A DNA stretch of 63,430 nucleotides, the filler included, from Octopus bimaculoides (lineage: Eukaryota), in assembly GCF_001194135.2 (NCBI RefSeq). It is 6 parts of 6 records of this genome, joined end to end, with 100 filler letters (N's around TTAATTAATTAA, not from the genome) between each part and the next. Parts side by side here need not be neighbours in the genome. Positions count along the whole stretch, not along the records: positions 47,734 to 59,372 come from NC_068997.1; positions 59,473 to 63,430 come from NC_068994.1; 4 more parts are not named here. One strand, given 5' to 3'. Positions 1 through 63,430 of the stretch are shown here, in pieces. Positions within the stretch are counted from its first letter, which is position 1. Every line of letters begins with the position of its first letter. The position numbers were made by a program, and so were the translations under genes. The notes under the pieces were generated by a model that ran no database searches, was not told the origin of the DNA, and worked only from the letters and a program-made list of their open reading frames with translations.

Positions 1-25355: not shown

Positions 25356-26363
25356 NNNNNNNNNNNNNNNNNNNNNNNNNNNNNNNNNNNNNNNNNNNNN
25401 NNNNNNNNNNNNNNNNNNNNNNNNNNNNNNNNNNNNNNNNNNNNNNNNNNNNNNNNNNNNNNNNNNNNNNNNNNNNNNNNNNNNNNNNNNNNNNNNNNNN
25501 NNNNNNNNNNNNNNNNNNNNNNNNNNNNNNNNNNNNNNNNNNNNNNNNNNNNNNNNNNNNNNNNNNNNNNNNNNNNNNNNNNNNNNNNNNNNNNNNNNNN
25601 NNNNNNNNNNNNNNNNNNNNNNNNNNNNNNNNNNNNNNNNNNNNNNNNNNNNNNNNNNNNNNNNNNNNNNNNNNNNNNNNNNNNNNNNNNNNNNNNNNNN
25701 NNNNNNNNNNNNNNNNNNNNNNNNNNNNNNNNNNNNNNNNNNNNNNNNNNNNNNNNNNNNNNNNNNNNNNNNNNNNNNNNNNNNNNNNNNNNNNNNNNNN
25801 NNNNNNNNNNNNNNNNNNTATATATATATATATATATATATTTGTAATTTTGTGTATATGTATATACCATAAGTATAAAGACGAATGATTCAGACGTCTT
25901 TATGTATATATCTACGCTCTTACACACACATACATACACACACATATGTATATGTATATATACATATAATTATATATTTAATTGTATTTATATACGGAAG
26001 CACGTAAGTATAACAGCAGACACACGCAGACGTGAATGTGTATGTGTTCATATATTGGTTTGTCTGGCGCCCCACAATTCATATATATATAAGAGTGTTT
26101 GTGTATATATTTGTCTTGGTTTATGTGTGTGTCTGCGAAGCTGTGTATTAGTTTCTATTTCATTAATAGAAAAATGAATTCCAATGCTATCTTATGTCAA
26201 ATGTCAAACGCTAAGAAGGAACTTCTTTTTTATTCACAAAATAAGTTGTTGTTTTTTTTATCTCTAGAGTATATTATAGCATTTTATATTATTTATTTCT
26301 ATTATCTATTGTTTATTATTTCCCTTTCATTTCTCGTTTCTTTCGGAAATGCGATGCACGTTG

Positions 26364-26472
<109 letters not shown>

Positions 26473-26482
26473 NNNNNNNNNN

Positions 26483-26528
<46 letters not shown>

Positions 26529-26843
26529 CATATATATGTAGAGAGAGAGAGAGAGAGAAAGAGAGAGAAAGAGAGAGAAAGAGGGATGTATGTATGTGTG
26601 TATGTATTATTAGCCATCACCAACAAAGACGCGCTCTCCATTCTCTAAACGGTGAAACGAACAAACTTCCTGATGATTCAACTCGTCCCAGGAGAGGAGA
26701 CCACGGCCATATTATCTTGAGCCCTTCACCTTAGACTCTCGTTTCATATTTTTTACATGTACAAACTCTATATTATTTCCATTTTCATTTCTCTCATTCG
26801 ATCTATCTTTACAAACGCATACACACAGGTCTCTCTTTCTAAA

Positions 26844-26880
<37 letters not shown>

Positions 26881-27340
26881 ATATGTGTGTGTGTGTGGGT
26901 ATGTGTGTGTGTGTGGGTATGTGTGTGTGTGTGTGTGTGTGTGTGTAGTTTACAGTTCTCTTATAGGTAGGATAAACAAAGAAAATTACTCTATCCAGTG
27001 AGAAATAAATATCATTTACAAAAGTGTCACTAATAGTTTCATGCTAAATTGGTAGATTTATATAATCTGGCATGTATATCCAGGCAATCTGTCAAACTTA
27101 CTGCATAATGTTTGTTGCATTGAAAAACCGACTTCGCGTATTTTCCTCCCGTTTTTTCTCATGTTTACTCAAAGACCTGCGTCTTGGTTTTTAAATACAT
27201 CTGATGACATGCACTAAGGCTGAAACATTGCCTGCAGACACATAGCGGGCTAGATATATCTGCGAAATTATTGTAAAGTTTCTAAAGCATGAAACTATTA
27301 GTAGCTCTTTTGTAAATTGTATATATTAAATGATATATGT

Positions 27341-27501
27341 GTGGTGGCTGAGTGGTAAGCAGTTTGTTTACCAAAAATATGGTCCAAGGTTCAGTCCTAT
27401 TGCGTGGAACCCTGGGCAAGTGCCTTCTACTATAGCGTCAGGCCGACCAAATGTTAGTGAGTGATTTTCGTAGAAGGAAACTGAAAGAAGCCCGTCGTCT
27501 T

Positions 27502-27562
<61 letters not shown>

Positions 27563-27773
27563 GTTTGTATGTCTATGCTTGTCCCTCCACCATTGTTTGA
27601 CAATCGGTGTTGGTGTGTTTACGGACCCGTAGTCTAGCGGATCGTCAAAAGTGACCGACAGAATAAGTACTAGACTTACAAAGAATAAGTCCTGGGTCGA
27701 TTTGTTCGACTACAGGCGGTGCTCCAGCATAGCCGCAGTGAAATGACTGAAACAAATAAAAGAATAAAAGAAT
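27341..27773 (+). mobile_element. SINE family A, full length, internal (AT)n
   Basis: Colinear with 12361-12805. Confidence 0.85.
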
Positions 27774-28299
27774 GTATAGACGCACACACACATGCATAGG
27801 CATATAGTGAGGTAAATAGGCAACAACGTAGATGTGCATATGCATGTTTTCGCGTGTGTGCATGTGTGCATGTGTGTGTGTGTGTGGGGGGGGTGCAAGT
27901 CTATGTCTTTGTGTATAAGTGTGCATGTGTTTATAGACATATATTCCTATACATGTTCATTTAATGGATTGAGATATGCAGTCTTGATGAGGCTTGTTGC
28001 AGCGAGCTACCGCAGTGGAGAAGTTCGTCGCCAAGTGCGTGCGCGTAGCCGTCGCGCTGTCACGATCACCTCAGACTATTTACTCAGCGAATGGTTTCGT
28101 CTTTTTAATCTATCTCAAAACGCCCAATGACGATAGTATCGTGGGACACTGGAGGCGAATCTCAGATGGTCGCTCTCCAATGAATAGCCATGACATTGGA
28201 GTTCGGCAGCTAGACACGTGACTGGGTTGGACTCTTTAGTATTACCGCAGCCCATCCCTCAGGGTGAAGCTCCTAGAAAAGGTGGGGCAAACATCGAAC

Positions 28300-29940
28300 A
28301 TGGCCACTCGATCTCGCCAGCAAACAGCGGCTAGGGGGACCGCCGATTTAGCGTTCGGAACTCTACTAAATCTTCTATTTCACGACCCCTCACCTCTGGG
28401 GCCTGGAACATCAGCACTCTCCAGGACAAGAGTGACATTAATCGTCCGGAGCAACTCACAGCCCTCGTTAGCATGAACTTGCCCGCTTCAACATTGGCTT
28501 GGCCGCCTTGAACGAGACTAGGCTTCTCAGAGAAGGCAGCATCAGAGAAGGCAGCATCAGAGAAGGCAGCATCAGAAAAGGCAGCATCAGAAAAGGCAGC
28601 ATCAGAGAAGGCAGCATCAGAGAAGCTGGCTCCAAATACACCATGTTTTGCAAGGGGAAGAATCGTAATGAACCATACATCCATGGAGTTGGCCTTGCCC
28701 TCAAAACGCAGCTCGTGAATCAACACAGTTTCGTTCCAACTGCCGTCAGCGAGCGCCTGATGACACTTCGGATCCCACTCATTGAGAAAAGATTCCTTAC
28801 GCTGATCTCTGTGTATGCCCCTACCCTCACATTTGAAGACGTGGTCAAGGCTTCGTTCTACAACTTGTTGGAGCGCACTATCCAGACAGTCCCCACGCAT
28901 GACAAGCTCGTCGTGTTGAGGGACTTAAACGGCAGAGTTAGCAGTGACCATTGTCTGTGGAATGGCATTCTTGACCATTACGGCATTGGGATATGCAATG
29001 CCAATGGCTAGCTCCTCCTGGGCCTTTGCGCCGAGCATGAACTCGTCATCACCAACTCCCTATTTTGTCTCCCTACCCGACAAAAATCAACCTAGAAATA
29101 CCCACGGTCTAAACACTGGCACATCCTCAACTACATTCTGACAAGATTCAGGGACAGACGAGATGTACGCATCACCCGCTCCATGCCTGGTGCAGATGAA
29201 TGCTGGATGGATCACCGCCTTCTTATTTCTCGCCTTGACATCAAGATCCGCTGCCCACCAAAGCTGGTCTCAGCAAACATCCCTTTCGACGCTTCGACTG
29301 CGCCAAACTCCGTATCTCACAGGCATCCCAAGACTTCAAGGAATCTATTGAGAGATACCTGATGGACCTCCCAGAGTCAGCATCCATTGAGGATCGCTGG
29401 ACCAGTCTTCGGGAAGCCATGAAAGCTGCCGCCGAGGAGACGATCAGCTTTGCCCGGAAGAAGGACCAAGACTGGTTTGACGAGAATGATGAAGCCATCT
29501 CCCGTCTTATCGAAGTCAAAATCTGGACGCGCCTAGCGCACAAGAACTATGCCACTGCGCAGAACAAACGAAAACACCAGCAAATATCAGCGGAATGCCA
29601 GCAAGGAATTTGAGAAGCTCAGAACATCTGGTGGCAGAGGAAAGCAGAGGAGATGCAAAACTACGCGGACTAACGAGACTTGCAAGGAGATCTTCGGCCC
29701 CACGATGTCATTTGCGGGTGGCCTGAAGAACGCAGCTGGCTCTACGATAGCCTACACCCAAGGAATCCTCGGTCGCTGGATATCCCATTTCAAGTGCCTA
29801 ATTAACAACCACTCACGCGCTGCTGACGATCTCCTCCAAATCACCACACAGCTCCCCATCCGCCATTGTATGTCCCTGCTGCCCTCACGCCATGAGTCCA
29901 ACAATGTACTTGCGCGCATGAAGCCGGGGAAAGCGTACTT
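28300..29940 (+). mobile_element. RTE-clade LINE 5' part: AP endonuclease plus linker, RT missing
   Basis: GAWNISTL, AALNETRL, HGVGLAL, LISVYAPTL and DHRL motifs of APE; W.SLREAMK and DWFDEND linker motifs; frameshifted. Confidence 0.9.
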
Positions 29941-30914
29941 TGAAAGCCCTCGAAAAACTCTCAAAATGCATTGGGCGCTGGCTGTCTTCTAATCAATTAT
30001 TGAAGATATATTATTTACTTCAAATATTTTTTACGTGACTTCTGCAAAATGTGCATTTAAGTAAATTTGAAATTTAAATGAGATTTACTCTACGAGCTAA
30101 TTACACATTGTAATTTGTAATCAGTAACCATGCGAATATTCAATCTATCTGGAAGTATTTAGAGAATTAATTATAGCGGAAATCCAAGTAATCTGACAAA
30201 TAAGAGATAGATGAGTGTTTTGATTGAAAATGTATTTTATTTCCCATTAATTTATAAACAAAATCTAAGAAGATTAAATCTGGATTAATGAAGAAATTTT
30301 TTTTTTAATTTTAAATTTAAAATACTAACAGACTTCATATCAAATTAAAAATAATTTCAAAAATTAGATTAACTATATAAGTGAATCTAAAAAATTCTCA
30401 GTTCTCAAAGCTAGACTTTATTGTTTAATAAAGAGCAACTAGTGTAATTATAACCATTATTTTTGTTGTTTTCAATCTATGTCACTATAAACTTTTGTGT
30501 TCCAAACAACGTTCAATTCAATATCGTTAACGCTTAATATTCGTGCAACGAATCACCACATCTATTTCGAATTATCTCAGGGAAGGACAACAAACAAAGT
30601 GAATATAATATAAAACACTTGTAAGTTCTGATTTCAAATAAGAAATTATAACACAGTAATTAAAAAAACTCGAGTTGAAATGCACGAAAATTTAGTGATA
30701 TTAAATTTATAATGAAGTCATGGTTTATATTTTAAAATATTATCATTGAAGCAAGATTCACGGAAAACATGTCGTTGACATAAAGAAAAATATTTTTTAA
30801 AAATGTATTTATTAATAGCCGTGTAAAATAATGAAATTATAAAGATTGAAATAAAGTAGAACACACGAAGACGAAGTTGAAAATTTGTATGAAGGAAATA
30901 TATTTACCGCGCGA

Positions 30915-31185
30915 TGTTTGCTTTCCAACTACATGGGTTCGGATTCATGCCACTTCGTGGAACCTTGGCAAATTATCTGATGCTATAGCCTCGGCCTTTA
31001 TGAGTGAATTTGGCAGATGGAAACTGAAAGAACCCCTTCGTATAATCATATATGTGTGTGTCTATGTTTGTTTCTCACTACAAAGCTTGACAACCGGTGT
31101 TGATATGTTTACGTCCCCGTAACTTAGTGGTGTGGTGTCTCAGCATGGCTGCAGTTTAATAACTGAAACAAGTAAAAGATAAAAG
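30915..31185 (+). mobile_element. SINE family A, degraded
   Basis: ACCTTGGCAAAT...TTTGGCAGATGGAAACTGAAAGAA...GACAACCGGTGTTG. Confidence 0.7.
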
Positions 31186-32347
31186 ATTGAAAAACCCTAG
31201 AAGTCGCTATTCGGACGAATAGCCGCTTATAGATACTGATATGTATAAAATCTACAACACCTACAAAACTTACACAGATCCGCGTGAGCGACTTACTTAT
31301 ATCATTGTAGGAATTTACATCACATTTTGGTTATAAATCATTAAAATATATCAGTAATAAAGTCTCCCACCACTCCTCCAGTAAGGAATCATTTCACAAA
31401 GCTGCTACACTTTTGAATTACGCTCTGAAAGCGAGCGGCTTTAATGGCAAAATTCGTTATACTCTTAGCAAATGAAAACACAATGCACGAAATGGGAGCG
31501 GAAACGAAATCTAGATCAAACCCCATCCCTGTGTGTGAGTGTTAATGTTTTTTTTTTTTATGTTTCGTTATGATAAAGACAATTTTACATTATTCTGATA
31601 GGTTAATCTATACTTTCATAGATTACAAATTTATTACTCTTAGACAAGAATATTGTTGAAAGTGACTTTAAAATTGCGGTTATTGCAGCGAAACAGTCCG
31701 ACAATGGCTTCACTGGCCAACACTTTGAAGTCACTGTCAATGATATTCTTGTATTATTGTATGAACTTCAAAATATAAATCATCTGTTATTAGGAGTTCA
31801 AACAATAAGAGATCGTTAAACTGCAACATAATATCATTATATAGCAATAAATGCAAGTGGGACCGATGTGCGTGTATGTATATAGAAAATAAGCTGAGAT
31901 TATCATTGCAAAAAAATATATCTAGAATAAAAGCAGAGAAGCATAAATTTCACACAAAGTTCATGCTTTAATTTTATTCGACAGCTGTTTCATTACTTTA
32001 ATGAAAGAATTAATTTATTAATTAATAAAGTAATTGAAACAGCAAAATTAAAATTACCATATGCGTATCATACTCAATGCATGCACGCGTTACGGGATAT
32101 GACGCTGTAGAATTACCTCAGATATAATCTATAGACTAGAAACATACAATATACGTAGAAAGCTGCAATCATTCGGGAACCTCTGACGTGATATCGCTTT
32201 CGTTAAAATATGTCAATGCCGGTGCAGTGGGTGTCTCATGCTTAAATAATATTCATGCTTCGATATGTATAGGAAACAGAGAACACGTTATTCGCTGCTA
32301 ATGCGGCTGCCGAGAAAAATGTATGTATGTATGTATGTATGTATGTA

Positions 32348-32398
<51 letters not shown>

Positions 32399-34468
32399 TT
32401 ATGTGCACATTGGTCGACTACGAACTAGAAGACACTTGCCCAAATTGTCATGCAATGGAACTGAACTCAAAACCGCATGTTGTAGTCGTACACCCTTTAT
32501 GTAGAGACATATGTAGTTTATTCGCCTTATTCTATAAATATATTTAGTATATGAACAGTATTTAAACAACGATTTCTTTTCTAATTTTGACATTCACAGT
32601 GTTGCACTTTTCTAATTATTGCATATAATTTATTCAAAATGAAAACACTTTTAAGAGCCAGACTAGCAATAGAGAAACTCAAACCTGAAATTGTCGTGCC
32701 TCGATTAATAATTTTTTTTATACTTCCGCATATGATAACATATTGAGCTACTTAACTTCGTAAACTGGTTGTGTAATATCTTACTATTAATTTATATTGA
32801 GGAAGAGTGTTTTGATACGTAAGATGTTTGAGTAAATGACAAACTGGTTTCACAAGTATATAAAATGCCTTGCACTTTAATAATTAAGAGAGAATGATGC
32901 TGATTTAACATATACACGACACAAGTTTATTGTTAGGGAATAGAATATCTCTTGCACATCTTAATATATCAATTTGGAGGAGTGACATTCGAATAATTCT
33001 CAATCTATCCTTGTATATTTTATGGAAGACAGCTGTGATAACAAATAACATTTATCAACTATAACTTCTGAGATGGTGACAGAAATGAAAAGAATATTCA
33101 TAAATTTTGTGTACAGTTTCCAAAATCTCGTTCATTTTTCTGTTTTAATTTCTTTCCTTAATCAAATTATAGAATAATGAAAAATAGGAAAACTTCCAAA
33201 TGAATTTTTATCTAAACTTCGGTAAATAACGGTTCCCGAAGCAAAGCAAATAGTAATAGAAAAAGAAAATGTTTTTATTGGATTCGTGAAACATTTAGAA
33301 CTGATCTTTACAGTTTTCGTAATAATGGATTTGACTTTTGTAAATAAATTACTTTTCTACTATTCTTTAAAAGGTTTAAGAAATTTTTGTATTGAGCTGA
33401 CCGTAAGCAATAAGAAGAATTGTTTGTGCTTTGTTCGTTTTTTTATGCGCTAATATATTGGATTTCCATAAATCTTGATGCATGAAGACATTTCAACAAT
33501 GTTCTATTATCACTCTGTTATTTACGTTGGAAGAATTGGCATCAAATACTTAGACTCTTTGTCTACAACATTCATGGACTGCAATTCGAGTTTTCTTTCC
33601 TAAAGAAGATTAAAGAAAACATCTGACTATCTTCAAATCAGTTTTGTTTATTTGAATAATTGTTTGACATAACACTATTATGGCAGACATAGTAAAACCA
33701 ACGTCATGTTATCATGGGTTAAGTTTATTGGCTTAATATTACTAATGCTTTACCATATAATTCAATGGGAAATAACGCAAGAAAATCTATAAAGTAATGA
33801 TTAAAAAAAAAAGGAATGATTAATATCTCTATGTCCGTTTCGTCACGCTACTCTAACTTGAATGGCTGAAAATTTAAACATTTTCAAGAGTCATTCGGTC
33901 TGCTTAATAAGGTTGAAATCAATGAGCTCTGGTCAAGCAAATCCTAGAGTTATGGACACAAGTCTTGAAACAAATACAACTGGTGTCTACAACTCAAAAT
34001 ATAGTGGCTGCAAAGGATGTAGCATGGTAAATTAGTGAAGATGAAAGTATATTTACACAAAAGGACAAAAGAACAAACATAGCGAAATGATTTTATGAAT
34101 TCTATAAACTCCATCCAATGTGCACACATTATACTTACTAGTGATTTAGATAAGACAGTCAGGCATTTATAATGGTGTTTCTTTCTGTGAATATTTCAAA
34201 GATACAACCATGAAAGCCTCTCTCACTCTCTTTCGTATAAATCAGAATTCTGTCCACACTAAAAAGACAAATAGGTTTTGCATCAATCTTCATTTAGCGT
34301 GAAAGTATTTATCACTGTCGTTTTATTTGTCATCTATACATACATACATACATACATACATACACCCATATCTATATCTGTGTATGTGTGTATGTTTCTA
34401 ATTCTGTGTGTGTATATCTATGTGCATGTAGCTATGTATATATGTATGTGNNNNNNNNNNTATATGTT

Positions 34469-34522
<54 letters not shown>

Positions 34523-34659
34523 CATGCATGTATGTATGTATGTATGTATGTATGCGTGCGTGTATGCGTGCATGTATGTATGTATGTATGTATGTATGTA
34601 TGTCTTTGCTGTCATTCCCGTCGTCGTCATTAACTCGTGTCCGAGTATTAAACTTAAAC

Positions 34660-35040
34660 CCTGTTGATGGGTGCGGAGCGTACCGGCGGCTGAGGTTACT
34701 GTTCAGGCCAATGGAAGTACAGAAAAGCCTGCAGCATTTATCGCAGGCGCGGATCTGAGAGGTGGGGGTGGGGTGGTAGAGTCGTGTCTTTCTTTGAGCC
34801 TTGGTCGTCTGATCTCTGTCTCTTGACGCCTGTCACATTCCTTCAGGCCCGTTCCCGTCGACATGCCGCCACTTTGAGCAGTCATTGGTGATTTTCTCCC
34901 AAATATTTGAGTCAGTTAAAACAGCAGAGTAGAGTGGACTTGAGCTGGTCTCAGAAAAGGAATTCGGGAGCTCTGCATGGAAGCCGTATCGACCCATGAT
35001 AGCTTCTATGCAGGGAGTTCCAGCCCGGAGCAGAGACATT
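34660..35040 (-). mobile_element. degraded RTE LINE C-terminus with terminal zinc finger
   Basis: Minus strand IEAIMGRY...WEKITNDCSKWR...[16 protein letters not shown], matching the usual RTE C-terminal architecture. Confidence 0.55.
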
Positions 35041-35105
35041 GGTAATATAGTCTTTCCCGAGAAACATATGTATGTCTACGTCTTTATATATATATATATA
35101 TATAT

Positions 35106-35205
35106 NNNNNNNNNNNNNNNNNNNNNNNNNNNNNNNNNNNNNNNNNNNNTTAATTAATTAANNNNNNNNNNNNNNNNNNNNNNNNNNNNNNNNNNNNNNN
35201 NNNNN
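35106..35205. other. artificial scaffold spacer
   Basis: 44 N + TTAATTAATTAA + 44 N. Confidence 0.95.
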
Positions 35206-35224
35206 CACATATATATACATATAT

Positions 35225-35395
35225 ACGACAGGCTTCTTTCAGTTTCCATCTACCAAATCCACTCACAAGGCTTTGGTTGGCCTGAGGCTATAGTAGAAGA
35301 CACTTGCCCAAGATGCCACGCAGTGGGACTGAACCTGGAACCATGTGGTTGGTAAGCAAGCTACTTACCACACAGCCACTCCTGCACCTATACAT
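35225..35395 (-). mobile_element. SINE family A, 5' half
   Basis: Near-consensus reverse complement of the family A head. Confidence 0.85.
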
Positions 35396-36584
35396 ATATA
35401 TATATATACATATATGTTCACGGTGGTGCACCAGCATGACCGCAGCCACTTGGCTGAAACACATAAATAAATAAATATGTATATCTATATCTGTAAAGCT
35501 GAGTTTGTGAGTGTGTGTGTATTGCATCTACAGAAATTCACATTTTCCACTTTTTCGTAAAAATTTTTACATCATTGGAATTTTCTGGATGTGAACTTTC
35601 CAGTGCAGTAATTAAATTTTTGAAATTTCGTTTACTTTGTGTGATTTAAGGGAGATTTGGCTGTAGTTTCAAGCAACTTTTATATTTCTTCCTTCTACCT
35701 GGAGCGGCGTTCTTACATACGTATTCAACATATAATATAGAGAGTAAGAGTAAAAGAGGGAGAGTGAGAGAGAGAAAGTGATACATACAAAGTCATAGAT
35801 TAAACTTTCCTCTCAGTATTCTTTACCTATTTTTCATAACATTGATAAGTAAAAACACACACAACCACACATACGTGATCTGTGACAACAACATACATAT
35901 TGCTCCCGTTCTCCCCCTCTTCCTCTCTCGCTCTCTCAAACGCATACACGTGCAAGTAAACACAATCATTCACAAAAATATAACTCATGTTCGTCAATGT
36001 GGCATAACTACAGAGTTGTAGCCCCCGACTTTGGAAGGTCATAACTTTCAGAAAAATGAATACTTTTTATGAAATTTTCTATGCATATATTATTTATGTA
36101 GATTCTGAATATACAAAAAAATTCGGTGAAAGTGTTTTAGGAGGGGGTGGGGGACAATTTTCAGAAATTCCACCTAAATTCCTCTTAACCTCCAGGAAAA
36201 TGAATATGTTTTCGTGAAGTTTTCTACAAATATACCTTGATGTATGTACATTTCGAGCATGTAGGAATTTTTAAGGAAACAACTGCAGGTTATTTTTGAG
36301 AAGTGTTCTCCACTCGGTGTTGTTTCGGAGCAAGTTGTCCATATTTCTTTCATTTTTCTCTAATATGTGCGTATGTGAATCCGTATATTTCTAATGAAGT
36401 AATAGGCAGTGAAGAGAAGCCGTCTTAAGAAAACTTTTAACTACCTCTATTCCTTTCTCCCCCTCTCTCTACCTCTTCCTCTCTCGCTCTCTCAAACGCA
36501 TACACGTGCAAGTACACAATCATTCAGTAAAATATAACTCATGTTCGTCAATGTTTTGTAAATATACCACGATTTTCACAATGG

Positions 36585-36752
36585 TGTTAGGGTTAGGGTT
36601 TTAGGATCAGGGTTTGGGTTACAGTTAGGGCTATGATTAGTGTTATGGTTACGGTTTTAGGGTCAGGGTCAGGGTTAGGAGTTAGGGGTTAGGGTTCGGG
36701 TTTAGGGTTAGTGTTAGGGTTAGTGTTAGGATTAGGTTTAAGATTAGGGTTG
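36585..36752 (+). repeat. degenerate telomere-like TTAGGG array
   Basis: Direct reading. Confidence 0.8.
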
Positions 36753-37413
36753 GGTAATTGTGCGGGTGTTAATCTGAAAAATTACAGGTATGTGAAAAGT
36801 ACCGACCCTGCCATCTATTATAACTTTTGTTGTTCTGTTTAATATATACATAGATTATGCCTCCTAAGAAGAGAGTTTGCTGGGGAAAGACAGCAACCGG
36901 TTTAAAATGACAGCAACAGACTGCAGCAATTCACCACATTCCAGAAGCTACTTTGAACATAATGGAAAATGGTGCATCAACATCTTCTGCCCAATCTGAT
37001 AGAATTCTGGCAAAACTGTGTAGCNNNNNNNNNNNNNNNNNNNNNNNNNNNNNNNNNNNNNNNNNNNNNNNNNNNNNNNNNNNNNNNNNNNNNNNNNNNN
37101 NNNNNNNNNNNNNNNNNNNNNNNNNNNNNNNNNNNNNNNNNNNNNNNNNNNNNNNNNNNNNNNNNNNNNNNNNNNNNNNNNNNNNNNNNNNNNNNNNNNN
37201 NNNNNNNNNNNNNNNNNNNNNNNNNNNNNNNNNNNNNNNNNNNNNNNNNNNNNNNNNNNNNNNNNNNNNNNNNNNNNNNNNNNNNNNNNNNNNNNNNNNN
37301 NNNNNNNNNNNNNNNNNNNNAAGGCTTTCTTTTTTAGTTGATTTTCACCTAGCAAGACTTATCGTAGATGGCGTAATATGTCACACCCAGACATGGTCGG
37401 GTTATACTGCTAG

Positions 37414-37462
<49 letters not shown>

Positions 37463-38232
37463 AACAAAATTCAGTATAAAATCATCTTGTTATAAAATGG
37501 AAGAAAACCTGAAATCAAAGGACAGAGTCTAAATACAGAGGGTAAAGAATTATACGCAAAATATAAATCAATTAAACATTAAAAAGTATATCTGTTTGAA
37601 AACTAAAAATTTTCACGCTAGATTGCATATACATTTAAGATTGCATATACATTTAGCAGCATATTCACATAGTAAACCATCTATAATATACATATATACA
37701 CAGAAGCATACACCACACATACATATGCTTATAAATAGTAATTGAAGTAGTTGTAGTGTTAGTGTTGGGAGTTGTCAAGGTAGTGCTAGCAAATAATCAT
37801 ACAGCCTGTTGTGCTAGCAGTCAATTATATTTTGTGACACAAAATTTACTTGGGTTCTCTTGGTGGAGAATGTCTTACATCATTAGCGAAAAAAAAAATA
37901 AAGAGAGATTATTGAAACAGTATCTGTTGCCTTGTAGACGTTGGTATGTATGACTCTAGATGTGCCAAATCGATGAACACATTTAAAAGTATAGTGCAGA
38001 ATGGTTGACTAGCAATTAGGAGTGGTAAATCGACATATTGTGTGAAAAATGAGATATGTTGTGAATCTTATAATTTAAATTGTGAAGTTTGTGGAAAAGT
38101 CAAGGATGCATTTTGATTAAAATATGAAAGAAAAAAACACAAGCAATTGCATGATTACTTTGTATACATTCATAGATGCTTATAACATAACTGTATCTTT
38201 GTGTGATTAAGCCTGAATTATTTATTTTCCAG

Positions 38233-38473
38233 AAATAATAATAAATGTTATCGCCGCTGTGGAGCCGCAACTGTTCTTACCAATGTAACTTCAGGTGCTC
38301 TTGGCTCATTTGAAACCACTCCTGAACTGAATCATGCCTGGAAAATTTACTGTTTGTGGATTATCACTCCCTTTAATGATGTACAAAGACCTTTTGAATT
38401 AGCTAGAGAAAAGAAGACTCTGCCCAGCATATCTTTAACATTTGAACCAGATATTTCGGTTAATTGTTCTCTG
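38233..38473 (+). CDS. MEGF8: internal exon of multiple EGF-like domains 8 homologue (end of laminin-EGF repeat plus first half of second CUB domain)
   Basis: TTTATTTTCCAG acceptor and GTAAGT donor; 241 nt, phase 2 to phase 0; NNNKCYRRCGAATVLTNVTSGALGS...YCLWIITP...PSISLTFEPDISVNCSL aligns by eye to my recollection of human MEGF8 (CFRECGGRALLTNVSSVALGS...YCVWVVSA...PPLTLTFSPDSSTPCTL). Confidence 0.85.
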
Positions 38474-38979
38474 GTAAGTTACATTATTTTTGCATTAGAA
38501 AAAGGGTACAGTAGTAAAAGTATTGATATAGAAATATTTACAAAAGTTCTGATTTTGAATCTGGCTAGTAGAATCATGATTTGCTTTTAGCTATATTAAT
38601 TTACAGCTAGGAAACATATTAACTTTCAAATATGTATTTCTTTTTTATTAAATGACATTGTCTTTAACTGATCAATGGTTCATTTTCCTCTTGTAGAGAT
38701 TTTTATCATAGTAAAATTAAAATTCTGTTTGTATGTTTCTTGTTTTGAGACTAAACTATGCATTGCTTCAATAAAATGTTTTGACATATAAACTCTTAGA
38801 GATAAGCCCTTGTGCCTTGAAATATGTCAAGGGAATCTGATCTCTAAAAATCCCTGAAACAGAACTTTTATTATACCTCTACAGCTCCATTTTAATTGCT
38901 ATTTTTATTCAATGCAGATTATTGATGCTTACTACTATTTGACCTGTTCCATTTGTTTCCTTTTTAAGAGGGATGGAGT

Positions 38980-39015
<36 letters not shown>

Positions 39016-39149
39016 AATGTCTGTCAATTCAACCTATATAATGTGTGTGCAGAGACTGGCAGGAGAAAGTGTGCATAACAGATTATGTGAGAAAATATTC
39101 AAATATAGGTAGATAAATAGTCATATATATATATAGCAAAGTTTCTGCC

Positions 39150-39780
39150 AAACCAAAGGTGACATGGTCATAGAACAGTGAGGTTGACAGGGCCATAGAA
39201 GAGAAGAGATAGATTTGAGAAGAGTGGAAAAGTAGAAGTAGCAAAGAACCATAGCAGATATCTAAAAGGGAAGCTAGGGAACAAGTTTATTTAGTAAAAG
39301 CAGAAGCAGAAAACAAAGTTTGTCAATGTCTTCCAACATAAGAATCAGTGATGAGGGGTATTTTGGATTGCTAGACAGTGTATCAGAAAGAATCAAGATG
39401 TTGTGAGTGAGAAGTATGTATGGATGGGTGATGGTATGCTTGCACTTAGTGACTCTGATAAAAAAGAGACATGTAAGTCCTTCTATGAAAGGTTATTAAA
39501 TGAGGAGAATGTATGGGAAAAAGGGAATATTCTCAGTGTGAACACAACAGAGGGTCCAGCTAGCTTAGTTGACAGTAGTATGATTGATAAAGCAATTAGG
39601 GATATGAAGACAGGGAAAGCCCCTGGTCCATTGGAAATTACTGCTGTGGTGCTTAAAATATTTGGCAGAGTAGGATATGCTCTAATCATATGTATACTTA
39701 ATCAGGTTTTTCATGAAGATGTCATTCCCAATGACTAGTGTAGCAACATTATAGTCAGCTGTTACAAGTGTAAAAGAGAT
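39150..39780 (+). mobile_element. RTE LINE linker/pre-RT fragment
   Basis: FYERLLNEENVWEK...IDKAIRDMKTGKAPGP...VIPND*. Confidence 0.75.
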
Positions 39781-40819
39781 GCCTTAGATTATGTATTACT
39801 ATAGAACACCGTACAATAGAGATAAACAGTTTGAACATGCAAAAATACACTTTTTGCTTCATCATTTTCATGTCAAAATAAATATTTTCCAAGGAAAACT
39901 ATATGCCATTTGAAAGTTCTGGATGTAAACTTTCTTCTCATACAGTTTTAATTAAAATCTGACAGTTAACATATCAAGGTCTCTCAAACACTCTGGTATT
40001 TCCATACATTTACAAAGTTTTTTTTTTTTTTTTTTTCCGCTCATTCTTGTTCAGTATGCTCAAACACTATAACTCAAGTTGTGTTAAAAATCATACTGTC
40101 ATGAAGAGAAAGGTTTTCACTTTATTTTGATATAAAAATAGGTAGGTCAGATAATCATTACAAAATATATAAGTTAAATTGTCATTGTTAATGTTCACTT
40201 TGAAAAGGATATAAAAAATTTCTCACCGATTAAATATGGTCATTGCTAAATCTGGTTATGATGTGAAAAATAAATTTTCCTAATTTGTTTTCCATAAAAA
40301 TCTTATCGCCATCATTTTCAAGACTGTGATGGAAAAAATAATTGGAAAAATCCTTGTCAAAATGGAGAAAATCCAACTTATGTGGGCATCCTGATCTGAA
40401 AGTCTGCCATTTATAGCCATTTTTAATAATCTATCAAAATTTTATTGAAATGGTATCATGCTCCAAAATCTCAGGATTTATTTAATTCTATACCAATGAC
40501 AAATGTGCCAAAACTCAAGTCCCTGTGACCTGTAGTTTTGGATTTAACAAGGTCTGAAAACACTGTGAAATTGTTTGTTACTTGTATTACAGATAGTGGG
40601 TCATAGATATGATATCACAAATAGGGCTAATTCGGCAAGATTTCATTGATTTTGCTGACCATTCAAGTTGTCATATTTCTTAAAATATTCACCCAAATTT
40701 TACAAATGAGGTTTCAAAATATTTCTTTTTAGATGCTCTCCAAGAAAAAGTACAGTAGAAATTACATTCAAATATTATCAAAAATTTATAGTGATGCCTC
40801 ATTACAGAGGTATTGAATT

Positions 40820-41702
40820 GTTGGATCAAGTCATGAAAGTCATGGAGAATGTTATAGCCCAATTAATTAGAAACACAATTATAGTAGATGAGATGCAGTT
40901 TGATTTTGTATGGGTAGAAGCACTAGTCAGACAACTGCAGGAGAAGTAGTTAGCTAAGAGTAAGCCATTATACTTGGCATTTATTTATCTGGAGAAAGCA
41001 TTCTTCATGACATGATGGTCTCTGATGAAACTAGGGATAGATGAGTAAGATTGTGAAAGCCATGTACAGAGGTGCCGTCAGTAAGGTGAAAGTTAGCAAT
41101 GAGTAGAGTGATGAATTTAGTGTGCCTGTAGGTATGCACCAGGATTTGGTTCTCAGTCCCCTTCTATTCATCATTGTCCTCCAGGCTATAACAGAGGAAC
41201 TTAAAACCTATTGCCCCTGGTAACTACTGTATGCTAATGATCTTGCTCTCATAGCAGAATCTGTTAGAAAATTAGAAAGAAATTGCAAGTGTTGGAGCAA
41301 AACCTGGAATCAAAGGGTCTTAAAGTTAACTTTGCAAAGACCAAGGTTTTAGTAAGGAAGAAAACAAACAGGACACTATGCTCTTCAGGTAAATGGCCCT
41401 GCTCAATATGTAGGAAAGATTAGTTGTGGACACATGCAAGAAATGTAGTAGTATTGCTGGACGGTTAAGTAGCTTTTGAACATAGTTTTCGTGTGTGGGT
41501 GATGCGCAGGTGTCATAAAGTCTGAGGTCACATGGGAAATTGATTTTCTAAAAGACCCTGGAAGCTTCCTAGAAGTAGTAGATAGTTTCTGTTACCCAGA
41601 CAACTTAATTAGCAGTGAAGTAGGATGTTCTGAAAGTGTAGTTACTTGAGTAATGATAGGATGGAGAAAGTTCAGAGAGCATTTAACTCTGTTGGCAATG
41701 AA

Positions 41703-41786
<84 letters not shown>

Positions 41787-41810
41787 GAAAGTTAGACTGT
41801 ATTCCCCCCT
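40820..41810 (+). mobile_element. degraded RTE LINE RT fragment
   Basis: DEMQF, GMHQDLVLSPLLFIIVL, LLYANDL, KWPCSICRK and GWRKFRE...LAMKGLSL motifs, with stops. Confidence 0.7.
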
Positions 41811-43797
41811 CTCCTCAAGTATTCTCCTCTCCACATTTTATCTTTACCCTATCAATGGTACTTCTTGGCTGCTGTACCTGAGTGCAGAAGCGGTACATAT
41901 TACATCTCATCCCTTTCTGTTCATCATCATTCTTGCCCTCAATATTAATACTAATGAACTTGCTTTCTGTGTCTTCAGCTACTATACTCAATTTTAAACA
42001 CCTTTCTTATCTGCTGTCATTCTCAATGCTTTCCTACATCTACCATCATGACCCACCTATGGTCATATATGTATCCCTATATCTCTATCTCCACTGTTTT
42101 TACACCTTGCATGTACTTTCTGTTCTATTCTCCTTCCTGAGCCACTCCAATATCCACCACCTTACCCCTCTTAATACTGGTATTTCCCATCATCGGTACC
42201 AAAATTCTTGTTCATTCCTCACCACATTAACCTCTACTTGTTTTCTCCCCCCTCACACTCCTATAAAAGTATAACACACTCTCTCATCCCCTTCTATGAC
42301 CCACTATCTGTATCCTCTCTTAGGCTCACCCTCTTGTTCCTTGAGAGTTTGCTCTAGCAAGACACCTGTGCTTTTCCCTGTATCATACTTAACCTTTCAA
42401 TACCACCGTCTTCCTCTCTCAGATAGTAGTGAGTGCTTTTTCTCTGTTCTTTTCTGGCTTGCAAGTTTCTTGATATCCTCACTACTGCTGGTAGAAAGAG
42501 GAATTCACCCAGTATATTTTGTAAAGTCGTTGGCATTACGAAGAGTATCTAGCCATGGAAGCCATGTCAAAGATGACGTTGCAGCTCAACATAGTCCTAC
42601 AGCTCGCCATTTCCCTTTGAAACTGTTCACTTCATGCCTGTATGGAAAGTGGATGCTAAATCTCTCTCTCTCTCTCTCTCTCTCTCAAACACACACAAAT
42701 TGATTGAAGAATATATGTTATGCATGTATGGTATGGGCAGATGTATTTGTATGTATATATATATATATATATATCTGTGAATATATATGGATGTAAACAT
42801 GTGAATATTGATGTATGTTTGTGTTTGTGTAGGATGGTAATAGCTAATTTGTTTGTGTTTGATGAATGTGAAAAGTTATTTCTAAATGACTGTTTTGAGT
42901 AGATTATCTGATTTTATAAGCTTAGAGCATTATTTCACTTTTAAGAGACTGACTTCATGTCCTTTTTATTTTATTTGTATGTCTTGTTGCATCATTGGTA
43001 TCTAAACAGGTCAGTGGACCAAACATCTAAGTTTAAAAGCTTGGCTAGAATTCACATTTCATAAAAATAAGTTACAGTTTCTTTGAAAAAGAAAAAGAAA
43101 AGAACTTCATTTTTAGCTCATTGATTATTATTTATGTAATTTTACTACAGAGAGAATAATGACTACCAATTCACTGTGTGTGTGTGTGTGTGTGTAAGCA
43201 CAGGCATGGTTTTGTGGCAAAAAGTTTGCTTCTAAATCACATGGCTTCAGATGCAGTCCTACTTTTTGACACCTTGAGCAAGTGTCTTCTACTCTAGCCC
43301 TGGGCTGCCCAAAGTCCTGTGAGTAGATTTGATAGACATCTATAGGCATGTATGTGGGTGTGTGTGCATGTGTAGTTGTGTGTATGTGTTACTGTATCCT
43401 TGCCCTGACGTCATATGATAGTTGTAAACAAGTGTCACTGTCATGTGAGCAGTGTCTTTCATTTCTAATCTTCTATGAAAACATGTCAAGTCATAGGATG
43501 TATTAGTTTACTTGGAAGCAAGTGAGGATTGGTGACAGGAAGGATATCTGGTTATAGAAAATCCACTGTAACAAATTCTGTCTGATCTATGCAAACATGG
43601 AAAAGTGGACATGAAAACAATGATGATGATGATAATGATACATATACTTATCTATCTATTCATCTATCTCTCTTGCATGTAGACAGAATGAAGAAAGTAC
43701 AAGTGCTAGATAGGTAGGTAGACAGATATGTAGATGAGAGTTAGGCAAGCAGAATATATGTGAAATCACCAATATTATCTAAATATTTTATATCTGC

Positions 43798-44090
43798 ATG
43801 GTGGTGATTGCTTCTTCTTTACAGAAGGAGGCTATCTCTTCAGGCACATCCCTTGCTGAGAAATGGGTGGATAAGATCATAGAGGTAGTTAGAGTATGCG
43901 ATAGAGTACTTAAGCTCAGGCTAGTCTTGCAGGATAGTATAGCTACAATCATATCTGCCTATGCCCCACAAGCGAGTGTACCAGATGAACAGAAAGACCA
44001 CTTTTATGATATTCTTCTGCAGGCTACCTCCAAGGCAAGTGACAATGATCTCATCTTTGTGGGTGAGGATTTCAATGGGCATGTCGGAGT
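43798..44090 (+). mobile_element. RTE LINE AP endonuclease fragment
   Basis: EKWVDKIIEVVRVCDRVLKLRLVL...IISAYAPQ...FVGEDFNGHVG. Confidence 0.8.
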
Positions 44091-44242
44091 GGTGGTTGTT
44101 GTGAAGACACAGCGAAGGAATAGGTAGACATCTGAAAAACATGGAATAAAATATTCTTTAAAAACAGTCTGGCTATAAGTGTTTTGAAATGTGGTGTACT
44201 ATAAAATGTGCCCCACCACCAATTCTAATTTATGTGAGACAG

Positions 44243-44835
44243 CTATTCTGAAAGTCCAGCAAAGTATATAATTAAATGTCTTTTTTTGTTAGATATCATA
44301 TTACATTCTTTCAATGGGTTTGCCTGTTGAACTGCATACTTGAAGTTCTCAGCCATGTCCTCACGATATTTCATCCAAAGCTGTAGGAAATTGCCAAGTT
44401 GACACATGTTCAGTACAATTGCAAAAAGGTTACAAAGTTTCCTTGGTGAATCTGATACTGATGCTTCAGTCAATGCATGGTCCCAATGTTCGTCATTTTC
44501 TGAAAAAAACCTTGTTGATAGCATGCTTCCCTATAGGTTTCACACACATGACCATCTACCCTCCTCAAATCTTGGAATGATTCGGGATCACGTACTTCAT
44601 GTAAAAGGAGCCATAAGAAGTAGCATTCTGTAAACTTTTGCAAGAGCATCACCCCCATGTTTCCTCTTGTGCCATTTATTGTTTTTCCAGGTGTAATGCT
44701 TGGGTAATTGTGAGTAAAGGAGTTTTTTGCATCTTCATCTACTTGATACAACTTAAAAAGGGTAGTTTCTTTTGGAGAAAATGCTTTTTGCAAGGTTGTT
44801 TGTCTTGTAAAGAAAACCCTGTGGCCATTCTCTAG
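44243..44835 (-). mobile_element. Helitron Rep/helicase inter-domain fragment
   Basis: ECYFLWLLLHEVRDPESFQDLRRVDGHVCETYREAC and ENDEHWDHALTEAS...SPRKLCNLFAIVL...LW.KY..DM motifs, frameshifted. Confidence 0.8.
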
Positions 44836-45447
44836 ATGGACACTCAGATGAATGACAGCTGGGAGCTTCTCATGAATGGGAAAATTGATGATGCACCAAA
44901 AAGCCTCATTGGTATTAATGTATCTTTCTCTGTCATACTGTGCATCATCATCATTTTTATTTATCTGCCATTCTGCATAAGAGTGTATGTTGCAGCACCT
45001 ACACTTTATTTTATATATTTGCTAACATACTTGATAGACTTAACAGAATTGCAGGATTCAACATTGACTCTGGCTACCTGTACTCATCTTTGCTTAACTG
45101 TAGAATACTGATCATCTACATCTATCCCAACTCCTCTTGTACAGTGTGAGAATATTGTTCTCGGAAACTTTTTCGAAAATTAAAATGAGGATTAAACGAA
45201 AAGATGAGTTACATGACTATCTTCACAAGAGTAATTGAAATAGATGTCAATTGTAGAATGCTCCATGTGCGTGCACATACACACACACACACACACTCAC
45301 ACACACACACAGAATATCAAACACCAGATGAAGAAATGGACATGTGAGAGAAAGAGAGAGGTGTGTTGTCATGTACACGTACATACATAAATAAATATGC
45401 ATACTTCTTTTTTGTATACATAAGCTGTGGGTATTGGGGTATGACAC

Positions 45448-45900
45448 CTATGTATATTTCCTATTTAGTACTGGGGATATTTCATTAATAATGATGTACT
45501 TTTGTATTTGTCTGAGTGTTGGGTCCTTTAGGTGCTGGGATAAAATGCGGATGTCAAGTTGACCCAGTGTGCCTCCATGTTGGTCTTTTGCATGTTGGTA
45601 GAGTATGGAGGATCGTTTTTTTGCCATCATATTGTCTATTGTTCATTTTGTCTCTTCACAAATGATCCTAAATGTCACACCTATGTATATTATGATCTTG
45701 TCTTTACAGGCATCCTCTATGCACCTTATGCTGTAGCCTCCATTTATACAGCTAATGCCAGGGTTAATCTTACATACCATACAGTTACCATTGGTGTATG
45801 TGGTAGGGGTATGTCCTATATAGTTGTGATCTGATGAGCTCGCTGGCTTTAATCTGTTTATTTTATAACCAAAATGACAAAAAAGACAATATACAGACAC
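45448..45900 (-). mobile_element. Penelope-like element GIY-YIG endonuclease remnant
   Basis: CMVC...C..GGYSIRC...C...IYIGVTFR, then SILYQHAKDQHGG...IRIL...PTLRQ...PVLNR; fits the CCHH GIY-YIG layout of PLEs; interrupted by a stop. Confidence 0.65.
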
Positions 45901-46779
45901 TTATGACATACCATGTCATATTAACAATTAAGATTTCAAATTTAATGGACATCTAGCAATTGGAGAAGGGACAAAATCTTACAGCTGTTTCAGCCTAGTG
46001 TTAGCAAGCCCCATTCTATCTCTATAGCTCCCATACGCTGGAGTAATTAGTAGATGAAAATGATGTAATGGGGGTACATGCATGATTCACTAGGCCTCTT
46101 CAGAGATTTACAAAATTCAGTTCATGAATTTTGCAAAATTTACATGCAAATATAAAATAACAATAAAAAATAAAAATATAAAAATATAAGGCATATAAAA
46201 ACATACAAAAAGTATATAAAAAACCATATANNNNNNNNNNNNNNNNNNNNNNNNNNNNNNNNNNNNNNNNNNNNNNNNNNNNNNNNNNNNNNNNNNNNNN
46301 NNNNNNNNNNNNNNNNNNNNNNNNNNNNNNNNNNNNNNNNNNNNNNNNNNNNNNNNNNNNNNNNNNNNNNNNNNNNNNNNNNNNNNNNNNNNNNNNNNNN
46401 NNNNNNNNNNNNNNNNNNNNNNNNNNNNNNNNNNNNNNNNNNNNNNNNNNNNNNNNNNNNNNNNNNNNNNNNNNNNNNNNNNNNNNNNNNNNNNNNNNNN
46501 NATAAATACTCCCATACATACATGATCCCTGGTATGAACGTTTTTTGTTGAGCTTGGAAAGCTGTTTATATGCTAAATCTGTGGGGTATGTCCGTGTCAG
46601 TTCTGTATGTGGTGGAGGAGTCTATGTAGAAATTATTTCTTGAGGAGTTGTTGATATAATAATAACAATAATAATAACAATAATATGTCAAATTTTAAAA
46701 TTGTGATGATGTACTCCGTTATTTTTTCGTATGGAGAAGATGGGGTCCTTCTAGTAGTGGGTATTTAGATGATTCTAAT

Positions 46780-47246
46780 ATATGTATTATATTAAAAACG
46801 TGTACATTACAAAAGGATATGTATATATACTATATATATATAAAAAAAAAAACCTGTAAAAGTTTCCATCTATGGCTGTTTCTGAGATGTGTCTATTAAT
46901 ATGGTGTAGTACTCATATTAGAAATAATTAGACACTCCCTTTATCAGGAAAAAATAAAAATATATAAAGGTTACAGTGACATAATATAATATATTAACAT
47001 ATAGGATTACATACATGTAAAATCGAAAGGACCTAATACATTATATCATGGAGTTTCTATTTTTTCCTGATAAAGGGAGTGTCTAATTATTTCTAATATG
47101 AGTACTACACCATATTAATAGACACATCTCAGCCATTTCTGAGATGGAAACTTTTAACATTACCTCTGTATTGTACAGGGTTTTTTTTTTATATAGTATA
47201 TATACATATCTGTTTGTAGTGTACATGTTTTTAATATAATACATAT
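46780..47246. repeat. long inverted repeat (fold-back)
   Basis: 46882-46956 is the exact reverse complement of 47058-47132 (75 bp); imperfect arms extend to 46780 and 47246; 101-bp spacer. Confidence 0.9.
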
Positions 47247-47633
47247 AAATTTTGTATTATCATATATCATATCGTATATATTTACCCACTATATGTTAAA
47301 TCATACTGAACGTTTATATATCGTAATATATTGTCTTAAATTGTTAAATATTTTTATACAACTTGGAAACTATGCATGTTATAAATATTTTAAAATAAAT
47401 ATTTTAAACATTCATAATATTTCTGAAGTTTATGTCCTTGTATATGCCTGTGTACTTTTATCTTATCTTACTATTTTAGACATTTTAGAGACTTAAAACT
47501 ATATTTATTGATACTAGAATGATTTGAACACACACATATATATTAAATCTTGTGTTGGATATGCAGTATTGTTCCTGTGGTCTTCTATCCTTATGTCTCC
47601 ATTCTAGCTATAATTTATATATACATATACATA

Positions 47634-47733
47634 NNNNNNNNNNNNNNNNNNNNNNNNNNNNNNNNNNNNNNNNNNNNTTAATTAATTAANNNNNNNNNNN
47701 NNNNNNNNNNNNNNNNNNNNNNNNNNNNNNNNN
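47634..47733. other. artificial scaffold spacer
   Basis: 44 N + TTAATTAATTAA + 44 N. Confidence 0.95.
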
Positions 47734-47765
<32 letters not shown>

Positions 47766-47843
47766 CACACACACTCATGCATATGTATATATGTGTTTGT
47801 ATATAAATATTAATGCTTGATTATATTATTTGCGTGTATAGTA

Positions 47844-47923
<80 letters not shown>

Positions 47924-49499
47924 GCGTCATTTAAGCCCGAGGCTTTGGATTCAGTTTTGCAACATTCCTGATTACAGCATAATAATATCTGTTAATGCGT
48001 TTCTAGATTATCAGCTTATTGTAATTAGACTTTCTGAAGTAAAACCGAGTTTTTTTTTCTAAAATATACAGGAAATATTTCAAACATTAGACGTGTCGAC
48101 CATCTCAAGAAACCACTTGTAACATTGCGATTAAGCTTTTCACAAAACTAATTTTCTATATAAGCTCGTTGCATTGCCAAAGTAGAGATGATATGCCCAT
48201 AATGAATATCTCTTCATTGTTTCCTTCTGTTTCTCAGTGTTGAGTTTACCTGATAATACGTTCATTTTCCTGCTGACGTTTTTTGCCTGCTGACGTTTTT
48301 TGCCTGCTTTTCGCGTATTTAATTCCAGTACTCCATAGATCTTACGTTTAATTATATCTTCGAATAAAAACTATGCAAATTTCTTTTGATATTGAAAATA
48401 TGATGATTATGTATACGATACTTCATCTTGAATAGAAGCCATAGCTCGAAGGTATTCTCTTTGAAATTTCTAGATAATAAAGCCATTTGCCAATATTGGC
48501 TGACATGTGTTTCTATGATTCTCTAGTATTTATCTATCTCTTGTTGTACGACATCATTGCATTACGTGGTCCAGATGGCACTTCCTTCTCTTTCCAGATA
48601 CCGATTCTTCACTAAGACTACAGACTTCAGCAAGTACTCTGTTTTTGTCGGCTTCGTGGAATCTCTCTGTCCAAAAAGGGGGATAAATTGGTTATCGATA
48701 TGAGGTACCAGGTGATGTACCAAACTATTAATTTATGAATCAATAACAGGCAACTCAGAAGATAACTCATCTGTTAAAATCAGCATCATCTTTAAGCATC
48801 ACTCAGGCGACCAATAATCAGTTTGATGGAGTAAAAGAAATGATTCTTGTTGAATCAGAGAGACATTACAGTTCTCATATTTTTGCTTTATAACCACTAG
48901 TCATTGGTGATTCGAAGTTTCAAAGTTTCCGGATTCCTCCTCCTTTGAGTGTAATATGGACAATTTCTTGGTGCAAGAACGTTAACCTTAGAATATCGTT
49001 CTTCAATAACACTCTCGCCAAATCAATCAAGTTGTTATTATCTATATTACATAAATTTATAAATGTATATTATATACAAATATAAACAATTCAAAGATAC
49101 CATTAAACAACCGGAGTAAGTTTCATATCACCTCCACATCCACCACAAAAAAAACAGCAACTCAACAAAACTAAAAACAAAATCCTTCAAACTTTGAAGC
49201 TAATACCAAAAAAAGTACCAAAAAAATGAAACGTTCAAAACTCGATTCAACGGAAGCAAGTAATCTAGCACTCGACAAAGATGAGGGCCTAAATAATGGC
49301 CTGGGCTCTGTTTCTCATGTTTTGCAAATCACACAGTAAAGATATAAGTGGAGACTAGAGGAATATGTTTCTATTCTATATATATATATATATATATATA
49401 TTATGGTGGTATTTTCCCTAAAAAAACGAAGCTACAATATACTCATTTAAATAATTCGGATTTAAATCAACAGATTGCGTAAACTAAAATAATAAAAGG

Positions 49500-50060
49500 T
49501 GGTGGTCGCATCAGGTGTAGACTATGCAACCAGTTTAGTGATACGGTTGACAACATCTTTTCCAGTTTCCCAATCCTTACCAAATCTGAATATGCGCACG
49601 GACACGATCAAATTGGTCCAATGAGCCATATACCAACATTTCGATATGAAAAATGGACACTGAATGGTATAAACACAAACCAAGCATAATGCATCTTGCT
49701 GCAGTCATCTGAGACTCAGGTATCCAAACTGACAATATGAAAGTAAAGCCATCCAGGTGTAATAATCAAGGACTAGAAAGAAAATACAATCGCTAATAGA
49801 TATAGCAATCACCCTGAACAAAAAAGATTGCATGAAAAGAAATGGAATAAATTACTAAAATGTATGAAACTTGAAAACAGTAACAATTAAGATGTATGGC
49901 ATGAAAGCGAAAGAGCATCAGTAATAACTGAAGCATTGGGTATTATAAAGGGTATGAGTCATACGAGTCACACCAAAGCTCGCGATCTTACGCATATTCG
50001 AAAATGTGGCTGAACTACGTGCAGTTAATATCCTACACGAAATTCTTTCAATTCTATAGA
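49500..50060 (+). mobile_element. degraded Dong/R4 LINE, CCHC knuckle and REL region
   Basis: CRLCNQ..DTVDNI...PILTKSEY..GHDQIG and later LIDIAI and ALGII motifs. Confidence 0.55.
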
Positions 50061-50690
50061 ACAACTCAAACAGCGCCTTCACGGCACCCAACGCTTATCC
50101 TACACAAAAAAACCTATAAAATAACACAAGCCACCCCCAGCATATTCTATACACGCTCACCATCTAACAAAATAATACAGCGTATTCCTACAAAACTAAT
50201 GCCTGACGCTATGAAATCAACACCTCACACGACACACTTTGTACACAGTTGTATTGTGTTATTGCTAGAAAACTCATACACCGCGTATGATATAATACTA
50301 TCGCTATGTAAAACGCATAGCACCGATCACACAACACATAGGAAACATATCCAACACCATCCGACACCGAATATATTTCATACAACAGGAGAAACATTAA
50401 ATAAGCACCAGAAGTAAGCCAAACCCGGAAGTAGAGCAAAACTGATGGAATATAGTAATACAGGTCTGTGGTTTAAACACGTAAGCCTGCTTGCAAACCA
50501 AAAGAACACGGAGATGCGCCTGGTAGTGTAGCAGAAATTAGCATGCAACTGTCAAAAGCAACGACAATATTGGGTCGATAAAGTATGTGCCATTGGTGTC
50601 GATGTAACGACTATCCGCCATCGCTACAAGAAATTCAGAACTTGTACCTGTAGTAGAAAGGTTTGTGATTAGTATGAAAATGAACGATAA

Positions 50691-50721
<31 letters not shown>

Positions 50722-51261
50722 CGATGACGATGACGACGACGACGAGGAGGAGGAGGAGGACAAATACTTAGCAGAAAGCAAGAGAATATTTGATTTATTC
50801 AATTAAAAAACAAGTAAGCAAATAAATATTTTGCCTATACATGAGGAAACAACAAAGCACAAACTAGAAGCAAACTACAGCGAAGAACAAGAAGAAAAAA
50901 CGAAACCATAACGCTATTCTAAAATACACGAAACAAACGTTGTGAGACAAAACTTCTCCATTGTGAATACTTTTAAATATATTTTGTCACGCTAAAAAAC
51001 ACGACGCTTCCACGTGTTTATTACAGTTCTAAACTGAAAGGATTGCTATAACAATGCACAACAACAACAACAAAACACACGAAATGCTTCTTCTGTCACT
51101 TATGATGCTTAACTGCTATTAAAAGTAGAAAATTCATGGCATCTAGATTGTCTTATTTTGGGTTTTTTTTCATTTGTATCGGTATGATAAACAACAGTGG
51201 TTCCCAACCCTTTGATTTAAATGAGTTTTCCCATGGACCCCTTCTTTTAATATGCTTATCC

Positions 51262-51308
<47 letters not shown>

Positions 51309-51329
51309 TGCTTGTGTATTTATGTCTGT

Positions 51330-51552
51330 GTGTCTATGTGTCTATGTTTGTTCCCCACCATCGCTTGACAAGTGATGCTGGTGTGTTTACGTCCACGTAA
51401 CTTCGCGTTTCGGTCAAAGGGACCAATAGAATAAGTACTATGCTTACCAAAAATAAGTTCTGGAGTCGATTTCGTCGACTGAAGAACCCTTTAAGGTGGT
51501 GCTCCAGCATGGTCGCAGTCAAACGACTGAAACAAGTAAAAGAATAAAAGAA
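51330..51552 (+). mobile_element. SINE family A, 3' half
   Basis: CCCCACCATCGCTTGACAA...GGTGGTGCTCCAGCATGGTCGCAGTC...GAAACAAGTAAAAGAATAAAAGAAT. Confidence 0.8.
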
Positions 51553-52046
51553 TATCTCGTTTTGAATATTTGTTATAATCAACGTAAACTTTGTATAAGT
51601 TTAGCCTTAAATCTACACGACTCAGTCGTTAGATGTTATGCCTCACTTTCGTTAAATGCTTTGCCTCATTTTCGTTCACAACGCTAAACATTTTCCTCGT
51701 TTGTCCTTATACTTCAGTACATAACTTTGCAACATTCATCACCACTTTTATTATTATCTATGACTAGATTAATACCATTTTCTCTTAAATATTTGTACTA
51801 ATTGTCTCTGACATGTCAGTGTGTTTCCATAATGTTTTTGGAAGTTTTCTTCAGTTTACATTTATGTTGTGTTATCAAGAGTGAGCTCAAAATCCCTTGA
51901 TTCTCAGGAGAACATGAAATATATAAATGCAGAAATATTTTTACTATGAAATTTTCATTTTATTAAAATATTCACTTCACATATAATCATAGCAGAAAAG
52001 TACATTTATGTAACTGATTTGTTAAAGATAAACACTGAGAGGGAGA

Positions 52047-52088
<42 letters not shown>

Positions 52089-52090
52089 TT

Positions 52091-52325
52091 CTTATTTCTT
52101 TATTGCCCACAAGGGGCTAAACATAGAGGGGACAAACAAGGACAGACAAAGGGATTAAGTTGATTACATCGACCCCAGTGCGCAACTGGTACTTAATTTA
52201 TCGACCCCGAAAGGATGAAAGGCAAAGTCGACGTCGGCGGAATTTGAACTCAGAACGTAACGGCAGACGAAATAGCGCTAAGCATTTCGCCCGGCGTGCT
52301 AACGATTCTACCAGCTCGCCGCCTT
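52091..52325 (-). mobile_element. SINE family B, full length, Tx1-derived tail
   Basis: Near-consensus copy; 16-bp TSD GAGAGAGAGAGGGATT (52075-52090) / GAGAGAGATAGGGATT (52326-52341). Confidence 0.9.
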
Positions 52326-54248
52326 GAGAGAGATAGGGATTGGCAGTTGGCAGATTCTCTGTAGTTAAATGGGTGACACAATCATCTGGAAAACAATTGA
52401 TCTGTGGTTCGAGTAGACCTGTTTTGTTTTGTTTTGTTTTTCCGATTCTATTGCAACTTCCATATTTTTTTAACGAAATGAGTTTAATGCATGTTGAATT
52501 TGATCACTTTTTTTTTATTAATATATATCTGATTTTAATAAACTCTACTGTATATGTCGACACCTCTTAACTAAATGGTTTTAATATAGTTACCAATTAG
52601 CTAACCTCTTAACACAAACCAAACTCATTCCGTTTCCACGATCTCAAATCTTCATTGTAGTAACAATCCACCACTGATCAAAATAACTAAATTGGTAACA
52701 AAATTATAAAATAATATAATTCCATTTACCTCTGCAATATATTCATTTATCTCCGGCGAAAGTGCCACTAGTTAGGGGTGGAGAGAAGTGTTTGTTAGCG
52801 CATGATTATCTGAATCTTTCCAATTGCACTAATTAGAAAAAGCAGTCACAGACTCGTTTTTTCAACTAAATAATCAGTTGATCTCATACAGTTAGGATGT
52901 GTTTAACTTCAGGCTACAAATCTTCGTTATTTTCCAAAACAAAAAGCAATCCTTTTTTGATATTTCAGTTGTAGTGGATTGGCAGAATCGGTAGAATGGT
53001 AAGAAATTACTTGGAAATATTTACTTACACCCTTTTATATTCTCAATGAAATCCTGCCGATGTCAGTTTTGCCTTTCATCCATTTGTGGTCGATAACATA
53101 ACTACAGCCGAGTTAACTGATGGTGTCTTACTTCCAAAAAATCTGGACGTGGGACGAGTTTAGAAATCGGCATTTCAGTTTTGAAGAAATACTTTAAAAG
53201 TTTTCTGTAAATGGAACTATTTTTATCAATTATATTTGCTTGATAAGGCTTTTAGAGTCTTCCAACACTTTCAGGCTACGACTACCAACAGTTCTGGTTT
53301 ATTGTTGTAAATACGTAAAGTTTACTCTATCAATTCGAGTCACTACAATACATTTGAACATAGAAAAAGAAAAAACTCTTAATCGAATATTTCTGGTATG
53401 TTGTTGTCAGTGTTTCATGTAAAACCTAGTAGAAGTCAATATTTTCTTCAGTTCTTTATTTTCTTGATTTTTCCTTTATTGCTTATATCAAAGTGTCGAG
53501 GGTCTCCATTTAAATTATATTCTATCAAGTCGTAGTAATTAATCATATCAGAATGTACAAGCGAACTGTTTTAAAATATTCTGTTTCATTGTAGTTAATG
53601 ACACGGTGGTTTTAGGGATTCCTTAGTGTAAGAAATGAGACCTTTAACATCTGCATGAAGTTCATTTATATACCTTCGCAATCTGTGCAACTATCTTAAA
53701 AATGCAATGAACGTTTTCTTATCAACTTATTTCTTTTTCAAATTGGAAAAGAAAGTATGAGATTAAAAAAAAAAGAAAGAAATGACGTTTATAATTAATG
53801 CAAATTGACTTATCCCTAGGACAATTTATTATAAATATCCTGAGATATAAATAAAGATGGTCATTGGTCTATAGCAATGGTTTCTATCTCATACTTTAAC
53901 GAATTAACTGTCCGTTTCGACGAGCTTATAATAAACTTTGTGGATCTTTTTCCAGCTAAAAACTTGCTAGCAGGGAAAGAAGACATATTGGTGAGTTATT
54001 TTATGCAATTATTTTTTTTTTATTTGAAAACCAATAACAAAACAGAAAGTTATTTTAGTATCAGGTGTTCTCTTCCATTTTTTGTTATGAAGTCTATAGG
54101 TATCAGGTATTCTGCTGTTGCATACAACGTCTTACTTATATACAACAATAAATTCAACTGAACATTTAATTCGTTATCCTTATAGTTGTAGAAATAGTAT
54201 TTTAAAACTAGGCACAAATTTAATGTTAACTTTCGTATCTATACGACA

Positions 54249-54780
54249 GTGAAGATCACTCCACCGCCTTCATTTAACCGGGAAGGAAAGGCTGTGTTTA
54301 TATGCCTGGTGGCCATGGCGAAAGAACTTGTATGGTGGACGAGATTGAAGGGGCTGAAGACAAATACTTTTCTCTTTGGCCAATCCTTGATCAACTTCTT
54401 CAAATTTCACTTGAAAAGGAAAATAAGGGAAGAGAGGGAAGCGTTGCCTTCTAAACCTGTTTGCTGAGAGGTGGATGAAAGTGGCGAGAATGGTGCGAGT
54501 GAACGGGCCTGCCCTGGGCATACGCCTGTAGTTGGAAAAAAGGAAAGGAAAAAAGGCACCTGCCCTAAAAGTCAGGGTACCCATGGTTTTTAATGGGGTT
54601 TTTCCATGAGCAACCCTCAAACGTCTCCTCCCTATTGAGGGTCACACATTGCTGATTTAAAAAAAAAATTTGTTTGTCTTGATTTCACGCAAAAGCCTCA
54701 CAACAAACGCACATTCTTTGTTTTGTCTTGTACTGTCCATAATGCTTTTCTTAATGTAAACCCTTATGGTTAATAAAGAA

Positions 54781-54782
<2 letters not shown>
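54249..54782 (+). mobile_element. Tx1 LINE 3' end with (ATT)n tail
   Basis: FNREGKAVFICLVAMAKELVWWTRLKG...FFKFHLKRKIREER, homologous to the end of the 62 kb Tx1 ORF; ends CCCTTATGGTTAATAAAGAAAT. Confidence 0.75.
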
Positions 54783-54863
<81 letters not shown>

Positions 54864-54969
54864 TATCATCATCATCATCATTATTATTAATATTTTAGTA
54901 TTATTATTGAGTGAGAGAGCAGTGCATGCCATCAAAGTGACATTGGAGTAAAAGATTGTTATTATTATC

Positions 54970-55031
<62 letters not shown>

Positions 55032-55220
55032 GGCAGCGAGCTGGTAGAATCGTTAGCACGCCGGGCAAAATGCTTAGCGGCATTTCGTCCATCTTTACGT
55101 TTTGAGTTCAAATTCCGCTGAGATCGACTTTGCCTTTTATCATTTCAGGGTCGATAACTTAGGTACCAGTTAAACACTGGGCTCGATGTAATCGACTTAA
55201 TCCCCTCCCCCATAATTGTA
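55032..55220 (+). mobile_element. SINE family B
   Basis: AGGCAGCGAGCTGGTAGAATCGTTAGCACGCCGGGC head directly after (ATT)n. Confidence 0.85.
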
Positions 55221-57960
55221 TCATTGTGCTTCTCGCGGCTTCAAAACTTTAGCTTGATTTTCTTATGAGGTCCCTCTGTCAGATCTATAAGTACTGGCAC
55301 AGAGAACCACTCACCGGTTAAGAGCAGCGTCTAATGAGGCAGATTTTATTTCATTTCGCTTTCAGATGGTCAAGGAACTGTGACAATTTCTTCGGGATGG
55401 GCTCCAGTGATTCTACCACTTTGAGGAACGACTTTATTAGCGGTGGCCCACATCCTTTCTAGTTCCACCTTCAACTTTCCAAACCTGGTCATCTTTTCGA
55501 CTTCTTCAGCTGCTATGTTATGGCCACCTGAAACTTGCTATATTAATAATGACAGTTCTGTGGGACTCTTTGGCCACCAATAACAATGTCCAGTCGTCTA
55601 TACTCGGTCACTTGGTCTTTTTGAACATTAAAGTCACACAGAATTTTAGCTCTTGTACTCCATGACCTTCGCTGTACTGTATTCATATCATTTCACATAC
55701 TCGAGGTGGTGGGCCTGAAAAGTTCCTGGTTTTGGGTAAAAGAAAATGTACGAAGATCAGTTAATTATGATTTTATTTAACATATTCCCCTTTCAGATTT
55801 ACACACTTGTTGCAGTGGTCCTTCAGTTTTTCTAAGCCTTGTAAAATAACCCGGGAGGTTTGACCGCCAACCACGCCTTTCAGGACACCCTTAAAGCCAA
55901 GAGCTTTTCAGCAGCTCCTCGTACTTCGAATCCATAGAGCTTAGAGAGACTCCAGTGAATGTAGGGACTCACTTCGTCATAGCGGGTTTTGTATTTACGT
56001 TGTGTAAGTATCCCGCAAATACTGACAATATGTTGCACTCTCTACATCTTTCCAACACAAGTGGCATTTGTTACTTTCAGCTAACTTGTAGAAAAACTTC
56101 TTCATGCAGTTATTCGGAAGGGCCTGACCATGAGCGGCAATAAGTAGCAATTACACTCTTAATTCTAGACATGTCCCTGAATTATCAGTCTTCATATTCA
56201 CAGTTTCCCTTTAAGGCTTTCCATCTAGGTTCATTGGTTTTCAACTCTCAACTCTCTCCTTTTCTATGCTTTCTTTGCACAAATCTTTGGTTTCAATCTT
56301 CTCCTTCTTCAAATCCAATCACTAAACGACATATTGTAGCTAAAGCTCATCACTCTTTACTAGGTGAAAACCCAGCATACGACTTTCTGCAGCAACTTAA
56401 TCCGTTACATTCATCAAATCCCAACCGTCGTGTTTCCACTCCTTGTACAGCGCGTTACATTTGCTTTTGAACAGATGATTTGAATTTGCCGATCAATTTC
56501 CGTGTACATCGGTCGAATTCACCAATTTCCTCTAGCGTGTACTCAAATATGGCTGTATTGTAAGCGAATAACAGTCATATCGCAGGTGTAGATGGCACGT
56601 ACAAGGTTTCAGGAATTAAGCTTATTCTACAGAACCTCACCGAGCCAATCAAAGTAGGTATGTATCTTGCAGTCGCTCTTCCATCTCTCTAGACATTATA
56701 TCGTCTAACTTCAGTACTACTAGGTTCTACCATTCTCTCTCCATCAGGCAACACTATTTCACTGTTATTCCCCCCCACCCCGCATATGGCTACTGTCGCA
56801 CCTTTGTGATGCCCATCTCCATCTCTATGTCCCACCTCACTATATAAACAGTTTGCACTTGAGAGGTGGTCTCTTTTTCTGATTTTGCAAACAGTTTAAA
56901 GTCATCCATAAAGTGTAGGTGATTATGGTCCAGTCCCGTTTTTTTATTTCTAATTGGTAACCCACCTCTATCTTCCCAAGAGCCATGCTCAAAGCAATCA
57001 GCGCAATGACGAACAGCAAGGAAGAAAATGAGTCGCTCTGCCAAACTCTTGAACCTTGGAAAGCAAATCTTTTCATGCTCTTACTCTTAAGATTTTGTAC
57101 ATTCTCGGCGATTTTAAACATTTTCAGAGACTCCAAAATCTATGAGTGCGGTACTATATCGTATCGCTTTTTCGGAATCTATCCAGGCTATCGACAAATT
57201 GCTTTTCGTTTTTTGCAGTTCCTCAGAACCGTTTTGTCAGCAGCCTGGTGACCTTTTGTACCCTGTGACCGTTTTCTGCAGCCTTTCTTCTGGACAGGCA
57301 GTAAGTCATTCGTTTCCAAGTGTTTGTACACATATGTTCAGCAATTATTTCCGTTAGAATTTTCCTTGCGTGTTAAGGCCTGTAATTAGTGACCACAGGA
57401 TCCTTATATGTCTCTCATGGTAACGGCCGTTCATCCTTCAACCATCTAACCTGGTTCAATGACTCAGGTGAAAAGCTAGCTTTCACTGTATGCCCTTGAC
57501 TCCTTAAATCCAGATGCCTTGGATTCGATCCAGCTCTGGTTCTTTCCAGTTTGATAGCCCCGACTCTTCACAATCCTCGGGCTTATTCTGTCGGGATTAG
57601 CCTTGGTCACCTGTTCCTATTTCACTGCCGACAACCATTTTTGTCCTTAATATATGCCACTGGCTAAGATCAGAGGTCATCCCAAAAGTGTGTTGCTTCT
57701 TCCGGATCAGGATGCACACATTCTCCGATCTCGCCTCTCAAATTTCTGTAAAACTGCAGCTGGTTTGAACAAAAGAGATCATTTTGTTCGTAATAAACGA
57801 TTCTTTCAAAGGACCTTCTGATTTTCTGCATTTTACTGAAGATCCCCATCTTAATTTCCGCCATCGTTATACAAGACACCTCTTTCACGCTGTATTTCCT
57901 TTCAAGCATTGGCTTTCCTTCAATATTATATCTAGCCTTTCCATCGTACCTCCATTGCAG
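55215..57960 (-). mobile_element. old Dong/R4 LINE (pre-RT, RT and REL remnants)
   Basis: Minus strand QNDLFCSNQLQFY...EEATHFW, SDSFSSLLFVIAL, NHLHFMDDFKLFAKSEKE and KVELERMW motifs occur in the expected order. Confidence 0.7.
55698..55923. mobile_element. mariner-type MITE nested in the R4 remnant
   Basis: TA flanks; imperfect TIRs CGAGG...CTGAAAAGTTCCTGGTTTT versus CGAGG...CTGAAAAGCTCTTGGCTTT (reverse complement). Confidence 0.65.
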
Positions 57961-58710
57961 CTAAATAACTGATCTCTCTAAATTTGCATATCTAACATAC
58001 ATTCATAAATTTATACGTTCATATCTTTATGTTGACACTGATTATTGCCTAAACTACTTTCATTGGTCCAATATACACATTTATTTGTTCATAGAACTGC
58101 TGTATTCCCGTCGATGAGTTGATCAATATCTCTAGTTAATTTATCCTATCCTGTTTCTATTCAAGTCTTTATAGGCTATGATTGCTGGCACTGTGGTTAT
58201 TAATATATTTCTCTTTGGATCCCGCTTAATCAAAGATAATATTCTGTTAGTTCTACAATAATTAAACGGAGCACTTTAATCAAGATGAATTAATTAAAGG
58301 AATAAGTAATAAGTAATTTATTAACCATATCACTCCTTAATGTACTAAACAGTATAACACAGTAAATGGTTTTTTTTTTGGTGTTTTTTTGAAGAACAGT
58401 CGGCAACTGTCTTCAAACATGCCTTCATAGGGTTAAATGTCATGCTTGTACTGGTACATTAGCCTGTTTGGCCAGTATCAGCCTTTATGAGCTTGTTAAG
58501 TTTAAAGATTAACTAATCTTTAATTTACAACCTCATTCTGCTGTCCACCTTCGTGATTGTTCTCCCACCCACTTTGCATTTCTTAAATGCTGGTAATACT
58601 GATTAGAAATTGTAATTGTTAATAATATGTTTGTTAATCGACAGGTAACTACTGACTCGTTTATTTCATAATCTTTATAAGTTGCGAGTTGCAAATTCCA
58701 ACTATATATT

Positions 58711-58744
<34 letters not shown>

Positions 58745-59372
58745 TGTATGTATGTATGTATGTATGTATGTACGTATGTGTGTGTGTGTATGTATGTATG
58801 TATGCATGTATGTATCTGTATGCATAAAGTAAAGAATGTAACTGGTAAAATACGGACTACGAATTTATTGTGCCATTAAGCTTATTTTGCCATTTTTACC
58901 CGTGTCATTTTTACCGTGCCATTTTTACCCGTGTCATTTTTACCTAAATTCGGCTGCAACAGTTTCAAGCATCTGCTTACTGGTAATGATAATAAAACAA
59001 ATTAGTTTTTTTTGTTTGTTCCCATATCTAGGACGGTGCTATTCCTGACACACGAACAGACTAGACGACGTCCAAAGAGAGCTCAACTGATTGGTTTAAA
59101 ACCGCTCACGTATACACATCAAACTATGATTGATAGATGTGATTTCTCTTTTTGCATTTGCTTATCACAGTTAACTAAGCATATCAACGAAACATTATTG
59201 CAACGTACCGCACTAAATATACACAGCGTGCAACACAAGCACTCAAAATTGCTACAAATACTGGATTTCACAATCAATGAGTGAATACAGATACTCAACA
59301 TCACAAAAATTCGTCAAACACGTGTCCTGCTCAACATGCTTTGTTGTAGCTTATTTCATGCTTAATTTCATA

Positions 59373-59472
59373 NNNNNNNNNNNNNNNNNNNNNNNNNNNN
59401 NNNNNNNNNNNNNNNNTTAATTAATTAANNNNNNNNNNNNNNNNNNNNNNNNNNNNNNNNNNNNNNNNNNNN
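59373..59472. other. artificial scaffold spacer
   Basis: 44 N + TTAATTAATTAA + 44 N. Confidence 0.95.
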
Positions 59473-59515
<43 letters not shown>

Positions 59516-59824
59516 TCCACATATGTACATATATAGAAAGGCATAACTATTCAGAGCCAAACTATCTTAGGAAAGAAAATATGTGATTTGTTTGAGCTTG
59601 TGTTGGACCTACACACTCATTAGATTGGATGTTATCTCCGTTTCAGTAGAGCTTTAGCAACTGAGAATACAGGATGTCCGTATTCTTAAAACTCTTTGCA
59701 AAGTTTAGTTACTATAGCTCGTATTTATTTTCAGCTGAGTGGATGTGAAACGAAGACCACAAAAGAACTGAACCCATGGCCTAACGTTCTTGAGCCTAAA
59801 ACCCAAACCACCTGCCTATATTCA

Positions 59825-60015
59825 TATATTGGTTTCAGATTTTGGCACAAAGCCAGCAATTTCCGAGGAAGGGGTAAGTCGATGAAATCAACCCCAGTTC
59901 TCAACTGGTACTTATTTTATAGATACCGAGAGGATGAAAAGCAAAGTCGACGTCGGCGGAATTAGAACACTAAGCATATTGCTCGGTGTGCTAACGATTC
60001 TACCAGCACGCCGAC
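59825..60015 (-). mobile_element. SINE family B, alternative tail
   Basis: GGATGAAAAGCAAAGTCGACGTCGGCGGAAT core; tail similar to the 22725 copy. Confidence 0.75.
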
Positions 60016-61647
60016 TTATTGACGATGGTTATTTAATTCAAAATCTATGTGATGATCCATGAAAATACAACAAGAATCATTGAAAATGTCGTTTTGAAAG
60101 CGAATGAGAATGTCAATTTACATGTCAAGAATGTAATATACTAAATAGACATGAATATTATAAACAATAGGGATTTCTTCGATGAACTTCACTATAAACT
60201 TTAATCAGTTCCCAAGTAACTTTATGTAAATAAAAATTGTTGGCACATTTTCATATAATAATTCATTAGATTTACAATGTTTCTCTGAGATTATCGTAAA
60301 ATTTAATGGGGAGGAAATGCTCTTTACTAGACAGATCAAAACATAACTAGGAGATGAATTTAATATGTCAATAATGACTGAATCAATCAATTCAAGAGAA
60401 AAGCTTTATTGCACGTGTAATATTTTGATCTCCTAATTTGTTTATGGGGCATCTATATGTTTATATTAATCAGTGGGACATTCTGGCCAATCTAACTTGA
60501 TTGTAAACCATTGCCTTCAGGCTTTGAATATTTAAAAGTTGTTTCCTACAATTACATGTTATTTAAATGTCCTCTGTGGTTAGTCCTTTAACTACATGCT
60601 TAAAAACATATTTGCTTGAAAGAGAAATCATTCAAATCAAGAAACATAAGAAGTTAAACAAACAGCGGAGGAGATCCTTTATAATACTTACCTTCATAAG
60701 AGACCAACGCTCCAGCCAGTCCTACTGACAGAAGAAGACATGCTGCGGTTCTAATGAAAGTGTTCATTATGGTAACGTTTGTCGTTCCTGCTGAGAAATT
60801 TTGAGTTGACTCACGGAGGCGAGAGGCAAAGTGATTCTGTAAAGCTGCAAACTAGTTTATATAGAGCAAATTCTTTTGAATGATGTAGAGTCTTTGTTTG
60901 AAATATTTCTATGGTATGTGTGTATGTATTAAATATTGTGTCTGTGTATTTTTATATTTGTTCTACACCATCCAGGTGCTTTGTGCTAACACGTGCTATA
61001 TCTCGCAGAAAAGAAAATGGGTGTTGACAATAAAAGGCGACTTTTACTTTTTTTTTCTTATAAAAAGGAAAAATTCACAGCATTTAACGCTTTCCATTCA
61101 AAACCTAACAGGACTGAAAACAAGGCGCACTGTCGTGAGAAACATTCATTCATGTCCACAATGAAACAAAACTTTTCACAAAGCAAATTCATAAATATAT
61201 TCTGTATATAAAACTGCACGGGAAATATGCTGAGACGCAATAATCTCATGGATGCCCAGGGAGGTCTATTGCTCTCACCAAGACATCGACAATTGAGTAG
61301 AATTTATTTGGGAAAAAAATCACAAATGTATAGATATTATCATTGCCTACTTTTGTATAACCTTTTCTAGACATTTCTATTAAAATTTTTACGCCCAGTG
61401 GAAGAAGAATGGATTGTGTGTGTTTACAGTTTCTAATATGAAAGTTGTTTTTTTTATTAATAAATATTAAATTTTACACTACATTTTAAAAGTAATTTTC
61501 AGATTAATTAAGAAAATATTTTTGTCATATATACTTTAATGGCATAAGAGAATAATAATTAATTTAGGAAAACGCTCAAAAGTTACTAGGAACACAACGC
61601 CTGTACAGAACTGATAAAATACTAAGAAGGAAAGCTAGGATAAAATC

Positions 61648-62575
61648 CATTTTTTATTACCCACATGGGGCGAAACATAGAGGGGGGACAGCACAGTCTG
61701 ATTGGTGTGAGACACATACAATGATATAACTTTAAAATTTACATGTTATAATAAAATCGGATGAAATTGGATGAAAAAAACAAAACAAGGACAAATTACA
61801 ACATAGAATGAAGTAGGGAGATGGGTTGCACTCCGACCCCACGAGCCCCGATCTCCTACTGGCACCTTTATATAGACTTATGACACGTTCACGAGGAATC
61901 ATTCAATACCAGCATCCTCGCTACATGCATCCATCTGTCTTTAAACATTCCCTCTTTCAGGTATCTTCTCTCCAGCCTCAGCTTCCTTTTTAGGTGAAAT
62001 GTAAAGAATCTCACCAGCCTGAGGCCGGATACGAAGCTGCTTGTCACCAGACCTTTCATTCGCGTCTTTCATACCACCTCTTTCGTAACTGCTACTACTG
62101 CGAGAAAACAATTCTTACCTTCTTTCGTAAGGAAATCCGGCGGGTCAATTTTTATGATTGACTCAGACGACAGCTGTACTCTTCTCGAACCCGACAGCAG
62201 ATGTACTGCATAAGCCCACACTTCAGACTCTTCCGGGCACTGAAAAATAGCGTGCAGGACGGTTTCCCTATCCTGCTCGCATCTTGGAGAGTCCGCAAGT
62301 CTGGATTGACCGTGACGTACGAGCTTATCCCGAACGGGTAAGGCTTCTCGGTAAACTTGCCAACCCAGAGATTTTTGGAAATTACCCAAGCTCCCCGGCC
62401 CAAAAGTCCTTCGGAACAAACTGTCTAACTGGTTATCTCCGAGACCCAGAGTCTCCCCTAGAGTATCGTCGTTCCCGGCCTCTATCAATCTGCTATAAAA
62501 AGACGTGGTGGTACCAAAACCGCTGGCATTACCCAAGCGACGGAACAGTAGGAGTGCTTTACGGCACTCCGTGAG
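61648..62575 (-). mobile_element. 5'-truncated Tx1 LINE with 14-bp TSD
   Basis: WQVYREALPVRDKL...PRCEQDRETVLHAIFQC zinc-binding region, complete 3' UTR; perfect TSD GCTAGGATAAAATC at 61634-61647 and 62576-62589. Confidence 0.9.
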
Positions 62576-62689
62576 GCTAGGATAAAATCATGCAAGTATG
62601 AAAGTAACGTTAGAAATAGGAAGAAAACAAAGGATTACAATTTTTTTATTCATTGACATGCAAATTAAGTAAAGATTCCTTATAAATAT

Positions 62690-63165
62690 TGGTTTTAAAT
62701 TTTAGGACAAAACCGGCAAGTTCGGCGACGGGAGTAAGTTGGTTACATCAACCTCAGCCGGTGCTTATTTTTATCAATTCCGAAAGGATGAAACGCAAAT
62801 GTTAACCACAGTGGGGTTTGAACTCAGAACTTAAACGAAATGCCACTAAGCATGTATACCAGCTTACTAACTCTGCCAGCTCTCCATCTTGATAATGATA
62901 ATAATAATAAAAGTAACAATCCTTTCTATTATAGGCACAAGTCCTGGAATTTGGTGGGAGGGGCCAGTCGATTAGATCGATCCCAGTATGCAACTGGTAC
63001 TTAATTTATCGACCTCGAAAGGTAAAGTCAACCTCGAAAGGTAAAGTCGACCTCGAAAGGTAAAGTCGACCTCGGCGGAATTTAAACTCAGAAAATATAC
63101 ACGAACGAGATACTGCTAAGCATTTCGCCCGGCGTGCTAAAGATTCTGCCAGCTCGCCGCCTTAA
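62690..63165 (-). mobile_element. two adjacent SINE family B copies
   Basis: Copies at about 62690-62890 and 62925-63165; the second has a 19-bp unit triplicated at about 63011-63070. Confidence 0.8.
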
Positions 63166-63314
63166 TAATAATAATTATTATCATCATTATTATTTCAAAT
63201 TATTGTCTCAAGGGTAACTTGGAGGAGGAGGGGGATGAGTCGATTACATCGACCCCACTGGTCGATGTAATCCATGCCTGCAGAGCTTGCTAACGATTCT
63301 GCCAGCTCACCGCC

Positions 63315-63386
<72 letters not shown>

Positions 63387-63430
63387 TAGCTCCTACTCTG
63401 CGAAACTTTTTATCTGTAAGTATGAGATCA

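Follow-up and report, generated by a model that had tools for sequence, protein, structure and literature searches.

SINEU elements of crocodilians have been assigned to the LINE family Tx1-Mar through a shared target inside a repeat, and the available excerpts of the same paper also describe Tx1 families that target transposons, namely Tx1L in Tx1D and Tx1-9_AMi in Harbinger (Kojima 2015, PMC4494074). For the L1 clade, the accessible sections of two further papers list stringent SINE/LINE pairs, ZmSINE2/3 with LINE1-1_ZM and SINEX-3_CR with L1-1_CR (PMC3747384, PMC3472496).

Here we compare with these systems a SINE family of Octopus bimaculoides, SINE-B, found in a window of 63,430 nucleotides (the whole stretch of DNA analysed, made of joined parts of the genome). 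An initial annotation had proposed that a Tx1 LINE mobilises this SINE. The apparent origin of the tail in an L1/Tx1-type 3' end and a conserved hairpin speak for that proposal, while the family of the Tx1 copy present in the window is unsupported in this role.

Results

A terminal segment common to SINE-B and a LINE

The window contains the following elements.

52091-52325, minus strand: SINE-B copy, 235 bp, with head, central body and putatively LINE-derived tail; other copies are 94-97% alike
52326-52341, minus strand: 5' TSD of the SINE, 16 bp
52075-52090, minus strand: 3' TSD of the SINE, 16 bp, partly (GA)n, with one mismatch to the 5' TSD
52294-52309, minus strand: SINE head, bases 17-32; target of family S and of SINE-B in other copies, unoccupied here
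52099-52131, minus strand: 33-nt segment common to SINE-B and the LINE 3' end (30/33 match)
52105-52117, minus strand: predicted terminal hairpin of SINE-B, 4-bp stem and 5-nt loop, adjoining AATAAA at 52099-52104
61648-62575, minus strand: 5'-truncated putative L1/Tx1-type LINE, ORF2 end and 3' UTR (zf-RVT PF13966, E 1.4e-7)
62576-62589, minus strand: 5' TSD of the LINE, 14 bp, exact
61634-61647, minus strand: 3' TSD of the LINE, 14 bp, exact
61653-61685, minus strand: terminal LINE segment in common with SINE-B, with a hairpin at 61659-61671 and AATAAA at 61653-61658
54225-54781, plus strand: 3' fragment from a different branch of the same LINE group, with another stem, then (ATT)n
13290-13345, plus strand: LINE-type tail, then (ATC/ATT)n; no reading frame seen
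273-477, minus strand: second SINE-B copy, ending before the hairpin
55030-55204, plus strand: A-type SINE, with head and body as in SINE-B and without the B tail
22759-22936, 59875-60017, 62730-62885 and 62966-63163, all minus strand: further A-type SINEs

The SINE-B copy and the LINE, whose ORF2 end has a broken frame, lie on the same strand and on different parts of the joined stretch. Their terminal segments are identical at 30 of 33 positions without gaps (self-BLAST E 1.3e-5), as annotated initially, and the runner-up sites in the window reach 22, 22 and 21 of 33. Upstream of the 33 nt the likeness breaks down. The TSDs of 16 and 14 bp are both present, the one of the SINE with a mismatch and with a length that is soft because half of it is a (GA)n microsatellite. 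Weaker termini near 54780 (21/33) and 13345 (22/33) likewise exist but have other stems; the former belongs to another branch of the tree, and the latter, in whose stem one pair is changed on either side, shows no reading frame and is assigned solely from the resemblance of its tail.

In SINE-B and in the LINE, the shared segment lies at the genuine 3' end. It terminates 25 of the 30 LINE relatives fetched (one assignment, L028, is doubtful), and a TSD follows it directly in six of them. The segment is therefore not internal to the Tx1 element, nor is it a SINE fragment appended to one LINE copy, the tail being present in the relatives. The segment has little length, low complexity and an unexceptional fold energy, and convergence might be invoked, both elements having arrived independently at a pyrimidine-rich stretch, a poly(A) signal and a small hairpin. 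However, stretches matching at 30/33 and 31/31 occupy the same terminal position, and the target and TSD size are shared too; contradicted by the genome-wide terminal matches, convergence is refuted in practice and has next to no probability.

SINE-B is short (235 bp), non-coding and interspersed, with more than 100 copies and with TSDs in 25 solo copies. Its tail occurs genome-wide as 5,796 exact 30-mers, and the first 90 exact-tail matches examined were all SINEs (90/90). The head is likely tRNA-derived; A- and B-box-like motifs are visible by eye, judged against the box consensus. In SINE-B, ARAGORN detects no tRNA gene, and Rfam gives neither a tRNA match nor a U1/U2 snRNA head; the window's copy contains no TTTT. 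SINE-B is not a SINEU member, though it is SINEU-like in sharing a Tx1 target. The tRNA-derived octopus SINEs OK, OR1 and OR2 were reportedly described by Ohshima and Okada in 1994, and SINE-B may be one of them.

Clade and 3' hairpin of the LINE group

By its domain content, the LINE group appears to belong to the L1 group of non-LTR retrotransposons. One member (L061) carries the AP endonuclease and RT domains PF03372 and PF00078, the window copy carries the C-terminal zinc domain zf-RVT, and the best PDB match is human L1 ORF2 (128 bits, vs 79 for R2) in a library without RTE, CR1 and L2 references. In the accessible part of PMC5203782, Tx1 is marked by a Type I ORF1 with a CCHC knuckle, not Transposase_22. 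The ORF1 of L062 has PF00098 and no Transposase_22 match, a feature not exclusive to Tx1, and fish homologues combine ZCCHC3-type RNA-binding domains with the knuckle. Repeats are also targeted: family S occupies SINE heads (23/23), and most copies of the L224 family lie just upstream of the mariner start codon. No named Tx1 protein occurs among the homologue matches, and the tree neighbours are unnamed or hypothetical; the putative label L1/Tx1-type is given by features (ORF1 type, repeat targeting), not by a tree with named references.

Among 87 distinct LINE tails, 48 form a hairpin of at least four Watson-Crick pairs, vs a mean of 7.3 and a maximum of 16 in shuffles; for other AATAAA sites the count is 49 of 309. 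For this count the tails were collected without a fold filter, replacing a fold-filtered first list. The hairpin-bearing tails fall into 16 stem types, in which related copies are not independent events, and single hairpins are not unusually stable relative to shuffles (z -1.5 and 0.0). The predicted hairpin and AATAAA are thus conserved as a structure, with stems that vary across many L1/Tx1-type families, which is what stringent recognition predicts. Being common to many families, the hairpin marks the LINE group and not one partner. These data support a derivation of the SINE-B tail from the 3' end of the L1/Tx1-type group.

Improbable role of the window's Tx1 copy as mobiliser

The family of the TSD-bounded Tx1 copy, proposed initially as the mobiliser, offers the best terminal match (30/33), and TSDs in its clade (14-20 bp) overlap those of SINE-B. 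However, its relatives use other targets, and none of the six TSD-verified copies starts with the AGAA of the SINE target. A SINE head follows none of the 25 tails of this family, nor any of the 98 non-S tails as a whole, two loose pattern matches having been dismissed by eye. Its nearest relatives are just 70-85% alike, and no fixed target is shown in the copy's own subfamily. The window Tx1 copy is probably not the mobiliser, and it is very unlikely that its family mobilises SINE-B.

SINE-B copies located in SINE heads

SINE-B lies at base 17 of older SINEs in 39 of 90 copies by rule, with 4 more by eye, and an exact pattern places 1,729 of 5,390 copies in SINE heads; for A-type tails, a SINE head comes next in 1 of 58 cases. 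The hosts of the 39 comprise 26 A-like SINEs, 2 B and 11 not seen. In 26 of 34 pairs the host is more diverged than the B part (9.4% vs 5.9%, p 7.6e-4), and in 8 it is not. Outside heads, the site consensus is C^AGAAAC, with a median TSD of 16 bp (range 11-23, n=25).

The empty-site evidence comes from one locus, L038, which was compared with four runs from other organisms. In X13, X16 and X17 the host SINE lacks the insertion, single contigs having 27 letters, vs 247 in L038, and run X12 gives no bridge at the orthologous site. At L072 the contigs break in the SINE head. As to whether bases 1-16 of the tandems are host-derived, 5/279 vs 5/245 changes reveal no difference; in a test of an RNA-templated 3' junction, the right TSD copy was head-like 5 times and the left one 2 times.

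These tandems might also represent dimeric SINEs moved as a unit, or SINE-SINE recombination, in place of targeted insertion. Outer TSDs surround the whole tandem at several loci, the 5' joints are seamless, and a SINE-B without TTTT makes read-through dimer RNAs possible. Yet the hosts are heterogeneous and older, A-type tails are nearly never found in such tandems, family S uses the same base with TSDs although it has no SINE-head homology, and three runs have an orthologous host that lacks the insertion, so that this origin is highly improbable. Nested tandems make up a third to half of SINE-B copies, and annotators will call them dimers and misdate them.

Family S uses the same target

In target, TSD range and age, the LINE family S matches SINE-B. 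All 23 readable copies of S lie at base 17 of the SINE head; a tail-only pattern gave 13/13 distinct copies at this base and a flank-blind DNA search 10/10 further readable ones. SINE-B is looser (39-43/90). S insertions with the host head upstream have TSDs of 11, 13, 16 and about 23 bp, and divergence is 4.1% for S and 5.8% for SINE-B, with overlapping ages. In the DNA tree, S groups inside families with a SINE-B-type stem; both DNA trees are midpoint-rooted and cover about 520 bases, and the poorly aligned rows L219, L230, L236, L243, L248, L273 and L274 were omitted from that of family S.

The tails are less concordant. The S hairpin differs from that of SINE-B, the two tails agree at 46 of 63 positions, and over the last 33 bases of SINE-B the window Tx1 is closer than S. 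The likeness of SINE-B is split, its hairpin pointing to one LINE branch, its upstream 31 bases, which family R matches exactly, to another, and its target to a third. Exact S tails number 14 and are apparently rare, vs thousands of SINE-B copies; the ends of young LINEs are often lost to assembly gaps. S is nonetheless a better mobiliser candidate than the family of the window Tx1 copy. Our main reading, with a probability of roughly 0.68, is that SINE-B was copied by S or a close ancestor of S, the S endonuclease cutting base 17 of the SINE head.

Alternatively, one or more families from the same clade as S, now extinct or not sampled, could be the mobiliser, having carried the SINE-B tail in full and preferred C^AGAAAC less strictly. 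S would then only share the target, and the Tx1-type partnership would be kept with the family alone changing. The SINE-B tail indeed looks blended from family R (31 exact bases) and the window clade (hairpin), SINE-B targeting is looser than that of S, 150 of 9,666 zf-RVT candidates were scored, and AGAA follows the tail in the ORF-end copies L173, L200 and L224. Against this, three pattern searches gave SINEs or other hairpins only, with no LINE bearing the whole SINE-B tail among the 30 read of 68 matches to the first pattern or among those to two more (0/24 and 0/15), and the L224 family targets mariner. We consider such a partner unlikely. The L224 family itself, the closest over the last 30 bases (28/30), was rejected as partner on account of its insertion at mariner.

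Proposed mechanism

A shared terminal tail, covarying stems, a common landing base, TSDs and the order of events at one locus are observed; mobilisation by S or its close ancestor would proceed as follows. ORF2 would bind the hairpin and nick the bottom strand at C^AGAA(A/T)C, the A-rich RNA end would prime reverse transcription, and a second cut would yield a TSD of about 16 bp. In SINE-head landings, the SINE-B cDNA end likely anneals to matching host bases upstream. This would produce a seamless 5' joint, so that such a locus would look like an intact young B with an older SINE behind it, the older host appearing without its first 16 bases.

We tentatively extend this to a closed loop, which is possible but doubtful, between a Tx1 family found only in SINE heads and a SINE that, having captured the 3' hairpin of this lineage, inserts into its own kind. 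Each insertion would cut the host A box, and the newcomer would gain a whole promoter. Read-through RNA from nested copies would carry the target and could base-pair with the cut DNA, which would make targeting more precise while the protein stays unchanged.

Discussion

If the main reading is true, an animal Tx1-type case would be added to the few L1-group LINEs that recognise a 3' RNA structure, and it is relevant to whether the L1 group recognised 3' ends stringently from its origin. The hairpins and targets of many families in one genome form a natural series in which specificity for RNA and for DNA could be mapped. Restriction of a LINE to a single SINE base, together with a tail-bearing SINE that lands on itself, would reverse the usual order of parasites. 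No tail-sharing Tx1/SINE pair was found in the literature searched; Repbase, Dfam and SINEBase may contain one.

Human L1 recognises poly(A) and also inserts outside the Alu hotspot site; unlike it, family S is confined to its SINE site (23/23). Alu-into-Alu insertion and SINE-B are alike in having a single-base hotspot within their own copies, as far as the excerpted text of Levy, Schwartz and Ast goes (PMC2836564).

The stringent pairs and SINE-B with its LINE group have in common a shared 3' end and a hairpin with compensatory changes. In the accessible sections of these papers, neither a Tx1 partner nor an octopus is among the 58 listed stringent pairs, those of the L1 clade come from plants and one alga, and a self-target is not described (PMC3747384, PMC3472496).

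SINEU/Tx1-Mar and SINE-B/S resemble each other in their shared repeat target, tandem stacks, TSDs and similar ages. SINEU has snRNA heads and a mariner target, whereas the target in the SINE-B system is the SINE's own head; within the excerpts, no LINE with the SINEU-1 3' end was found, whereas the SINE-B tail is shared with a LINE group (PMC4494074). Family S is like Tx1L and Tx1-9_AMi, as far as the excerpts describe these two, in being an APE-type LINE that has a single fixed target in a different mobile element, and the L224 family also targets a mobile element, mariner. Unlike Tx1L and Tx1-9_AMi as described there, S targets a SINE head, within an A-box-like motif, and the targeted SINE lineage bears the tail of the LINE group (PMC4494074).

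The SINE tail and the LINE 3' end

The initial annotation had matched the tail of one SINE-B copy to the 3' end of a Tx1 LINE and proposed the family of that LINE as the mobiliser; the observation is confirmed and the interpretation partly supported. The 33-mer is identical at 30 of 33 positions, and the runners-up elsewhere in the window score 22, 22, and 21. Both elements lie on the minus strand, in different stretches of the window:

61648-62575 (-): LINE piece with an exact 14-bp TSD, encoding a zf-RVT domain
52091-52325 (-): SINE-B copy with a 16-bp TSD, which has one mismatch and is (GA)n for half its length

The shared segment is the true LINE terminus, closing 25 of 30 fetched loci (one doubtful), with a TSD directly after it in six. 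Searching the 2.34 Gb assembly with the LINE piece gave 1,359 candidates, 40 of which were scored. In a near-complete relative (L061), ORF1 is present along with an AP endonuclease, an RT, and a zinc domain. The RT scores 128 bits against human L1 and 79 bits against R2, placing it nearer to L1, and ORF1 carries a CCHC knuckle. A CCHC-bearing ORF1 and a preference for repeat targets are described as Tx1-like in the available portions of PMC5203782 and PMC4640811. The LINE group appears to fit Tx1, a label drawn from these features.

Analysis of 100 tails (87 distinct) out of 154 ORF2-end clusters, chosen without a fold filter, revealed a stem of at least 4 Watson-Crick pairs directly before AATAAA in 48 of the 87 distinct tails, compared to a mean of 7.3 and a maximum of 16 in shuffles, and to 49 of 309 other AATAAA sites. 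Sixteen different stems occur and follow the tree, although related copies are non-independent, and the fold stability of individual tails is not exceptional. The tail is a trait of the LINE group. Since the SINE-B hairpin is that of the clade containing the window's Tx1, while the 31 bases upstream are identical to those of LINE family R, and three pattern searches found no LINE bearing the whole SINE-B tail, the 33-mer shows an origin from the LINE group and leaves the partner family unnamed.

SINE-B insertion into SINE heads

Exact 30-mer SINE-B tails number 5,796 genome-wide. The first 90 on contig C1, picked by tail alone, all belong to SINEs; in 39 a SINE starting at base 17 of the head directly follows the tail (plus four more by eye), in five one site of another repeat, and in the remainder other DNA. 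Genome-wide, the exact head motif follows 1,729 of 5,390 tails. For SINEs with the A-type tail, a SINE head follows in 1 of 58 cases, with 66 further bodies untypable. Outside heads, SINE-B has the target consensus C^AGAAAC and a median TSD of 16 (n=25 among solo copies that retain a 5' end; by the rule applied, the remainder show no TSD). Exact heads number 28,862, an undercount owing to exact matching, against roughly 690,000 CAGAA(A/T)C sites by extrapolation (186 counted in 540 kb); on these figures the short motif by itself seems insufficient to account for the four-in-ten share in heads. A second recurrent SINE-B site, GACAGAA^ACTG, lies in another abundant repeat (L056, L084, L086, L087, L092, L299, L302, L494, L498).

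The receiving host SINEs are of mixed type. In 26 of 34 pairs the host has diverged further than the SINE-B part (p = 7.6e-4); a previous set, sharing some of these pairs, gave 23 of 26. At one locus (L038), three runs (X13, X16, and X17, from organisms C, D, and E) have contigs in which 27 letters link the host to its left flank where 247 are present here, so the host SINE was there before the insertion; no bridging contig was seen in X12 at this locus. At another locus, L072, the contigs end inside the head, although all four runs cover both SINE-B tails and tail-head junctions.

Family S on the same base

A pattern search for the head motif preceded by a non-B tail returned 76 matches against 18 in the control, and 8 of the 30 read belong to a single LINE family, S. 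In a flank-blind follow-up, which excluded 5 loci with gaps or missing ends and 6 already counted in the first set, tail-only matches lay at base 17 in 14 of 14 cases (13 distinct), as did 10 of 10 further readable S copies. Four S copies have a host head upstream, with TSDs of 11, 13, 16, and about 23 bp; the copy L461 is 5.2 kb long. Divergence from the majority is 4.1% for S and 5.8% for SINE-B.

L417 holds a stack three deep at one site, in the order family S, SINE-B, older host. At L340 (G000:C1:66312768-66315792), inserted at the same base as S, an ORF1-like CCHC region runs directly into a LINE-type tail, with no ORF2 match; it looks like a half-LINE passenger.

Mechanism and partner

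The end shared by SINE-B and the LINE group, the covarying stems, the base used by both SINE-B and S, the TSDs, and the order at one locus are all shown. S or its near ancestor is probably the mobiliser (roughly two chances in three). Another family of the group is an unlikely candidate. S is nested among families with the B-type stem, yet has a hairpin of its own, and its tail agrees with that of SINE-B at 46 of 63 positions. SINE-B uses its target more loosely than S does. A SINE head follows 0 of 98 non-S tails. The family of the window's Tx1, despite the clade's hairpin, is a very improbable mobiliser, as none of 6 TSD-verified copies of its clade has an AGAA start.

With S or a close ancestor as the source, ORF2 would bind the hairpin, nick at the site, and prime from the A-rich end. 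Within a SINE head, pairing of the cDNA with matching bases of the host is likely and would give the seamless 5' joint; homology-aided joining of this sort is cited for R2 in PMC4494074. Newcomer and host differ at base 21 in 7 of 22 readable tandems, compatible with cDNA overwriting the upstream duplicate. The head-like TSD copy, examined for possible pairing of read-through RNA with the target, is the right one 5 times and the left one 2 times.

Other LINE targets and repeats

Copies L313-L329 (the L224 LINE family) sit just ahead of the start codon in a transposase frame, mariner-like by its translation; L313 has a 17-bp TSD. A common 3' flank within each of five further groups of LINE copies, two of which lie before Tc1-like frames, points to five more likely fixed targets.

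LINE copies grouped by common 3' flank
Group 1: L097, L120, L121, L171, L190, L193
Group 2: L106, L107, L116, L186, L239, L246
Group 3: L005, L006, L012, L014
Group 4: L013, L020, L027
Group 5: L101, L212

In A-type tails (e.g. window 62910-62970, L034) the predicted stem encloses the same CTTGT loop but AATAAA is missing, and their TSDs tend to begin ATT or ATAT, as in an ATT-associated LINE branch (L167, L204, window 13345, window 54771). A second SINE/LINE partnership between this tail and this branch is possible.

Other features of the window and genome are as follows:

6850-7305: another zf-RVT LINE fragment, adjoining an LTR-type element at its frame for a gag-polyprotein aspartyl protease (7302-7868)
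28331-28924 (-): possible exon, with a weak similarity to pentapeptide repeats (E 0.0015) that falls short of the cut-off
9010-9168, 12364-12521, 27320-27505, 35218-35406: one half of a second abundant repeat family, its halves frequently separated by microsatellites
11650-11850, 12618-12799, 27570-27773, 51339-51554: the other half
L383-L412: repeat of ~200 bp with near-palindromic copies

Comparison with known systems

No tail-sharing Tx1/SINE pair was found in the published papers searched. In the available part of PMC3747384, a table of 58 SINE/LINE pairs has zero Tx1 partners, its L1-clade pairs coming from plants and an alga. Octopus repeat surveys, in the sections available, list L1-Tx1 and SINEs without giving partners (PMC13282606, PMC8967140, PMC4758252, PMC5786205, PMC3531059). 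SINEU and Tx1-Mar have a target in common, but the accessible text of PMC4494074 reports no common tail found for SINEU-1. Alu, according to the portion available of PMC2836564, contains a hotspot for its own insertion.
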